Shown: positions 1 through 64,000 of the stretch, in pieces
How the letters are laid out: each line of letters begins with the position of its first letter
Numbering within the stretch: position 1 is the first letter of the stretch
Source: a phage
Sequence record: NC_129898.1
DNA: 64,000 bases
Reading direction: 5' to 3' (one strand)
The notes under the pieces: model-generated
Told to the model about the DNA's origin: nothing
The model's database searches: none
Seen by the model: the letters and a program-made list of their open reading frames with translations, nothing else
Position numbers and translations under genes: made by a program

Positions 1-126
1 TTTAACGAAGACATCGAGGGTGCTGAACCTTACTATCAGACCCTTATCGTTGCGGAGTGTGTTGAGCTATCTGCAAACATGCACAGTTTGATTCTTTTTG
101 AGCTTGACTCTGAAGACCTTCAGTAG
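1..126 (+). CDS. 3' end of an upstream gene (partial, unknown product)
   Basis: Frame 1 is open from the window edge to TAG at 124-126; no start in window. Confidence 0.3.
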   Translation, partial: FNEDIEGAEPYYQTLIVAECVELSANMHSLILFELDSEDLQ

Positions 127-147
127 TTAGTAAGACGTGAGTATAAA

Positions 148-165
148 GGGGAGGAACTCCTCCCC
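148..165 (+). promoter_or_regulatory. 5'-leader stem-loop upstream of methyltransferase gene
   Basis: GGGGAGG-AACT-CCTCCCC inverted repeat followed by CA-rich leader and purine-rich RBS before ATG 191; same layout recurs before many genes. Confidence 0.4.
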
Positions 166-190
166 ACAAAACTGGGGAGAGCACCAAACG

Positions 191-1531
191 ATGAGCAAAA
201 CCAAATTAGAGCTTACCTGGACAGGCAAAAACGAGCGAAAAAAGTTAGATCCGTGCATTTTGTTAGAAGATACGAGCAAGTCTTATCACGCCAGTCAAAA
301 GGTTACCGAAAACGATATTTTTGATAATAAACTGATTTTTGGCGATAACTTACTGGCATTGAAGGCACTAGAGCAAGAGTATGCAGGCAAAGTGAAGTGT
401 GTTTACATAGACCCACCATTCAATACCGGAAGGGATTTTGAGCACTACGATGATAGCCTGGAGCACTCCATTTGGCTGGGCTTAATGCGGGACAGGTTAG
501 AAATAATTCGTAATCTGCTAAGCGATGATGGAGTAATATTCGTTCACCTAGATGACTGCGAAATGGCTTATTTAAAAGTTTTGATGGACGAGATTTTTGG
601 TCGTGCAAATCAGTTAAATACCATATCGATGACCACGAACTGTCCTTCGGGCTTTAAGGCAACAGGAACTACAGTTTTCTCCACAGCAAACTTTTTGCTT
701 GTATATGCAAAAGATCGTACCAAGAAGCCGCTTAACAAAATCTATATACCTAAAGGATATGATACGGGATATAACAAATATCTATTAAACCCGGATGACC
801 ATTATAAAAGTTGGACGTGGTGCGGTATTGCCGATGCGTTTGCAAAGGCCAATGGCTATAAAGATACAAAAGAGGCCAAGAAAAAACTGCCTGATACATT
901 TGATGATGAATTAGCACAATTTGCAATTGATAATGCAGAACGTGTATTTCAATCCGTTGCAATTGGCGGCGGTGCTAAGATAAAGAGAAAAGAAACTATC
1001 GAGAAGTCAAAGAAAGACAGGGATAAGGTTTATGTACATCCAAATGAGGATGTCGAAGGCTTTTATATCGTAAATGGTAGGCAAATGGTATTTTACTCTA
1101 ATAGGCTTTTGGAAATTGACGGTGAGATGCAGCCTGCTGAACTAATAACTGATGTTTGGACTGACATTAGTTGGAATGGAATAGCAAATGAAGGAGGCGT
1201 TAGTTTCAAAAATGGGAAAAAACCTGAAGCGCTTTTAAAGCGGATTTTCGAAATGTGTACGCGAGAAGGGGATTTAGTCTTGGATTCGTTCGGCGGTTCA
1301 GGAACTACTGCTGCTGTAGCTCACAAGATGAAAAGACGTTGGATCTCGGTCGAGCTAGGTGATCATTGTCATACCCATATCATCCCGCGCTTGCAAAAAG
1401 TGATCGATGGCGAAGATCAAAGTGGTATTTCTAAATCTGTAAACTGGCAAGGTGGCGGCGGCTTTCGCTATTACAAACTTACCCCGAACTTAGTTGTGAA
1501 AGATAGGTTTGACTCAGAAGAAGATTTATAG
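191..1531 (+). CDS. DNA methyltransferase, beta-class (Type III Mod-like N6-adenine/N4-cytosine family)
   Basis: LELTWTGK N-terminus; motif IV IDPPFNTG precedes motif I LDSFGGSGTT. Start moved from 137 to ATG 191 because 137 lies inside the leader hairpin. Confidence 0.85.
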   Translation: MSKTKLELTWTGKNERKKLDPCILLEDTSKSYHASQKVTENDIFDNKLIFGDNLLALKALEQEYAGKVKCVYIDPPFNTGRDFEHYDDSLEHSIWLGLMRDRLEIIRNLLSDDGVIFVHLDDCEMAYLKVLMDEIFGRANQLNTISMTTNCPSGFKATGTTVFSTANFLLVYAKDRTKKPLNKIYIPKGYDTGYNKYLLNPDDHYKSWTWCGIADAFAKANGYKDTKEAKKKLPDTFDDELAQFAIDNAERVFQSVAIGGGAKIKRKETIEKSKKDRDKVYVHPNEDVEGFYIVNGRQMVFYSNRLLEIDGEMQPAELITDVWTDISWNGIANEGGVSFKNGKKPEALLKRIFEMCTREGDLVLDSFGGSGTTAAVAHKMKRRWISVELGDHCHTHIIPRLQKVIDGEDQSGISKSVNWQGGGGFRYYKLTPNLVVKDRFDSEEDL

Positions 1532-1590
1532 TAATATTTAAAACATCGAAGGGGAGGTCTACTCTCAGCCCGAGATAAGGAGAACACCGA

Positions 1591-1896
1591 ATGATGAAGC
1601 GTTATAAACCCTACACTTTTGAAATCGATTTCGAACTTGACGATATGCTCACTGTAGAGGCTCAGGCAGTTGTCCAGCTGCCAGATCAGGAGTGCTGTGA
1701 TTCTGATGTTGATTATTATGGATTTAGACAAATTACTGATGTGCATGTTTACCACAACGGAGAAGAGGTGGATTTTCACCAGCTGCCAAACGATCTGCGC
1801 CACTCGATTTACAAACGTGCAGCACGTGAACTAGAGTCCTATTTGGATGCAGCAACAACAGCAGCAGCATTTGCTGAAGAAGTAGGAGGCTTCTAA
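1591..1896 (+). CDS. hypothetical protein (101 aa)
   Basis: ORF with AAGGAG RBS; stop overlaps next start; no recognisable motif. Confidence 0.5.
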   Translation: MMKRYKPYTFEIDFELDDMLTVEAQAVVQLPDQECCDSDVDYYGFRQITDVHVYHNGEEVDFHQLPNDLRHSIYKRAARELESYLDAATTAAAFAEEVGGF

Positions 1897-2294
1897 TGAT
1901 TACAGATGTGAAGATTATTCAATACCACTTAACCAAATTGGAAGATGCTGAAAAAGAGCTTGCAGAAGTTCTGAATAGTGGGTATACTTTACTTACATGC
2001 TCCTGTTCAGACACATACATTGTGTGGACACTTGCTAAGAAGGAAGAACCAGCAGGAATCTTGGTGCCAAACCCTAAGATTATTAGTGAGGTGGACGACT
2101 ACTCTCAGGATGGCCTGCCAGAAGGCTGGGAAGCATGGGAAGGTGGTGAAAACCCTGCACCAGGTAAGTGGGTAAAATACAAGCTGCGGAGTGGTACACA
2201 ACATGCTTACTACTCTGATGATCTGGACTGGGGTCACTCTTCACCAGATTCGTTTGAAAGTCAATATGATATCGTTGCTTATCAGGAAGAATAA
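1896..2294 (+). CDS. hypothetical protein (132 aa)
   Basis: ORF start overlaps upstream stop (TAATG); no recognisable motif. Confidence 0.5.
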   Translation: MITDVKIIQYHLTKLEDAEKELAEVLNSGYTLLTCSCSDTYIVWTLAKKEEPAGILVPNPKIISEVDDYSQDGLPEGWEAWEGGENPAPGKWVKYKLRSGTQHAYYSDDLDWGHSSPDSFESQYDIVAYQEE

Positions 2295-2306
2295 GGAGAT
2301 AGTGTT

Positions 2307-2789
2307 ATGTCAGATTTCATGTGGAAGGTAGGCTATGCTTCTCCTGAAATGTGCGAGGCCTGCTTTGTGAAAATAGGTCGAGAGGATATCGATAAAGTGA
2401 TCCTTAAGTTTCGTGATGTGGCTGTAATCGGCAACCGAGTGCTTAAGCACTTAAAGAATCTGAAGCTCACCAAAAAGAAGTTCTTTGGGCTTTTCGAAGA
2501 GAAAGTTGATGCTTGGACCCATTGCATTCAGGAAGCTAAATCTCACTACAGTGCTATCGTTACCCCAGAACGGGTAGCTAAGATGGAAGGATTCATCAAC
2601 AGCACAGAGTTTGAGTGCCTAAAGGCTGCCCTTGATAGCTATCCAAAGTGCCTCAAACACCTTGACAAGTATGTGGAAAAAGATGGGGAAATGTATCTCA
2701 CCCTGGATGCATACTATGAGATGCAAGAAATTTTAAATTTAGATTTGACATTGGTATCCACCGAGTATACAATAGGTATCCGGGTTTAA
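2307..2789 (+). CDS. hypothetical protein (160 aa)
   Basis: ORF with AAGGAGA RBS; no recognisable motif. Confidence 0.5.
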   Translation: MSDFMWKVGYASPEMCEACFVKIGREDIDKVILKFRDVAVIGNRVLKHLKNLKLTKKKFFGLFEEKVDAWTHCIQEAKSHYSAIVTPERVAKMEGFINSTEFECLKAALDSYPKCLKHLDKYVEKDGEMYLTLDAYYEMQEILNLDLTLVSTEYTIGIRV

Positions 2790-2795
2790 CACTAG

Positions 2796-2823
2796 GCCCT
2801 GCCCGAAAGGGTGGGGCTTTTTG
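2796..2823 (+). terminator. intrinsic terminator
   Basis: Hairpin CCCTGCCC-GAAA-GGGTGGGG followed by T-run; same element recurs at 13919-13948. Confidence 0.6.
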
Positions 2824-2840
2824 CATTAGGAGACAGCAAA

Positions 2841-3605
2841 TTGAAATTTATCTACAAAGAACACTACCACAAAGGTGTTGTGTGGAGTCTATTTGACGGG
2901 TCTGGTGGTGCAGTTATTGACTGGGCAAAAGCTGGATATCTGTGCCTGTGCTTTAACGCAGAAGGCGCTGACCATGGCAGTTATGCAGAGGTGATAACCG
3001 ATCATCCAAACATTCACTACGTGGATTATTGGATTGACCCGTGGTTTCCTCAAGAAACTTTTTGCATGTACCCAGCTCCAGACTTTATTCTTGCATTTCC
3101 TCCGTGCACGCATTTAGCAGTATCAGGTGCTGCACATTTTAAGAAAAAGCTGGCTAAGGATCCTCTGATTCAAATTAATGCTGTAAAAGATGCTCGGGTT
3201 GCAGAAGAGTTAGGAGAGATTTACGATTGCCCGTGGCATGTGGAGAATCCTGTGGGAGTTATGTCCACACTGTGGCGAAAACCTGATTACCGTTTTCATC
3301 CTTCAGATTATGGCGGGTATTTACCGGAGGATGATGTAAACCCGTGGTTTCCTGAATTTATAGCTCCACGTGATGCCTACCCAAAAATAACTTGCGGTTG
3401 GATAGGCAATGGATTTATAATCCCAGCCACAAAACCTGTTCCGCAAATAGTAGATGCGGTTAGTGGTTATTCTATGCAACACGCTAAGCTAGGTGGAAAG
3501 AGTGCAAGGACGAAGATGATTCGAAGCCTTACACCACGTGGCTGGGCTAAAGCTGTATTCTTAGCAAACGAGCCTGCAGTAAGGAGCAGAATTAATGGGC
3601 AGTAA
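2841..3605 (+). CDS. C5-cytosine methyltransferase-like protein (divergent, short)
   Basis: Motif I-like LFDGSGG, motif IV-like FPPCT (Cys kept, PCT not PCQ), motif VI-like HVENPV in canonical order. TTG start after AGGAGA chosen because ORF-track start 2811 lies in the terminator. Confidence 0.45.
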   Translation: MKFIYKEHYHKGVVWSLFDGSGGAVIDWAKAGYLCLCFNAEGADHGSYAEVITDHPNIHYVDYWIDPWFPQETFCMYPAPDFILAFPPCTHLAVSGAAHFKKKLAKDPLIQINAVKDARVAEELGEIYDCPWHVENPVGVMSTLWRKPDYRFHPSDYGGYLPEDDVNPWFPEFIAPRDAYPKITCGWIGNGFIIPATKPVPQIVDAVSGYSMQHAKLGGKSARTKMIRSLTPRGWAKAVFLANEPAVRSRINGQ

Positions 3606-5673
3606 ATTCATGGCATCTGCATACAACCGTTTCGGTGAGCCAAACCCGAAAGCAACCAAATATAAAAGTGGGGGGAGTGTGAAACGAGACTATCGTGATG
3701 AAAAAGAGGTCGAAACTGTAGAGACTGTTTTAGAAAATACTAAAATTGTCCCTGTCCCACAACAAAATATCGGACTAATGGCTGCACAATACTTTGGTGT
3801 GCGATCAGCATTGTCTCAAGAAGATGGGGTAACGGTCACTGCAACATATTTCCCATATTACGACCGCTACGGTAATCTATCTGGCTTTAAAAAGCGCGAC
3901 TGGACAATCCCTAAAGAGCAAAGAGGCCATTTCTCAGTTGTTGGCATAGTAAAGGCCAACTCTCAGATGTTTGGTCAAAAGCTGTGTGCATCCTCCAACA
4001 ACCGCAAGCAGATTAACGTTTGTGAGGGGGAAGGGGATGTTATTGCAGCATGGCAAGCTGCATATCAGATACAAGTGAAAGGTATTCTCACCAATGCTAA
4101 AGCCCCCGCGAAGGTGAAGCAGTGGGCTAAAGAAGTTCAGGATGGGATCGATGCAGTTATCAACGGCGGCGATCTGGCAGGAAAACCCTGCCTGCCTTTT
4201 GTTGGAATTAACTGCGGGTGTGCAAACGCCGTAGATACTTTTGCTAACAATGAGAAATTTATCCGTAGCTACGGAACAGTGGTCCTTGCAATGGACAACG
4301 ATGCAGCTAACGAGGTAGAGAAGCAAAAACACGTTATCAAAGGTGTTGAGGCCACACATAATATCGCAGCATTTTTGATGGCTGATAACGTTTACCACGT
4401 GGAATACCCAGGTGAGGTAAACGACCCTGATGGTGTAAAAGATATTCGTGACATGCTGAAGGCTAAAAAGCTGGAAGATATTGTCAACATGTTCCGTCAC
4501 CCAGTTAAATATGTGCCCGATGCTGTATCTGATTTAGAAGACTTCTCCATTGAGTCTCTTCGTAAGAAGACTTCCAATGGCGTGGATATCAGTGCGGAGT
4601 TCCCTAAATTGCAGAAGATGCTGAAAGGGCTCCACAAAGGCACCTTGATGATGCTGACAGGTCCATCTGGCGGTGGTAAAACAACTGTAGCCAAGAAGCT
4701 GGAACACTGCATCGCAAGATACTTGATGGATCCAACATGCCCTAAAGCTGATGATTATGAAGAGGATGATCGCCTGTGTCTGATTCACCTTGAAGAGGAT
4801 CCTGAGGAAGCAATCAACTCTCTGTACGCTAACCAGTTGGGGTTTGATGTTAAAGAGTTTGTTGAAGACCCTAGTCAGTTCCTGACCGACCAGGAGCACG
4901 CTGAGATTCATCAATCTTGGGCCAAGGCCGGAAAAATCAAAGTGTTCAAGCATTTCGGCTCCATCCCTGTGGATGAGCTGATCACTAAGCTTAAACAAAT
5001 GGTGTGCCTGTATCACTGCCGTTACATTGTGCTGGATCACTTGTCTATGGTGATTTCAGGGCTTAATGTTAAGGATGAGCGCAAAGAACTTGACATGGCT
5101 ATGACCCAACTAGCTGCGTTCTGTAAGCAGTTTAATGTGTTTATCCTGGTGATTGCTCACCTGAAACGTACAGAGATTGTACCTCCTAAGGATAAGGATG
5201 GGAATCCGTTGCCTTTCTGGTACCCTGTACGAAAAGAGAACCTTCGTGGTAGTGCCGGATTGGAGCAACTCAGCTGGGTAGTTGTTGGGGTAGAAGCAGA
5301 AGAGATGGTGGATCGTTCTCGTGGGCGTGTCCGTCTAGTAGGTCTTAAAAACCGTCCAGCAAAAACGTTAGGTATTGCGGACACTTTAGTTATGGATCCG
5401 CACACAGGCAAGTTCCACGATGCCAGCAATTGGTACTGGGATAAAGAAATGCAAATGTTTACAGACGGAGAAGGTGGGGAGGTTGTTTGGAGACCTCAGG
5501 CTATGTTTGAGGATCAGGATCATGCAGTTGTGGAAACACCTATGGGCAAGGTTGTGGCTGATAAGGTTGTAACTCCTACTGTTACCCCAGTTGACACACA
5601 GGAAGACCTTCAGTATGATGATCCGTCCTCTAACCACGTTCCTGGTTTTGAAGACGACGAAACACCTTTTTAA
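3595..5673 (+). CDS. DNA primase-helicase (TOPRIM plus T7 gp4-like helicase)
   Basis: TOPRIM-like CEGEGDV and MDNDAANE; Walker A LTGPSGGGKTT; IVLDHLSMV like T7 gp4 helicase motif. Confidence 0.85.
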   Translation: MGSKFMASAYNRFGEPNPKATKYKSGGSVKRDYRDEKEVETVETVLENTKIVPVPQQNIGLMAAQYFGVRSALSQEDGVTVTATYFPYYDRYGNLSGFKKRDWTIPKEQRGHFSVVGIVKANSQMFGQKLCASSNNRKQINVCEGEGDVIAAWQAAYQIQVKGILTNAKAPAKVKQWAKEVQDGIDAVINGGDLAGKPCLPFVGINCGCANAVDTFANNEKFIRSYGTVVLAMDNDAANEVEKQKHVIKGVEATHNIAAFLMADNVYHVEYPGEVNDPDGVKDIRDMLKAKKLEDIVNMFRHPVKYVPDAVSDLEDFSIESLRKKTSNGVDISAEFPKLQKMLKGLHKGTLMMLTGPSGGGKTTVAKKLEHCIARYLMDPTCPKADDYEEDDRLCLIHLEEDPEEAINSLYANQLGFDVKEFVEDPSQFLTDQEHAEIHQSWAKAGKIKVFKHFGSIPVDELITKLKQMVCLYHCRYIVLDHLSMVISGLNVKDERKELDMAMTQLAAFCKQFNVFILVIAHLKRTEIVPPKDKDGNPLPFWYPVRKENLRGSAGLEQLSWVVVGVEAEEMVDRSRGRVRLVGLKNRPAKTLGIADTLVMDPHTGKFHDASNWYWDKEMQMFTDGEGGEVVWRPQAMFEDQDHAVVETPMGKVVADKVVTPTVTPVDTQEDLQYDDPSSNHVPGFEDDETPF

Positions 5674-5731
5674 TGTTTAACCAAGAGTGGGAGGGGTAGT
5701 ACAACCGCCTCCCCTTTAAGGAGAACTGTAT

Positions 5732-8155
5732 ATGAGTATGTGGTCTTTCGATCTGGAGGCCTCTGGCTTGCTGGAAGATCCAGATCTTTATTATCACTGC
5801 GGTTTGTTTAAAGAGCTGAATAAGAACCGTTTTATGCTGTTCCTTCCTCTAAATGACCGCACACACTACTCGGAAGAGGATGTAGAGAAGGCTAAGAACT
5901 TTATTCTGGCAAAGAGAACTCTTTATAAAGATTTTGAGGTTCGCATAGCAGATTTTTCAGAGTTGGAAGGTTGGCTTACAGGCAACTCAGACTGGTCACC
6001 TACGGCTTTGAACTGTCATAACTGCTACAGCTATGACTTTATGCTGATGGAAAGATTATCCGGTGTTCATTTTGATATGTTCCGTGATCCTAAATGTATG
6101 GGGACTATTAACGACCACCAGGTTAATCTGTTTGATACGTTGGCGATGAGTCGAATCTTGTGGCCTGACCGCCCTTTGCCAAAAGGTTGTCCGGACGCAG
6201 TATTCAATCCAGTTACCAAGAAAATGCAGCCTGTTGGGCCTCATGGCCTTATGGCATGGGGCTATGCCCTTGGTAACCAGAAAGTTCAAATCGATGACTG
6301 GCGTGAGCTTCCGCTGTGGAAGTATGTGGATCGTGTGTTCGAGGACGTTATCATCCAGGAGTTGCTCTGGAAAGAGTTGGTAGCGGAATCAAAAGGTGTA
6401 TTCTACGGCAAATCTGACATGCAGAACTTTATGTATGACCCTGCCAAAGAGAAGCCTAAAGGATTCAAGAAGATTACCTGGAAGAATGCATTACGCCGAG
6501 GCATGCTGCAGCATTTCCTGATGGAGCTGCAGGCTCGACAGGGTGTGTATTTCGACATAGATGGGGCTATTGCTTTACGTGACCGCTGCGATGCGTGGAT
6601 GAAAGAGATCGCTGATCGTGTTGAACCACAACTTCCTTTAAAAGAGTTATCAATGTCTCAGCGGCCTAAGTTCCCTGAAAAGCCGTTTAACCAGGATGGG
6701 ACAATCTCCAATAATGGTTGGAAATGGTTAAAAGACAAGCTTGGCTATCCTGTGGATATGAGCGCTTTAGAGTTCAAAGCTCCTCCTAAGCGAGCATTTA
6801 CCTCCACAGGGGATGTCAGTAAAATGGGGATAAAATGGTGTGAAGAGATGGGCTGTAAAGACCCAGATAAGATGGCTGATTTCTTGAGAGGGTATATCAA
6901 AGGAACTTCTACACCACACCCTTTACCTAAAGAGCTAATGGATCAGGCAATAAGTGACCTACAGCAGAAGCGAATGCCTGACTGCAAGATACCTATGAAA
7001 ATCAGCAATCAGGACGACATCAAGCGATACCTGATCAGTGCTGGTTGGCTCCCAACAATGTGGAGAACTAAGGATGTAACTAAAGACAGCAAGAAGAAAG
7101 CTCTGCCTGATGCTGATGTTGATGCACGAGTATATGCATATATGGACGAGCTTTTAGAGTCAGAGTATTGTGACCTAATTATCAACTTCTGGAACAAAAC
7201 TGATGCTAAGTTTCAGACAACCGTGCACAAGTTCCGAAGCTTCCCTAACTCAGAAAGGATTAAAAAGGAAGTGTTTGGGAAGATACGTAGAAAAGCCAGA
7301 GCGCTTATTACTTCTCCGCAACTGAAAGATACGTTTGGACACCTATGTCCGAATCTTGAAAAGTTGAACGGAGAGATGGCTAAAGATATCGTCTTGTGGT
7401 TATCCTTGCGAAACCGTAGATCGGTCCTTGATCCAATCAAGGAGGATAAGGTTGATACTGGTCTTCTTAATCATCCACGTTTGAAGATTGACCATAAGCT
7501 TCCTGCTAAAAGTTCTGGATTAACAAACACTTCCAGACAGAAACACAGCATTTGTGCAAACATGCCTAAACCATCTCCTAAAGTGGTTATGGGTAAAGAG
7601 ATGCGTAGTCTGTGGGGTGTTCCTCCAGGATACTTTGAGATCGGTATTGACGGGTCCAACTTAGAGCAGCTTATCGGGGCTTGGGGTGCCTTTGAGTTCG
7701 ACAACGGCCTGTACTATGATGTTGTAAGTAACGGGGACGCGCACCAAAACAATGCTGAGGCATATACAAAGGTAGCAGGTAGGGAGGTGTCTCGTAACGA
7801 TGGTAAACCTATCACGTATGGGGTTATGTATGGGGCACAAAAAGATAAAGTTGCAGATATGCTGGATATCTCTCCAGAGCTGGGGCAGAGAGTAATCGAT
7901 GCTCTCTGGGATGCCAACCCAGGCCTTAAGGGGCGTAAAGAGGATCTGGAGAAATTCTGGGAAGCAACAGGTAAGAAATTTATCTACTCTTTTGACGGTC
8001 ATGCCATTTGGACCCGCTCTAAACACTCTTTGCTTAATGCATATCAGCAAAATGGCGGTGCATCGTTGTGCGACTTGGTCGGAATCCTCATGCACCACCA
8101 AATGGTGAAGCGTGGATGGTATGATGAGGGTGTTCGTCGTATTATTTATTACCAT
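5732..8155 (+). CDS. DNA polymerase, family A (T7-like), exon 1
   Basis: FDLEASGL exo motif; GIDGSNLEQL (motif A) and RNDGKPITYGVMYG (motif B) align to T7 gp5; frame stops just before expected motif C. Confidence 0.85.
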
Positions 8156-8483
8156 AAATAACATTGTGGCTTCGTGCAGTGATGCACGTCGAAAACCTCT
8201 TTAATTGACGGGAAGGCTAAGTTGACTTTTACACCTAAACATGGTAAAAGCTCAATATGCTAATCCGCAGCGAAGCATCCGAGAGGATGAACGTTCAGAG
8301 ACTATCGAAAGCATAGCTCCAACACAGTTTGGGGTGAAGAAGCGAGTAGAGTAGGCCAGCAAGTGCGGTCGAAATGAGAGGTGCCTTGGTAACAAGGCAG
8401 TGAGATAGTCCGATCCATACGGGAAACTGTATGGCTATGCACGTAATGGTGCGGGGTAGCTTAACGACCTACCTGAACTATTG
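8156..8483 (+). ncRNA. group I self-splicing intron (ORF-less) in DNA polymerase gene
   Basis: 328 nt break between YYH and DEYQ; exon ends in U, intron ends in G; UUGUGG guide can pair CCAU|AA; P7-like CAGAGACUA (8296-8304) and UAGUCC (8406-8411). Confidence 0.65.
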
Positions 8484-8837
8484 GATGAGTACCAACTTCA
8501 AGTCCCTGACACACCTAAGTATAAAACTGTATACACCTTCGACACAATTGAAGAGCTGGAAACATTTAAGTCCCAGCAGGAGGCTAAACTTCATGTGTTC
8601 GACGGTCATAAGTACAAAAAGGCACGCAAGGATGAAGAAGGAAACGAAGTAGTTGACAGTGATGGAAATACGGTATACGATCCTATCTTGAACGATGACG
8701 GAAAGCTTGAACTTATCTGGAGCCCTGTGGGCGAAATGGTGGTACATTGCTTCTGGCAAGCTTCTAAAATGATGGGCGTTCCGTTCCAGATCACAGGTGA
8801 ATACTTGTGTGGACGTAACTGGGGCGATTGTCACTAA
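8484..8837 (+). CDS. DNA polymerase, family A, exon 2
   Basis: Joining restores motif C as YYHDEYQLQV (T7 AWVHDEIQV); C-terminus NWGDCH resembles T7 PNWAICH. Confidence 0.7.
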   Translation, partial: DEYQLQVPDTPKYKTVYTFDTIEELETFKSQQEAKLHVFDGHKYKKARKDEEGNEVVDSDGNTVYDPILNDDGKLELIWSPVGEMVVHCFWQASKMMGVPFQITGEYLCGRNWGDCH

Positions 8838-8886
8838 TGTAAACTATCAACACACGGAAGTGTTGTTAGACAGAGAGGAGACTTTT

Positions 8887-9171
8887 ATGGTAGTAGAACC
8901 GACAAAAACATTCACCTCCATGACTATTCCTGTTATTATGCAGGTAGAGTGCGTTCAGGTGTCCCAAGTGTGGCCAGGTACTAAAATTCCAACAGGGCCT
9001 GATTTCTTCCAGGTTGGAAAGGTGTACAATGTATGGAAGGCACCGGATTGTTACCCTTTCATTAAAGATGACCGTGGAATGTTATGGTATCTAGGAAATG
9101 ATTTGACACTGCATCTTGGAAATGCTATTATTGCAGTGTTCCGGCTCAACAAGAAGGAGACAGATCAATGA
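8887..9171 (+). CDS. hypothetical small protein (KDDxG...W family)
   Basis: GAGGAG RBS before ATG 8887; motif IKDDRGMLWYL shared with neighbouring paralogues. Confidence 0.5.
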   Translation: MVVEPTKTFTSMTIPVIMQVECVQVSQVWPGTKIPTGPDFFQVGKVYNVWKAPDCYPFIKDDRGMLWYLGNDLTLHLGNAIIAVFRLNKKETDQ

Positions 9172-9395
9172 CAACTTTGGTTAAAGCTACGTTTGTAGAA
9201 GAAAAGATGACAGGCTTGTCATTCTTTAAAGAAGGAAAGACCTACAAGGTTTATTACGATAAGGATCGCGGAAACAATATGATCGAAGACGAGGAAGGTA
9301 TTTCCTGGTATATCTCTCACCTGGCAAATGGTGAGTATCATATCTATGGAACCACCCTACTTGCCAAGTTTGTAGCTGTTGAAGAGGATCTATGA
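9168..9395 (+). CDS. hypothetical small protein (KDDxG...W family)
   Basis: Start overlaps upstream stop; IEDEEGISWYI motif. Confidence 0.5.
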   Translation: MTTLVKATFVEEKMTGLSFFKEGKTYKVYYDKDRGNNMIEDEEGISWYISHLANGEYHIYGTTLLAKFVAVEEDL

Positions 9396-9586
9396 AAGTA
9401 AAGTATCTGGCTGAAGGTATGAGTAGGTATTTTACCCTTGGAGAAGAGTATTGGCCCTTTACGGAAAATGGAGATGTATACGTGAAGGATGACCAAGGTG
9501 TGCCGTGGTTTCTGCACCATAATGGGTTGGGGTATTCCATCTACTGCGGTGCAGTGAACAACACAACCCTTGCAGAGTTTGTCTAG
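9392..9586 (+). CDS. hypothetical small protein (KDDxG...W family)
   Basis: Start overlaps upstream stop; VKDDQGVPWFL motif; MKVK N-terminus. Confidence 0.5.
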   Translation: MKVKYLAEGMSRYFTLGEEYWPFTENGDVYVKDDQGVPWFLHHNGLGYSIYCGAVNNTTLAEFV

Positions 9587-9596
9587 AGGAGGCAGA

Positions 9597-9968
9597 ATGT
9601 TAGTAAAAGGTACCCACACAGTCAAGCAACGTATTGAAGTTGAGATCGATGATTGTGAGCTGAAGCATATTTTACGGTCATGCTCCAACGTTTTGCTCCT
9701 TAGTATTCTCCAGGAGCGAGCGGAGAGCGAGTTCCTAAATGCACTAGCAGGCCGTCCTGGGGACTTCTGTGTGCGTAAGCGTGAAGATCATAAGTCATGG
9801 TTGTGGGAAATCGATGCCGACTGGGATTACCACAAAAATGAGGGCATAGATGAGCCTATTCGTGAATTGACAGATAAAGAGATTCAGATGTACAATGAAG
9901 TTTGTCATTGGGCAAAACGCCAACAAATTTACCTCGACCCTGTGTGGATGATTGAAAATAGCCATTGA
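9597..9968 (+). CDS. hypothetical protein
   Basis: GAGGAGG RBS before ATG 9597; no recognisable motif. Confidence 0.5.
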   Translation: MLVKGTHTVKQRIEVEIDDCELKHILRSCSNVLLLSILQERAESEFLNALAGRPGDFCVRKREDHKSWLWEIDADWDYHKNEGIDEPIRELTDKEIQMYNEVCHWAKRQQIYLDPVWMIENSH

Positions 9969-10044
9969 CAAGAAGTAAGATTGGATATAAGATGCTTCAC
10001 ACAAACAGAGAGTTGATTTTTAAATAATTGAGGAGACTGCTAAG

Positions 10045-10299
10045 ATGCAAATCACTTTGAAGCCAGAATGCGTTGCAAATGACCGAGCTTTTAAAGATTG
10101 CACAATCGGTGCAATTTATGAAGCAGAGTTTTGTGAGAACCCTCTGGTAAAAGCTCTTCTGGAAGAAGGGACCTATTTATCACAAGAAGAACTTGATGAG
10201 TTGGAAAACTCAGCCCAGTGCCTTACCTTTAAAGATGATGAAGGAGATTCTGTCTGGTGCACCGTTAACGAAGTAGTTTTTGTAAAACCTGAGCATTAA
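10045..10299 (+). CDS. hypothetical small protein (KDDxG family)
   Basis: GAGGAG RBS; DRAFKDCT and FKDDEGDSVWCT shared with 10363-10635. Confidence 0.5.
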   Translation: MQITLKPECVANDRAFKDCTIGAIYEAEFCENPLVKALLEEGTYLSQEELDELENSAQCLTFKDDEGDSVWCTVNEVVFVKPEH

Positions 10300-10362
10300 T
10301 ACTTGACAACAGCGATAGGGCCTAATATAATGGTCCTATCAAAACGAAAGGAGACCACAACA

Positions 10363-10635
10363 ATGACCAAACAGTATCAACGAATTAAAGCCAAGGTTAA
10401 GCCAGACTACTTGGAGAAGGACTCTGCTTTTCGAGACTGCACCGCAGACAAAGTTTACACAGGTGCCGTTCTGTTAAACGACGAATTTGAAGTGGATGTG
10501 CTGGGTAAAGAGGCTACTATCAAGGACGACCAGGGAGATTATGTTTGTTGCACCACCAGAGAGCTGGAGGTATTAGAATACTTCGGTGAAATCTTCACCT
10601 CTCTTGATGATTACTTAGATGACGAGGAAGAGTGA
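10363..10635 (+). CDS. hypothetical small protein (KDDxG family)
   Basis: AAAGGAG RBS before ATG 10363; DSAFRDCT and IKDDQGDYVCCT; acidic tail. Confidence 0.5.
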   Translation: MTKQYQRIKAKVKPDYLEKDSAFRDCTADKVYTGAVLLNDEFEVDVLGKEATIKDDQGDYVCCTTRELEVLEYFGEIFTSLDDYLDDEEE

Positions 10636-11036
10636 TGAAAAACATTTGGGATATTAATATCTTTGAAGCCTCTGAGCTTGACGGTGCCGATGGTGTTATT
10701 ATAGTTTCTGATGGAAAGGTAACATTGACCTCTGGACTGACCTACTATGACACTACCTACGTATTGGGCGATCTTGCCTTGTTGAAATCAACAGGCGACT
10801 CTCTGGAAGAACGTCTGCAAGGATTTGCCTTTAAAGAAGGCACAAACACCACACTGATGTGCACTACACGCACTGTTCAGTTGGGCAACGGGGTATATAT
10901 GGTCATTGCAGTGTGCCCCAAATTCAGCAACATTAATAAAGATGATGCTGACGCTGTCAACGACGTGGTTGTCCTCTTCGTGGGTGACGCTATGGCAGAT
11001 CTGATGAATGCAGGAGAAGCAGCAAATGAAGACTGA
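10632..11036 (+). CDS. hypothetical protein (134 aa)
   Basis: Start overlaps upstream stop; no recognisable motif. Confidence 0.5.
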   Translation: MMKNIWDINIFEASELDGADGVIIVSDGKVTLTSGLTYYDTTYVLGDLALLKSTGDSLEERLQGFAFKEGTNTTLMCTTRTVQLGNGVYMVIAVCPKFSNINKDDADAVNDVVVLFVGDAMADLMNAGEAANED

Positions 11037-11328
11037 AAACATTACACCAGAAGGATTCCTGAAAGTATACCGTGAACTATTGTATACCACAGAGGATAGT
11101 GTTCTAGAGTACCCAGAATATCTTTTGCTGTATAAGTATCTGCAGGAAGCTGGTGAAAATCTTCCAATTAGCGCAGAAGGTGGTCCAAACTGGGTCTACA
11201 GTGCATGGAGAAAGGTTGACATTCTCCCAGATCCCGGTAAAGATATGGTAGTTTGGCAGCTTATCAACAACATCGGGATTCCAATCTTTGATGAAGCTGT
11301 TAAAATCTATTTTGAACTTGACGATTAA
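11026..11328 (+). CDS. hypothetical protein
   Basis: Overlapping ORF; start 11008 or 11026 uncertain. Confidence 0.45.
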   Translation: MKTENITPEGFLKVYRELLYTTEDSVLEYPEYLLLYKYLQEAGENLPISAEGGPNWVYSAWRKVDILPDPGKDMVVWQLINNIGIPIFDEAVKIYFELDD

Positions 11329-11344
11329 TATCAGGAGACTTAAG

Positions 11345-11590
11345 ATGGCTGAAGTAGTTGCTCGTGCAGGACAGAAAGTGCGTTGTGTTGAAGTGGGTTT
11401 TGGTGGCAAAGGGTGTCAAAACTTGACTCAAGGTAAGGAATACACTGTTATTTCTGGCGGTGGTGACGAAAGTATTGTGTTCGATGATCATATTCTGGAT
11501 GCTGAAAACTTTGAAATAATTGACGATGATGGTGATCCGATCACCTGCCTGCTGAACGGGAGTTGGGGAACTTTCGAAGTAATTGGCTAA
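11345..11590 (+). CDS. hypothetical small protein
   Basis: CAGGAGA RBS; IDDDGDPITCLLNGSWG motif related to KDDxG family. Confidence 0.5.
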   Translation: MAEVVARAGQKVRCVEVGFGGKGCQNLTQGKEYTVISGGGDESIVFDDHILDAENFEIIDDDGDPITCLLNGSWGTFEVIG

Positions 11591-11627
11591 CAAATACCTG
11601 TTGTAATTTACAGAAGGAGATGCTAAA

Positions 11628-12038
11628 ATGGTGTCTCCTTTATGTTGTTCAAATAAAATCGGAGATTCCACAATGGAACAAATGAACGATCAAGCGTCGG
11701 TTGCGATGAACGAGCAAGAACAACCTCAAGACTTTTTCTTAGGGTTAAGCAAAGATCAAGTGTCTCTTCTGTTGGTACTTTCTTCTTTCATGGGGAGACT
11801 TCAGGAGCTTACACAACAACCGGAGGCTGAACAGTTATTTCAGGCCCTGCGTGAAGAAGAAAAATATCGTCGTTTGGATTATGCCTTAGGTTGGGTAGCT
11901 CAACAACGAGATATGCTAATGGCCCTTTCTGGGACAACAAGTTTTGCAATGGGACTGTTGGCTCAAGTCCAGGACAAATTAATTCAGGCAGGGTTTGCAA
12001 ACACAGCGACCACTAACGAAGAACAAGGAGACAAATAA
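11628..12038 (+). CDS. hypothetical protein (136 aa)
   Basis: ORF ends TAATG overlapping next gene; no recognisable motif. Confidence 0.45.
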   Translation: MVSPLCCSNKIGDSTMEQMNDQASVAMNEQEQPQDFFLGLSKDQVSLLLVLSSFMGRLQELTQQPEAEQLFQALREEEKYRRLDYALGWVAQQRDMLMALSGTTSFAMGLLAQVQDKLIQAGFANTATTNEEQGDK

Positions 12039-13309
12039 TGAGCGTTATTCAACAATTCACCAACCCGATGAATCCGCGTGAAACTGTTTTACTGGCTCAC
12101 GGTATGATTAAACGTGTCAGCATCAAGCCTATCAAAGGTGCTGATCCTACAACAGGTATTAAAACCACTGTGTGGCAAGGTAAGAAAATCGAGTCCAGTC
12201 ACACCATCTCTTTACTGATTTCTGAACTGGATTCTTCTGATAACCTACTTCAAGGTGGTGAAGAAGTTTGGATCAGCATGGGTGATAAATTGCTCAAACC
12301 CGGTCATCAAGATTCCGTCTCTGTTAAAATTGATGACAAGTGGGAAACAGTAACGCCAGGATGGATCGTAAATATCCCTTTAAAGGCAAATGAGCATAAC
12401 GGTAAGACCTACTACAAAGGCTCATTGGCTAAAATGGTTAAGCTGGGGGCAGGAGATGCTCCAGCAGCCCCACAGCAACAAAAACAGCAACAAGGCACAC
12501 AATCACAAGGCCAGAAGCAGAAACCTCAGCAGAATGCCAATCAGGACGTTTTACGCATCTATGGTGATGTGACTCAGATTGTTGGTAACGTGGTTACTGT
12601 CAATGACCACAAGATTGGCGAAGGTGCTATGGTTGTCTCCGATGAGCAGCTTAAAGACCTGGTGGTTGGCGGTCGTGTTGCAGCTATTGTTGACAAAGAC
12701 ACCGGGAATATTATCAGCGGCTTCAAGGCCTACCCGCCTAAAGCAGAGAACGGTACACAAGGTTCTGGTGGTAAGCGTAAATCCTCTTACGACCCCATCG
12801 GTGTAGAGACAGGGCACAGTATCAATGCGTTGCAGATCATTCTGGATCGCGGGTTTAAGATTGACAGTCCTTTAGATGTGGCTAAAACACTGCACGTGGT
12901 CACCATCGAGCTTAAGAAAGAGTACGCTCAAGCCACCAACCGAACTGAAGATGAAGTAGGTGCCAGTGTTGGTAATGCGGTATTGAACGCTTGTCGCCGT
13001 ATTGACAAGAAGACGAAAGTTGATGATTTTGCAGTAGCAATTACTGCAGAGGCAAAAGATGTCTTGACTAATCTTGCTGAACCGTTGTATGATTGGATCA
13101 AGAACGGTGCTGGAGCCACTGACCATCAAGAGCCTCAAGCTGCCAAACAGGAAGCCTCCCCACAGCAAAACACTGTAGACGCCCCTCCTGTAGATGATGC
13201 GGAAGATGACCCAATGGATCAGAATCCAGCACAGTATGACTTCTGTGATGACATACCTTTCGCTCCGGTGGGTTTGCAATATGGCAAAAGTAGAATCCAC
13301 GCATTGTAA
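12038..13309 (+). CDS. putative single-stranded DNA-binding protein (SSB-like acidic DDIPF motif)
   Basis: Q-rich linker; acidic region ending DFCDDIPF (matches bacterial SSB tail DDDIPF) but frame continues 16 codons; position after polymerase as in T7-like modules. Confidence 0.4.
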
Positions 13310-13904
13310 GAGGTGCATCAAGTGCGGAGAGGTGAAAAACCTCTCCGAGTTCTACAAACACCCAAAGATGTCTGACGGTCATCTTAATAAGTGCAAAGAG
13401 TGTTGTAAGAAGGCCAGTAGGGAGGCTGACCAGTTTTCCCACGACTCTTCAGAAAAAGGTGTAATACGCGTGTTGTACAAGGCTCAAAAGTGCAACAGCA
13501 AGCAAAGAGGTCACCCTCCTCCGACTTACACCAAAAAAGAGTTTAAGGAGTGGCTATACCTGAACGGTTACAAAGAGTTGTATGACCAGTGGGTAGCCAG
13601 CGGATACGACAAAAGGAAAAAGCCCTCTTGTGACAGGATAGATGATTTCAAAGGGTACTCTTTTGATAATATCCGTTTAACGACCTGGGGAGAAAATAAA
13701 GACAAGCAGACGGAGGATATTCTGTTGCATAGAAGCACCAGCGGTAGACGGTGTAAAAATGTAAGGAGGTTGGACATGAATGGCAACGTTCTTAAAGAAT
13801 GGGTATCCCACAATTCTTGTAGAAGAGAAACCGGAATATGTGTTGATTACTACATTCATGAAAAAATTCCAGCTCCCGATGGATACCTCTATGAATACTT
13901 TTAG
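13281..13904 (+). CDS. HNH_3-like endonuclease-like protein with N-terminal zinc ribbon (possible free-standing homing endonuclease)
   Basis: [11 protein letters not shown]...KCKECC zinc ribbon; [23 protein letters not shown] resembles HNH_3 core with His positions replaced; start overlaps end of SSB-like gene. Confidence 0.45.
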
Positions 13905-13918
13905 CACCTAACTGACAT

Positions 13919-13948
13919 AGCCCTGCCCGAAAGGGTGGGGCATTTTTG
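13919..13948 (+). terminator. intrinsic terminator (repeat of 2796-2823)
   Basis: Same CCCTGCCC-GAAA-GGGTGGGG hairpin followed by T-run. Confidence 0.6.
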
Positions 13949-13966
13949 TATAAGGAGATCTGAAAA

Positions 13967-14383
13967 ATGACATTAGAAGATATCATTGTTAAACCTGAGA
14001 ACTATGACCAATACAATCTATCAACTCAATCTGTGGACCTTGGATGCGCTACGGTCAGTGCGTGGCTGGTTAACGGAAAAGAGCTGGATAAATGCTTAGA
14101 AGCTCACATGACTGTGAACAAGTTCCTTGATGAAAATACTCACTGGCTTGAGGGTGCAGGCGTATATGCTTCATGGTTGGAGAGTATGGGATTCGACTAC
14201 CAATCTGAAGAGGGGTGGTGGAGCTATTTAGCTATCTGTCCAGAGACGCTACAATGCTTCATGAAATATTCTGAAGATTTGGAGTACCGGGCGAGGGTTG
14301 ATAGTGCTATTGCCCGTTATAGCCGTAAACCTTTTTCCCACGACATTAAAACTGTGGAAGAATTTGTTGAAGTTTTCTGTTGA
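13967..14383 (+). CDS. hypothetical protein (138 aa)
   Basis: ORF after terminator; no recognisable motif. Confidence 0.5.
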   Translation: MTLEDIIVKPENYDQYNLSTQSVDLGCATVSAWLVNGKELDKCLEAHMTVNKFLDENTHWLEGAGVYASWLESMGFDYQSEEGWWSYLAICPETLQCFMKYSEDLEYRARVDSAIARYSRKPFSHDIKTVEEFVEVFC

Positions 14384-14479
14384 CACAGATTGAAAGGTGT
14401 GCAATTATAACTTCATAGAACGGGAGGACGTGATGAACGAAGAAAACTGGGATGTATAACTAACAGGAGGCCACTGCCC

Positions 14480-14677
14480 ATGATTTATCGAATCCGTGTA
14501 AGAGAAGATGCACCAGGCTGTTACTTTGACTGGCGTGGGTGGTGGTTTCTCCACCCGATGGATGGACTCACAGATAGAATGCTGGATGCTGCCCTTTATA
14601 CAGATACCGACATAGAATATAATCTCTATCTGAAGGACGGTATAGATAACGGTCTATTTGAAGCAATTCCTGTGTAA
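14480..14677 (+). CDS. hypothetical small protein
   Basis: AGGAGG RBS; no recognisable motif. Confidence 0.45.
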   Translation: MIYRIRVREDAPGCYFDWRGWWFLHPMDGLTDRMLDAALYTDTDIEYNLYLKDGIDNGLFEAIPV

Positions 14678-14745
14678 GAGGATGTGATAGCCATGTTTTA
14701 TGATCTTCCTATAGCGCCACCACCTGTTGAACACGGAGAACTAAG

Positions 14746-15171
14746 ATGACCTATGAAATGCCAAAACTGATTCGTGATGATGCCCAAAACGCTCACACCA
14801 TTATTATGGGCAAACGCATGGATATTATTTGTCATAAAGATTTCTGGGAAGGAAGTTACTTCACAGAGTATTTTGGTAAACTGGACAATGGTCTGCTGAT
14901 CCAGTTCTACACCGATGCGGAAAACAACATTCACTGGGAGTTCGAAACTGAAGATATCCATAAACTTTTCACCTTCCTCGGTATCAAGGTTGAGGCCAAG
15001 TTTGAAGAAGGTGAGTGCGACGATTGTGGATTCTACGAGGTAACAGATTTCTATCTTCCGAGTGGTGAGAACCTTTACTATGAAAGCCACTTCGGTAACT
15101 CTAATATGCCACAGAGCTGGACTGAGTTTTTTGAAATTGTGGAAGAGGAGCTGGCATATCGTGATTATTGA
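14746..15171 (+). CDS. hypothetical protein (141 aa)
   Basis: ORF; no recognisable motif. Confidence 0.5.
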   Translation: MTYEMPKLIRDDAQNAHTIIMGKRMDIICHKDFWEGSYFTEYFGKLDNGLLIQFYTDAENNIHWEFETEDIHKLFTFLGIKVEAKFEEGECDDCGFYEVTDFYLPSGENLYYESHFGNSNMPQSWTEFFEIVEEELAYRDY

Positions 15172-15619
15172 TACTGTAGAGGGAGATTTAATCTCCCTTT
15201 TTAAGAGCGGCACTGGTCACCTGATCCACGGTTGTAACTGCTTCCACACAATGGGTAAGGGTGTAGCAAAACAGATTGCCCGTGAGTTCCCTCAAGCATT
15301 GGAAGCTGATAAAACGACTACCTACGGTTGCCTAAGTAAGCTAGGTGCGTTCTCTCGGTGGGAGCACTTATCTCCGAAAGGTATTGTATACGGAATCAAT
15401 CTGTACACTCAGTTCTACCCAGGGCCTAATGCTGAATATTTCTCAATTCTGAAAGGCTTTGAGCGAGTCAATGAGATATTTAAGGGATCGACTTTACCAT
15501 TCTACATCCCTAAGATTGGGTGCGGCATAGGCGGCTTGAAGTGGGGACACGTGGAGGACGTTATTAACCTTGCCACTTTTGATATAGATATTATCGTGGT
15601 GGAGTACAAAGAGTGTTGA
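15159..15619 (+). CDS. macro-domain protein (ADP-ribose binding / possible ADP-ribosyl hydrolase)
   Basis: GDL...IHGCNCFHTMGKGVAKQI and IPKIGCGIGGL resemble macro-domain signatures; GTG start after GAGGAG inferred. Confidence 0.6.
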
Positions 15620-15870
15620 CAGCAGGATTTTGAGGTGGTATAGTCACCACAACGACTAAGACAGGGGAACACTATGGAGACTAAAATCTTAATTCTAGCT
15701 GTGATAGATACAACAGAAGGAGCCATGTTTGAATCTGCAGGAGGGTATTTCTACCTGCCCTCTGGAAAAAGAACTTCCGAGCCGAGTAAAGATTCAATCC
15801 TTAAAGTGTTCCCGTGTGCTTTCTGGCTGGAGATTCTGATAGAGGATTGCAGAGGATTGGGGAGATAATT

Positions 15871-16065
15871 ATGAGAAACAAGAAAGAGCTTTACTCTGGA
15901 GAGTGGATCAACGATCAACAGGTCGGAGAGGTAACCTGCTTCCGGTGCTTTACTCGGTACAATCTTAAAACTGCACCAAAAAGTGTTCCAAAGACTGATG
16001 GTTATTACATAAAAGAACCTCATTGCCCAAAATGCAAATGCCGATTATACTGGAGTAACCTGTAA
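15871..16065 (+). CDS. small zinc-ribbon protein
   Basis: CFRC...CPKCKC cysteine pairs; ATG 15871 after GGGGAG. Confidence 0.45.
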   Translation: MRNKKELYSGEWINDQQVGEVTCFRCFTRYNLKTAPKSVPKTDGYYIKEPHCPKCKCRLYWSNL

Positions 16066-16128
16066 AAGGTTGACATCTGAAAACTGCAGTATATAATACA
16101 AACATAGACTAGCAGAGAGGAACAAATT

Positions 16129-16320
16129 ATGGTAATTTTTAATCGAGACGGTATCATAGTTAGACAGCACCCATTCCTTGAATACTATCAAATTGAGCAA
16201 TGGTGTTACGGAGATTGCAGTCACTCCTATGGGCAAAGTTGGGGATATCGCACAGTTTTTGAATCAACAGATCTTGATAAAGTAAAACAGAAAGTTTTAG
16301 AACTTCTTAACAACAAGTGA
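16129..16320 (+). CDS. hypothetical small protein
   Basis: ORF after promoter-like TTGACA/TATAAT at 16070-16100. Confidence 0.45.
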   Translation: MVIFNRDGIIVRQHPFLEYYQIEQWCYGDCSHSYGQSWGYRTVFESTDLDKVKQKVLELLNNK

Positions 16321-16330
16321 GTATTATACT

Positions 16331-16663
16331 ATGGTAACATTAGAAAGACGTAAAGCTATCGCCGCCACACTGGCAGACATCTTTTGGGATTGTAATTTAA
16401 AAGATACCCGATATTGCGGCGCATCTATAGATGTATTATTCCCACGGCCCACCATTGTTGCAATGGGTAGCCTACTGGGCGTAGTTGCAGGTGCATGGGA
16501 TAAGGAAGGCGGTTTCTATATCTGGCAGCCTGACTACGGGACCTGGAAAGAAGTAAGAGGTGCTGAGGACTTTGGACCTGCAGCTGCTAAGATGGATGGC
16601 TGGGAAATTTATGTTGGAAACGACATGAAGCTGAAAGGCGAGATTGTTTACTGGTTACCTTAA
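16331..16663 (+). CDS. hypothetical protein (110 aa)
   Basis: ORF in compact array. Confidence 0.45.
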   Translation: MVTLERRKAIAATLADIFWDCNLKDTRYCGASIDVLFPRPTIVAMGSLLGVVAGAWDKEGGFYIWQPDYGTWKEVRGAEDFGPAAAKMDGWEIYVGNDMKLKGEIVYWLP

Positions 16664-16683
16664 GAAAGTGCAGGAGATAAAGT

Positions 16684-16929
16684 ATGAACAAAGGGTGGAC
16701 ATTCGTAGACGGCGTTGAAAACATGCCTCTTGGAAAGTATATCGTAGCCATGGCTGACGAGAATGGCAATGTAGATTTCGGAGCTTGCGAGGTTGTTCTT
16801 GCAGGATCTGGTGACTATGTGCACAAAACTGGGGTAATTAATGGTCAGTTCTACTTTGATCACAACCCTGTTGTAGCGTATACGGCTATGCCAGAGTTCA
16901 AGTTCCCAAAGGAGGGTGCCGATGTTTAA
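16684..16929 (+). CDS. hypothetical small protein
   Basis: AGGAGA RBS; DENGNVDFG motif. Confidence 0.45.
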   Translation: MNKGWTFVDGVENMPLGKYIVAMADENGNVDFGACEVVLAGSGDYVHKTGVINGQFYFDHNPVVAYTAMPEFKFPKEGADV

Positions 16930-17116
16930 GCTTAAATCTGCATGGAACATTGCTGTAGGTGATGAGATCCGCATTCCGGGTGGGAAGACCGTTATGAAGA
17001 TATCTCGTATTGAATACGAAGGTGACCGTGTATTCCACATTTTTGCAAAAGATGGTCGAGAAATTTATATACAGGCAGGCTCACACATCTATATTCGTAA
17101 AGGGGATGACAAATGA
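16916..17116 (+). CDS. hypothetical small protein
   Basis: Overlaps upstream stop; IFAKDGREIYI motif. Confidence 0.45.
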   Translation: MPMFKLKSAWNIAVGDEIRIPGGKTVMKISRIEYEGDRVFHIFAKDGREIYIQAGSHIYIRKGDDK

Positions 17117-17454
17117 CAGAGATCATCATTTCAACTGCAGGGTATGTATTCCTGACAATCATTGCGCTGATCATCTTGGTGGTGGTGTATGGATTTGTTA
17201 TCCTGCCTATTCTTGAGACATTTAGTTTGTGTCGGTGTTGGAGAAAGGCTTACGGACCACAGCCGTGGAAAGACTGGCCTCATCTGTTACGCATAGCGTT
17301 CTCCTATGCCTATGATCACTCCAGCAGTGCATGCATAACTGGGTACCACGCCCACAATTGGAACTGGGAAGGGTTGGGGAGATGGAATGTTACAAAGACT
17401 ATACCTCTACGCATGTACAAAGGAAAAGGTGGGATTGATGGGAATACCTGTTAA
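17113..17454 (+). CDS. hypothetical membrane protein
   Basis: Hydrophobic N-terminal segment (TM helix). Confidence 0.45.
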   Translation: MTEIIISTAGYVFLTIIALIILVVVYGFVILPILETFSLCRCWRKAYGPQPWKDWPHLLRIAFSYAYDHSSSACITGYHAHNWNWEGLGRWNVTKTIPLRMYKGKGGIDGNTC

Positions 17455-18082
17455 AGACAGAAAAGTATGTGGTCGTGGAGTAAACGATTTAAAAGACAAA
17501 GTCCCAATGTACCAATCTGTTAATGGTAAGAGAGTACCAGAACCCCACTATGCTACATGGAAAGCATTATTCCAGAGGTGCTACGGCGATAACTCAAAGT
17601 ACCATACAGGTTGTGAAGTTGTAGAAGATTGGTGGTTGTTCTCAGAATTCTGGAAATGGATGGATACACAAGAGTGGAAAAGAGACGCTAAGAAGTTCAC
17701 TCTTGACAAAGATCTGAAAATCCCTGGAAACAGAATATACTCCCCAGAAACATGCATGTTTGTTCCACCACAAATAAACACCCTATTTGGCATAAGACAG
17801 GCAGCACGAGGGGATTTACCTTTGGGTGTGACACTTAGAAAAGATGTAAACAAGTATCTCGTGCATTGTCATCGAGATGGAAAAATTGTTCATGGCGGTC
17901 ATTTCGATGATCCACAGACAGCACACAAGGTGTGGCAAGAAATGAAACTTGAGGAGATGAAACTTCAGGCTATTAAAAACAAAGATGAGATTTGGCTGTT
18001 CGCCATTAAACGTGCAATAACTATCCTTGAGAATGATTTGAAAAATAATAAGGAGACTATAACATTGGTGAAATTTATTTAA
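17438..18082 (+). CDS. hypothetical protein, possible homing-endonuclease-associated DNA-binding protein
   Basis: HYATWKALFQRCYG...GCEVVEDWWLFSEFWKWM pattern recalled from phage HNH/AP2-type proteins; no catalytic motif identified. Confidence 0.4.
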   Translation: MGIPVKDRKVCGRGVNDLKDKVPMYQSVNGKRVPEPHYATWKALFQRCYGDNSKYHTGCEVVEDWWLFSEFWKWMDTQEWKRDAKKFTLDKDLKIPGNRIYSPETCMFVPPQINTLFGIRQAARGDLPLGVTLRKDVNKYLVHCHRDGKIVHGGHFDDPQTAHKVWQEMKLEEMKLQAIKNKDEIWLFAIKRAITILENDLKNNKETITLVKFI

Positions 18083-18410
18083 GATATTTATGGTAGTATT
18101 TATTTTAAAATTATAAAAATTTTAGGCGATGAGGGAAAATATGTAATGGATTTTCCCTTATTTATCAGATATTTGCAGATATTTGGAAATCCTTAGAAAA
18201 TCAGAAAATGGATCGAAAACTAAAATGGATTTTTTCAAGACAGGCACGATAAGCTGCGCTGCTCATTCTATCGTTCGCACCGTACTTCAAATCACCATTC
18301 CAGATTTTCCGCACATACTCTCACCCCTCTGCCAGAACTTTCCCAACTTACCTTCAGCCTTTTATGACAATAAGTTAATTATTATCAGTAAGTTTTGATA
18401 CATCTCTCTC

Positions 18411-18590
18411 AGTACTCGATCTGTTTTTCATTTCAAAGATTGGATTTTCTGAAAATTTTTCTCGATAAATTTTTCGGTACTCGATCTGTTTTTCGTTTTC
18501 TGAATCGGATTTTCTTGAAATTGGTCCAGCACCAGATCTAAAATTTTTGGGAACGAAAGCGATTTTTCGTTTTCAGAAATGGATTTTTAA
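18411..18590 (+). repeat. tandem imperfect direct repeats (about 60-70 bp period, 3 copies)
   Basis: GTACTCGATCTGTTTTTC[A/G]TTTC...GGATTTTCT at 18411 and 18477, diverged copy at about 18559. Confidence 0.6.
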
Positions 18591-18733
18591 AATTTCTATA
18601 TGGGAATATTTTATGAGGTATTATTTTATATAGAATTGTCACGGTAGGTAATTAGCATGCTAACTAAATTTATGAAATGCGAAAAGTTCTCATTTAGAAT
18701 TTTGAATGATAATCATTCTCGTTTGCAGAATAA

Positions 18734-18758
18734 CGGGCACCCCCGGTGATTGTCTCCC
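18734..18758 (+). repeat. 25-bp element CGGGCACCCCCGGTGATTGTCTCCC
   Basis: Near-copy at 18875-18894; exact inverted copy at 27133-27158. Confidence 0.6.
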
Positions 18759-19064
18759 GGCCCCTACTGCCCCGGCTTGTTATTATAGTATCACACAGGA
18801 CAAAGAAAGCAAGAAGTTTTTGCATAAATTTTTAGACGATAATGATAATCGTTCTCATTTCATGCAGCGCCCATCCCCGGTGGTTGTCTCCCCCGTCACC
18901 GGTGCCTGCCGTCCTTTCGATATGTATATTGTGCCACCTGGCGGGGCCGCTGTCAACACTTTTCAAAAAAATTCTAACCTGATGCGCTAACCGTTGCAAC
19001 CTGGCGGGGCCAGCCTGGTGGGCCTATGCTATAGGATAGTAACAATTGAAGAGGAGGTACAAAA

Positions 19065-19181
19065 ATGGAAGGTAATATGATCCCCCTGGAAAATGTAGCT
19101 ATTAATGACGCTGAGGCTATCGCCCTGGTTGAAAAGGCTATGGCGGGAGCGTTGGAACATAAAGAAGAGTACGAAAAATGA
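19065..19181 (+). CDS. hypothetical small protein (38 aa)
   Basis: GAGGAGG RBS before ATG; below ORF-track length cutoff. Confidence 0.4.
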   Translation: MEGNMIPLENVAINDAEAIALVEKAMAGALEHKEEYEK

Positions 19182-19243
19182 CGGTTAACCTGGCAGGGGC
19201 GGCGGCTGGGGAATTTTGCCCAAAAAATAATTTTAACTAGTGG

Positions 19244-19272
19244 TTGACAGCTCGGACAGTTTTTGTTATTCT
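19244..19272 (+). promoter_or_regulatory. sigma70-like promoter
   Basis: TTGACA - 17 nt - TATTCT upstream of ORF 19326. Confidence 0.5.
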
Positions 19273-19325
19273 TATCCTCGCAAGGTGAACAACACCACAC
19301 TAATTAACAGAGAGGATAAAAAATC

Positions 19326-19523
19326 ATGAACGCCTACGGAATCAAAGTACGTCGCAGCACTCGCCAGGTGGTCACCGATCAAATGATTTGCCAGGTGGAT
19401 GTGACCATCAACAACGGGCAAGGCCTTTATAAATTCCGTCGCGGTCAGAGCTATACCCGGCAACAGCTTAATCGTTGCGCCCTGACAAAAGGCCAGATCA
19501 ACCACTGGTTTAATAAAAAATAA
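19326..19523 (+). CDS. hypothetical small protein
   Basis: Promoter and GAGAGGA RBS upstream. Confidence 0.5.
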   Translation: MNAYGIKVRRSTRQVVTDQMICQVDVTINNGQGLYKFRRGQSYTRQQLNRCALTKGQINHWFNKK

Positions 19524-19526
19524 GTA

Positions 19527-19555
19527 TTGACATATAGGCCGACACCAAATACACT
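19527..19555 (+). promoter_or_regulatory. sigma70-like promoter
   Basis: TTGACA - 17 nt - TACACT upstream of ORF 19588. Confidence 0.5.
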
Positions 19556-19587
19556 AAAAGCACAAAAGACACTGAGAGGATAAAATC

Positions 19588-19986
19588 ATGAAAACCACCA
19601 CCTTTAATTTTGATAATGCGGACTTTTCTTTTTCTGATGTCAAAAACTGCCGCCGTGATCGTGGATTTTACAAGGCCTATAATCTGGTGGGCCTGGACGA
19701 TGACAATAATTTGCACGAAGTAGCTGAGATCCGGTATTATGCCGCCGCCAGCGGGAACACTTACTACTGCGTTTTTTGGATACACGACAACAAGAACAAT
19801 AAGTACGGCTATACTGGCGGCAAGGCGAGCGGTCACGGTTACGATAAAGCTAACGCAGCACTTGAGAGCGCATTAAATGCTATGGGGATCACTGCCGACG
19901 GCTGGATCTACGAAGAAGAGTTTTTGTCGGCACTTGCTGCCCATCTAGGGTATAAAAAGCACATTGTGACATGTGCCCACGAATAA
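19588..19986 (+). CDS. hypothetical protein (132 aa)
   Basis: Promoter and GAGAGGA RBS upstream. Confidence 0.5.
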   Translation: MKTTTFNFDNADFSFSDVKNCRRDRGFYKAYNLVGLDDDNNLHEVAEIRYYAAASGNTYYCVFWIHDNKNNKYGYTGGKASGHGYDKANAALESALNAMGITADGWIYEEEFLSALAAHLGYKKHIVTCAHE

Positions 19987-20068
19987 AAATCATTGACACG
20001 CTGCAAAATTCAAGTAAACTAGACACAAAAGGCGGGAATGTTTCCCGCCAACACAAAGGAAAAAGATC

Positions 20069-20473
20069 ATGAATAAGAACGTACGCCGCATCATGAACGA
20101 GTTGGCAAACGATGAAAAAATTATTGACATGCATTTGATCAACATTTGCCGCCGTTGTGTAACATATAACAACCGCGCCGCAAAAGCGCGTGAGATGAAC
20201 GCAAAAGGCACCTTAAAGCCATTCCAGGTGGTGGTAAAGGCCATTAAAAATGTAACTAATACGGCAAACCAGGTACAGGGGAACACCAACGAGAGTACCA
20301 ATATTGATCCGGCTTACATCATGAAACGGATCCGGACCTATAAGAACAAAGAGCAAGTGTATAATGTTATAGACTGGTTGGATTCTATGGGCGACGTGGT
20401 GTACAATAGATTCTCGGCAGCTATTGAGATCCAGCTTGACAGGTTGGACGGTAAAGTACTGAAAACTTATTAA
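20069..20473 (+). CDS. hypothetical protein (134 aa)
   Basis: Promoter 19992-20019, hairpin GGCGGGAATGTTTCCCGCC, CA-rich leader, RBS. Confidence 0.5.
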   Translation: MNKNVRRIMNELANDEKIIDMHLINICRRCVTYNNRAAKAREMNAKGTLKPFQVVVKAIKNVTNTANQVQGNTNESTNIDPAYIMKRIRTYKNKEQVYNVIDWLDSMGDVVYNRFSAAIEIQLDRLDGKVLKTY

Positions 20474-20521
20474 GTTTATTTTTAGATGGCCTTGACTCTA
20501 GGGCCATCAATAAAGTAAACT
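20474..20521 (+). repeat. conserved intergenic hairpin/promoter-like module (copy 1 of 4)
   Basis: ATTTATTTTTAGATGGCCTTGACTCTAGGGCCATCAATAAAGTAAAC; stem GATGGCC/GGCCATC with TTGAC in loop. Confidence 0.55.
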
Positions 20522-20553
20522 AGTCTCAACTAAGCGAAAAAGGGGGCTTTAAG

Positions 20554-20673
20554 ATGAGCACTACACGCCAATACACAAAGGTAACTATTATCGTTTGCGT
20601 TGTCGGTTACATCCTGGCGCAAATGTTAATGAGTAGCGCCAACAGTTTTGCAAAATTTTTCTTAAATTTTTAA
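20554..20673 (+). CDS. hypothetical small membrane peptide (39 aa)
   Basis: AAAGGGGG RBS; hydrophobic core. Confidence 0.35.
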   Translation: MSTTRQYTKVTIIVCVVGYILAQMLMSSANSFAKFFLNF

Positions 20674-20701
20674 TTGACAAGTAAATCTCAATAAGTATAC
20701 T
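20674..20701 (+). promoter_or_regulatory. sigma70-like promoter
   Basis: TTGACA - 16 nt - TATACT; near-identical promoter at 22512-22539. Confidence 0.55.
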
Positions 20702-20752
20702 TAAACACGTAAACGGGAAAACTTCCCAGAACACACAAAAGGAGAAAACACC

Positions 20753-21094
20753 ATGACTACTATGACCGCCGCAGAAAAAGCTATGCAGATCGCCGCGCTG
20801 AAAAAACAGATCGCAGACCTTGAGAACAAGATCGATAACTTTGAAATCGACGAGGACAAGTACGACGAAAACTATAATGAATGGCTAGACGAGATCCACG
20901 GCGAAATTATGATCGGTAACATTTCTTTTCTTCCGTCGCGTATCCTCAAAGAGTTAGATCCTATTGCTTACCGCTGCGGATTTAGCGATTACATCGATAG
21001 CCTGGATATTGAGGACGATGAAGAGTACCAAGAATTGCAGATAGAGCTGGGAGAAGTGAAAGAGGAGCTTTCAAAGCTGGAAGAGAACGAGTAA
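20753..21094 (+). CDS. hypothetical acidic coiled-coil protein
   Basis: Promoter, hairpin, leader, AGGAGA RBS. Confidence 0.5.
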   Translation: MTTMTAAEKAMQIAALKKQIADLENKIDNFEIDEDKYDENYNEWLDEIHGEIMIGNISFLPSRILKELDPIAYRCGFSDYIDSLDIEDDEEYQELQIELGEVKEELSKLEENE

Positions 21095-21095
21095 A

Positions 21096-21143
21096 ATTTA
21101 TTTTTAGATGGCCTTGACTCCAGGGCCATCAATAAAGTAAACT
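21096..21143 (+). repeat. conserved intergenic hairpin/promoter-like module (copy 2)
   Basis: Near-identical to 20474-20521. Confidence 0.55.
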
Positions 21144-21181
21144 TTACACTGTTAACACTGAACTAATGAGGAGTTAAAACT

Positions 21182-21427
21182 ATGGCAGCACTAATCACCA
21201 AATATTATGCGCCTACCAACACAAAAAGCGCCCGTATCATGGTAAAAGGCTTCGGACGTAAAAAGGTTTACGCCTGGGACTATTCCCTAGATATGGAAGA
21301 CAATTATACCAACGTAATGACCGATTTTATTAATGATCTGAATAAACAGATCTTAACCGACTACAAAGTGACCGATATTGCTTACATAGGTGAAGGCGGG
21401 ATCTGTTTTGTAGGCATTGTGAAATAG
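21182..21427 (+). CDS. hypothetical small protein
   Basis: GAGGAG RBS. Confidence 0.5.
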   Translation: MAALITKYYAPTNTKSARIMVKGFGRKKVYAWDYSLDMEDNYTNVMTDFINDLNKQILTDYKVTDIAYIGEGGICFVGIVK

Positions 21428-21470
21428 TTATTTTTCGGTGGTCCTGGTTGCAGGGCCATCTATAAAGATA
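21427..21470 (+). repeat. conserved intergenic hairpin module (diverged copy 3)
   Basis: TTATTTTTCGGTGGTCCTGGTTGCAGGGCCATCTATAAAG. Confidence 0.4.
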
Positions 21471-21502
21471 ATTTATTAACACCATGAAAGGAGAAAGTAC
21501 AC

Positions 21503-21856
21503 ATGATCAGCGGGGCTAGTTTTATTATTGGCGCTATTGCTACGGCTTTAATTGTAAACAAGATCCAGGATAAAAAGGAAAGAGGAAGTACCGCCCTTGC
21601 AGAATATCCATTTTGGACATTTAACGATAACGAAGATTATATTATAAAGTATAAAAATAAAGAAGGCGACCAAGTAACACCGCGACCGATCCCGGCTTAC
21701 AAAATGCAGGAAACACTATACCGCTTGGAGGCGGGGGGCGCAAAAATTGTTGACTTTTGGGGATACGACCACACAGATCAGGAAGTTATAAAGCGCCGTA
21801 TCCGGGCTATTCAGGCCAATATTGAGGTTAACAAGGGGGGAATATATGAAAATTAA
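21503..21856 (+). CDS. hypothetical membrane-anchored protein
   Basis: N-terminal hydrophobic helix; AAGGAGA RBS. Confidence 0.5.
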   Translation: MISGASFIIGAIATALIVNKIQDKKERGSTALAEYPFWTFNDNEDYIIKYKNKEGDQVTPRPIPAYKMQETLYRLEAGGAKIVDFWGYDHTDQEVIKRRIRAIQANIEVNKGGIYEN

Positions 21857-22043
21857 TTTCGAGAAAATTGTAAAGCGCCCTCATGATTCCGAAGAGTTGC
21901 CAGAACGCCGACAGCGCAACAATAAACTGAATAAGCCAAAAAGGTTTGGGAAGATCTGGCGGAATCATTATGATCGTAAATTGCCCGGCCTACTTTTGGA
22001 ACGTGAACGACAGGCAGAACGATACCGCCATAAAGACAAATAA
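21846..22043 (+). CDS. hypothetical basic small protein
   Basis: ATG 21846 after AAGGGGGG; Arg/Lys-rich. Confidence 0.4.
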   Translation: MKINFEKIVKRPHDSEELPERRQRNNKLNKPKRFGKIWRNHYDRKLPGLLLERERQAERYRHKDK

Positions 22044-22051
22044 CAACCAAC

Positions 22052-22080
22052 GCCCCGCCATTGTGCGGGGCTTTTTATTT
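22052..22080 (+). terminator. intrinsic terminator
   Basis: CCCCGC-CATTGT-GCGGGG hairpin followed by CTTTTTATTT. Confidence 0.55.
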
Positions 22081-22261
22081 CTATCCTACGAATAGCGCCC
22101 CTGGTTGGCCCTGTAAGCGCCAAAAAGGCCCCCACCTATGCAATCGCCCCCTTTAACCTGAAAACATCGCTCAGGGCCGTTTTATAGCGTTAAAAATATC
22201 ATTGACATCGTCAACAGGTTAGCTATACTAACCACATCAAAGAGAGAAAGGAGTAAACGCC

Positions 22262-22522
22262 ATGCGTAAATTAAAAAATTTTGATAAAGTTGATGTTATC
22301 CTGAATAATTTTTACTACTGCAACAACAAGGCTATTTGGTGGCGGGATAGTTCCACCGATAAAGTCAAGGCGCGCTTTCTTCAGGGGCACTGGCAAGGCC
22401 GCCCAGTGATTAAAATCATGGGGCAATTGGTAGCGTTTAAAAATTGCCGCCGTGTTGATGACGTTGAGGAGATTTTAAACATTTTGCGCCACAATAATTT
22501 AAAAAATAGTGTTGACAAGTAA
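22262..22522 (+). CDS. hypothetical small protein
   Basis: Promoter-like TTGACA at 22203; GGAG RBS. Confidence 0.45.
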   Translation: MRKLKNFDKVDVILNNFYYCNNKAIWWRDSSTDKVKARFLQGHWQGRPVIKIMGQLVAFKNCRRVDDVEEILNILRHNNLKNSVDK

Positions 22523-22539
22523 ATCTCAATAAGTATAAT
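22512..22539 (+). promoter_or_regulatory. sigma70-like promoter (consensus -10)
   Basis: TTGACA - 16 nt - TATAAT; followed by hairpin GGCGGGAAAACTTCCCGCC. Confidence 0.6.
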
Positions 22540-22596
22540 TAAACACACAGGCGGGAAAACTTCCCGCCACTAACAAAGAAAACAGGAGAAAATATC

Positions 22597-23220
22597 ATGA
22601 CCACCGTTAACATTACCACAGGTTACAATTTATCTTTCGACGTGCTGACCGACGAACAAAAAGAAAAAGCCATTGAAATGGTCCGCGAAAGAGAAGAACG
22701 CAGCGGGGATGATTTTTTCGCAGAAAATGTAATTGATTACTACAAAGAATATATCTTTCCAGAGTACGGCCTTGAGGATACCGAAGTACATTGGTCCGGC
22801 TTTTGGTGTCAAGGCGATGGCGCATCGATTAGTGCTGAAAATGTAGACTTAGAAAAATTCTTGCGTAAAGTCAAGGCCCTGACCAAGTTCAGATCAATTC
22901 GTCACTTGTTCGGCACAATGCACGATGGCGAACTATCCGCCAGTGTTGAACGCGACAAGTACAGCCATTACAGCCATGAAAACACTGTAAGCGGGTACAT
23001 TGATACCACTTGGATAGATCTGACCGCCAAACAAGAAAACAAAGTGGAAGATCTGGAAGAATTGATCACCGAGACGGTACGGGAGCTATCCCGCAAGGTT
23101 TACGTAGACCTTGAGGAGGCCTATCTAGAACAGTTCACCGCAGAAAACCTGATCGGCCTTATTCAGGCCAATGATTGGCGGTTTGATGTCGATGAATATG
23201 GTGAGATGACTTTTTCATAA
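22597..23220 (+). CDS. hypothetical acidic protein (207 aa)
   Basis: Largest ORF of the small-gene block; promoter, hairpin, leader, AGGAGA RBS. Confidence 0.55.
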   Translation: MTTVNITTGYNLSFDVLTDEQKEKAIEMVREREERSGDDFFAENVIDYYKEYIFPEYGLEDTEVHWSGFWCQGDGASISAENVDLEKFLRKVKALTKFRSIRHLFGTMHDGELSASVERDKYSHYSHENTVSGYIDTTWIDLTAKQENKVEDLEELITETVRELSRKVYVDLEEAYLEQFTAENLIGLIQANDWRFDVDEYGEMTFS

Positions 23221-23313
23221 ATAAAGTGTTGCAATAACCTAAAAACCTGCTATATTAAAACTCAAGGCGGGCGAGACGTTTGCCCGCCAACACAAAACAA
23301 AGAGGATAACATC

Positions 23314-23694
23314 ATGAAAAATACTACCAAGGCTATTGACACCGTTATGTTTAACCTGGTTACATTCCGTGAAGATATGAAAGATCTTCCGCGTGAAACA
23401 GTGTGCGACCATATCGAAAACTATCGCAAACTAATCAAAGAGTTGCCTTTAAAACGTGATCAATATGCGGCTAACGCCATGCTTAATGCCATGATCAAAA
23501 AGATGATCCAGTGTGATTTAACCCTGGCCTATGATTATGCAGGCGGTCGTTTTGCAGTATACAATCAGCCCGTGCCCGGTATGAGTACCACCGAAGAATT
23601 GCACGCGCTCAATCTAAAACAGGACGTGTGGGATAGTATGCCTCGCGTGGTGGTATGGGTAGAAAGCGGAAAGATTTACGGCGATAATTTTTAA
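23314..23694 (+). CDS. hypothetical protein (126 aa)
   Basis: Promoter-like TTGCAA/TATATT, hairpin GGCGGGCGAGACGTTTGCCCGCC, RBS. Confidence 0.5.
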   Translation: MKNTTKAIDTVMFNLVTFREDMKDLPRETVCDHIENYRKLIKELPLKRDQYAANAMLNAMIKKMIQCDLTLAYDYAGGRFAVYNQPVPGMSTTEELHALNLKQDVWDSMPRVVVWVESGKIYGDNF

Positions 23695-23758
23695 TCAGGT
23701 AGCAGGCGGCATATTTGCCGCCTTATTGTTGATCAGAACTGCAAAAGAGGTACATAGA

Positions 23759-24130
23759 ATGGAATTTATTATTTTGGCTGTATTGGTTGCCTTATTTAAC
23801 GCCTGGATCGCTGGCAAGATGGGAAGATCCGCCTTTTTATGGTTTATTATATCTATTTTCCTGGGGGTGGTTGCAACTATTGTATTGGTTATCCTTGCAA
23901 TTGTTGACAAGGGGAATAATAGAAAGGGTAAAGTATTTTCAGACCTGTACGACGCTCAAACTTTTGTTAACGCCTATTATAGTGATCTCCCAGTCTCCCT
24001 ACGTTGCAGCCTTGCACAACAGGTTTTCGATGAAGCTAAAACCAGAGACCACGCCCATGAGATTTGTTTAACTGAGGCGGATCGCTTATTTGAGAGGAAT
24101 AGAAAATATGTGGGCCAGCCGTTTAAATAA
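23759..24130 (+). CDS. hypothetical membrane protein
   Basis: Two predicted TM helices; ATG 23759 after AAGAGG. Confidence 0.45.
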   Translation: MEFIILAVLVALFNAWIAGKMGRSAFLWFIISIFLGVVATIVLVILAIVDKGNNRKGKVFSDLYDAQTFVNAYYSDLPVSLRCSLAQQVFDEAKTRDHAHEICLTEADRLFERNRKYVGQPFK

Positions 24131-24349
24131 TACCACGTTAATTAATCCATTTAGTGAAGATTTGAGGCCAGCCGCCTGGCGGGATGGATTCAATAACGAA
24201 AAATTTACTTTTAGGCCTGATCTTGAGGAATTTTATAACAATGGATCGAACAACGACAGAGATAATTTTTCTTGCGGTGTGTGTCGTGATCGGACTACTG
24301 GGAGCCATTGCAAACCACGTAACCGCTAACAGAAGGAAAGGGGGAGACG

Positions 24350-24469
24350 ATGACACCCAAGGATAAGCCCCGCACCGATAAGGCGCGCCGTGTTATGGTA
24401 TGGCTGGAGATCATCGCCCTTGAAATATTGTTAGGCGTAGGGATGTATTTTATCGCCGTACGTACCTGA
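24350..24469 (+). CDS. hypothetical small membrane peptide (39 aa)
   Basis: AGGGGGAG RBS; hydrophobic C-terminus. Confidence 0.35.
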   Translation: MTPKDKPRTDKARRVMVWLEIIALEILLGVGMYFIAVRT

Positions 24470-24615
24470 TAACGGCCCCCGATCCCTGGGGGCCTGACTT
24501 TTTTCAAAAAAATTTTTCTTCCGGGGTGTTGCAATCCGGTCCGGGATATGGATAATAACAATCAACGGGGAGACACTCCCCACCACACAGACAAAGTTCC
24601 AAAAGGAGAAACAAA

Positions 24616-24816
24616 ATGAGCAACAATATCCGCGTTATTAATTTCAAAAAAGAAGAAAAAATCGCTGTGCTGGTTGATGGTCAAGAAATATTCAAGGGGT
24701 ATTATGAAGATCATCAGGCGGCGATCAGTATTACCCGCGTAATTGGTTACCATAATTTTTACCCTCAAGGCGCTGAGGCAGCAGTAAAACGAATTAAAGA
24801 GATCGTAGGCCTGTAA
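24616..24816 (+). CDS. hypothetical small protein
   Basis: Hairpin GGGGAGACACTCCCC, CA-rich leader, AAGGAGA RBS. Confidence 0.5.
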   Translation: MSNNIRVINFKKEEKIAVLVDGQEIFKGYYEDHQAAISITRVIGYHNFYPQGAEAAVKRIKEIVGL

Positions 24817-24817
24817 A

Positions 24818-24866
24818 ATTTATTTTTAGATGGCCTTGACCCCAGGGCCATCAAATAAAGTAAATT
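24818..24866 (+). repeat. conserved intergenic hairpin/promoter-like module (copy 4)
   Basis: Near-identical to 20474-20521. Confidence 0.55.
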
Positions 24867-24908
24867 TAAACCCTGCTAAAATAATCAGTGCAAAAAGGAG
24901 CAATGATC

Positions 24909-25208
24909 ATGTTTATACCCGCCAATAATCTTTATTTCTTTGATGGTCAGATCGTAGACGGCGTGGAAGTTGAGATCACTGGATGTCAAGGCGGCCAGGT
25001 AATGATCTTCCGCAATAGTGCCTTTAACGATCATTTTATTACAATGACTGTGGAAGTTAAAAAGCTGGATGATAAGAAAACACTCATTGACTATTCCGTG
25101 AAAGATCATCCAGACTACCACATGATCTATGGTGATTTGTGCATTGTTGACCGTGACAAGGTGGGCGGCATTGTGATCGCTATTGTGAACGATGTTTTCT
25201 CTGAATAA
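24909..25208 (+). CDS. hypothetical small protein
   Basis: AAGGAG RBS; start ATG 24903 or 24909. Confidence 0.45.
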   Translation: MFIPANNLYFFDGQIVDGVEVEITGCQGGQVMIFRNSAFNDHFITMTVEVKKLDDKKTLIDYSVKDHPDYHMIYGDLCIVDRDKVGGIVIAIVNDVFSE

Positions 25209-25430
25209 TTCCGGCAAATGATGCAAAATAAGGCCCATGGCAGGGCCTGCAGCGATATAATCACACAAAGGCTATGCGGTTGCATGGCCTTTTTTATTTT
25301 AGCGCTACAGCGGCCCCCAAGGCGTTTAAAAAATTTTTAAAAGTACTTGCATCAAGTCCGACAATATGGATAATAAGACTTATCAGGGGGCGGCCCCCAA
25401 TCATTAACCGGATAGATAGGAGTTAAAATC

Positions 25431-25715
25431 ATGGCTATTGTTACTGTTGGCGATGTAGTAGAAATGGAAGCAAAATACTTAAAAGCGGGTATGCATATCC
25501 TACGCAACGATCTTGAACTAGTCCTGACAATGGTCGACTATAATCCCGGTCAGGATTATCCAAGCATCGACTACTTTTTCCAGTATGTTGATGAAGAATT
25601 AAAAGAGGATGAGGCTTATCAGGGTGAATTTTGTAATTTCTTTTGCCCTGACGAGATTGTAAAAGTTATCTATCAACCTGGCGTACCTTTCCCGTTGCAC
25701 GCCATCAATAAATAA
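25431..25715 (+). CDS. hypothetical small protein
   Basis: Hairpin GGGGGCGGCCCCC, leader, AGGAG RBS. Confidence 0.5.
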   Translation: MAIVTVGDVVEMEAKYLKAGMHILRNDLELVLTMVDYNPGQDYPSIDYFFQYVDEELKEDEAYQGEFCNFFCPDEIVKVIYQPGVPFPLHAINK

Positions 25716-25778
25716 GCCTGGCGGGGCCGAAAAAGGCCCCTCCTGAAAATATGAAAAAATAAAGATAGGTGAATCATC

Positions 25779-26012
25779 ATGATGGAACAAATTAAACGCG
25801 CTGAGGCTATTAATGGTAATGTGATCTATTTTGTCAGCAAAAACGAAAAAGGCGTACCCTATGCGGCGGTAATAGTACAGCCTGACGGCGATTATTGGTG
25901 CACTGTGTACGGCGCTTATTCTTTTGGGCGTCCAGTGCATGATAAAATTTTGAAAGTAGCGAACCCTACCGGGAAAAATATCACAGCAGAAAAATTTTTT
26001 GAAAATAGTTGA
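25779..26012 (+). CDS. hypothetical small protein
   Basis: ORF after hairpin GGGGCC-GAAAAA-GGCCCC. Confidence 0.45.
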   Translation: MMEQIKRAEAINGNVIYFVSKNEKGVPYAAVIVQPDGDYWCTVYGAYSFGRPVHDKILKVANPTGKNITAEKFFENS

Positions 26013-26076
26013 CAACAAACAACAATCTAACAAAGCATAATACATAAGGCGGCAATGATGCCGCCAACATGACAGA

Positions 26077-26340
26077 ATGAGAAACATCATTTACAGACTG
26101 ACAAAACGCAACATTATGATCGCCACCGTGATCGCTTGCCTTTTCGCTTTCGTGAGTAACGCAACGTTTAACGCCGTGGGCGGGGCGATGTTTAATGCTG
26201 GCAGCGTTTCAACAGCTAACACAATGATCGATTGTTTGCAACTTTTCTTTTATGTTGCCTTTCGTTTAAAAATAGCTTGCAAGGTAGACCGTTTTGATTT
26301 ACCTTTCATTTGTGGCGGCGTGATCGCTATCGTATGTTAA
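26077..26340 (+). CDS. hypothetical membrane protein
   Basis: Hydrophobic segments; hairpin GGCGGCAATGATGCCGCC upstream. Confidence 0.45.
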   Translation: MRNIIYRLTKRNIMIATVIACLFAFVSNATFNAVGGAMFNAGSVSTANTMIDCLQLFFYVAFRLKIACKVDRFDLPFICGGVIAIVC

Positions 26341-26613
26341 GGATCAGAAGATGGGAAAACTCTCAATTCTGTTGTTTTATCAAAAACCTTGACAATATCA
26401 GAATGTACAGACGGTTAAAAATAATTGTTGACACCAGGCGCGGATCTGGTAAAGTGTACGACATAGGGCGGGGCAATAAGGCAACGCCCATTAATGATGG
26501 TGGAATCATGTTAGAAAAAATTTTCACGGTTGTAGTAGTTGGCATGGCATTATCGGTTGGAGTGGTTGCAACTATGGCTAACATGATCCTATCTTCCCAC
26601 GGTATCGGGTAAG

Positions 26614-26838
26614 GTGAAACAAATGATCACGAACAAAACAGGGAAAACGGAATTTTTACGCGGCTTGCAAATAGGCAAGCCTGAGATCTGGCATTGCACT
26701 AAAACACCACGTGACGAAATGAAAGACTTTACCGCCACGCTGAAGCGGGTAAAAATATCCATTACGCAGAAAAAAGCCTTGATAGTGGTGGAAGGTGAGA
26801 TCCCTCAAACCGTTGTTATTGTTGAGCGTACAGCATAG
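26614..26838 (+). CDS. hypothetical small protein
   Basis: ORF; start GTG 26614 or ATG 26623. Confidence 0.4.
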   Translation: MKQMITNKTGKTEFLRGLQIGKPEIWHCTKTPRDEMKDFTATLKRVKISITQKKALIVVEGEIPQTVVIVERTA

Positions 26839-26927
26839 TTTAATCTATACCGTACGCCCCATTGACTAACAAAGCATAAGCAGGCGGCGGTGACCGCCTT
26901 GAACGCAACAGAAAGAGAATAGAAAAC

Positions 26928-27062
26928 ATGAGAAAGATAATTATTACCATGGGGATCGTGGCGGCAATGTTGGCGATCTTTCCCTTTATGGTTAGGTATG
27001 TGCTGATCAGTGTTGTCCTGATAGGCAGTGATCTATTGGAAACGGTTGGCAACTGGTTTTAA
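26928..27062 (+). CDS. hypothetical small membrane peptide (44 aa)
   Basis: Hairpin GGCGGCGGTGACCGCC, leader, AGAGAA RBS; hydrophobic. Confidence 0.35.
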   Translation: MRKIIITMGIVAAMLAIFPFMVRYVLISVVLIGSDLLETVGNWF

Positions 27063-27132
27063 GATAATAAACAGGGCTTGAAATGGTCCTGTTTTTTGTT
27101 ATACTTATCTCACGGGTGGCACCTGGCGACGG

Positions 27133-27158
27133 GGGGAGACAATCACCGGGGGTGCCCG
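27133..27158 (-). repeat. inverted copy of the 25-bp element at 18734
   Basis: GGGGAGACAATCACCGGGGGTGCCCG is the reverse complement of the 18734-18758 element. Confidence 0.6.
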
Positions 27159-27265
27159 TTATATAAAAAACTATAAAAACAGTTGACATCTGCCAGGTGG
27201 TTAGGTAACATTTATCTTGAAGGGGCAAAAGTGCCCACACAACAACCGGAAGAGAGGAAAACATT

Positions 27266-27538
27266 ATGTCAAGCTGGATTAATCAAGAAATCGAATCACG
27301 TTTTAATGCTATTTGGGATCTCATCGAAAAAGAGGACGGAACATCAAGCCCTTATCTCAATAACCTGGAATTTCATTTTGTGGAAGCGATGAACGCAGAA
27401 CATGATCACGAAGGTGGCGCGGATGAGTTCGCTCAAGGGTATGGCTTCAACAATGCCAACGAAATGATTGAGGCGGTTGTACTTCAGGCTGAGGAAGATT
27501 ATCAATTAAAAACACTTGAATTTTGCCGCCGTAAGTAA
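27266..27538 (+). CDS. hypothetical acidic small protein
   Basis: Promoter TTGACA 27184, hairpin GGGGCAAAAGTGCCC, leader, AGAGAGGA RBS. Confidence 0.5.
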   Translation: MSSWINQEIESRFNAIWDLIEKEDGTSSPYLNNLEFHFVEAMNAEHDHEGGADEFAQGYGFNNANEMIEAVVLQAEEDYQLKTLEFCRRK

Positions 27539-27599
27539 TAAGATAATGACACTGGCCAAAAGGCCCACCAAACCAGAACCCCATAAAGAGGAAAACATC

Positions 27600-27863
27600 A
27601 TGAAACGCCTTGATCAGCTCAAACTAGTTCAGTACATGGCCTACAAAGTTATTGAAGTCCAAAAAGGTAGTAAAAAGGAGGTTTGCGAGAAAGCGTACAA
27701 GATCTTTACTCGTAAAAAAGATGATTGGATGTTGCGCCAGACCAAAAAGGCTGATATCCTGGGGTACCTGGAAGAAGAGATCCGGCTTGAAGAGCAAGAA
27801 GAGATCCGCCGAAGTGAGGCAGATTATCAGGCAGCTTGGGAAAGCTGGATGAGCAACAAATAG
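27600..27863 (+). CDS. hypothetical small protein
   Basis: AAAGAGGA RBS; last gene of + arm. Confidence 0.5.
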   Translation: MKRLDQLKLVQYMAYKVIEVQKGSKKEVCEKAYKIFTRKKDDWMLRQTKKADILGYLEEEIRLEEQEEIRRSEADYQAAWESWMSNK

Positions 27864-27877
27864 TACAACATTATCAA

Positions 27878-27906
27878 GGGGCCTTAAGGCCCCTTTCTTT
27901 TTTGTT
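27878..27906 (+). terminator. intrinsic terminator ending the + strand arm
   Basis: GGGGCC-TTAA-GGCCCC hairpin followed by TTTCTTTTTTGTTTT. Confidence 0.7.
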
Positions 27907-28511
27907 TTCTCTTTTCCTACCATAAACGGCCCCGCCTGGCAAGTGGAATAATTAACGAGCCATCAATCCCGCACACTGTACAAATATACATGTAAAATAG
28001 TTATTGCATAACCTTTCATTGTGTGGTAGCGGTGCTATTTTTACCTGTTTTCTCTCCCAAAATTGCACGTAATGCAGCTATTGCACAAAATTTAACCTGA
28101 TGCACATCTTCAGTATACTGTCAACAATTAAAAACCCTTATAAGTCATACACTTACACAAACCAAAAAGCGCGTCCTACGTGAAAAATCGGGTGTAACTA
28201 TAGCCGACAGATCTCAGAATCCACGTACGATCACCATTCTATAGCCTGCAAAGTATTTATTCCAACCACAGAATAACGGAATAGTCAATACCTGTACAAA
28301 ATAATTATTCGTACAAACTGCATAACATAAACCTGCCCAGGTGTCAACATTTTTCGTAAACAGTTAGAAATTGTCACGATAGGTTACTATAATCAGAGAA
28401 ATATTTAGTCGTCTAATGTTTACTGTACATAACTATACTGACTGGAATCATTAGATGACTAAGAGAAAGATAAGAAATAGTTAACAATGTAATTGTTTTA
28501 CCTGTAACAAT

Positions 28512-28688
28512 AAGGCAACTATGCAAACGAATGGCATGGCGCGACGGAGTCGCGACATAATATAAAAGCAGTAACAATCACCCCCGTGATAGTTTGTCTG
28601 CAATCTATTAATCAGATCATAGTTGCCTTGTATTTAGTTAATCATGACATAACAAGCAAGGCAACTATAGATCTTCTAATAGTTGCCC
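28512..28688. repeat. paired inverted repeats AAGGCAACTAT / ATAGTTGCC
   Basis: AAGGCAACTAT at 28512 and 28658; reverse complement at 28619 and 28679; palindrome GCGAC-GGA-GTCGC at 28541. Confidence 0.6.
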
Positions 28689-28761
28689 TGCTTTTATATT
28701 ATGTCATAGAAACGCCCGAAGGGGTGACCTAGTCACCTGGCATAGCCAGCGAAATATTATT

Positions 28762-28821
28762 AACTTGTTAATTGTCAGCTTGTTGGCTGTTAGCTTGTCA
28801 ATTGTTAACTTGCTAATTGTT
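28762..28821. repeat. tandem 15-bp repeats (4 units)
   Basis: CTTGTTAATTGTCAG / CTTGTTGGCTGTTAG / CTTGTCAATTGTTAA / CTTGCTAATTGTTAA, contiguous. Confidence 0.65.
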
Positions 28822-30459
28822 AAACTCGGGAGCATAGCCCTCGTCTCAAGGGTGTTATCATGCAAACGAATGTCATGGCTTATCATCTATGCGTAAACTG
28901 TCAGGGTGTAGACTATTCAGGCGTAAACAGTCTATGCGGGAACAATCTATACGTGAACAGTGAAATATGAAATAATAACAGTCGTTATTGTATCGAAAGT
29001 GTATAAGGTGTCAGATTATGGCATATTGTGTGACATTGTGTCAGACAAGTTTTTCTCCTCTTTGTCAAGTGCTGCATGGAAAATTTACAATCTGGTATGG
29101 TAGCATTTTTGCGGCCCTGTTTACATTCAGGAGTGTATGTATAACCCTTGTTGTGTGGGCGTTTAGACGTCTGGACGGTCAGAAGTCTGCAGGTTAATAT
29201 CTAATCTATTGGTCGCTAACTATATCCCCCACAAATAATAAGAAATGCAATTGTTATATGCGTAAACAGTAACTCATGTTATCAATCCCTGTATGTATCG
29301 CCAGTGGTGCGCATAATGGGTATTATGTTAAATTGCCCGTAATGATAACAGTTCTCACAATGATAGGTATTCTCATTCACCCCCACAAAATAGATTGCAA
29401 ATGTTGTGCCACTGTGTGAACGGCCTCGCCTATTAATTTGCCTCACTGCTCCGATATTTGAGAATTGTTATAAGAATGAGAAGTATTCCCATTTCGTCCG
29501 CCTGGCAGCGCTCCTGTAGGTCAGGTCAAAATCGTGGTAGAACTGGACCCCTTCAGATATTTCTAGCTGACTCTTCAGGCCTGTGTGGGAAAAGCCAACC
29601 TCTCCGGCGGGGCAGGGGGGTCAATTAAAAAATTTACGTAGGGTACGAAGCGCTCTTCAGGTAAGGCATGTATTAGAGGATGAAACCCTCTTCAGGTGAT
29701 GATATTTGTGGGTGTGATATTTGCTGGAAAGCCAGATATGACGGGACTACCGGCGGGGATGGGGTAGTATAGGCAGGGAAAATGTGGAGAATGTGGTTGG
29801 TAAATTTATCAGGCAGGTAGAGTATGGGATATGTTACAGGTATGTTAAATATGGAGGTAGGATATTTGTAAGATTTGTGTGTAAAATCAAAGACTTAAGT
29901 GGTGTTGTGGTATTTTCTATAAATAATTCAAGTTTAATAGGTAATATTTGTCTCTATCCACTTTGTGGGGTAAACAGATTCTAATTGAATTGGTTTACAA
30001 GTGTATATAAAGTATACAAATTAAAGATATAAGAAACCCCCCTCCCCCTTCGGCTACCATTCACCTTTTCCTCTGACTGGTACTTAAACACTTATTCAGA
30101 CTCTTCAGGTTATCACCCATATACTATATGGCAGTGACTGGTGTCCTCTGGCCCCTCTTTCGTCACCCGTCCGCTTCGCCATGCTAATGCCATAGCTAAA
30201 GGTTCGGTTGTTCACCCTGTTCACTCAGGTGTATCTCCATACCCCTTCAAACCGAAGAGAACAGAAAACCCGAATTACTCGGTAAAAGAAAAGAGAAGAA
30301 CTTAATTTTATCAGGATAGGCAAGAATGTCAAGGCATGACTGCTCACTAAACAAGCAAACAGTCATGTGTGGGAGGTAAGTGATTGTGGTGGTAGGAAAT
30401 TTAGTTGAAAGATGTGTTATAGGTGCTTCCAGCACTTTAGCCGGGCAGCTAATTGTGTG

Positions 30460-30675
30460 TCAGTCCAGCGGTTCATCCTCTACTTCACTGAAATCGATGT
30501 TCAGGGTCTCTTCCCAACCATCGATCTCAGCACAAGAGTGGAGTTCTTTAGGGTTTACTCCCAAAGCCTCAGCAACAGCGTCTATATTTAACACCTCTGG
30601 CAGGTATGATTCATCAAATTCAAGGTAAATCAGGCCACGAGTGTTGTCAGCTCCACCAAATATTTCTATCTTCAT
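30460..30675 (-). CDS. hypothetical small protein (MKIEI family)
   Basis: Starts MKIEIFGG; last gene of - arm. Confidence 0.45.
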   Translation of the reverse strand: MKIEIFGGADNTRGLIYLEFDESYLPEVLNIDAVAEALGVNPKELHSCAEIDGWEETLNIDFSEVEDEPLD

Positions 30676-30795
30676 AAAATCTCCTCTGGAAATGAGAGTG
30701 TGAACAGGGTTATACGTTCCAATGCGCAGGAATTTATATACGTTTGCCTCTTCAGGCCATGCTTTAGCATGATAAACTTATGTGGGCTCGGTGCT

Positions 30796-31185
30796 TCATA
30801 GTCTGCCACCTCTGAACTCTTCGTGCTCAGGCAGGATAGATAACCAGATGTCTAAGATGTCTTCCCACGTCAGGTCATCAGCCTCAGGATCCACCTGAGA
30901 CGGAGATAAAGAATCCTCAGAATTGAAGTTTTCCTCTGTAGTCACTTCTTCAGATGACTCTTTAGGTGCATGTGTGTTGGTCATGTTCCACCCGTTAGTA
31001 TTCCGGCAACAGCTGCTATGGACGTAATGATCATCAGGATCACCACCAAAACCTCGGACAATGTTTTCATTGCGTATTCCATATTCTCCAAACGATGTGT
31101 GGATACTATCACAGGAGCTGTAATGTGTCAACAGAAACACCGCGAGGGTTTGGTTAAAATCCGAGCGTATGGTGATTTGGGTCAA
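30796..31185 (-). CDS. hypothetical protein (acidic)
   Basis: ORF; start uncertain. Confidence 0.3.
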   Translation of the reverse strand: MTQITIRSDFNQTLAVFLLTHYSSCDSIHTSFGEYGIRNENIVRGFGGDPDDHYVHSSCCRNTNGWNMTNTHAPKESSEEVTTEENFNSEDSLSPSQVDPEADDLTWEDILDIWLSILPEHEEFRGGRL

Positions 31186-31344
31186 AACGGACGTGCGTTC
31201 TCGCCACGCTCGAAATAGAGAGTTGTTTGCAGACCGCTCTTAAACGCTCTGTAGCGAGATTATTCATCTAAGGTATGCAATCGTGCACCAGATAAAGAAA
31301 AGGACGCCACAGAGCGTCCTAGGTGTCTTAAATTTGATATTTTG

Positions 31345-31644
31345 CTATACCCATGAGGGCTTATCAAGGTTGGAGTAGCTAAAAGGTGTCAAAAGGTGAC
31401 TGTCAAAATCTTTCAAACTATCCAAATCTTTTTCCTCGTCCTGACACCATCTGTGCCTACATTTATTGTTGTAGTGCATGGAATGCATAGCGTTCTGCAA
31501 TTTAACAGGCACAAGTGATTCAGGAGTAGATAGTATTGTAGGGTATGCCAGAACCACCTCAAACAGTGGAAACACATCGAAACTAAAGTCTACCTCTGCA
31601 GAGGTTGATGGCATATAGGAGTATTTAGCCGCCTTTGTAGACAT
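31345..31644 (-). CDS. hypothetical small protein
   Basis: GAGGTGG RBS before ATG 31644. Confidence 0.45.
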   Translation of the reverse strand: MSTKAAKYSYMPSTSAEVDFSFDVFPLFEVVLAYPTILSTPESLVPVKLQNAMHSMHYNNKCRHRWCQDEEKDLDSLKDFDSHLLTPFSYSNLDKPSWV

Positions 31645-31652
31645 AATCCACC

Positions 31653-31979
31653 TCACACAGGTTTGATAATACCTTTACCGAATAACTCTTCGTATCTAAT
31701 CTTATCCGGATCCCACTCCTGGATAATTTCGAAGACAATATCTAACCCAGGGATAATCACTTCTCCAGTGTCAAGTTTGGCAAGAACAAAACCAGAAGGC
31801 TGAATGGTTTCCCAGTTGCGACGATTGGAATAGAAGACCTCAAAAATATCACCGACCTCGATCTGTTGATCAAGATGTTCAAGATTCTCTTTCATACGGA
31901 CGCAGCGGATTTTTCGTGCAGGCCATAGACCACCTGCATCACGTTCATTCAACTCTTTTACAGTGATCGGTATACCCAT
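31653..31979 (-). CDS. hypothetical small protein
   Basis: ORF in compact array. Confidence 0.45.
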   Translation of the reverse strand: MGIPITVKELNERDAGGLWPARKIRCVRMKENLEHLDQQIEVGDIFEVFYSNRRNWETIQPSGFVLAKLDTGEVIIPGLDIVFEIIQEWDPDKIRYEELFGKGIIKPV

Positions 31980-32034
31980 CTCAAATCTCCTTCATAGATA
32001 GTAAAAAGAGGGGCCCAAGCCCCTCTCTTTGTCA

Positions 32035-32340
32035 TTATTCTACAGAGCGTTTGAACAGAATGTCTGCCTCGGACATGTGTTCAACCTCTTCTTCGATTTT
32101 AGCTCGACGTTTTTCAGCCTCATAGCGAATATCGAACTCGGTAGCCACTAGAGATTTGATGAATTTAGGAGAATACAGATGATCCTGCTTCTCAACAAGA
32201 ATGATATCCTTGATGGCATCTTTCAGATCTTTAATCTGAAGCTGGAGTTCCACCAGTTCTTCGATTGTTTTGCGAAGGCGATCACGTTCTGCAGTGTCAG
32301 AAGGAAGAGAGGTGAACAGTTCAACTTTAGATTTAGCCAT
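32035..32340 (-). CDS. hypothetical coiled-coil protein
   Basis: Charged heptad-like sequence. Confidence 0.45.
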   Translation of the reverse strand: MAKSKVELFTSLPSDTAERDRLRKTIEELVELQLQIKDLKDAIKDIILVEKQDHLYSPKFIKSLVATEFDIRYEAEKRRAKIEEEVEHMSEADILFKRSVE

Positions 32341-32368
32341 AGTAAGAGTCTCCTTATGTTGTTTTAAA

Positions 32369-32686
32369 TTAACGTTCTACAAAAATACCGTTCAGTTCAA
32401 TAACCAGGAATTTCTGGTCTTCACTATCGTCACGAGCCAGCACCTCGCAGACGTAGCGGTCATCTCCGTCATCATCACAGTCAAATACAAGGCTGAGGAC
32501 TTTATCATGATAAATCTTCGACACTACTGCCTCGTAAGTATTGCCGATTGTGAATCCAAGATAATCCCCGATGCATTTGACAACAACATGGTCGCCAGCA
32601 TTTAAGTCAATCTTCGTCATTACTGTGCTCCTTGGGTGATAATATGGTATGTAAAACTTTAACCAGAGATGTGAATAACGCCCCAA
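32369..32686 (-). CDS. hypothetical small protein
   Basis: ORF; start uncertain. Confidence 0.4.
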   Translation of the reverse strand: MGRYSHLWLKFYIPYYHPRSTVMTKIDLNAGDHVVVKCIGDYLGFTIGNTYEAVVSKIYHDKVLSLVFDCDDDGDDRYVCEVLARDDSEDQKFLVIELNGIFVER

Positions 32687-32775
32687 AACACACAGATAGC
32701 GCTAAAACGGATAAGGCCATCATTAAAGCTTCAGTAAAATCAGTCCTTCCTCACCTCTTGTTAGTAACTATACTA

Positions 32776-33039
32776 TCATTTATCTTCGCCGTCAAGAACT
32801 TTTTTAAATCTCTCAGGAATATCTCCTGTTCTTAGATAGCTCATGACCTCCCAAGGTTTCCACTTGAACTTCTTGCACAGTAAGGCAGCCGAGATCGTCT
32901 CGTTGCGAAAAGAAAGGATATTAATATCCCACTCTGAGAACCCCAATTTCCGAAGAGTGGCTATAGAAATCCTCACAGCAACCCAACAAGAGAGGCACGC
33001 AACAAACGCCACTGCCACAACCCACATCAGGATGTTCAT
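32776..33039 (-). CDS. hypothetical membrane protein
   Basis: N-terminal TM helix MNILMWVVAVAFVACLSCWVAV. Confidence 0.45.
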   Translation of the reverse strand: MNILMWVVAVAFVACLSCWVAVRISIATLRKLGFSEWDINILSFRNETISAALLCKKFKWKPWEVMSYLRTGDIPERFKKVLDGEDK

Positions 33040-33128
33040 ACAGCCCCCTTAATGAAATACAAGGCATAGTGTTAAGGTTGCTACCCAGCAAATAATTAAC
33101 AGTGCCGTTGCAACCTTGGCAAGATTTA

Positions 33129-33416
33129 TCATAGTGTCTCTAAAATTTCATACCCTTCGGGTCGGAAAACAAGCCACTCAGGTGCTCCATTTGGTCGATA
33201 CGCTTTATACAGAACAACCTGATCTCGGCACATGCACATGGCTACATAGTTTTCATCAACACCTGCCTCCTGCATTGCATCTTCTTCTCCGGCAACAGCC
33301 TTGCTTACAACTTCCTTGGTAGGCAGGTGGGCGATCAGCTCGTCACCATCGTTAATTCCAAAATGACTGAGTTCTCCATTGGTATCTTTAATCTTGATCT
33401 TAACCAAATCTTTCAT
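33129..33416 (-). CDS. hypothetical small protein (MK-I/V family)
   Basis: C-terminal EGYEILETL resembles family tail. Confidence 0.45.
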   Translation of the reverse strand: MKDLVKIKIKDTNGELSHFGINDGDELIAHLPTKEVVSKAVAGEEDAMQEAGVDENYVAMCMCRDQVVLYKAYRPNGAPEWLVFRPEGYEILETL

Positions 33417-33745
33417 TAGTCTTCCTCCAGGTTCAAAGGTCCTAAGATTTCATATGCTAGATTAGAAGTTACCAGAGGGTCTTCTGCATCTTTAGTATTA
33501 TACCATCCGTGAATAACCAGAGTCCCACTTTGCTTCATGTCTAACTGGAACTGTTCTGCCGTTTCCTCATCCATCTCCAAGATCTCCATGAGGTATTTGA
33601 TGTTAGGAAGGTATGCAGCTGTTACAGTCCCCTCTACCAGGCCTTCAGGCCAACCTACATCCGGATGACAAGTAGGGACCAGAGAGGTCAGCTTGATAGT
33701 GTATGCTTTTTCTGCACGAGCCTTCAGTAACGGATCAATTTTCAT
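33416..33745 (-). CDS. hypothetical small protein (MK-I/V family)
   Basis: MKIDPLL start; overlapping start/stop with neighbours. Confidence 0.45.
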   Translation of the reverse strand: MKIDPLLKARAEKAYTIKLTSLVPTCHPDVGWPEGLVEGTVTAAYLPNIKYLMEILEMDEETAEQFQLDMKQSGTLVIHGWYNTKDAEDPLVTSNLAYEILGPLNLEED

Positions 33746-34095
33746 TATTCTTCCTCCTCTTCGGTGCCTGCTTCCAGTAGTAAGTTAAGAACATCTTCAG
33801 CAGAAGGTTCGTAGAACTCTTGGCCTTCGTTGTCGATGATGCGATAGTCATCACCCCGAATAATCAGAGGATCGTCATCAAAACCTTCAAGACCTTTAAC
33901 AACGACAACACGGTCGATTGCCATCATTGTAAGAACTTTATCGACATCTTCCTCTGCTACACCATACTGCAGCAGAATGTCTTTGGTAGGAGGGACAGCA
34001 TCCACCACAACACCGTTACCAAAACCTTCCGGAAGTTTAGCTAAAATATCTTCCGGAACCACATTCATATCAAAACCTGTGATCTCTACTTTCAT
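33745..34095 (-). CDS. hypothetical small protein (MK-I/V family)
   Basis: MKVEITGFD start; acidic tail. Confidence 0.45.
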   Translation of the reverse strand: MKVEITGFDMNVVPEDILAKLPEGFGNGVVVDAVPPTKDILLQYGVAEEDVDKVLTMMAIDRVVVVKGLEGFDDDPLIIRGDDYRIIDNEGQEFYEPSAEDVLNLLLEAGTEEEEE

Positions 34096-34356
34096 TTACA
34101 GAACCTCTTCGTCAACTACTTCATAAAAATGGCTTGGGATTGCAATGGCGTTCTCGCCTTCACCTAAGAACACTGTCCCACTAACGATTAACATTAGAAG
34201 AACGTCTGCGATACCTTCCTCGGGGACGTTGCCAAAACCTTTAATCAGCTCGTAGGTTGGAAGATTTACCTCTAAGATGTCACCATCTTTGGAGCGGAAA
34301 TCAACACCATCCTGAATCTCTGCCGTTTCAAGGTTTTTCAATTTAATCTTCATCAA
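34096..34356 (-). CDS. hypothetical small protein (MK-I/V family)
   Basis: MMKIKLKNL start; YEVVDEEVL tail. Confidence 0.45.
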   Translation of the reverse strand: MMKIKLKNLETAEIQDGVDFRSKDGDILEVNLPTYELIKGFGNVPEEGIADVLLMLIVSGTVFLGEGENAIAIPSHFYEVVDEEVL

Positions 34357-34432
34357 TCAGTCTCCTGTCTTGTTAAGATGAAGGTATTATTGCACACAGG
34401 GTTGGTGTTGTCAACACCTGTGTGGAATAAAA

Positions 34433-34828
34433 TTACTGAAACAGTGCAGATAAATTACCTTCTGGTGGGAACTTATCTGCCAAGAACGGAGTCAGAACAG
34501 TGGCCTTCTGAAGATCTGGAGTCCACTCGTTGTTCAGAACATCCCAGTAGTACGCAATGTTGCTGTGTGGGTGCCGCATTACGAACTTTTTCCCTTCGTA
34601 GTCAGTTGAAACCTCTACAGAAGAAATAACAACAGAATCTTCAAGAGTTTCTTCATAGAAAGATCCACCCTCGAATTTCCAACGAGATGCAAGAGCTCCT
34701 GCCTTAAACGCTGCAGATAACGGACTGTCGGCAAGAACATACATTTCTTGCACTCTGTCGCTACGATCTTTGCTTCTTACGTTGTATACAGTATCTGAGC
34801 TATACTCAACACGGTATAGACTTACCAT
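34433..34828 (-). CDS. hypothetical protein (paralogue of 36644-37042)
   Basis: AGALASRWKFEG and KFVMRHPHSNIAYYWDVLNNEWTP match paralogue. Confidence 0.5.
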   Translation of the reverse strand: MVSLYRVEYSSDTVYNVRSKDRSDRVQEMYVLADSPLSAAFKAGALASRWKFEGGSFYEETLEDSVVISSVEVSTDYEGKKFVMRHPHSNIAYYWDVLNNEWTPDLQKATVLTPFLADKFPPEGNLSALFQ

Positions 34829-35160
34829 TACCGCACCTCCTCAATAACTTCCACATCTGAACCTACCACAAATGCAAAAGGGCAGGTTTCATGAAAGACA
34901 TCCGGATCGCCGCCAAGCTTGCTAACTATTTCTCCACCACTAATAAACACAAGCTCACCGATATTCATCAGATTGCTGAAATAGTATCCATAATGATTAA
35001 AGAATGCAGCAGGGTCAGGCAGACTGGTAGCCTCAAGCTCTACATCGGTTGAGATTACTTTCTTATCATACCCTCTGGCCTTTTGAGATGCAAGATCTGC
35101 AGAATCCTCAGGCGACCGGAGATGCACAGGAATTGTTTCACCAATAAAGCGTACTTTCAT
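34828..35160 (-). CDS. hypothetical small protein (MKV family)
   Basis: MKVRFIGE start preferred; DVEVIEEVR tail. Confidence 0.45.
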   Translation of the reverse strand: MKVRFIGETIPVHLRSPEDSADLASQKARGYDKKVISTDVELEATSLPDPAAFFNHYGYYFSNLMNIGELVFISGGEIVSKLGGDPDVFHETCPFAFVVGSDVEVIEEVR

Positions 35161-35164
35161 ATTC

Positions 35165-35428
35165 TCACCCAACAACCATAGCTTCAAAAGGGGTCATAAA
35201 CGAATAAACAGCATTATCATCTGCTTCAGGAAATGCCCCCAAAGACTTCATGTCTGAGCCCTTGACAAATACAAGGTTCTGATCAAAAGCTTCTTGTGGA
35301 TCAATCCGATACATATTTCGTAGGGTATCACTTACCTCCTCATCAAGAGGTGAGTATGCTGTGCACGTTTTTCCGATCAAGCTTTGAGAATCAGGATATC
35401 CACCTGAAGTTTTAAAATAAACAATCAT
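35165..35428 (-). CDS. hypothetical small protein (MKV family)
   Basis: VKGSDMKSLGA motif shared with family. Confidence 0.45.
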   Translation of the reverse strand: MIVYFKTSGGYPDSQSLIGKTCTAYSPLDEEVSDTLRNMYRIDPQEAFDQNLVFVKGSDMKSLGAFPEADDNAVYSFMTPFEAMVVG

Positions 35429-35523
35429 ATAGTATCACCTCTAGTAAGAGATTGGGATTCCTTTCCCACAAATAATTACAAACTTTTCTTTTTATTGAGA
35501 GAAGTATGCTAATCCAAGCAGGA

Positions 35524-35793
35524 TTACTCTTCTACAATCTCATACACATCAGGAGTTACAATCAACTCTTCTCCGTTACCCGGTGCAACAAACACCACCA
35601 AGCCTTCAGGTGTGTGCTTTTTAGCCATCTCGATAACATCTTCTCGCAGAGCTGGCTCCATCAGATCAAAGCCTTCACCCAAGGCATCACGAACTACCTT
35701 CATGTAGTCCACTGGTTGTGCTTCAACGATCATGCCTTCAACCAGTCCGCAGTTTTTGTCTTCCAGCTCAGTTTTGAATAATTTAATTTTCAT
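35524..35793 (-). CDS. hypothetical small protein (MK-I/V family)
   Basis: MKIKLFK start; DVYEIVEE tail. Confidence 0.45.
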   Translation of the reverse strand: MKIKLFKTELEDKNCGLVEGMIVEAQPVDYMKVVRDALGEGFDLMEPALREDVIEMAKKHTPEGLVVFVAPGNGEELIVTPDVYEIVEE

Positions 35794-35930
35794 TTAGAGG
35801 TCTCCTCAATTATTTGATATTAATAGCCGTAACCTAACACATTAACTACAACTGCGATTGCAAACATAATTTCAAAGCATGCAATCTCTACATTTGGGAC
35901 TAATTTCTTAATCACGCCCATTGTAGCACC

Positions 35931-36248
35931 TCATTCTCCAAAGTAAATCTTTACTTTGCCTTTCCCTTTACCTTTCTTTCCACCGCATTTAGCCAACTGA
36001 CGTGCTGCAACATCTACCATACGGTCAGTTGCCTCGTAAGCGTCACTGCCTTTAGCTTTGGCAATAACTTCTTTTCCGGAAGTGTCAAAAATGAACGCCA
36101 TGACTTCCTGGTGATCATTTTCAACTTTTACACTCACACGTGCATAGTTGGCAGAGGGGTGCAAACGCTCCAGCTTAGACATTTTGTGGGAAATGAAAGA
36201 CACCATACCTTCAGTGATTTCTACGTTGCCAGTGATTTCAATTTGCAT
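35931..36248 (-). CDS. hpf: ribosome hibernation promoting factor homologue (HPF/YfiA family)
   Basis: MQIEITGNVEITEGM...KLE...VKVE...AKAKGSDAYEATDRMVDVAARQLAK aligns along its length with E. coli Hpf as recalled; Lys/Gly-rich tail. Confidence 0.75.
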   Translation of the reverse strand: MQIEITGNVEITEGMVSFISHKMSKLERLHPSANYARVSVKVENDHQEVMAFIFDTSGKEVIAKAKGSDAYEATDRMVDVAARQLAKCGGKKGKGKGKVKIYFGE

Positions 36249-36335
36249 AACGTGCTCCTTTTAAGGAAGAGAGAATAACAACCATCTCTCTTTGAAAACA
36301 ATAATACTATAGCTGAAGCGTTGTGTCAACAGTTT

Positions 36336-36626
36336 TTACAACTTATTATCGATAGTATCTAAAATATCTACAGCAAGATCTGCCATTTTTCGAACATACT
36401 CTGCAAACTCAACAGGATCCTTGATCAAAGAATTCACAGGGTCGTACCCTAGAGCGTTCAAAATGGCTGCAGCATCTACAACCTTCTCATCATTTGCGAA
36501 GATCTCTCCGTCAAACTTGTGGGTCCATTTTGAGTCAATCTTGGCAGAGCATGGTTGGTCAATGCTTGTTACACCATCGTCTTTAAACTCTCCTGCGTTA
36601 TCAATATTCAGAACTAAATCCATCAT
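36336..36626 (-). CDS. hypothetical small acidic protein
   Basis: ORF in array. Confidence 0.45.
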   Translation of the reverse strand: MMDLVLNIDNAGEFKDDGVTSIDQPCSAKIDSKWTHKFDGEIFANDEKVVDAAAILNALGYDPVNSLIKDPVEFAEYVRKMADLAVDILDTIDNKL

Positions 36627-36643
36627 AGTGGCACCTCACTGTT

Positions 36644-37042
36644 TCAGTCTAGCTTTTCTTCAACAACCCCGTAGCTCGGGGCAGAGTCAAGAGCTTTTTG
36701 GTTTAAAAGTGGTGTAGCAGAATCTGCAAACGGTGTCCAAGTTTTTGTTCTGGCATTCCAGTAATGCTTCACTCTGGAATCTGGATGCACTATAACAAAA
36801 ACTTTTTCACTTGTCAACACATTAATTTCTTCTACACCCTTGCTGATAATTTCTCCGTCATAGCCCCCAGTCTGGTATCCTTCGTACCAGGTTCTTGCAT
36901 AGGCATAGCCAGCCTGCCAGCATGCAGCCTCCTCCGAGGTGGAGACTACGTAGAAGTCTTTCTCAAATTCTGGGATACGTCCTTGCTTTACGCTCCAAGC
37001 TCCGCGAATTTTCATTGTTACTTTGAAAAGCTTGTTCTTCAT
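36644..37042 (-). CDS. hypothetical protein (paralogue of 34433-34828)
   Basis: AGYAYARTWYEG and VFVIVHPDSRVKHYWNARTKTWTP. Confidence 0.5.
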   Translation of the reverse strand: MKNKLFKVTMKIRGAWSVKQGRIPEFEKDFYVVSTSEEAACWQAGYAYARTWYEGYQTGGYDGEIISKGVEEINVLTSEKVFVIVHPDSRVKHYWNARTKTWTPFADSATPLLNQKALDSAPSYGVVEEKLD

Positions 37043-37043
37043 A

Positions 37044-37298
37044 CTACCGCTCTACAATCTCTACGTCTGTTCCTACACCGAAGGCATAGTAATGTTCTTC
37101 CCCAAAGTAATACTTGGGGACACCAGCTTTGATCAGGTCTAACCCGCGAATAAATACCACACCGTGTGATACAGTGGAATGCTTCTGACGCACAGGATCG
37201 TTGTCAGGCAACCATTCAAAGTACACCGCAGGTACAACCTTCCCTTTAAGAAAGGATTGCCCCAAGTAGACGTTAGAATCAAGAATTTTGACCTTCAT
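37044..37298 (-). CDS. hypothetical small protein (MKVK family)
   Basis: MKVKILDSNVYLGQ...IRGLDLIKAG...DVEIVER. Confidence 0.5.
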   Translation of the reverse strand: MKVKILDSNVYLGQSFLKGKVVPAVYFEWLPDNDPVRQKHSTVSHGVVFIRGLDLIKAGVPKYYFGEEHYYAFGVGTDVEIVER

Positions 37299-37512
37299 GA
37301 TCGTCCTCCACTATCTCCACATCCTCCCCTAGGGCAAAGTTGTAGGTCCACTGACTGTCAAAGCAGTCCTGAGATGCTCCAGCGGCAATAAGATCTGCAC
37401 CCTTTATTTTTAAAAGGTCAGGATAATCTTCGTTAGGGACAGCGGTAAACACTTTACCCACTAAAGGCTCCTGACCAATATAGAAGTTTGAATCTAAAAC
37501 TTTAACTTTCAT
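37279..37512 (-). CDS. hypothetical small protein (MKVK family)
   Basis: MKVKVLDSNFYIGQ...IKGADLIAAG...DVEIVED. Confidence 0.5.
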   Translation of the reverse strand: MKVKVLDSNFYIGQEPLVGKVFTAVPNEDYPDLLKIKGADLIAAGASQDCFDSQWTYNFALGEDVEIVEDDHEGQNS

Positions 37513-37796
37513 CAGCGGTCTCCATCGGGCGGTTGTGGAACGTAAACACTGTTACGAATCTCGTCAGCAGTGTAGTAACAAGTTTTCCCCTCTCTGTCCC
37601 TGGCAGCAATGTATTCAGCTATACCAATAAGTGCCATAGCCTTGGTGGCGTATCTCTTAAGCTCGTTAGCTCCCCAGCAAAATCTCTGCCAAAACGGTAT
37701 GAAACCGAATAGGTACACCTTCTGTTTCACTATCCAATAAGTTCCTTTACAGATCACTTTAAACTCTGCAGCACTGTTACTGACACCATTGCTCAT
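37512..37796 (-). CDS. hypothetical small protein
   Basis: Overlapping start/stop with neighbours. Confidence 0.45.
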   Translation of the reverse strand: MSNGVSNSAAEFKVICKGTYWIVKQKVYLFGFIPFWQRFCWGANELKRYATKAMALIGIAEYIAARDREGKTCYYTADEIRNSVYVPQPPDGDR

Positions 37797-37808
37797 TATC
37801 TTCTCCTT

Positions 37809-38093
37809 TTATTTTTCTGGGTTTGGCAGATATTGCACATTGGCAGGAGGAACACCGGATAGCTCCCAAACAACCATAGTGCTGTACCCTGGCACACTTC
37901 TAACATTTAAAAGAGTAGGAGCACCAACACATTTAAACTTCCTTTTCCCAAATCCGTTCTCCATCATAACCCAGTATCCTGTATCCTGATCACCTGGAAT
38001 TTGTGTTCCATCATCGTCCACCCAGCGGACGGTCCATTTCGATACAGCAACGGCTCGGTATTTAAACTTTTTAAACCACTCAAACAGTTTCAT
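37809..38093 (-). CDS. hypothetical small protein
   Basis: ORF in array. Confidence 0.45.
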   Translation of the reverse strand: MKLFEWFKKFKYRAVAVSKWTVRWVDDDGTQIPGDQDTGYWVMMENGFGKRKFKCVGAPTLLNVRSVPGYSTMVVWELSGVPPANVQYLPNPEK

Positions 38094-38188
38094 AATTCAG
38101 CCTCGCATAGCCATAATAACTATAAACAGACAAATAATGAATCCGAATGCCACGCCACCCATAAACGTTAATATTGATGCGACCATAA

Positions 38189-38374
38189 TCAATCATCCTC
38201 GTTTGGCAGCTCTTCCATTTTGACATACCGGAAAGTGTTGCCGTAATAGTTGATCCATGACATCAGCTCGCTTTCTTGCTCTTCCTCTGGGATTGACTCT
38301 CGTATGCTGACAAGTTTTAAGAAAATCCAATCACAATCTGCACCCATCCTACCAGACAGGCAATAGTGCTTCAT
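38189..38374 (-). CDS. hypothetical small protein
   Basis: ORF in array. Confidence 0.4.
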   Translation of the reverse strand: MKHYCLSGRMGADCDWIFLKLVSIRESIPEEEQESELMSWINYYGNTFRYVKMEELPNEDD

Positions 38375-38392
38375 AGAACCCTCCCGACCGGT

Positions 38393-38587
38393 TTAGAATA
38401 TTGCTTCTTCCATTGCACCTGAGAGCAATAAAGAGGTAATATGGCTAACATTCATCTCAGACTCTACTTCCTCCCCTTTGAAAGGTTCGCGGCAGAATAG
38501 GACTGTTTCAGGACTTTTACTTCGAACAATATAATACAAATCATTCAAAGTGTTGTAGTAATAAGTGTTAAAACGTAAGTTTTTCAT
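38393..38587 (-). CDS. hypothetical small protein
   Basis: ORF in array. Confidence 0.4.
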   Translation of the reverse strand: MKNLRFNTYYYNTLNDLYYIVRSKSPETVLFCREPFKGEEVESEMNVSHITSLLLSGAMEEAIF

Positions 38588-38871
38588 TTTCTAGTCCCCT
38601 TCTTAGATTTTTGTGAAGAAACGCTTTCTGCAATACGAGACAGGCGTTCTTCTGAAGCTTTACCTACCCCAGGTTTCTTGAGCGGGTTATCTTTATGACC
38701 GCAATCCAATTGGATGCTAGATACCTCCCCAACCTTGTAAGTCAATTCTAGCAAAAGGTTGTCGTCCTTGTCAAATGTTTTTACGATAAATTTTTTATCG
38801 TTCTCCTGAACTTCATATCTGGTACCTGCAGTATACAGCATGGTGCCATCAGCATAGGATATCCAGATCAT
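38584..38871 (-). CDS. hypothetical small protein
   Basis: Overlapping start/stop. Confidence 0.45.
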   Translation of the reverse strand: MIWISYADGTMLYTAGTRYEVQENDKKFIVKTFDKDDNLLLELTYKVGEVSSIQLDCGHKDNPLKKPGVGKASEERLSRIAESVSSQKSKKGTRK

Positions 38872-39215
38872 TGAGCCTCCTTCTGCTGCAACAGCATTAA
38901 CTCTTTGTTGGAAATCTTTACTGCTGTCTTTATTGTTCCATCTTCACGGAACCACGACCAGAATTCTACAGTGTCACCACTATCAAGCAAGGCATGACCA
39001 TGGTAAAAATCCTTGTCCTTAGACAGTTTCTCATCTATATCTGCATCGACACATTCGTGATCCATAGCATTTTGCCTGAATGCATCGGTTATGCCAATGC
39101 ATGCCTTGCTCTCAAGACTGGCATATCCGATATCTTTTAATTCAGTTTCCCAAACCCAGAACCCTATAAAAGCCACAACAGCTACCCACATTAATATCGA
39201 TTTAATCTTTGACAT
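38868..39215 (-). CDS. hypothetical protein with N-terminal TM/signal segment
   Basis: ILMWVAVVAFIGFWVW hydrophobic N-terminus. Confidence 0.45.
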   Translation of the reverse strand: MSKIKSILMWVAVVAFIGFWVWETELKDIGYASLESKACIGITDAFRQNAMDHECVDADIDEKLSKDKDFYHGHALLDSGDTVEFWSWFREDGTIKTAVKISNKELMLLQQKEAQ

Positions 39216-39275
39216 TCTCTCTACCTCTTTCTTAATTTGTTTAATTATGGCACATCCTTTGTGCCTTGTTGCACA

Positions 39276-39746
39276 CTACTTAGACAACAGTTCAAAATAG
39301 TGCAAAATTAACAGAAGTTGAATTACGCCTAGCACAACGGCAAGTATGTTAATCTTAGAATCAAAAAACTTCTTAACTTTTACTCTAAAAGGTTCCTTAA
39401 TGTCCTTTACGATCCTATCTATAGATGACCTCATATCTCTGATTACCATCCTGAACATTAAAGACGGATGCTCCCCCATCTCTGTAACGGAATCGAAAAC
39501 ATACTCTCTTCGGTCATAAGGGCCGCCAGCTCTGCGTATTAACCTCTCCACAGAGACCTCGAACGTCACACCTGTAACGTAATCATCTATAACAAGTCGT
39601 GACGGGTCTTTACCTTTACTATCAAGAGGTATCAAAGTTATCTTTCCAGATTTTGTTAAAATTTCTCCTTTTTCAAGCAAGGTGTACCAATGCTCTCTAC
39701 CAAGATTGTTGAGGCACGTTTTTACATATTTAACAAACATCGTCAC
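39276..39746 (-). CDS. hypothetical protein with C-terminal TM anchor
   Basis: C-terminal ILAVVLGVIQLLLILHYF. Confidence 0.45.
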   Translation of the reverse strand: MTMFVKYVKTCLNNLGREHWYTLLEKGEILTKSGKITLIPLDSKGKDPSRLVIDDYVTGVTFEVSVERLIRRAGGPYDRREYVFDSVTEMGEHPSLMFRMVIRDMRSSIDRIVKDIKEPFRVKVKKFFDSKINILAVVLGVIQLLLILHYFELLSK

Positions 39747-39946
39747 CCCTTATCGCACGTCTGATATAACCATTCTATGAAATCTTGATACCACTCTCCC
39801 TCTGAGCGCTCCGTAGGCCAATAATCTTCCCCCTCTCTTGCATTAAAATCTGAGTATTCGACTTTCCACTCCTTTACCAGCTCGTGGAGAAGGTTTTCAG
39901 CCTGTTCTAAGGATTTATTTTTTGTCATTACTGTCCCCTTTTTCAA
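39743..39946 (-). CDS. hypothetical small protein
   Basis: Overlapping start/stop. Confidence 0.45.
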   Translation of the reverse strand: MKKGTVMTKNKSLEQAENLLHELVKEWKVEYSDFNAREGEDYWPTERSEGEWYQDFIEWLYQTCDKG

Positions 39947-40148
39947 GATAATTATACATCAGTGCCGCGCCACCCAAAATGGCTACTAGCAGTAATACTC
40001 CAGAGAGCATTTCAATAAACATGGCTTGAAACATTAGAAGGCCCCCTCTAATTTCACGCACCATTTTAAATACATACTCTTTTCCCATGAAGATGCTAAA
40101 CTAAGGTCTGTATAGAATGCAATCTCCCTAAGAACAGCATAAACAGTT

Positions 40149-40385
40149 TCAGGCACTGTTACCATTCTTATCTGCCTCCTTCATTTTCCTGACGGTTTTA
40201 CAGTGATCTACCAAGCACATAACCACAATGAAGAGAACAACAGGCCAAAAAGGTGCGGCAGTGATTATAGTTATAAAGTCGTCAAACTTAATTTTTCTAC
40301 AAGATATGATGCAAAGAGTTGCTAAAACAACCATTGTCAGAAAGGTCAATGCGCAATACCAAACCAGCACAGTGTCTATAGTCAT
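40149..40385 (-). CDS. hypothetical membrane protein
   Basis: Two hydrophobic helices. Confidence 0.45.
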   Translation of the reverse strand: MTIDTVLVWYCALTFLTMVVLATLCIISCRKIKFDDFITIITAAPFWPVVLFIVVMCLVDHCKTVRKMKEADKNGNSA

Positions 40386-40386
40386 A

Positions 40387-40914
40387 CTATATCTCCTGGT
40401 TCAAACTGTTAAGAAAGGATACCCTGTCTTCGCTATTTTTCTCTGTGATGTACCCTCCAAACATGGAAAGAATCACATGCTTCAAGTAATCTTTTTCTGG
40501 GTCGCTTAGATGATTGCGTGGCTTTATTTCCACATCATGGTAGTCATACAATCCACAATCATGATACCCCCAGTATCGACACACCTCAATACTGATCGGG
40601 AGTTTTTTGTCACACGAAACTTTCCAACGGGTTACGTTGTTACCAGGAGATAAATCCTCTCCCACCTTCACGAATGACAAATCATAATTCATAAACTTTT
40701 CGTACAGTTTAAGTACAAAACCTTCTACCTGTGGAGAAACACCAGCCACTAGCTGGGCGTATCTATATTTACTTTCAATAATTTTTCGGCGCTTTGCTGT
40801 AAGGTTTATTGCAGCAATTTGACTCTCCGAGTATCTCCAAGGCTTATATATAAATGCTTTCGGGTCTTTATCGCCATAAAAATCTTTCCAATCAACTAGC
40901 AGCATACCTGTCAC
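40387..40914 (-). CDS. hypothetical protein (175 aa)
   Basis: ORF in array. Confidence 0.5.
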   Translation of the reverse strand: MTGMLLVDWKDFYGDKDPKAFIYKPWRYSESQIAAINLTAKRRKIIESKYRYAQLVAGVSPQVEGFVLKLYEKFMNYDLSFVKVGEDLSPGNNVTRWKVSCDKKLPISIEVCRYWGYHDCGLYDYHDVEIKPRNHLSDPEKDYLKHVILSMFGGYITEKNSEDRVSFLNSLNQEI

Positions 40915-41144
40915 TCCTCCACAACTTCAAGGCCTTTGCCGCCTCGTTCTGGTAGATTACTTAAAGACAGGTAATACGTATAGTCAGGAGAGATCCTACC
41001 AGACTCTGCACCTGCAGATAGTAAATCTTTTCCCTTAACCATGACAACATTATCGTTTGCAGATAGTCGTTTTGCTTCCACAATTTTACCAACGCAGTCA
41101 ACCAAGGAAGGGTACCCTAAATCTGTAAGAAATTTAACTTTCAT
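40911..41144 (-). CDS. hypothetical small protein (MKVK family)
   Basis: MKVKFLTDLGYPSL...VKGKDLLSAG...LEVVEE. Confidence 0.5.
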   Translation of the reverse strand: MKVKFLTDLGYPSLVDCVGKIVEAKRLSANDNVVMVKGKDLLSAGAESGRISPDYTYYLSLSNLPERGGKGLEVVEE

Positions 41145-41183
41145 GCTACCTCCTACTTCTACCGTCCCTAGTAAGATAAATTA

Positions 41184-41582
41184 TTACTGAACAAAGCGCG
41201 GAGCTGGGAAGGATAACTCTTCTAAAGAGAAGATTTCATTCCCCACAATCCATGTTGCAGGATCATCCGGGTTGACTGGATAGATGATCATCACCTCGTC
41301 AGTGTTACATACCCGCTTTTTACCTGTGGAGTCATCAGCAACCAGCATGCGCGGTTCTTCAGAAATGCACAGGTAGCCTCCTCGGCCCACTGTTCCTTCC
41401 ACAGGGTCTTGTCCTTTGATCACGATGATTATCTTCTCTCCTGAGGCGATATTACCTTGCACACTCACCGTTTGACCAACCTTGGATGTGCCAATCTTAG
41501 TGACTTCGAACATTACATCCCGAATTACCGTTGCATAATCGCCAGACACTTTCTTACCTTCTTTAGTGATCTCAATCTTCAT
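41184..41582 (-). CDS. hypothetical protein (MKIEI family)
   Basis: MKIEITKEG start. Confidence 0.45.
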   Translation of the reverse strand: MKIEITKEGKKVSGDYATVIRDVMFEVTKIGTSKVGQTVSVQGNIASGEKIIIVIKGQDPVEGTVGRGGYLCISEEPRMLVADDSTGKKRVCNTDEVMIIYPVNPDDPATWIVGNEIFSLEELSFPAPRFVQ

Positions 41583-41818
41583 ACACTGGGCTCCTTAAAT
41601 GAATCTATGTAATCAATTAAATCCCAAGCATCCCTATGACCTGTCAGAGGGTATACTTCTTCAAGAGGGATCATAGCAGTAAGTCTATCAAAAACCCAAT
41701 CCGGACGCAACATCTTATGGTGATATTCCCACTCACCTTCTACAGACTTTTTCTGAGTGATCAGAATCTCTGTGTAGTGTTTTGCCTGTCTTGAGTAAAT
41801 TGAAAATGACTTATACAT
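41579..41818 (-). CDS. hypothetical small protein
   Basis: Overlapping start/stop. Confidence 0.45.
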   Translation of the reverse strand: MYKSFSIYSRQAKHYTEILITQKKSVEGEWEYHHKMLRPDWVFDRLTAMIPLEEVYPLTGHRDAWDLIDYIDSFKEPSV

Positions 41819-41855
41819 AGATGACCCTCCCTCTTGTTGAAAACAAAATACACTA

Positions 41856-42134
41856 CTACCAAGTCACTGTCAAGTAGGCAACCGTGTTATTTTTCTCCGG
41901 AGAGATGCCAACAACATCCACCTGCAGACCTCCTGCCCTCAAATCTCCAACGATGTGTGGAAAGTAGTCTGAGAGGTGTGATGGGAGATTTATCGAAAAT
42001 CCACATCCCAGAAAGCCTGCTAACGCTTTATTTTGTATATCCCCTACAATCGCATCATAAATAGAGTTAAGCTCGTCAGGAAGCGTTACAGGACGTTTTA
42101 GAGCTAACTGGTGCAACTTGTCCTTAGCACTCAT
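41856..42134 (-). CDS. hypothetical protein
   Basis: Start trimmed to ATG 42134 to avoid overlap with upstream methyltransferase. Confidence 0.4.
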   Translation of the reverse strand: MSAKDKLHQLALKRPVTLPDELNSIYDAIVGDIQNKALAGFLGCGFSINLPSHLSDYFPHIVGDLRAGGLQVDVVGISPEKNNTVAYLTVTW

Positions 42135-42136
42135 TT

Positions 42137-42670
42137 TCATTTCAAGTCTGCCTCTGGTGGTGCCAACCACATAAATGGCGGCAAGTCTAGACGGTTTTTC
42201 TTGTCCCATACAAAATATGCATATGCCTGCCCATCCGTTCTACCATTGGATTGGAATGACGGACGCTTAGATATTGTGATCACAGTGGTAGGTGCATTAT
42301 CAAGCCACCATTCAAATCTGGCCTTGCTTTCCAGAAAATTAAGACGCAAAAGCATAATAACTACATCGGCATCTTTCAACGCCTTGTCTACAAACTCACG
42401 AGCCAAGCTGTACGGTGGGTTGGTGATAATACAGTCAACATGGTTGTATTCTGTATTCAGATAGTCAACACCTTCTTGGATTTCTCCCCATGCAGATCCT
42501 AACGGCATACGGGAGTAGAACACACCTGAGGCACTATTCCTGCAAGGCTCTAAGTAAGTCCAGTCTTCTGGGAACGGAATAAGGTCATACAGCCCTTCTG
42601 CACACCACTCCGGTGTCACATACTCATCGTAAGCGTTACGTTGTTCATCAGGTTTTCTAGCACAAGTCAT
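42137..42670 (-). CDS. DNA N6-adenine methyltransferase (phage Dam-like, small)
   Basis: YVTPEW N-terminal motif and DCIITNPPY catalytic motif. Confidence 0.8.
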   Translation of the reverse strand: MTCARKPDEQRNAYDEYVTPEWCAEGLYDLIPFPEDWTYLEPCRNSASGVFYSRMPLGSAWGEIQEGVDYLNTEYNHVDCIITNPPYSLAREFVDKALKDADVVIMLLRLNFLESKARFEWWLDNAPTTVITISKRPSFQSNGRTDGQAYAYFVWDKKNRLDLPPFMWLAPPEADLK

Positions 42671-42721
42671 GCAAATCTCCAGATCATAAAAGCCCTCCGA
42701 AGAGGGCTTTAGGATTAATGT

Positions 42722-43771
42722 TTAAGCTTCTTCGACAATTCCTGCGCCCAGGATTTTTTCATTGAGCTCTTTTGCTGTTTTAATAATATTGTCCACCAGA
42801 CGCTTACGAGTCTTATCTTTCACCTGAACTTCTTCTCCGCCGTTCAGGGTGGTTTTCAATTGGGACAAAATGTCCTGAAGCTCTACCACAGAGAATCGCT
42901 GCAGATCTTCCGAGGTAATCTCACCCAGTGCAATCTTAACGGTCTCACCACTCTCCATCTGCAGATTCAGGAACACAGTGTGAACATCACCTTTCATACC
43001 ATTTTCTTTTGCAGACTCAACAGCATGAACCAGCTCGTCCAAAGATGTGCATTGGTGAATCTCTGGCAGGCCTGCTTCGCCTAGCACACCTTCTTCATCA
43101 CTTTTTGCCAAAAGCTTTTTCGGTTTCTGTCCATTCTGAATGCGCTGAATGTTTTCATCGTCCAGAATAATAGCACCAGTTCGAGATGCCAGCTCTTCTC
43201 CATCTAACCACACTTCGCCGCCAGCTGTGATGGATGCGATCTCATCTTCTGTTAGCACTCCACCGTAGTATTTTTCGATCAGGCGTTCAAAACGTTTCTT
43301 CCAGTAGTTGACCTGGGTATTCATGTTCACACCGTTACCATAGGTGCCACCTTGATAATAGTGGAACATAAATTCTGTGTCCGGAGCCACAGTTCGTTCT
43401 TTGCAACCCATCCATAAGATTGTTCCTGCTGAACAGCACATCCCTTCAGCGTGTACAACAACGCTTGCCTGAGACTCGCGGAATGCCTGCAAATACGCCA
43501 TAGCAATGTGAACGCAACCACCAGGGCTGTTAATGATTACACGGATACTTTCTTCTGGCTGAGCCATACGAATCGTCTGTAGACGAGACATATGATCTTG
43601 CAGGTCGTCCAAATCGTCAATATAAAGAACGTGGTCAACAACAGGTGTTGGGTAGCTGTATGTTTCCATAATACCACCCGGCATACCAAACATTTTGTTA
43701 CTCATAGGTTCGAAACCGTTCTGTTTTTCTTTCATGCCGTGTACCATGGTGCTGCGAGGTGTTAAATTCAT
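42722..43771 (-). CDS. ClpP/S14-family serine peptidase-like protein with C-terminal extension
   Basis: INSPGGCV and EGMCCSAGTILW resemble ClpP-fold motifs around the catalytic Ser. Confidence 0.55.
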   Translation of the reverse strand: MNLTPRSTMVHGMKEKQNGFEPMSNKMFGMPGGIMETYSYPTPVVDHVLYIDDLDDLQDHMSRLQTIRMAQPEESIRVIINSPGGCVHIAMAYLQAFRESQASVVVHAEGMCCSAGTILWMGCKERTVAPDTEFMFHYYQGGTYGNGVNMNTQVNYWKKRFERLIEKYYGGVLTEDEIASITAGGEVWLDGEELASRTGAIILDDENIQRIQNGQKPKKLLAKSDEEGVLGEAGLPEIHQCTSLDELVHAVESAKENGMKGDVHTVFLNLQMESGETVKIALGEITSEDLQRFSVVELQDILSQLKTTLNGGEEVQVKDKTRKRLVDNIIKTAKELNEKILGAGIVEEA

Positions 43772-43831
43772 GAGAAATCCTTAATATTGGAAGTTGAAAG
43801 CTATTTATTTAAACCTGATTCACATTTACCT

Positions 43832-44191
43832 TTATTTAGCAATCACTATAGAATACTTACGATTGTCAGAAGCATCACAGCTCAATGATTGCCAGTCTAC
43901 CACATACCACGTATCATTGTCAACAATTACTTTATCGCCTGTTCTGTAGCAGGTGCTGCTTTCAATAATCCTAGACTCGATAAAGAATCTGTGTCGGCGC
44001 TCACGTAGCAACGCTAAGTTGATTATATTACCACCACTGTCCTTGGTCCACACATTCTTGGATCCTTTATTTGCCAAAATTGTCTCGCCGTTATATACAA
44101 ACAGGCAGTATATTTTATTCAGTCTCTCTTGTATTGTAGCCATACTGTGTCCTTCTCCTTGTTTTGTCCAGTAATAATATCTAAAGCTCAC
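43832..44191 (-). CDS. hypothetical protein
   Basis: ORF; start possibly internal (MATIQERL). Confidence 0.45.
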   Translation of the reverse strand: MSFRYYYWTKQGEGHSMATIQERLNKIYCLFVYNGETILANKGSKNVWTKDSGGNIINLALLRERRHRFFIESRIIESSTCYRTGDKVIVDNDTWYVVDWQSLSCDASDNRKYSIVIAK

Positions 44192-44246
44192 CTGTTTGTC
44201 AACAACTGTTTTAGATATTTAAGGGTGGAATAACCACCCTTCTGTA

Positions 44247-45035
44247 TTACTCGGAAACAGGAGTCCAAATATGATTTGCACGATCCTCAATAAGATTGAG
44301 TGCAATCTGACGGCCTAACCCGGAACGAACGACATCGTCTGGACTATCAAAGCTAATCATTCCAACCTCAGGATCTGGATGACGCGTAAAGAAATCTGTC
44401 ACCCATGCAAGGCCAGATTTACCAGGGATGTCACGTTGGCTGTTATCGCCCATAATTACAAGGGTGGCCTGATCAGAGATCCTTGTGATAATTGACAACA
44501 TTTCTTCAGGATTGGTTTGCTGTGCTTCATCAATAAGGACAAAGCATCGTTCATCAAAACTACGACCACGAATGCTTTCAACCTCACAAATCTCGATACG
44601 GCTGTTCTGACCGTCTCCAAGCATTGCTGCAAAAGCACCTTTGCCAACACGACGACAAATCGTGTCCATCATGCTTCTAAGATAGGGCCACAGTTTCTGC
44701 ATTGCATTTCCAGGTTTAAATCCTGAAGTCTTTCCTGTCTGAACGTAAGGGCGTGCAACAATGATCTTATCAATCTCGTTCTTGCGCAGAAGATCCCCTG
44801 CATATGCAGATGCCATGAATGTCTTACCGGATCCAAACACACCGTTTACAATGATAATCTTACGCGACCCTAGATAATCAAGATACTTTTGCTGCTTTTT
44901 ATTCATTGGTCGGAGAGCTGGAGCGGTGTGCTCTCGTTCGTCAGCAAATTTTTCAGCAGCCTTACGCAGGCGATCAGATTTGCGAGCCTCTCTAGCTTCA
45001 TCACGCATGCGTTTTGTTTCTTTAGCTCGACCCAT
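44247..45035 (-). CDS. phoH: PhoH-like ATPase
   Basis: Walker A GVFGSGKTF, Walker B LIDEAQ, PhoH-like layout. Confidence 0.8.
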   Translation of the reverse strand: MGRAKETKRMRDEAREARKSDRLRKAAEKFADEREHTAPALRPMNKKQQKYLDYLGSRKIIIVNGVFGSGKTFMASAYAGDLLRKNEIDKIIVARPYVQTGKTSGFKPGNAMQKLWPYLRSMMDTICRRVGKGAFAAMLGDGQNSRIEICEVESIRGRSFDERCFVLIDEAQQTNPEEMLSIITRISDQATLVIMGDNSQRDIPGKSGLAWVTDFFTRHPDPEVGMISFDSPDDVVRSGLGRQIALNLIEDRANHIWTPVSE

Positions 45036-45073
45036 GTTGGGACTCCTTTCAGATTGAGATGTGCCAAGTACTT

Positions 45074-45424
45074 TTACTGCAATAGTTTTTCAATAGCCGC
45101 TTCCATGCTGCTTGCAACAGCCTGAACTCGGATATTCATCTCTTCTTGGTGGATCAGCTCCTTAAGCTCTTTAATGGTAAATTCTTTAGAGAAACCTTCT
45201 ACCATAATCTTGTGTAAGGCTTCTTGCGTGTCTACCTGCAAGAACTTTTCCAGTTTGTTGGCAGAGGCTTCTAAATCAGCCCGAATACGAGGGTCATCTG
45301 TGCGATTCAGCATCAGGCGTAAGCCATCAAGATTAGTAGAAATAGCGTCTGCATGTTGAGTAACTAATCGTGGCAAAATGAGATCTACAAACTTATTAGC
45401 CAAATCGATACGTTCTTGTGTCAC
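45074..45424 (-). CDS. hypothetical protein (116 aa)
   Basis: GTG start overlapping upstream stop (GTGA). Confidence 0.45.
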   Translation of the reverse strand: MTQERIDLANKFVDLILPRLVTQHADAISTNLDGLRLMLNRTDDPRIRADLEASANKLEKFLQVDTQEALHKIMVEGFSKEFTIKELKELIHQEEMNIRVQAVASSMEAAIEKLLQ

Positions 45425-45534
45425 TGTTGCACCCCCTCTTCATCCTCATGATGTTTCTTTTCACGCTTGTGTTTTTTCTTAAGCTCAAGCGCAATCTCTT
45501 TTTTGTACGCCTTCTTCAAGGCCTTTTTAGCCAT
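45421..45534 (-). CDS. hypothetical small basic protein (37 aa)
   Basis: GAGGAGG RBS before ATG 45534; Lys-rich; below ORF-track cutoff. Confidence 0.35.
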   Translation of the reverse strand: MAKKALKKAYKKEIALELKKKHKREKKHHEDEEGVQQ

Positions 45535-45596
45535 TTGGCACCTCCTCTGCTTTCATTACGCTAATTATAACCAACTTAACAAGACTTTGTCAACAA

Positions 45597-46070
45597 TTAG
45601 TCAACCTGAACCCAACCGCCTGCTACCTTTTTAAACATTCTTTGGTTATCACTGCCTCGGAATGGTTTCTTGGTTGGTAAATCTTTTACATACTTTCCAT
45701 CAATGACGATATCAGCCAGTTTAAGAACATCACTAGAGATATGCTCAAATGTGAACCCAGTATACACAAGAATAGTTTTCTTGTCACCAAACTTTTCCTT
45801 AATTCTCCTCATAAGGTTGATAATATCTGGCTCATTATAAGTAGCCAAAGGCTCTCCACCAAGTAAAGAAATACCGCATACAGATTCATTGTCTAAATCC
45901 AACAAAATTTTCTGCAAATCTTCTTCGGTGAACTCTCTTCCTTTATCTTTTGACCAAAATGCTTGATTAAAGCAACTGGGACAAGCGTGTGGGCACCCAG
46001 ATACCCACAAAGCTGTCCTAATACCTGGCCCCTCGGTGTAAGATATCTCTGTATACCCGACAATATTCAT
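45597..46070 (-). CDS. nrdG: anaerobic ribonucleotide reductase activating protein (radical SAM)
   Basis: GCPHACPSC cysteine cluster near N-terminus; next to nrdD; start set to ATG 46070. Confidence 0.75.
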   Translation of the reverse strand: MNIVGYTEISYTEGPGIRTALWVSGCPHACPSCFNQAFWSKDKGREFTEEDLQKILLDLDNESVCGISLLGGEPLATYNEPDIINLMRRIKEKFGDKKTILVYTGFTFEHISSDVLKLADIVIDGKYVKDLPTKKPFRGSDNQRMFKKVAGGWVQVD

Positions 46071-46183
46071 ACATACTCCGCATCGCATTTAGGACAATGC
46101 CAAATAAAATCGTCCAGTGCCTTACACCAACGAAGATTGCAATGACAACCACACTTGCAAATTTTATAAATACCTGTAGACAT
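46067..46183 (-). CDS. hypothetical small Cys-rich protein (38 aa)
   Basis: AGGAGG RBS; four Cys pairs; stop overlaps nrdG start (ATGA). Confidence 0.4.
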   Translation of the reverse strand: MSTGIYKICKCGCHCNLRWCKALDDFIWHCPKCDAEYV

Positions 46184-46246
46184 GCTGCACCTCCTAGTTT
46201 ACTGTGTGACAACAATATGCAACATCCTTGTGACTTTTGTCAAGTA

Positions 46247-47209
46247 TCAGCAACCACAACTTCCGTAGTGCTTAACCCGTTCTATAACCTCCGCTTGCTT
46301 ACCTTTATTGTAAGGACGGGAGTTTGGACTGGACAGATACCCGGATACACGTCTAATCACACTGATCGTTCCCTCTTCATGGTTTCCACACTCTGGGCAT
46401 ACAAAGCCTTTAGCTGTTGCACTGAACTCACCAGAGAATCCACACTTAAGACATTTATCCACAGGCTGGTTAATACCAAAATACATAATGTGTTTATATC
46501 CGAAATCAACAAGAGCTTCCAAAGCATCTAAGTTGTTTTTCAGATTTGGTGTCTCTATGTACCCAATGTTGCCACCAGAGGAGATCATAGCAAAACCTTC
46601 CTCATACTTCCACTTATCAAAAGGCGAGCTATTGATCCATACTGGCTGATGGAAACTGTTGGTGAGGTATTCATGCTCGTGCTTCAACACTTCTGGGTAT
46701 TCACGATCCAGACAGGTTGCAGCTTTATAGCATAAACTCTCAGAAGGTGTGCCGTACAAGCTAAATGCTAGTCCACTTTCCTTCTTGTATCGCTCACAAG
46801 CATCTTTCATGTGCTGAAGGATTCCAAGAGCTAAAGCCTTGTCACCCTCTCTGCCCAAAATCTGACAGGTTTCATACACACCAATATACCCAATACTGAT
46901 GGAAGCGTACCCGTCATAGAAGAGTTTATCGATACTCTCTTCAGGATCCAGGCTAGCAAGAGCTCCTTCACACCACATGATAGGGTTATGCCCTGCCTTT
47001 GTTCCTTTTAGACGGTTAACTCTTACAAGGTGAGCCTCATATGCCAAATCCAAATATTCGTCAAGAACTGCAAAGAAATCAACACCTTCCGTTTTAGCTT
47101 TTGCCGCAATCATTGGTAGGTTAAGGCTAACAACACCCAAGTTGAATCTGCCAAGGTATTTCTCCTCGCCTGTTACAGGGTCGCTATATTTCGATAAGAA
47201 ACTTCTACA
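46247..47209 (-). CDS. nrdD: anaerobic ribonucleoside-triphosphate reductase, exon 2
   Basis: Glycyl-radical motif RRVSGYL; zinc ribbon CLKCG...CPECG; begins CRSFL. Confidence 0.8.
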   Translation of the reverse strand, partial: CRSFLSKYSDPVTGEEKYLGRFNLGVVSLNLPMIAAKAKTEGVDFFAVLDEYLDLAYEAHLVRVNRLKGTKAGHNPIMWCEGALASLDPEESIDKLFYDGYASISIGYIGVYETCQILGREGDKALALGILQHMKDACERYKKESGLAFSLYGTPSESLCYKAATCLDREYPEVLKHEHEYLTNSFHQPVWINSSPFDKWKYEEGFAMISSGGNIGYIETPNLKNNLDALEALVDFGYKHIMYFGINQPVDKCLKCGFSGEFSATAKGFVCPECGNHEEGTISVIRRVSGYLSSPNSRPYNKGKQAEVIERVKHYGSCGC

Positions 47210-47971
47210 CATTATGTTCAAGGTGGTTCGCAAGGCCACCCCCGCACCATTACGTGCTGCTGCATGTCCCCATGCAGATCAGACTATATCTTCACACTTA
47301 GTGTGTCTACCATTTCGAGTGTCATCAGCTTACACCCTACACCGCTACATTCATCACGGTTAGTCGTTAGGCATTTCGTAACAGAACTCGTAATCATAGT
47401 TATTAGGTGCACCACGTTTCAGGATAGCAGATATTCTTTTTCTATCTATTCCTAAAACATCAGCACAACATCTCAGACTCTTAAAGTGAATAACCACACC
47501 AGTTAATTTGTGGGTGGCTTTCACCCCGTGACATCTTGTGTAAAAAGCATAACAGTTGTTGTCGTATCCTTCTTGAGTATTGTCTGGGCAAGCTCCCCAC
47601 TCAAGGTTGTATACGCTGTTATCTTTCCTGTTGTCACCTTTGTGCTTAACATATGGTAAATTGTCTGGATTTGGTAAAAACGCTTCAGCAACAAGTCTGT
47701 GAACCCTTAGGCAAACAGTCTTTTTGTTCTTGCGTATCCTGACAAGACGGTAACCTGTGTTTATCTCTTCCCACGAATGAATAATTCTTTCATTTTCGTA
47801 TCGGGTGCAATAAACATTGCCCATCTCGTCAATTTCATAACCTTCAAAATCACGAATTTGTTTTCTCATTTCAGGACTCCTCTTAGTCAGGAGTTCTGTT
47901 ACGTTTAGCACGGGATTGTCCGTTCTGGAGTTTCCCCGTTTAGATAGATTTTACATGAGCAGTTATAGTTT
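47210..47971 (-). mobile_element. group I intron in nrdD carrying an HNH homing endonuclease gene
   Basis: 762 nt break between ...TSMG and CRSFL...; exon ends in U, intron ends in G; HNH ORF in a different frame; P7-like GACUAA and UAGUCUGA downstream of the ORF. Confidence 0.65.
47360..47911 (-). CDS. intron-encoded HNH homing endonuclease
   Basis: HRLVAEAF...VKHKGDNRKDN...NLEW HNH core; C-terminal helix-turn-helix-like IDRKRISAILKRG; AAGAGGAG RBS. Confidence 0.8.
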   Translation of the reverse strand: MLNVTELLTKRSPEMRKQIRDFEGYEIDEMGNVYCTRYENERIIHSWEEINTGYRLVRIRKNKKTVCLRVHRLVAEAFLPNPDNLPYVKHKGDNRKDNSVYNLEWGACPDNTQEGYDNNCYAFYTRCHGVKATHKLTGVVIHFKSLRCCADVLGIDRKRISAILKRGAPNNYDYEFCYEMPND

Positions 47972-49132
47972 ACCCATGCTTGTTACTTTGCCGTCTGTTG
48001 AACCTGTCACTTTACGATTTAGTGGAACAGAAACAAAGTCAGGATAAATCCGCTCTGCAGAGCATTCTAGAGCCAATCGTTTCAAATCGTAGTTAGGATC
48101 CCCAGGGTTCATGTTGACACCCTCCTCTAAGAAGAACAGCACTTTAGGAAACACAGGGGTGATCCGTTCTTCACCAAGACCCATTTTGTGGACTTTCAAG
48201 TAGTTTTTGGTAATCATTCTACCAAAGACCGAGGTATCCAGTCCTAAACTTAATGTGATGAATGGAGTTTGCCCGTTGACAGAAGTTAACGTATTGATTT
48301 GGTAGAGCAAAGTTTGCATACTATCAAACACGTCTTTATCTGTCATTTGCATTGCAACAGTCTCAGCATCTGGCAACCAATGCTCCTGACAAAATTTAAG
48401 GTTCTTCTCATAGGTTGCTTCAGCATACTGTGCCAGATAATGATCAATATGGCTCATGGTTTGACCACCATATTGAGCACTAGCTACTGCACTAGAGATT
48501 TGGCTAAGGATTGTTGTTGCAACCCCTATTGACTTCGGCTTACTGACATGGGCGTTGCCAATGTTGAATCCGTTTTCCAGCATATCCGGATAATTTACCA
48601 AACAACAGTTTGTTAACGGACTGATCAGGTAGTCAAGATCATGCACATGGATGAAGCCTTTGTTGTGCTCTTCGGAGACACGGTCTGGCAGGATCTGTGT
48701 TGATGCAAGATGTTTGCTAAGGATGCCTGCAAGCAGGTCACGATGAGTGTGTACATGATTAGTAGGCTTATTTGCGTTTTCTTTTGTAAATTCATCACAA
48801 GTACGATCCAAGAAGCCACTAATATCTGCAAGCAGTTTTCCACCTGCCTCTCTGTTATTATCTCTTGTCTGTCTATACTGGATGTATTCTCTGGCTGCAC
48901 ATTTTAAACCCATATCCATAAGAGCATCTTCAACAAGGATATGGATATTTTTTACAGAGATCGTGCACTGGTCGGTTGGCAGATTGTTGGCAACAACTTC
49001 ATTAACCGCACAGGCAATCCGGTAAGCTTCTTCTTCAGTATGTCCAGACTCAAGTAAGGCGGACTCTGCCGCCTTGATCACCTTAATTCCGTTATAAAAC
49101 TCTTCTCTACCGTCCCGTTTTACAACTTTCAC
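47972..49132 (-). CDS. nrdD: anaerobic ribonucleoside-triphosphate reductase, exon 1
   Basis: ATP-cone-like N-terminus MKVVKRDGREEF; frame stops 3 codons after inferred splice point. Confidence 0.8.
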
Positions 49133-49407
49133 TTTTTCTCTCCAAAACCATTCTTAACAAAAGAGATGAAATCGTCAGCACCACCTATGTGGATACTGTC
49201 AAGGTTGCTTTCCAAGAAGATCTGAGGCAACGTTCTGGGAACAAATGGGCTACACTTCTCGATAAGCTCTTCTTTTGTGTATCCCTCACCTAGCGTCTTG
49301 TATACGAAAGGTATGCCTTTGCTGACTGCAAATTCTTTTGCTCTTACACAATGTGGGCAGTTATCCTTGCCGTAAATGATGATGAAAAAAGATTTTTCGC
49401 AGCTCAT
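49129..49407 (-). CDS. glutaredoxin-like protein
   Basis: Active site YGKDNCPHC; between nrdB and nrdD. Confidence 0.75.
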   Translation of the reverse strand: MSCEKSFFIIIYGKDNCPHCVRAKEFAVSKGIPFVYKTLGEGYTKEELIEKCSPFVPRTLPQIFLESNLDSIHIGGADDFISFVKNGFGEKK

Positions 49408-49410
49408 ATA

Positions 49411-50499
49411 TTAAAACTCCCAAATTTCTTCTTCAGCGTCGTTAACGGTTGTGTTGACGCGGTAGTCGGTGTTAGACATTTCCTGGTTAGCCGTCTGTTG
49501 CAGTGAAGGTTTCATCCACACCTGCATAAACGGTAGCGGGTCCTTTGTTGGCGGCACAAAGTCTTTGTCGATGTCGTAATAATCATAAATCGGTGAGCAG
49601 TTATAGTCAACCCATTCTTTAAGCAACGGGGAATTAAGACCTATAATCGCTCTTCCTTCGCTGAAAATATAGTCACTCCAACCGTACTCCTTGGTCCGCA
49701 CTTCGTCAAGAATTTCTTTTAACTCACCCTTAATCTCAAGAAAGCTTTGCTCCCATGCAGGATCATCAAGCAGGATATCGATGATAGCAAAATCACCTTT
49801 CGAATGCAGCATTTCATCAAGCATAATTTTTTGAACAAGTTGTGCCACTTGAACAAAAATACCTTGCTCAGCTACTGCGAACGTACATGCAAAACTTGCA
49901 ATAAACTCAATACTTTCTAGAGCTAAAAGTGCAAAAAGTGCTCTAAGGATACATTTCCGTACAACATCTTCTTCAACACTGGAAGGATCCAGTCGGTATT
50001 TTGCACCAATAACCTCAAGCTCTTGCATATATTTGACAATAACTCCAGATCTGCTCAGCACGTTCTGGTTTTCCTGAATCTCTTCTATAATCTCGCGAGC
50101 ATTAGGAAGGCATTGTCTAACAATCTCTGAGTAAGTTAGTGCATGAAGAACCTCAATCTCAGACTGCTTCATCAACAAGGTGAAAAGCTCACTGTTGGTG
50201 ATAAATGGTGAAAACAGACAAATGATAGATCTTGCTGCAACACTGTCTGCCTCCCATTGCCACATCAGTGTCTGCACCATCACATCGTAAGTTGACTTTG
50301 AGCATGTTACGAAATCAGAAATAGACTGTGACAAATCTACTTCGTCCTCTGCCCAATCTTGTTCTTTTTGTTTTTTGTATAGTTCAAACAGCTGTGGATA
50401 CTTTTTGTTAATAGAGTCGTACATCCCCATCTGCTGTCCTAGAAACAGCGGATAATCACCAGTTTTATGAGCAGTGTTCTCAGTATTAAATACGGACAT
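49411..50499 (-). CDS. nrdB: ribonucleotide reductase small subunit (class Ia)
   Basis: Ferritin-like helices; directly downstream of nrdA. Confidence 0.8.
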   Translation of the reverse strand: MSVFNTENTAHKTGDYPLFLGQQMGMYDSINKKYPQLFELYKKQKEQDWAEDEVDLSQSISDFVTCSKSTYDVMVQTLMWQWEADSVAARSIICLFSPFITNSELFTLLMKQSEIEVLHALTYSEIVRQCLPNAREIIEEIQENQNVLSRSGVIVKYMQELEVIGAKYRLDPSSVEEDVVRKCILRALFALLALESIEFIASFACTFAVAEQGIFVQVAQLVQKIMLDEMLHSKGDFAIIDILLDDPAWEQSFLEIKGELKEILDEVRTKEYGWSDYIFSEGRAIIGLNSPLLKEWVDYNCSPIYDYYDIDKDFVPPTKDPLPFMQVWMKPSLQQTANQEMSNTDYRVNTTVNDAEEEIWEF

Positions 50500-50537
50500 T
50501 ATTCTACCTCTAAAATGGGGCCGAAGCCCCTTTTAAA

Positions 50538-52853
50538 TTACAGTGCACAACTTTCGCAATACGGATCTTCAACTGAACTATCTGCAATCAAAGGATAGTT
50601 CTTTCTGGTTTCATCTTCAGCCTGTTTCTTCGCGTGAAGCTCCTCTGTCAAAGAGTCACCAGCACCAACCCGAGAGTTTAAGTAATACCATGTCTTCATC
50701 CCGAATTTAGTAGCACGGATAAGATACCCAAGCTGCTCCTTCATTGAAATTTTACCATCTTTCAACTTGGTGTAATCAATATATAGGTCAGCACTGATTG
50801 CCTGTCCTGTGAATTTTTGAATCACAGCATACATATCAATCATGTCGTTAGTATCAACGTCCCAAGCCGAGGTATAATACTCTTTCAGTTCATCATATTC
50901 AGGAACGATAAACAGCACCTGCCCTTGTGGTGACTTTTTAAAGATAATGTGTTCACGGACAGGATAAACCCCGTTAGTGGTGTTTGTTGCCAACGAAGAG
51001 CTTTCATTAGGCATGTATGCTTCAAGAACGCTATTACGTAGTCCACCGTTTTCAATAATTTCTTTACGTAACCCTTCCCAATCCTGCTTAAGAGAAGGAT
51101 CTTTCACCACACTATCGACCTCTTTGTTATAAGTGTCGATTGGTAACCAACCATCTGGGTATTTTGTTTTATGCATCCACTCGCAGACACCACGCTCTTT
51201 TGCCAATCGTAAACTTGCCTTATGCAAGCTGTAGCTGTGGAGCTCTGCAAGATCGTGAACAAGCTGTTTACTTTCAGGAGATCCGTAAGCAACCTTGTGG
51301 CTGGCAATAAAATGTGCAACATTGGTAAGGCCAACCCCGATGGATCTGCGTTTTTTAACAGTGCTCTCCATATTTTCATACGGATATGTCATGATTTCCA
51401 TAACATTGTCAATCATAAGCACAGTGTAGTATGCAACATCCTCATACTCCTCTGGGGTAACCCTTCCCGCTACAAGAGATGACAGGAAGCACAATGCAAC
51501 TTCGCCATCATCAACATCGTACTTGAAGATATTACGCATATCTGAATAGCCTTTTGTCGGGAGGGCTATTTCTGCACACAGGTTACTTGAATAGATTACA
51601 TCTTTAAAAGGTGTATGTCTATTCATCTCATCTGTCCAGTACACATACAATCTGCCAACCTCGGTACGCTGAGTGATCAGTTCAACAGCAAGGTCTCTAG
51701 CACGGATCCATGTTTTAGGAATGCTGTCATCTTTAGCAATACGATCAACCTCTGCATCAAACTCCTCCATAGACATGGTGAAGATACCCTCGTGCAGTTG
51801 AGGCGCGTGCTTATAGGAAACAAGCATCCAATCTAAATTCTTAGCCACACGGTTGATAAATGACCTATTAATACCTATAGAGTAGTCCATGGTGTTGATT
51901 CTTTTTGAAGCAACAGTCATAGGGTTTCTCAAACGGATTAGCTCATCAATCTGTGGGTCTAGCGCAAGAAATGATACCGTTGCCGAACCTCCGCGTGATT
52001 GTTGTCTATTCTCCTTAACCCCAGCATCAATACCTCGATAATATGGAAGCTTACCCATATGTTTAATAGTGTTACCACGAACACCATCACCTGCAGATCT
52101 TGATGATAAATAGTAGCCAATACCTGCTTGGTTAACCGTCATTGTGTACGCAACTTCACGTGCCACACCAATAGATTTTGCTGTATCGTCAGCTTTTATT
52201 ACACAACAAGATGCATACCCTGTCTTACCTGTGCGTAGACCGTTTAAGTACGGTGTCGGGGCATTGATCTTTAAGTCTGACAGATAAGTGTATAATTTTA
52301 CAACATCGTCAATACGGCGTTCTTTCGGCATATTTTTCATGACAGCCATCGCTATCCCCATGAACATCATCTGTGGGGATTCGAACAGGGTGTCTTTAAG
52401 AGTATCCTTGATCCCGTATTTGTCTCGAAACTGTTTAAGGACTGCATAGCCATAACCAAGGTCTTTACTGTGATCAATAACAGTGTCTAAAGTGTTTAAC
52501 TCGGTAAAGCTATAACCCATATCCTCCCAATACCCTTTATCAACCATGGTGTTGTAAAATGATGGTAAGGAAGGGATCTTTGTAAATCCTCCAAAAGCCT
52601 CTTTATAAATCTGACCGATAAGAACACGACCAGCCATACGAGAATGTGCTTCGTCCTTACGGCTAACACAGGAGTCTATAATAGCTTGGTTAACTTCTTT
52701 GGTTGTGCATCCATCATACAGCCGTTTGTATGCATCAAGTGCAATATGTGACCAATTGCCGTTACCGTCGTCACCGAAAATAGCTGCCTTATTTAAACGT
52801 TCCGGATCGAATGCCACTTCACATCCGTTGCTTTTAATTACCTTGGTGATCAA
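50538..52853 (-). CDS. nrdA: ribonucleotide reductase large subunit (class Ia)
   Basis: SSNLCAEIALPT active-site region; C-terminal CESCAL tail; aligns to E. coli NrdA. Confidence 0.9.
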   Translation of the reverse strand: MITKVIKSNGCEVAFDPERLNKAAIFGDDGNGNWSHIALDAYKRLYDGCTTKEVNQAIIDSCVSRKDEAHSRMAGRVLIGQIYKEAFGGFTKIPSLPSFYNTMVDKGYWEDMGYSFTELNTLDTVIDHSKDLGYGYAVLKQFRDKYGIKDTLKDTLFESPQMMFMGIAMAVMKNMPKERRIDDVVKLYTYLSDLKINAPTPYLNGLRTGKTGYASCCVIKADDTAKSIGVAREVAYTMTVNQAGIGYYLSSRSAGDGVRGNTIKHMGKLPYYRGIDAGVKENRQQSRGGSATVSFLALDPQIDELIRLRNPMTVASKRINTMDYSIGINRSFINRVAKNLDWMLVSYKHAPQLHEGIFTMSMEEFDAEVDRIAKDDSIPKTWIRARDLAVELITQRTEVGRLYVYWTDEMNRHTPFKDVIYSSNLCAEIALPTKGYSDMRNIFKYDVDDGEVALCFLSSLVAGRVTPEEYEDVAYYTVLMIDNVMEIMTYPYENMESTVKKRRSIGVGLTNVAHFIASHKVAYGSPESKQLVHDLAELHSYSLHKASLRLAKERGVCEWMHKTKYPDGWLPIDTYNKEVDSVVKDPSLKQDWEGLRKEIIENGGLRNSVLEAYMPNESSSLATNTTNGVYPVREHIIFKKSPQGQVLFIVPEYDELKEYYTSAWDVDTNDMIDMYAVIQKFTGQAISADLYIDYTKLKDGKISMKEQLGYLIRATKFGMKTWYYLNSRVGAGDSLTEELHAKKQAEDETRKNYPLIADSSVEDPYCESCAL

Positions 52854-53158
52854 TTTGCTTCCTCCACTTCATCAACGTATTTATCAAGGCAGGTATCAGT
52901 ATCTTGTTGGATAAAGGTATCCTCTTCTACGGAGATATTTATAATTTTACCTGTATACTCGTCATAATAAACATCATCATACATTTTAATATCATTTGTC
53001 AGGCCGTTGAACCAAAGCCAACCAACATACTCTGACCGACTTGCAAAACCAAGATCCTTCCACTTGGAGTTATGACTCATCTTCACCACCTTAGCTTTCA
53101 ATACCGAATAATTTTTCCAGGCGATGCAGATCTTCAAAATTGAAAGGTTCATCAACAA
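52850..53158 (-). CDS. hypothetical protein
   Basis: ORF overlapping nrdA start. Confidence 0.4.
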   Translation of the reverse strand: MLMNLSILKICIAWKNYSVLKAKVVKMSHNSKWKDLGFASRSEYVGWLWFNGLTNDIKMYDDVYYDEYTGKIINISVEEDTFIQQDTDTCLDKYVDEVEEAN

Positions 53159-53591
53159 TATGAATATCTTCAGCCTTTTCAGATTGTTTTGTATACTTTC
53201 TTACATTAACACGATCTTCTACAGGGATATCATACGGAAGATCTTGAACAAGCATTGCCTCACCGGGTGCTTTATCTACATCTAAAATATCTACACCGTT
53301 ATACATTTGCGGGTATCTAAAGTCTGCACGCATGACACCAGCAAATACATCTGCCTTTCGATAATGGGTTGGCTTATTTTTGCATCGAACGTTTTTTCCA
53401 CGAAGAACATCAATATTTTTTAAATCAAACCCTACAGCAAAGAGTGCAGCTCGGAGACCGTTTCGTGTGCGAACGTTAAATCCGGGAACAGTAGATAGGA
53501 AATCTAAAGTAACTGAAATAAATGTCTTTTTAGGAATCATAACATTACTCATATCTGTCTCCATTTCTGGCTCACCAACAAAGTGAGCCAT
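53091..53591 (-). CDS. hypothetical protein (166 aa)
   Basis: ORF between thyX and nrdA; no recognisable motif. Confidence 0.45.
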   Translation of the reverse strand: MAHFVGEPEMETDMSNVMIPKKTFISVTLDFLSTVPGFNVRTRNGLRAALFAVGFDLKNIDVLRGKNVRCKNKPTHYRKADVFAGVMRADFRYPQMYNGVDILDVDKAPGEAMLVQDLPYDIPVEDRVNVRKYTKQSEKAEDIHIVDEPFNFEDLHRLEKLFGIES

Positions 53592-53650
53592 TATTATAGA
53601 TTATCTGATGCTATTAGTCAACACAAAAGTTACCTATCGCTGTGATAGGA

Positions 53651-54634
53651 TTAACCTTTCATGAAGTGGTTATTAAGCAGCTGTCTGTGCTGAACCCACC
53701 CACAAAAGTTGGCAGACCAGAATTTACCATCACGGTCTTGATGGGTTACACCTTCCTGCCAAACACAGCTGTCCTGTGTGATTTCACATGAAGACAGGTA
53801 GTAGTTTAAACGTTCCATTGCGTTATCGTGATCCATAGGTGTTGCCTGGTGCTCGTAGGGGCTTGCATGAATACGATCCCCACCAATCAATTTTTTAGCC
53901 ACACTGTCTGCCTTTTCAAACGTGCTGTCAATATTTCGATAAGATACTTGTGCACAGCAACTAGCACTAATAGACAGAGCTTCTTTAGTATCGAGAATGC
54001 AGAGCTTTCCTTCTGTGTCACGTACAGCGTAGTTAAACTCTCCGTCCAAATAAACATGCTCTACATATGGGGTGTGCCATTGACCCGGTTTAAGGATTTC
54101 AGGAGTGCTATTCATAATAGCATCCTGCATGCAATTAGCCAACATCTGAATCGTAGGATCCGCATCGTGCCAGCAACGTAGGTGGAAAAAATTATTCCAC
54201 TCGGTGCTTGTTACAACTGTTTTCATGCGCTGAAACGGCTCTACTAAGCGGTTACATACTTGCTTATGGTAACCAGCAAGGGCGAACTTCTCTGCATGCC
54301 AAGCGGCGTTTTTTGCAGCTTCTTTCCAAAACTCTTCAGGGGTCATCTCCATGTCAGTGTATTCTACACGGATCTTTTGATCGTGTTCCCCTCCATCTTC
54401 CATTCCTCGCTTATTTACACCGAAGCGAACTGGCATTGCCGGATTCTCAACAATCTGCTGCAGCATCTTGCTGACAGGCACTGCACGAGAAGACATGGCG
54501 TTTCGGCTGAACATTCGATGTGTCATAAGCTCTGAGTGAATAATTCGAGGATATTCTAGCTCAAAAGTAGTGATACGCTTACCTTTCTCGGAAATGCTGT
54601 CGGCAATAATCTTTGCAGTGCACAGTTTTAGCAT
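53651..54634 (-). CDS. thyX: flavin-dependent thymidylate synthase
   Basis: ThyX signature region ELMTHRMFSRNAMSSR (variant of RHRx7S). Confidence 0.7.
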   Translation of the reverse strand: MLKLCTAKIIADSISEKGKRITTFELEYPRIIHSELMTHRMFSRNAMSSRAVPVSKMLQQIVENPAMPVRFGVNKRGMEDGGEHDQKIRVEYTDMEMTPEEFWKEAAKNAAWHAEKFALAGYHKQVCNRLVEPFQRMKTVVTSTEWNNFFHLRCWHDADPTIQMLANCMQDAIMNSTPEILKPGQWHTPYVEHVYLDGEFNYAVRDTEGKLCILDTKEALSISASCCAQVSYRNIDSTFEKADSVAKKLIGGDRIHASPYEHQATPMDHDNAMERLNYYLSSCEITQDSCVWQEGVTHQDRDGKFWSANFCGWVQHRQLLNNHFMKG

Positions 54635-54834
54635 TATTTAGCTCTCCTTGTTTTAATTTTGGAAATTTCGTCTGGGTTTATGTTGGCCTTAAATGCAAGG
54701 TATCTGTTAAACATATCGGAGCACATATCTTGGGTGATCCTAGAGGCATACACCAGCTTACCGCCCAGATCATACACCTCTATCCAGTCACCGTATCTGA
54801 CTACAGGATCGCCACCTTTAGAACATCTGCCCAT
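54634..54834 (-). CDS. hypothetical small protein
   Basis: Overlapping start/stop. Confidence 0.4.
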   Translation of the reverse strand: MGRCSKGGDPVVRYGDWIEVYDLGGKLVYASRITQDMCSDMFNRYLAFKANINPDEISKIKTRRAK

Positions 54835-54835
54835 T

Positions 54836-55429
54836 TCAAATACCTTCTAAAAACTTCCCTATTTTATACCAGCTGTTAGCGGTATAGTCAACACTAACCT
54901 TCAACTCCTCGAATTGCTCGTAAGGAGTGTCTTTTAAGATTTTAATAACTTCAGGACGTGAAGCGAATTGATTCAGGTATTCATGCCTGTCGTCAATTAT
55001 AACATCTACAGCCACATTACCTTTGAAATGTGTGGCGTAGAAGCCGTGACCCTGGGTGTGATCGTCCAGATCCATAAAATCGCTGGTCCAACGCTTTAAG
55101 AACCTTGATTTAGATGCAAGGTGACCTTTCTTACATACAGAGATAAATGCAAGCTTGTGACCACGAGCCACCAAATCTTTCATAACCTCAATAGCCCCCT
55201 CTTCAGGCTTAAGAAAGTCGTAGAGGAACGGGTCACTCCAGAAATCAAAAGGCCCTATGATGTTTTCTTTGGGGCGATCAGGCCAATACTTTGACAGATC
55301 GTAATACATCAGTCCGTTAGAAGGTTTAGCGACTGTCTTGCTGGCTGGGCCATACAAACGCTCTAGCCATTCCCACCATGCTGTTCCTGAGTCTACCAGT
55401 GTTAAATCTACATCAATTCCGATCAGCAT
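54836..55429 (-). CDS. HAD-superfamily phosphatase (probable 5'-nucleotidase)
   Basis: HAD motif I IGIDVDLTLVD and motif IV-like VIIDDR. Confidence 0.6.
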   Translation of the reverse strand: MLIGIDVDLTLVDSGTAWWEWLERLYGPASKTVAKPSNGLMYYDLSKYWPDRPKENIIGPFDFWSDPFLYDFLKPEEGAIEVMKDLVARGHKLAFISVCKKGHLASKSRFLKRWTSDFMDLDDHTQGHGFYATHFKGNVAVDVIIDDRHEYLNQFASRPEVIKILKDTPYEQFEELKVSVDYTANSWYKIGKFLEGI

Positions 55430-55434
55430 TGTTC

Positions 55435-56037
55435 TCAGACCTCTTTAGCATCAATATACTTGCACACAATCTCAGATGCGCACTCCCAAGGAGCTCCCTC
55501 AGGGTTAACAACATCAAACTCGATACCTTTTATCCCGTTCTTCTCTAGGCTAAGGTAAGTTCTGGAATCATTTCCCCAATCATATCCTGCACGGTGGATA
55601 CGGAACAGTAGAAGATCGCCACCTGTGCTGTATGCGTACTCGCCAAGGCATGCCAGCTCCTCTTTGAAGCCACCATCGGAGTAAACAACAACCCCTTTAC
55701 CTTCAGGGAAATCTTTCTTCAAGGATGCGACTGCGGCCTTACCGAAAGCATCTTCACCAAAGATAGGTTTAATCAGATTTTCACTACAATGGATCATCCA
55801 TTCTCGCGGAGAAACATGCTTGCCGTCTATCATTAAGAACGGGCACGGTTCTTCTTTGTAGCGGCGATCATAAAGTGCATTCCACAACTGTGGTGAAATA
55901 CCAGCTGCCTTAATTGCCACACTGAATAGCATTTCCTTTACCTCGCGGTGATGCGAGTTTGGAATGGCTTCCAACAAAAGATCTGCGATATGGTCTTTTC
56001 CAGAACTTGGTGGAGCATTAAGAACAATAATATCCAT
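55435..56037 (-). CDS. nucleotide kinase (dNMP kinase-like P-loop protein)
   Basis: N-terminal IIVLNAPPSSGKDHIADL resembles T4 gp1 dNMP kinase P-loop. Confidence 0.5.
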   Translation of the reverse strand: MDIIVLNAPPSSGKDHIADLLLEAIPNSHHREVKEMLFSVAIKAAGISPQLWNALYDRRYKEEPCPFLMIDGKHVSPREWMIHCSENLIKPIFGEDAFGKAAVASLKKDFPEGKGVVVYSDGGFKEELACLGEYAYSTGGDLLLFRIHRAGYDWGNDSRTYLSLEKNGIKGIEFDVVNPEGAPWECASEIVCKYIDAKEV

Positions 56038-56240
56038 TAAAAACCTCCGTGGTATTCTTCAACTGCATCAATAATACTTTTACACTTATCTACCAGTTCG
56101 TTAGCTACTACGGCATCGTCTTCCCAAACAGCCTCCTCAATCTGATCAAGCAGTGATCGCATCTTATTCATCATTTCTGGAACAAAGCTTTCTGAAAAGC
56201 TGTCTGGGATTGTTAACTCTGGTGTCATTGCGGTCTCCAA
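56037..56240 (-). CDS. hypothetical small acidic protein
   Basis: Overlapping start/stop. Confidence 0.4.
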   Translation of the reverse strand: METAMTPELTIPDSFSESFVPEMMNKMRSLLDQIEEAVWEDDAVVANELVDKCKSIIDAVEEYHGGF

Positions 56241-56255
56241 TCATACTGTGCGTTA

Positions 56256-56714
56256 TTAGAAGTTTGTTTTTACACGTCCCTTTTCATCTACTTCGTTGTT
56301 AGCTAAAAGCGTTACAAAGTCTGTAAAACGAACATGAAGAACTCTTTTCTTATCCAGGTATCCTAAAGCCACACCTGAGAAATTTACCATCAAAGGTGCT
56401 AAAGAAGCTCTAGCACTGAAATGCTGCTGTTCCACTCTTCCAACACCCTTAGTATAAGAAGGGTTGAGATTGTAAGTTCTGAATCCAAGTTTTGTTGGAG
56501 CTTTAGAATTAAAAACAACTTTATAACGTTTCTTACTCAGCTTATGTTCCAGAATAAGCATGCCCTTTTCGCCACGGATAAGCTGAAAATCTGTAAAATG
56601 CTCTTTTAAGACAAAAGGTAGTGCCAGCCCCATAGCCTGCCCCCTTTGCACGGCTGTCTCACCAAAAGCTTTTGCATCAGTAAGCTCTTTAGTCAAGTCT
56701 ATACTTTTGATCAT
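56256..56714 (-). CDS. hypothetical protein next to methyltransferase
   Basis: Overlaps 3' end of the methyltransferase gene by 26 nt; weak D-x15-E-H-K pattern. Confidence 0.45.
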   Translation of the reverse strand: MIKSIDLTKELTDAKAFGETAVQRGQAMGLALPFVLKEHFTDFQLIRGEKGMLILEHKLSKKRYKVVFNSKAPTKLGFRTYNLNPSYTKGVGRVEQQHFSARASLAPLMVNFSGVALGYLDKKRVLHVRFTDFVTLLANNEVDEKGRVKTNF

Positions 56715-57525
56715 ACCTGGTCTCCAAAATGTATTGTAGTTCTTTCTTGCCTATACTCTTCATTCCAGCAGTCTTACCTGCTTCTTCTTGAAAAGAAGAA
56801 TAGCATTCAGCAAACACTCTGTCAACACCATCAACTAAAGATTTTATGAAATATGTTGATTCTTCAGATTTTGGGTCATCCTTCCCCAATACTTTTCCAG
56901 CATTATACCCAACACGCCTTATGCAGAAGTCGTAGTCATCTGGTGTACTAAAAGAAAATAGCTTATTCTCCCCAATCTCTACAGGATCCCTATTGCACAC
57001 CTTTTTCTCCCAAATTTGGAAAACACATGGCACGTCATAAGGTTTGCCGTTGAGTAAAAACGAGTTCTTGGGGCACCTTTCGCTGTAAATAAGGTGCATC
57101 GACATGTCCAGTTTGTTTGCAAAAAATATTTTTTCAAATGTCCGTGGCAAGATGAAGGCTATAGCCCCACCAGGCTCTAGCAATGATGCACAGTGGTTAA
57201 AAAACTTGCAAGCTAAAGACGAATTTTTGCCGAATGGAGGATTACCTATGAAGACATCAGCTTTAGGGTACACCTCTAAGAAGTTTGCCTTAATACACGG
57301 TGTTGGGCCTTCAAATTCAGGATCTGGTACCAAATCGTACGACAGTATCTCTGAAAATAGTTTTGAAAAAGAACCCTTTCCAGCAGAAGGCTCAACGTAT
57401 GCACAACTCCCATACTTACCTTTTACTTTACCAACAAGATATTCTGCATACTCAGGGTCTGTGTAATATTTGTCGTTGGACTCTTTCTTGCTCAAGGTGC
57501 CTCCAAAATGAAAAGGGAGGCGCAA
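56689..57525 (-). CDS. DNA N6-adenine methyltransferase (gamma-class)
   Basis: Motif I EPSAGKGSF precedes motif IV GNPPFG. Confidence 0.75.
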   Translation of the reverse strand: MRLPFHFGGTLSKKESNDKYYTDPEYAEYLVGKVKGKYGSCAYVEPSAGKGSFSKLFSEILSYDLVPDPEFEGPTPCIKANFLEVYPKADVFIGNPPFGKNSSLACKFFNHCASLLEPGGAIAFILPRTFEKIFFANKLDMSMHLIYSERCPKNSFLLNGKPYDVPCVFQIWEKKVCNRDPVEIGENKLFSFSTPDDYDFCIRRVGYNAGKVLGKDDPKSEESTYFIKSLVDGVDRVFAECYSSFQEEAGKTAGMKSIGKKELQYILETRYDQKYRLD

Positions 57526-57540
57526 GCCTCCCTCTACTTG

Positions 57541-58524
57541 TCAGATTATCTGAATCAGGGTGTTTTTCATCTCTTCTCGGGTACGGATGTTGTTACGATC
57601 ACGAACAACAGACCCACAACCTTCGCAGCGGTAGGTTTTAAATGCACTCAGTTGAGTATACGCCAAAGCCTCTTCCTCGTGAAGGTGTTCTCCACCACAA
57701 CGTGGGCAACGAACTTTTGACTCCTCATCTTGGTAGTACAACGACATGTTGGGGTGCTGCTTAGCAAACGGACGCGCCAGCAAATACAGTCCTTCCAGAG
57801 ACAAGATGTCCCCAACATTATACTCCCGCATCTGTTTAAACGCCTCAAGATCACCATGAACACACTTGATCCACATTTCAAATGTGTGGTCAATTAGTTT
57901 CTGTCTGGCCAGTTGGAAGTATTTACATGCATACTCTAACGTGTTTGCATTCAAACGGAATGCCTTTTTAATCATCTTGAGGGTGTCAACCTCTTTGTAT
58001 GGGCTTGTTGGCGGCAAACCGTGAAATGCAAATCGTTGGTTAGCCCACCCACAGTCAAAACCAGAGTTGTGTGCTACTGCGACATCACATTTATCCAAAT
58101 AATACCACAAATCTTGAATCAGCTCAAGATCGTTGTGGATATCCTCGCCCCACATTTTGTAATCAGGAAGAGCACAGTCAACCACGCTAGGGCTGTCTAA
58201 CCATTTACCTGCGAAAGTTAGCATATAGGGCATAATTTCAATACCGCAGGTTTGAATGTTGGTCTTATAATGCCCAAAGAACCAGCCGTTTGTTGGGGAT
58301 GTCTCTGTATCATACACCCAAACTTTAGCACCTTTGTGTTCTTCAAGGAAGCGCTCCGTTGCCTCTCCTACAATCTCTGACATATTCTCTTGTGCACGTT
58401 TAAGCTGTAGCCGGATCCAGCTCTCACGTGACTCACTACCTAAAAATTCACGAGCAATTTGTCTATTAGTGTATCCCTGTTGCTTCAGTGTTAAAATTTG
58501 CTCAAGAGTTAACTTTGTCATCAT
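57541..58524 (-). CDS. DnaQ-like 3'-5' exonuclease with N-terminal HTH and C-terminal zinc ribbon
   Basis: Exo I VWVYDTETS, Exo II HNSGFDCGW, Exo III YNVGD; CPRCGG...CEGCG. Confidence 0.6.
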   Translation of the reverse strand: MMTKLTLEQILTLKQQGYTNRQIAREFLGSESRESWIRLQLKRAQENMSEIVGEATERFLEEHKGAKVWVYDTETSPTNGWFFGHYKTNIQTCGIEIMPYMLTFAGKWLDSPSVVDCALPDYKMWGEDIHNDLELIQDLWYYLDKCDVAVAHNSGFDCGWANQRFAFHGLPPTSPYKEVDTLKMIKKAFRLNANTLEYACKYFQLARQKLIDHTFEMWIKCVHGDLEAFKQMREYNVGDILSLEGLYLLARPFAKQHPNMSLYYQDEESKVRCPRCGGEHLHEEEALAYTQLSAFKTYRCEGCGSVVRDRNNIRTREEMKNTLIQII

Positions 58525-58536
58525 CGTTAAGATTCC

Positions 58537-58752
58537 TTAGTAAAACTGAAGAATGTCTTTTAAAGCGAAGTCACGATATTCGCCCTTGTCTACATCAAAT
58601 GCATGCATCAACCACTGCTCTTCTTTATGATACTCTGTAGATCCAAACCATAAACTAGGCTCAGTAACGCAGCGATCTGCAACAACACCTTTCCAGTTAC
58701 GGTATTTCATTCTGATCAGAACTGAATCGCAAGGATTGAATACCTTTTTCAT
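58537..58752 (-). CDS. hypothetical small protein
   Basis: ORF; start uncertain. Confidence 0.35.
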   Translation of the reverse strand: MKKVFNPCDSVLIRMKYRNWKGVVADRCVTEPSLWFGSTEYHKEEQWLMHAFDVDKGEYRDFALKDILQFY

Positions 58753-59302
58753 CCCCATAGAAATCTCTCTCCTCAGTTTTCTTTATAAACTCCTGCATGT
58801 ATGCCTCAATAGCCTCATGCTTGGTGTACTCTGAATTAATGACAAGATCGAGATCCGATTCTGCCCGTGCAATAATCGTAGCCTTAGAGCATCTCCTCAA
58901 GAACTTTGTCATATCATCTCTGTAGTTTTTGTGGAGCGGGAAGTCGCTGTAGTCTTTCTCCAGATAGTCAGCCATCCGGCGCAACGCCTCTGATAAACTG
59001 CAATCTGTGTACTCGTTACAGTATTTCATCCAGTATTTAAGCACATACCCCTCGAAGGTATTAGTGCATTGGGACAAAACACCCCTGCAACGACCAGTCA
59101 GATGATCATGATCTAAACAAGGCTTACGAAGTGGTTCACACAAGATCGGATCAAGACCATCCTGCTCTTCTGACAATTCTTTTCGAAAGTTGGCTATGTC
59201 CTTAGAATCTTTTAGCCACCCGCTATGAACGGGGGCTTTGACAGCTTTCTTTCTTATTTTACGCTTTGCGATAATCCCTCCAGATGCGCCCTGCCTATCC
59301 AA
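58697..59302 (-). CDS. endonuclease VII-family protein
   Basis: CLDHDHLTGRCRGVLSQCTN matches Endonuclease_7 hallmark. Confidence 0.7.
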   Translation of the reverse strand: MDRQGASGGIIAKRKIRKKAVKAPVHSGWLKDSKDIANFRKELSEEQDGLDPILCEPLRKPCLDHDHLTGRCRGVLSQCTNTFEGYVLKYWMKYCNEYTDCSLSEALRRMADYLEKDYSDFPLHKNYRDDMTKFLRRCSKATIIARAESDLDLVINSEYTKHEAIEAYMQEFIKKTEERDFYGDEKGIQSLRFSSDQNEIP

Positions 59303-59883
59303 TAAGCATCTGCAAGATCGGCCTTACCTTGTACCAAATTGATCCCATCCAGGAACCCCGGTTCAGATACTTCGCAGGCCTTAACCATCAACTTTTTATC
59401 CATCGTAACAGGTTTCTTCACAGTATGCTCTTTACCTGTCCTTTTGTCAAGCTTTTTCTTCTCCTCAAAAGCAAGTTCTTCAGGAAGATGACTACGAGCA
59501 AACTTTTTGGCAGTTGTTGGTGTCACTGTGTGGACCTTAAACAGGCCGTCATTTTCACAATCTGCTAAAGCATCCCAAAGCATAACTTCAAGACCATAAA
59601 ACAACCCAGCCAGTTCACGTGTGGCATCTCCTCGCGATCCGAAGGAGAGCCCTTCCATAACCACGGTGTCAACGCCGTGCGTGTGGATATAATATCTAAC
59701 CTGTTTGCAGATCCAGTCAATACGCTCAGCAGCTGTTGCAAAAGAAACCGTCCCTGGTTTCTTTTCTTTTGCAGACGAGCTTTGGGTTCGTAACACAACC
59801 TTATGAACAGGCCTACCATCGTCCCATACAACGCAGGCCGTGTGGGTAAGAGACTGGTCTATAGACAGCAGTCTTTCTCTCAT
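59254..59883 (-). CDS. RuvC-like Holliday junction resolvase
   Basis: LLSIDQSLTHTACVVWD N-terminus, MEGLSFGSRG and DAYWIGRAHL. Confidence 0.6.
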   Translation of the reverse strand: MRERLLSIDQSLTHTACVVWDDGRPVHKVVLRTQSSSAKEKKPGTVSFATAAERIDWICKQVRYYIHTHGVDTVVMEGLSFGSRGDATRELAGLFYGLEVMLWDALADCENDGLFKVHTVTPTTAKKFARSHLPEELAFEEKKKLDKRTGKEHTVKKPVTMDKKLMVKACEVSEPGFLDGINLVQGKADLADAYWIGRAHLEGLSQSVK

Positions 59884-60206
59884 GCTGTCTCCTCTTCATC
59901 TGGGGCATAAGCTTTGTCTTTGAACAACACAAGGGAGCAAAGCTTAACATCTGTTTCCACACTGGTAAACATGCATAACCGCTCGCCCTCGATCAGCTCA
60001 CAGTCCTCTTTTAAAACAGCAGACCATACACGATCATCTGCGTAATCATCAGTATACAAGATGTATGCAATAGTGTCATCTTCATACAACCGCCACATAC
60101 CTGTGGCAACAATAAATGTATTTTTTGTTTTAATGGTGCCTGTTGTATGGTCATCCTCAAAAACAGCTTCCATAATTGCATTATCTACAGAGTTTTTAGT
60201 CATCAA
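59880..60206 (-). CDS. hypothetical protein
   Basis: Overlapping start/stop. Confidence 0.45.
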   Translation of the reverse strand: MMTKNSVDNAIMEAVFEDDHTTGTIKTKNTFIVATGMWRLYEDDTIAYILYTDDYADDRVWSAVLKEDCELIEGERLCMFTSVETDVKLCSLVLFKDKAYAPDEEETA

Positions 60207-61342
60207 ATTGCTCCAACATTTCTAAGAACATTAACAAGTTTTGTTTGGTCATTGAATGATCGCTTCATATACAAACAGTCGAAAATTATACTCATCCACT
60301 GACCTACGGAAATCCTACGGTCGATACCATTGAAATCAGTATACTTAACGGCACCTTTCGGAAACCATTTTTTATACTGATCAATGATTGCTAACCACAT
60401 CTCCTTCGGTGTGCTGCACTGAGACAGCAAGGAGAATGCAGATGCATCTCCAAACTTTCCTTTACCAATAAGCCCTTGGTAAGGCTTAATATTGTCAGCT
60501 GAGTCACCACATAGCATTTGATAACCGAAGAACAACATTCCATACCCACCAACATCTCCGTTTGGTTTCATGAATATGTTACCCATACCGTTATCAATAA
60601 GCATAGGAGTTTCTCTTACAAAATCACCTTTATCGTTCCTCATCGGATCGAATACAAGCCCAGGAAGTGTTCGCTGGTCCTTATCTATAGAGATAATAAA
60701 CTTGTTGAACTTACCTGTTTTCTGGTAGTGGTTCCAACCTTCAAATTGCTGGATAGCTAACCAGTCGTCAGCTTCAATACCGTTGATCACCTGAGCGTTA
60801 TACTGCTTTTGGAGATACTGTCTTGCATCTTCAAGCAACAGTGGTCGAAGAGTATTGTTACGGTTGGCTTTATATCGTTCCGGCATGGGAAGATCTAGTC
60901 TGAAATTACCTGTGCCTCCAAGCACTCCTACGCACCGATCTTCAGGAATACCAAGATAGTTAAGGACTGCGTTAGCTTTACACTTAATTGTGTGCAAGCA
61001 GTTCTCTACAGGATCAGGGGTTTGGATATCCAAGACATCGAAATCTTCACGTGTCCACGGAATAAACTCCTTGCCAGCTTTTTTACATGCAGCTTCACGG
61101 TTGGTGTTCTCAGCCTTTAACCAACCGCCAACTGCGTTCTTCTGCCTCCCCCAAAACTCTGTTCGTGTTTTGAACACCTTCTTACGTCCGGAGGCTTTAT
61201 GTGTTACCTCAATTGTCCTTTTTTCACAACTTGCTGCAGCTTGATATGCAACCTGATCGAAGTCATAATAAACTATAGCGTCAGGTTCAAGAAGATCAGC
61301 TAGACAATCTATGGACTCAATAAGTGGATATTCTCTACTCAA
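60203..61342 (-). CDS. 5'-3' exonuclease / flap endonuclease
   Basis: GIEADDW and GDSADNI motifs typical of phage FEN/5'-3' exonucleases. Confidence 0.75.
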   Translation of the reverse strand: MSREYPLIESIDCLADLLEPDAIVYYDFDQVAYQAAASCEKRTIEVTHKASGRKKVFKTRTEFWGRQKNAVGGWLKAENTNREAACKKAGKEFIPWTREDFDVLDIQTPDPVENCLHTIKCKANAVLNYLGIPEDRCVGVLGGTGNFRLDLPMPERYKANRNNTLRPLLLEDARQYLQKQYNAQVINGIEADDWLAIQQFEGWNHYQKTGKFNKFIISIDKDQRTLPGLVFDPMRNDKGDFVRETPMLIDNGMGNIFMKPNGDVGGYGMLFFGYQMLCGDSADNIKPYQGLIGKGKFGDASAFSLLSQCSTPKEMWLAIIDQYKKWFPKGAVKYTDFNGIDRRISVGQWMSIIFDCLYMKRSFNDQTKLVNVLRNVGAI

Positions 61343-61643
61343 AGACCCTCCTGTTAGTTACTCTGCAAGATGGTTGGATGCTGTAATGGAATGCATCATC
61401 ACTCTCTGCAATAAGCGACTCAACATCCCAATATTTTTCAAAAAGGAACGGATTAGACCCCCAGTGGTGGGTTATTTTCATCAAGGAGTCTGGTATCAGA
61501 TAACCAGAGATCTTAACTACATCACCAGGTTGAATTGTGTTTTCATGAAGGTTGCTTGCCTTCTTCAGGATCATACCTTTATGATTCTCGTTTGCATACA
61601 ACTGGACAATATCTTTATCTTCAACAATAAAAATTTTAAGCAT
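61335..61643 (-). CDS. hypothetical protein
   Basis: ORF in array. Confidence 0.4.
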   Translation of the reverse strand: MLKIFIVEDKDIVQLYANENHKGMILKKASNLHENTIQPGDVVKISGYLIPDSLMKITHHWGSNPFLFEKYWDVESLIAESDDAFHYSIQPSCRVTNRRVFE

Positions 61644-61702
61644 ACCTAGTTCTCCTAGTTTATAAATATCTGACTGATACTATCAGATTAATGACACTTT
61701 TG

Positions 61703-61996
61703 TCAAGACTTTTTAGTCTTCCTTGGAGAGCTTTTTGTTGATCTTTTCCGTTTGTGGTAGATTCCAAGTGCAGCGTTTTCTTGTGCGCACGTTTTAACAG
61801 TTCTCAGACAAGAACTTTCAGCTTTAGGCAGGTTTAACTCCCACCAACCAAGCCAGTAAAGTTCTGATTCAGACAACTGCTCAGATTCAGCCTTCCGATA
61901 CAATGATTGCATACCTCTAATAATGTCGTCCAGAGGCGTATCGAATACAAAAGCTGTCTTATCAAATTTCTCTTTTACAGGTTTCTTAGCCATCAA
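61703..61996 (-). CDS. hypothetical protein (basic C-terminus)
   Basis: ORF in array. Confidence 0.4.
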   Translation of the reverse strand: MMAKKPVKEKFDKTAFVFDTPLDDIIRGMQSLYRKAESEQLSESELYWLGWWELNLPKAESSCLRTVKTCAQENAALGIYHKRKRSTKSSPRKTKKS

Positions 61997-62450
61997 GGTA
62001 ACCCTCTATCCACGAAAAGTCAGTCTTCCATTCCGGAACTTTACTAAGCTCACGCCACTCTGCAAAGCAGTCTCGGTAATAGGCCTCTGCCATACCTTTA
62101 GTGATCTTATTCACCTTAGCCAACTGATTAACTGCCTGAGCATACTTCCCACGGATATTTGCTAACCCAGGGTGCACCGATGTGTGACAATCCGGGCACA
62201 GAGCTATCAGTCCGACAAGCCGGATCACCCCCTCTTCGAAGGTGTAAAGTTCATGACACTCCACAGGGTGTTTGCTACCTTTGCCGCCACACACCTCGCA
62301 AGTGTAGTTGGCCTCTCTGTAGCACTTCTTACGGATCTTATCCCACTCACTCTTCTTCACAGCGTTTCGGAGGTTATTATACCAAGCTGTTTCTGGGATC
62401 AGTTGTACAATAAGCCTGCGTTCAGACTTCATTAAACGTCCGTCTTCCAC
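61986..62450 (-). CDS. HNH-type nuclease
   Basis: CEVCGG...HPVECHE...LCPDCHTSVH HNH-like Cys/His spacing. Confidence 0.5.
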   Translation of the reverse strand: MEDGRLMKSERRLIVQLIPETAWYNNLRNAVKKSEWDKIRKKCYREANYTCEVCGGKGSKHPVECHELYTFEEGVIRLVGLIALCPDCHTSVHPGLANIRGKYAQAVNQLAKVNKITKGMAEAYYRDCFAEWRELSKVPEWKTDFSWIEGYLDG

Positions 62451-62459
62451 GTATCCTCC

Positions 62460-62666
62460 TCATTCAAAGAAATGGGTGCGAGGGCAGGAACCTGCCTCAC
62501 CTTGCTTCACAAGCTCATATAGCTCACCTTGGCTTGTCTCATAAAGGCAAATACGTTTACCATTGTCCCGATATACATCTACAAGGTACGCTGTCTCACC
62601 TGCAAACACGACACCACAGGCAAGGCATGCAGCCATGAACAAAATTGCCAACAGAAAATCTTTCAT
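62460..62666 (-). CDS. putative lipoprotein
   Basis: Signal peptide with lipobox-like LAC(G); directly after lysozyme gene. Confidence 0.45.
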   Translation of the reverse strand: MKDFLLAILFMAACLACGVVFAGETAYLVDVYRDNGKRICLYETSQGELYELVKQGEAGSCPRTHFFE

Positions 62667-62729
62667 AGTTAAATCCTCCTTAACATTCTATGAGGTAACA
62701 ATACCACGTCCGTGTGGTCATGTCAATGA

Positions 62730-63200
62730 TTAATCTAGGACAACACCGCCTGACTTTTTAAACACCTCGATCAACTTTTCGATCTTCTGTTCGTGCTGAC
62801 CGTACCCTGCACCTGGAAGGCTTGCCCATCGAGATCTGCAAAGATGGATGGCCTGGTGAATACGACCTTCATCAATATCATCGAGCGCCTTACACTCACG
62901 GATCAGTTGCAACGCAATCTTGTCCTGACTGGCAGGGCCAAAATCTGGTAATCCTAACTGTTTCATATAGTGTTTAGCAAACTTCTCCAGAATCTGGTAA
63001 CGCCCAGCAGCAGAGGAGGTAAGTTTAGCATTTAGCTTAACGTAAACACCTGGATGCTTACTGTAATCGCTAAACAGCTTGCCCCCGACTATGACATCGT
63101 AGCCCCGATCCTTGGTAGGTTGTCTACCATTATCTGTACCTTCTGAATATGCGATCATATCCAAGAAAGCTTTTCGTTGAACATTTTTATCAAGTTTCAT
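62730..63200 (-). CDS. endolysin, lambda R-type lytic transglycosylase
   Basis: QRKAFLDMIAYSEGTDNGRQ...GYDVIVGG...AGRYQIL...WASLPGAGYGQ closely matches lambda R. Confidence 0.9.
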   Translation of the reverse strand: MKLDKNVQRKAFLDMIAYSEGTDNGRQPTKDRGYDVIVGGKLFSDYSKHPGVYVKLNAKLTSSAAGRYQILEKFAKHYMKQLGLPDFGPASQDKIALQLIRECKALDDIDEGRIHQAIHLCRSRWASLPGAGYGQHEQKIEKLIEVFKKSGGVVLD

Positions 63201-63341
63201 TTTTCATACTCTCCAGTTCACTCATAACGAGCCCTGATCAGCACGTGGCTAGGTTGCACAGTGCATACATCAGGGCATATGTAGGTGCCAATTGAAAACA
63301 CTCATTCAATTGGCTACCGTTATCTACTAAACATACCTACA

Positions 63342-64000
63342 CTATTCCAGAACATCCCAAGTGTCTGGATTAACATTTCGGACGCAGATACCGACAGGGA
63401 ATTGGTAGTTGTTGTCTTCTGTCCTTGCTTGATATTTAAAGGTGACAAACTTGCCGATCATTTCCTGCATCCTGCTATAGCTACGCTCCTCGTGCGTGCC
63501 TTTCATCTTCATTTTAACAACGATGCCTTCCTTGTCAACGCAGATAAGAACACCCTCATCATTCTTATCTTTCTCAACGTCAATAACTTTCACCTCTGCG
63601 TCGTTGAACTTTTTCCATTTCAATGCTTCAGATGTTCGCTGACCGTATTCGTATTTACCACAGAAGTTACGCATGATAGTACCTTCATACCCTTCGGACA
63701 TGAATACACCAACAGATTCTTCGCAATGATCAACTGTGTACGCAATCTCTGCGTCAACAACCTTGATATGGTCAAGCATCAGAGTGGTAATGGTATCTTC
63801 TGCATCCATAAGATCCTTGCAGCGTCCAGACTCTGTTTCTGGATCCCACCACACCTTGTCACTAGGGATATCAAAAATGTGATACTCTAAGTCATAGCTA
63901 CAGTACCCTCCGTAACGCAAATCATCACGAACAGGCTCAACATCAACAGGAATATCTACCTTATTGAAGTTTTTGTATGTTGATAAGCCTGCCTTAATTG
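63342..64000 (-). CDS. ATP-dependent DNA ligase (3' portion; gene continues past window end)
   Basis: Motif IV-like EGYEGTIMR and motif V-like LKWKKF; frame stays open upstream of 63920 to the window edge. Confidence 0.6.
   Translation of the reverse strand, partial: IKAGLSTYKNFNKVDIPVDVEPVRDDLRYGGYCSYDLEYHIFDIPSDKVWWDPETESGRCKDLMDAEDTITTLMLDHIKVVDAEIAYTVDHCEESVGVFMSEGYEGTIMRNFCGKYEYGQRTSEALKWKKFNDAEVKVIDVEKDKNDEGVLICVDKEGIVVKMKMKGTHEERSYSRMQEMIGKFVTFKYQARTEDNNYQFPVGICVRNVNPDTWDVLE

What the first reader, a model, noticed from the sequence alone, without database searches (positions are those of the whole stretch)
62460..63200. Lambda R-type lysozyme inside the replication module, followed by a lipoprotein, with no holin seen
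The lysozyme is flanked by ligase and nuclease genes, as T7 places its lysozyme among DNA-metabolism genes. The downstream 68 aa ORF has a signal peptide with a lipobox-like LAC, so it might be an outer-membrane spanin-like lipoprotein or a surface exclusion protein. No holin or inner-membrane spanin partner is evident in this window.
Basis: partly seen in the sequence, partly recalled or inferred. Interest (0 to 1): 0.35.

Follow-up and report, generated by a model that had tools for sequence, protein, structure and literature searches.

The report
rV5-type endolysin plus small secreted protein
This is the already described endolysin gene of an rV5-like E. coli phage, and the small gene after it most likely encodes an exported periplasmic protein of unknown role, not a lipoprotein or spanin, so the finding is largely ordinary.

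Summary
The window comes from an rV5-like Vequintavirus (94-97% nucleotide identity to more than 100 GenBank phages). ORF 62730-63200 (-) is the rV5 gp89 endolysin. It matches phage lambda R over its full length (E = 2e-56) and is 96% identical to LysECP26, which has been purified and shown to be active.

Its position between the ligase and nuclease genes was described in 2013. So was the scattered layout of the lysis genes.

The 68-aa ORF 62460-62666 (-) is rV5 gp90. It is a real gene under strong purifying selection, with its own conserved sigma-70 promoter.

The lipoprotein/spanin reading fails:
- In 119 homologues, 92 have no cysteine before the conserved core.
- All 119 have a signal peptidase I-type site just before that core.
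- The mature part of about 46 aa has exactly two cysteines and a CPxxH motif.
- The true i-/o-spanin pair of this phage group lies about 10 kb beyond the right end of the window.

A published but unproven holin candidate (rV5 gp129) is inside the window at 40149-40385.

gp90 homologues in other phages and in small E. coli elements are not next to a lysozyme, so the adjacency looks specific to this lineage. The function of gp90 is still unknown. My best guess is an early periplasmic accessory or exclusion factor.

The parts
62730..63200 (-). Endolysin, lambda R-type (GH104-like lytic transglycosylase), 156 aa; orthologue of rV5 gp89 and LysECP26. Soluble, with no TM or SAR segment.
   Evidence: phmmer to 1AM7/3D3D, E = 2e-56. 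phrog_90 endolysin. 96% identical to the ECP26 lysozyme, which has been purified and is active (PMC9728275). Not flagged in the hydropathy scan.
62460..62666 (-). 68-aa ORF, the rV5 gp90 orthologue (phrog_4641, unknown function): precursor of a small exported protein.
   Evidence: phrog_4641, 4e-28. rV5 table lists gene 90 as 68 aa, pI 4.8. 15-17 synonymous versus 0 nonsynonymous differences to L003/ECP26 in the mature part. AlphaFold2 mean pLDDT 82: N-terminal helix plus four beta-strands.
62601..62666 (-). Predicted Sec signal peptide (residues 1-22, MKDFLLAILFMAACLACGVVFA), with a signal peptidase I-type site VFA|GE.
   Evidence: Rule-based. K2 forms the n-region. The hydrophobic stretch runs 4-22 (KD 2.74). 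The (-3,-1) small-residue site is conserved in 119 of 119 homologues. Cysteines are not conserved.
62463..62600 (-). Mature domain of about 46 aa. Invariant T-x2-L-x-D-x-Y, C-x-Y and C-P-x2-H motifs; two conserved cysteines (C40, C61), presumably disulfide-bonded in the periplasm.
   Evidence: Alignments A2/A3. Exactly 2 Cys in every mature sequence and CPxxH in 116 of 119. The disulfide is inferred.
62698..62726 (-). Sigma-70 promoter for gp90 (= rV5 P090): TTGACA (62726-62721), 17-nt spacer, TGgTATTGT extended -10 (62706-62698).
   Evidence: Consensus scan 10/12 plus TG. Listed as P090 in rV5 Table S4. The -35 and extended -10 are invariant in 9 relatives although the spacer sequence differs completely between the two allele groups.
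62675..62680 (-). Shine-Dalgarno AGGAGG, 8 nt upstream of the gp90 ATG.
   Evidence: Read directly from the sequence.
61986..62450 (-). HNH (homing-type) endonuclease, rV5 gp91 orthologue. Its RBS overlaps the gp90 stop codon, so it is probably co-transcribed from P090.
   Evidence: phrog_5200, 2.4e-72; sequence.
63342..64000 (-). C-terminal part of the ATP-dependent DNA ligase (rV5 gp88 orthologue); runs off the end of the window.
   Evidence: PF14743/PF01068; phrog_114; annotation in relatives.
40149..40385 (-). Published but unverified holin candidate (rV5 gp129 orthologue): 78 aa, two TMDs, basic C-terminus, 22 kb downstream of the lysozyme on the same strand.
   Evidence: Hydropathy scan. 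rV5 paper and Table S3. PHROG gives only unknown function. [quoted passage not shown]

Best explanation
The region holds two separate genes of an rV5-like Vequintavirus.

(1) Endolysin. This is a soluble, cytoplasmically accumulated lambda R-type endolysin. It degrades peptidoglycan once a holin encoded elsewhere opens the inner membrane. The spanin pair that completes lysis lies about 10 kb beyond the right end of the window, so the lysis genes are scattered as in T4.

(2) gp90. This is a separate transcription unit with its own host-type sigma-70 promoter. Its 68-aa precursor is exported by Sec and most likely cleaved by signal peptidase I after VFA22. That would release an acidic beta-protein of about 46 aa, probably disulfide-bonded, into the periplasm. 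It is not a lipoprotein and not a spanin.

Its most likely role (inferred, not shown) is an accessory periplasmic factor made from early in infection that acts on the host envelope. It could be a superinfection-exclusion or envelope-protecting protein. It is probably not a component of the lysis machinery.

Shown: identity, gene reality, promoter conservation, absence of a conserved lipobox, lack of conserved linkage to a lysozyme. Inferred: export, cleavage site, disulfide, timing, function.
For: Endolysin:
-, plus PMC9728275.
- The window is a Vequintavirus.
- Gene order and naming match rV5 genes 88-94.

Spanins elsewhere:
- PMC6139136 lists rV5 with a 'separated' two-component spanin at rV5 60871-61554.
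- No homologue is in the window.
- The o-spanin is present in 118 related records. In phiWec191 it lies about 10 kb beyond the ligase side.

gp90 is a real gene:
- 0 nonsynonymous versus 15-17 synonymous changes.

gp90 is not a lipoprotein:
- 92 of 119 homologues lack any Cys before the core, and only 4 have even a permissive lipobox.
- All 119 have an AxA-type site within 4 residues of the core.

Own promoter:
-.

Independence from the lysozyme:
- In Serratia phage Kashira the homologue sits in the same ligase-to-exonuclease module, but the GH104 endolysin is 13 kb away.
- Certrevirus-like contigs have no lysozyme within 4 kb.
- Contigs of about 137 kb carry a homologue in the structural module.
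- A complete 20.7-kb E. coli element carries a homologue and no GH104 lysozyme.
- In L003, gp90 is 100% identical while the lysozyme is only 51% identical.
Against: - No dedicated signal-peptide or lipoprotein predictor was available; the cleavage call is rule-based.
- The hydrophobic stretch is fairly long (median 21 uncharged residues), so an uncleaved signal anchor cannot be excluded. Several GenBank records call the protein 'putative membrane protein'.
- In the window's own allele, Cys14 (MAAC) is a permissive lipobox match, so lipidation of this allele alone is not strictly excluded.
- Within Vequintavirus-like genomes the lysozyme-gp90 pair stays adjacent in two different local gene orders. 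This could reflect a functional link.
- No homology or fold match gives any function.
- No expression data were found.
Confidence: 0.7

Rival explanations
1. gp90 is a periplasmic inhibitor of lambda-type (GH104) lysozymes or lytic transglycosylases. It would be analogous to T4 Spackle or bacterial Ivy, protecting the infected cell from muralytic enzymes of superinfecting phages or buffering leaked endolysin.
For: - It is directly downstream of the lysozyme in all Vequintavirus-like loci examined, in two different gene orders.
- It is predicted to be periplasmic.
- The small protein is acidic (pI 4.8) and the lysozyme basic (pI 9.3).
- The CPxxH motif is conserved in 116 of 119 members. From memory, this faintly recalls the CKPHDC inhibitory loop of Ivy.
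- Kashira also encodes a GH104 endolysin.
Against: - Adjacency is lost outside the genus.
- A complete 20.7-kb element has the gene but no GH104 lysozyme.
- The gp90 and lysozyme alleles assort independently (L003).
- There is no sequence or fold similarity to Ivy, PliC, MliC, PliG or Spackle.
- gp89 is not marked as a virion protein in the rV5 table.
Confidence: 0.13
2. gp90 is an outer-membrane lipoprotein: an o-spanin-like or Llp/Cor-like exclusion lipoprotein.
For: - The window allele has two Cys in the signal region.
- 'MAAC' at Cys14 fits a permissive lipobox pattern.
- The size is similar to lambda Rz1 and T5 Llp (from memory).
Against: - The cited 'LAC' has Cys at -3, which is non-consensus.
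- 92 of 119 homologues have no Cys before the core. These include the MKT allele group found at the same genomic position.
- No i-spanin partner is adjacent.
- There is no C-terminal TMD, so it is not a unimolecular spanin.
- A canonical spanin pair exists elsewhere in these genomes.
Confidence: 0.04
3. gp90 is a lysis-timing regulator: an antiholin-like periplasmic domain, as in T4 RI.
For: - It is a small protein predicted to be periplasmic.
- It is next to the endolysin.
- The holin of this phage group is unidentified.
Against: - The only holin candidate (40149-40385) has two TMDs and just a loop of about 9 residues between them, so it has no periplasmic domain to bind.
- Homologues occur in elements with no obvious lysis genes nearby.
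- It has its own sigma-70 promoter, separate from the lysozyme.
Confidence: 0.08

Closest known systems
Phage lambda R (PDB 1AM7/3D3D) and rV5 gp89 / LysECP26
   Same: - Full-length alignment to lambda R (E = 2e-56) with the catalytic-Glu SEGT motif kept.
- Same length, with no signal or SAR domain.
- 96% identical to LysECP26, which lyses outer-membrane-permeabilised Gram-negative bacteria.
   Different: - It is not in a holin-endolysin-spanin cassette as in lambda.
- It sits between the ligase and an HNH endonuclease gene.
- Transglycosylase chemistry was not tested for this orthologue.
T4 arrangement of lysis genes (e, t, rI, pseT.3/pseT.2 scattered)
   Same: The endolysin, the putative holin and the spanins lie at three distant loci. 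The rV5 authors draw the same comparison.
   Different: The proteins are not homologous to the T4 ones, and the holin is unproven.
T7 gp3.5 lysozyme
   Same: Only the position among DNA-metabolism genes.
   Different: T7 gp3.5 is an amidase that binds T7 RNA polymerase (established knowledge). Here the enzyme is lambda R-type, and the phage uses host-type promoters.
rV5 gp66/gp67 separated two-component spanin (Kongari et al. 2018)
   Same: This is the true spanin system of the phage group. Its o-spanin has a canonical lipobox (LLCG|C; in Kashira LAG|C).
   Different: gp90 has no similarity to it, no conserved lipobox and no partner gene. The spanin pair is outside the window.
T4 Spackle / bacterial Ivy (periplasmic lysozyme inhibitors); T5 Llp and Cor (exclusion lipoproteins)
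   Same: These are small exported phage or bacterial proteins that act in the periplasm. They are functional analogies only.
   Different: No sequence or fold similarity was detected. Llp and Cor are lipoproteins, and the gp90 family is not.

Membership tests
Lambda R-type endolysin (GH104-like lytic transglycosylase) | Full-length sequence homology to lambda R | tested here: met
   phmmer E = 2.2e-56, residues 4-154 against 3-153 of 1AM7.
Lambda R-type endolysin (GH104-like lytic transglycosylase) | Catalytic glutamate (lambda Glu19) conserved | tested here: met
   AYSEGT aligns with AWSEGT of lambda R. That Glu19 is the catalytic residue is taken from memory of the lambda lysozyme literature.
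Lambda R-type endolysin (GH104-like lytic transglycosylase) | Soluble, holin-dependent (no signal or SAR segment) | tested here: met
   No 19-residue window with KD >= 1.6 in this ORF.
Lambda R-type endolysin (GH104-like lytic transglycosylase) | Muralytic activity | not testable with these tools
   The 96% identical orthologue LysECP26 is active in vitro (PMC9728275).
o-spanin (Rz1-like outer-membrane lipoprotein) | Lipobox with an invariant lipidated Cys | tested here: not met
   92 of 119 homologues have no Cys before the conserved core. 1 has a strict lipobox match and 4 a permissive one.
o-spanin (Rz1-like outer-membrane lipoprotein) | Partner i-spanin gene embedded, overlapping or adjacent | tested here: not met
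   The neighbours are the lysozyme and an HNH endonuclease. There is no i-spanin homologue in the window.
Unimolecular spanin (T1 gp11 type) | N-terminal lipobox plus C-terminal TMD | tested here: not met
   Only one hydrophobic segment (residues 4-22); the C-terminus is polar.
Sec / signal peptidase I secreted protein | Basic n-region, hydrophobic h-region, small residues at -3 and -1 | tested here: met
   The window allele has K2, F4-F21 and VFA|G. All 119 homologues have a (-3,-1) site within 4 aa of the core and at least 1 K/R before the h-region. This is rule-based only; no SignalP or LipoP was run.
Known periplasmic lysozyme inhibitors (Ivy, PliC/MliC, PliG, Spackle) | Sequence or fold similarity to a family member | tested here: not met
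   No Pfam or NCBIfam hit. PDB profile search best E = 0.53. Foldseek against the PDB gave no hit with E <= 0.001.
Holin (for the candidate at 40149-40385) | Small membrane protein with TMDs and a charged C-terminus | tested here: met
   78 aa, TMDs at about 11-29 and 40-58, C-terminal KTVRKMKEADK.
Holin (for the candidate at 40149-40385) | Homology to a known holin family, or adjacency to the endolysin | tested here: not met
   phrog_10061, unknown function. No NCBIfam match. It lies 22 kb from the lysozyme.
Holin (for the candidate at 40149-40385) | Timed membrane permeabilisation that releases the endolysin | not testable with these tools

The most novel reading that the evidence does not exclude
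The gp90 family has at least 261 members with E <= 0.01. They occur in Vequintavirinae, in other myophage contigs of about 137 kb, and in circular E. coli elements of about 9-20 kb. The family could be an undescribed class of small Sec-exported, disulfide-stabilised periplasmic phage effectors with the motifs T-x2-L-x-D-x-Y...C-x-Y...C-P-x2-H. In Vequintavirus it might specifically neutralise lambda-type lysozymes or transglycosylases, or block an envelope step of superinfecting phages. That would be a Spackle- or Ivy-like activity with a new fold.
Probability: 0.2. Interest if true: 0.5.

Novelty: already known. Interest (0 to 1): 0.15.

Why it matters
It matters little for lysis biology. The endolysin, its odd position and the missing holin were all reported for rV5 (2013) and LL12 (2019), and the spanins were catalogued in 2018.

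The useful outcome is a correction. The small ORF should not be annotated as a lipoprotein, a spanin or simply a 'membrane protein'. It belongs to a widespread, strongly conserved and completely uncharacterised family of small exported phage proteins.

If that family proved to be an exclusion factor or an inhibitor of muralytic enzymes, it would be relevant to phage-phage competition and to the design of Vequintavirus-based therapeutic cocktails.

Tried and rejected
- Pfam, NCBIfam and PHROG scans of gp90 gave only phrog_4641, unknown function.
- Pfam gave no hit for the lysozyme either. Its identity rests on the PDB and PHROG matches.
- A profile search of PDB sequences with alignment A3 found nothing (best E = 0.53).
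- Foldseek with the AlphaFold2 model (pLDDT 82) gave only generic small beta-barrel matches with E >= 0.06 against the PDB. Against BFVD it found only itself and other uncharacterised proteins.
- The hmmsearch of 1.84 billion representatives found five small secreted relatives. It also found spurious repeat-protein hits (P0013, P0016, P0017), which I discarded.
- A literature search for Vequintavirus transcriptomics returned nothing usable.
- Megablast of the L010 context against phages gave no match.
- I considered an AlphaFold run of a lysozyme-linker-gp90 fusion.
- The T7-like regulatory lysozyme idea was rejected: the enzyme class is unrelated, and the phage is predicted to use host-type promoters.

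Full report
**What the window is.** Megablast of 61000-64000 finds 123 phage records, 112 of which cover at least 80% of the query. Identity is 94-97% for the best records and 90-99% for nearly all. They belong to Vequintavirus, the rV5-like myophages of E. coli. Gene order and gene sizes match rV5 genes 88-94 exactly. In rV5 these are ligase (88), lysin (89, 156 aa), an unnamed 68-aa ORF (90, pI 4.8), HNH endonuclease (91), two small ORFs (92, 93) and the 5'-3' exonuclease (94). All of them lie on the minus strand of the window.

**The lysozyme.** ORF 62730-63200 (-) aligns over residues 4-154 with phage lambda lysozyme R (1AM7, 3D3D) at E = 2e-56, and keeps the SEGT motif that contains the catalytic glutamate. 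It matches phrog_90 'endolysin' at 5e-55. My hydropathy scan found no hydrophobic segment in it, so it is a soluble, holin-dependent enzyme like lambda R. It is 96% identical (149 of 156 residues) to the lysozyme of phage vB_EcoM-ECP26. That protein, LysECP26, has been purified and lyses Gram-negative bacteria once the outer membrane is permeabilised (PMC9728275). The current Pfam copy gave no hit, which is why the identity rests on the PDB and PHROG matches.

**All of this is already published.** Kropinski et al. 2013 (PMC3606486) name gp89 as the lysin. They note that no holin homologue exists. [quoted passage not shown] Kongari et al. 2018 (PMC6139136) classify rV5 as having a 'separated' two-component spanin at rV5 coordinates 60871-61554, and give the sequences for the rV5-family member 2_JES-2013.

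**Where the other lysis genes are.**
- tblastn with those spanin sequences finds nothing in the window.
- The o-spanin is present in 118 related phage records.
- In phiWec191 the match has the same orientation as the window. The o-spanin there lies about 9.7 kb past the position that corresponds to the right end of the window.
- The gp129 orthologue is inside the window at 40149-40385 (-), 22 kb downstream of the lysozyme. It has two hydrophobic segments and a KTVRKMKEADK tail.
- PHROG and NCBIfam give the gp129 orthologue no function, so it remains only a candidate.

**The 68-aa ORF is a real gene.** It matches phrog_4641 (unknown function) end to end. An AGGAGG sits 8 nt before its ATG. It is under strong purifying selection. 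Against the L003 and ECP26 alleles, the 46 mature codons carry 15 and 17 synonymous differences and no nonsynonymous ones.

**It is not a lipoprotein.**
Only Cys14 (MAAC) fits a permissive pattern.
- The close homologues fall into two allele groups at the same genomic position. One is MKDFLLAILFMAAC... and the other is MKTLWAVFISAMMFASGSAWS|GD..., and in almost all members of the second group the leader has no cysteine.
- A profile search of 1.84 billion representatives, followed by a second word-index search, enlarged the family to 261 proteins.
- Of the 119 sequences in hand that carry the conserved core, 92 have no Cys before the core. Four have a permissive lipobox and one a strict one.
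- All 119 have exactly two Cys in the mature part.
- All 119 have small residues at -3 and -1 within four residues of the core. Typical sites are AEA|SR, AEA|AR, AYA|AR, AHA|SQ and, in the window, VFA|GE. All also have at least one K/R before the hydrophobic stretch.
- This is the signature of a Sec signal peptide cut by signal peptidase I.
- By contrast, the true o-spanins of the group have canonical lipoboxes: LLCG|C in JES-2013 and LAG|C in Kashira.

**The mature protein.** It is about 46 aa, with invariant T-x2-L-x-D-x-Y and C-x-Y motifs, and C-P-x2-H in 116 of 119 members. AlphaFold2 gives an N-terminal helix followed by four beta-strands, with mean pLDDT 82. An uncleaved signal anchor cannot be excluded, because the hydrophobic stretch is fairly long.

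**gp90 has its own promoter.** A sigma-70 match starts 4 nt after the lysozyme stop codon: TTGACA, 17 nt, then TGgTATTGT. It corresponds to promoter P090 in the rV5 paper. Across nine relatives the -35 hexamer and the extended -10 are invariant, although the spacer sequence differs completely between the two allele groups. That is a phylogenetic footprint of a functional promoter. The HNH gene's ribosome-binding site overlaps the gp90 stop codon, so gp90 probably heads an operon distinct from the lysozyme.

**Is gp90 linked to the lysozyme?**
- Within Vequintavirus-like genomes the pair is always adjacent (L003-L007). This holds even in L004-type genomes, where the pair sits between a phosphoesterase gene and the RuvC-like gene rather than after the ligase.
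- The alleles assort independently. In L003, gp90 is 100% identical to the window's copy while the lysozyme is only 51% identical.
- Outside the genus the linkage disappears. In Serratia phage Kashira the homologue lies in the same ligase-to-exonuclease module, but the GH104 endolysin (53% identical) is 13 kb away.
- Certrevirus-like contigs have no lysozyme within 4 kb.
- Uncultured myophage contigs of about 137 kb carry a homologue in the structural module, after a protein of 1,700-2,063 aa.
- A complete 20.7-kb circular E. coli element, pRHB39-C22_4, carries a homologue but no GH104 lysozyme.
- gp90 therefore behaves like a mobile accessory gene. Its adjacency to the lysozyme is best read as lineage-specific.

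**Function.** No database or fold search gives a lead, and neither gp89 nor gp90 is marked as a virion protein in the rV5 table. My best-supported reading combines three observations: export to the periplasm, a host-type promoter separate from the lysozyme, and moron-like distribution next to tail or early genes in other elements. On that basis gp90 is most likely an accessory periplasmic factor that acts on the host envelope, for example in superinfection exclusion. This is inference.

The rivals, with my estimates, are:
- a Spackle- or Ivy-like inhibitor of lambda-type muralytic enzymes, about 0.13;
- an antiholin-like lysis regulator, about 0.08;
- the lipoprotein/spanin reading, about 0.04.

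**Verdict.** The only open item is the unknown function of the gp90 family.

Noticed in passing
window 63511-63538 (-): A very good sigma-70 promoter match inside the ligase coding sequence: TTGACA, 16 nt, TAAAAT, 11/12 plus extended -10 TG. It lies about 310 nt upstream of the lysozyme start and could drive lysozyme transcription. It is not in the rV5 promoter list.
   Followed up: no
window 63201-63341 (-): The ligase-lysozyme spacer contains two inverted repeats: CCAATTGA...TCAATTGG, and GCCCTGAT..(30 nt)..ATCAGGGC. Neither is followed by a T-run. The second is shortened or absent in AlexBoehm and ECP26.
   Followed up: partly
window 38868-40385 (-): A cluster of small predicted membrane proteins surrounds the published holin candidate: 40149-40385 (2 TMDs), 39915-40088 (1 TMD), 39276-39746 (C-terminal TMD; PHROG 'virion structural protein') and 38868-39215 (N-terminal TMD). 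It may be a membrane or lysis-control module.
   Followed up: partly
GenBank MG0656xx records: Twenty records named 'Campylobacter phage' (about 135-141 kb) match this E. coli Vequintavirus region, at about 93% identity in the two records listed. They also carry the rV5 o-spanin. The host labels look doubtful.
   Followed up: no
L017 (CP057043.1, 20,690 bp circular 'plasmid' of E. coli); L010: gp90-family genes are common on circular E. coli elements of about 9-20 kb. These elements encode a tyrosine recombinase, an antirepressor, an HNH endonuclease, a Dit-like tail protein and a lambda Kil-like peptide, and mostly hypothetical proteins. Their nature (satellite or phage-plasmid?) is unclear.
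   Followed up: partly
L013-L015, positions 4001-4261: In uncultured myophage contigs of about 137 kb, a gp90-family gene (86 aa) sits in the structural module. It lies just after a protein of 1,700-2,063 aa and a 94-aa ORF, and before an AAA_33 kinase and the head-tail adaptor. This placement recalls exclusion genes that sit next to receptor-binding protein genes.
   Followed up: no
L016 1751-1969 (phage ECP26) against window 62450-62460: ECP26-type relatives carry an extra 72-aa ORF (an insertion of about 200 bp) between gp90 and the HNH endonuclease gene. It is absent from the window.
   Followed up: no
window 61335-61996 (-): Two small ORFs (97 aa and 102 aa) are annotated as 'transposase-like' in many records, and one matches phrog_14449 'transposase'. 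They have no Pfam transposase domain, so the label is probably an annotation artefact.
   Followed up: no
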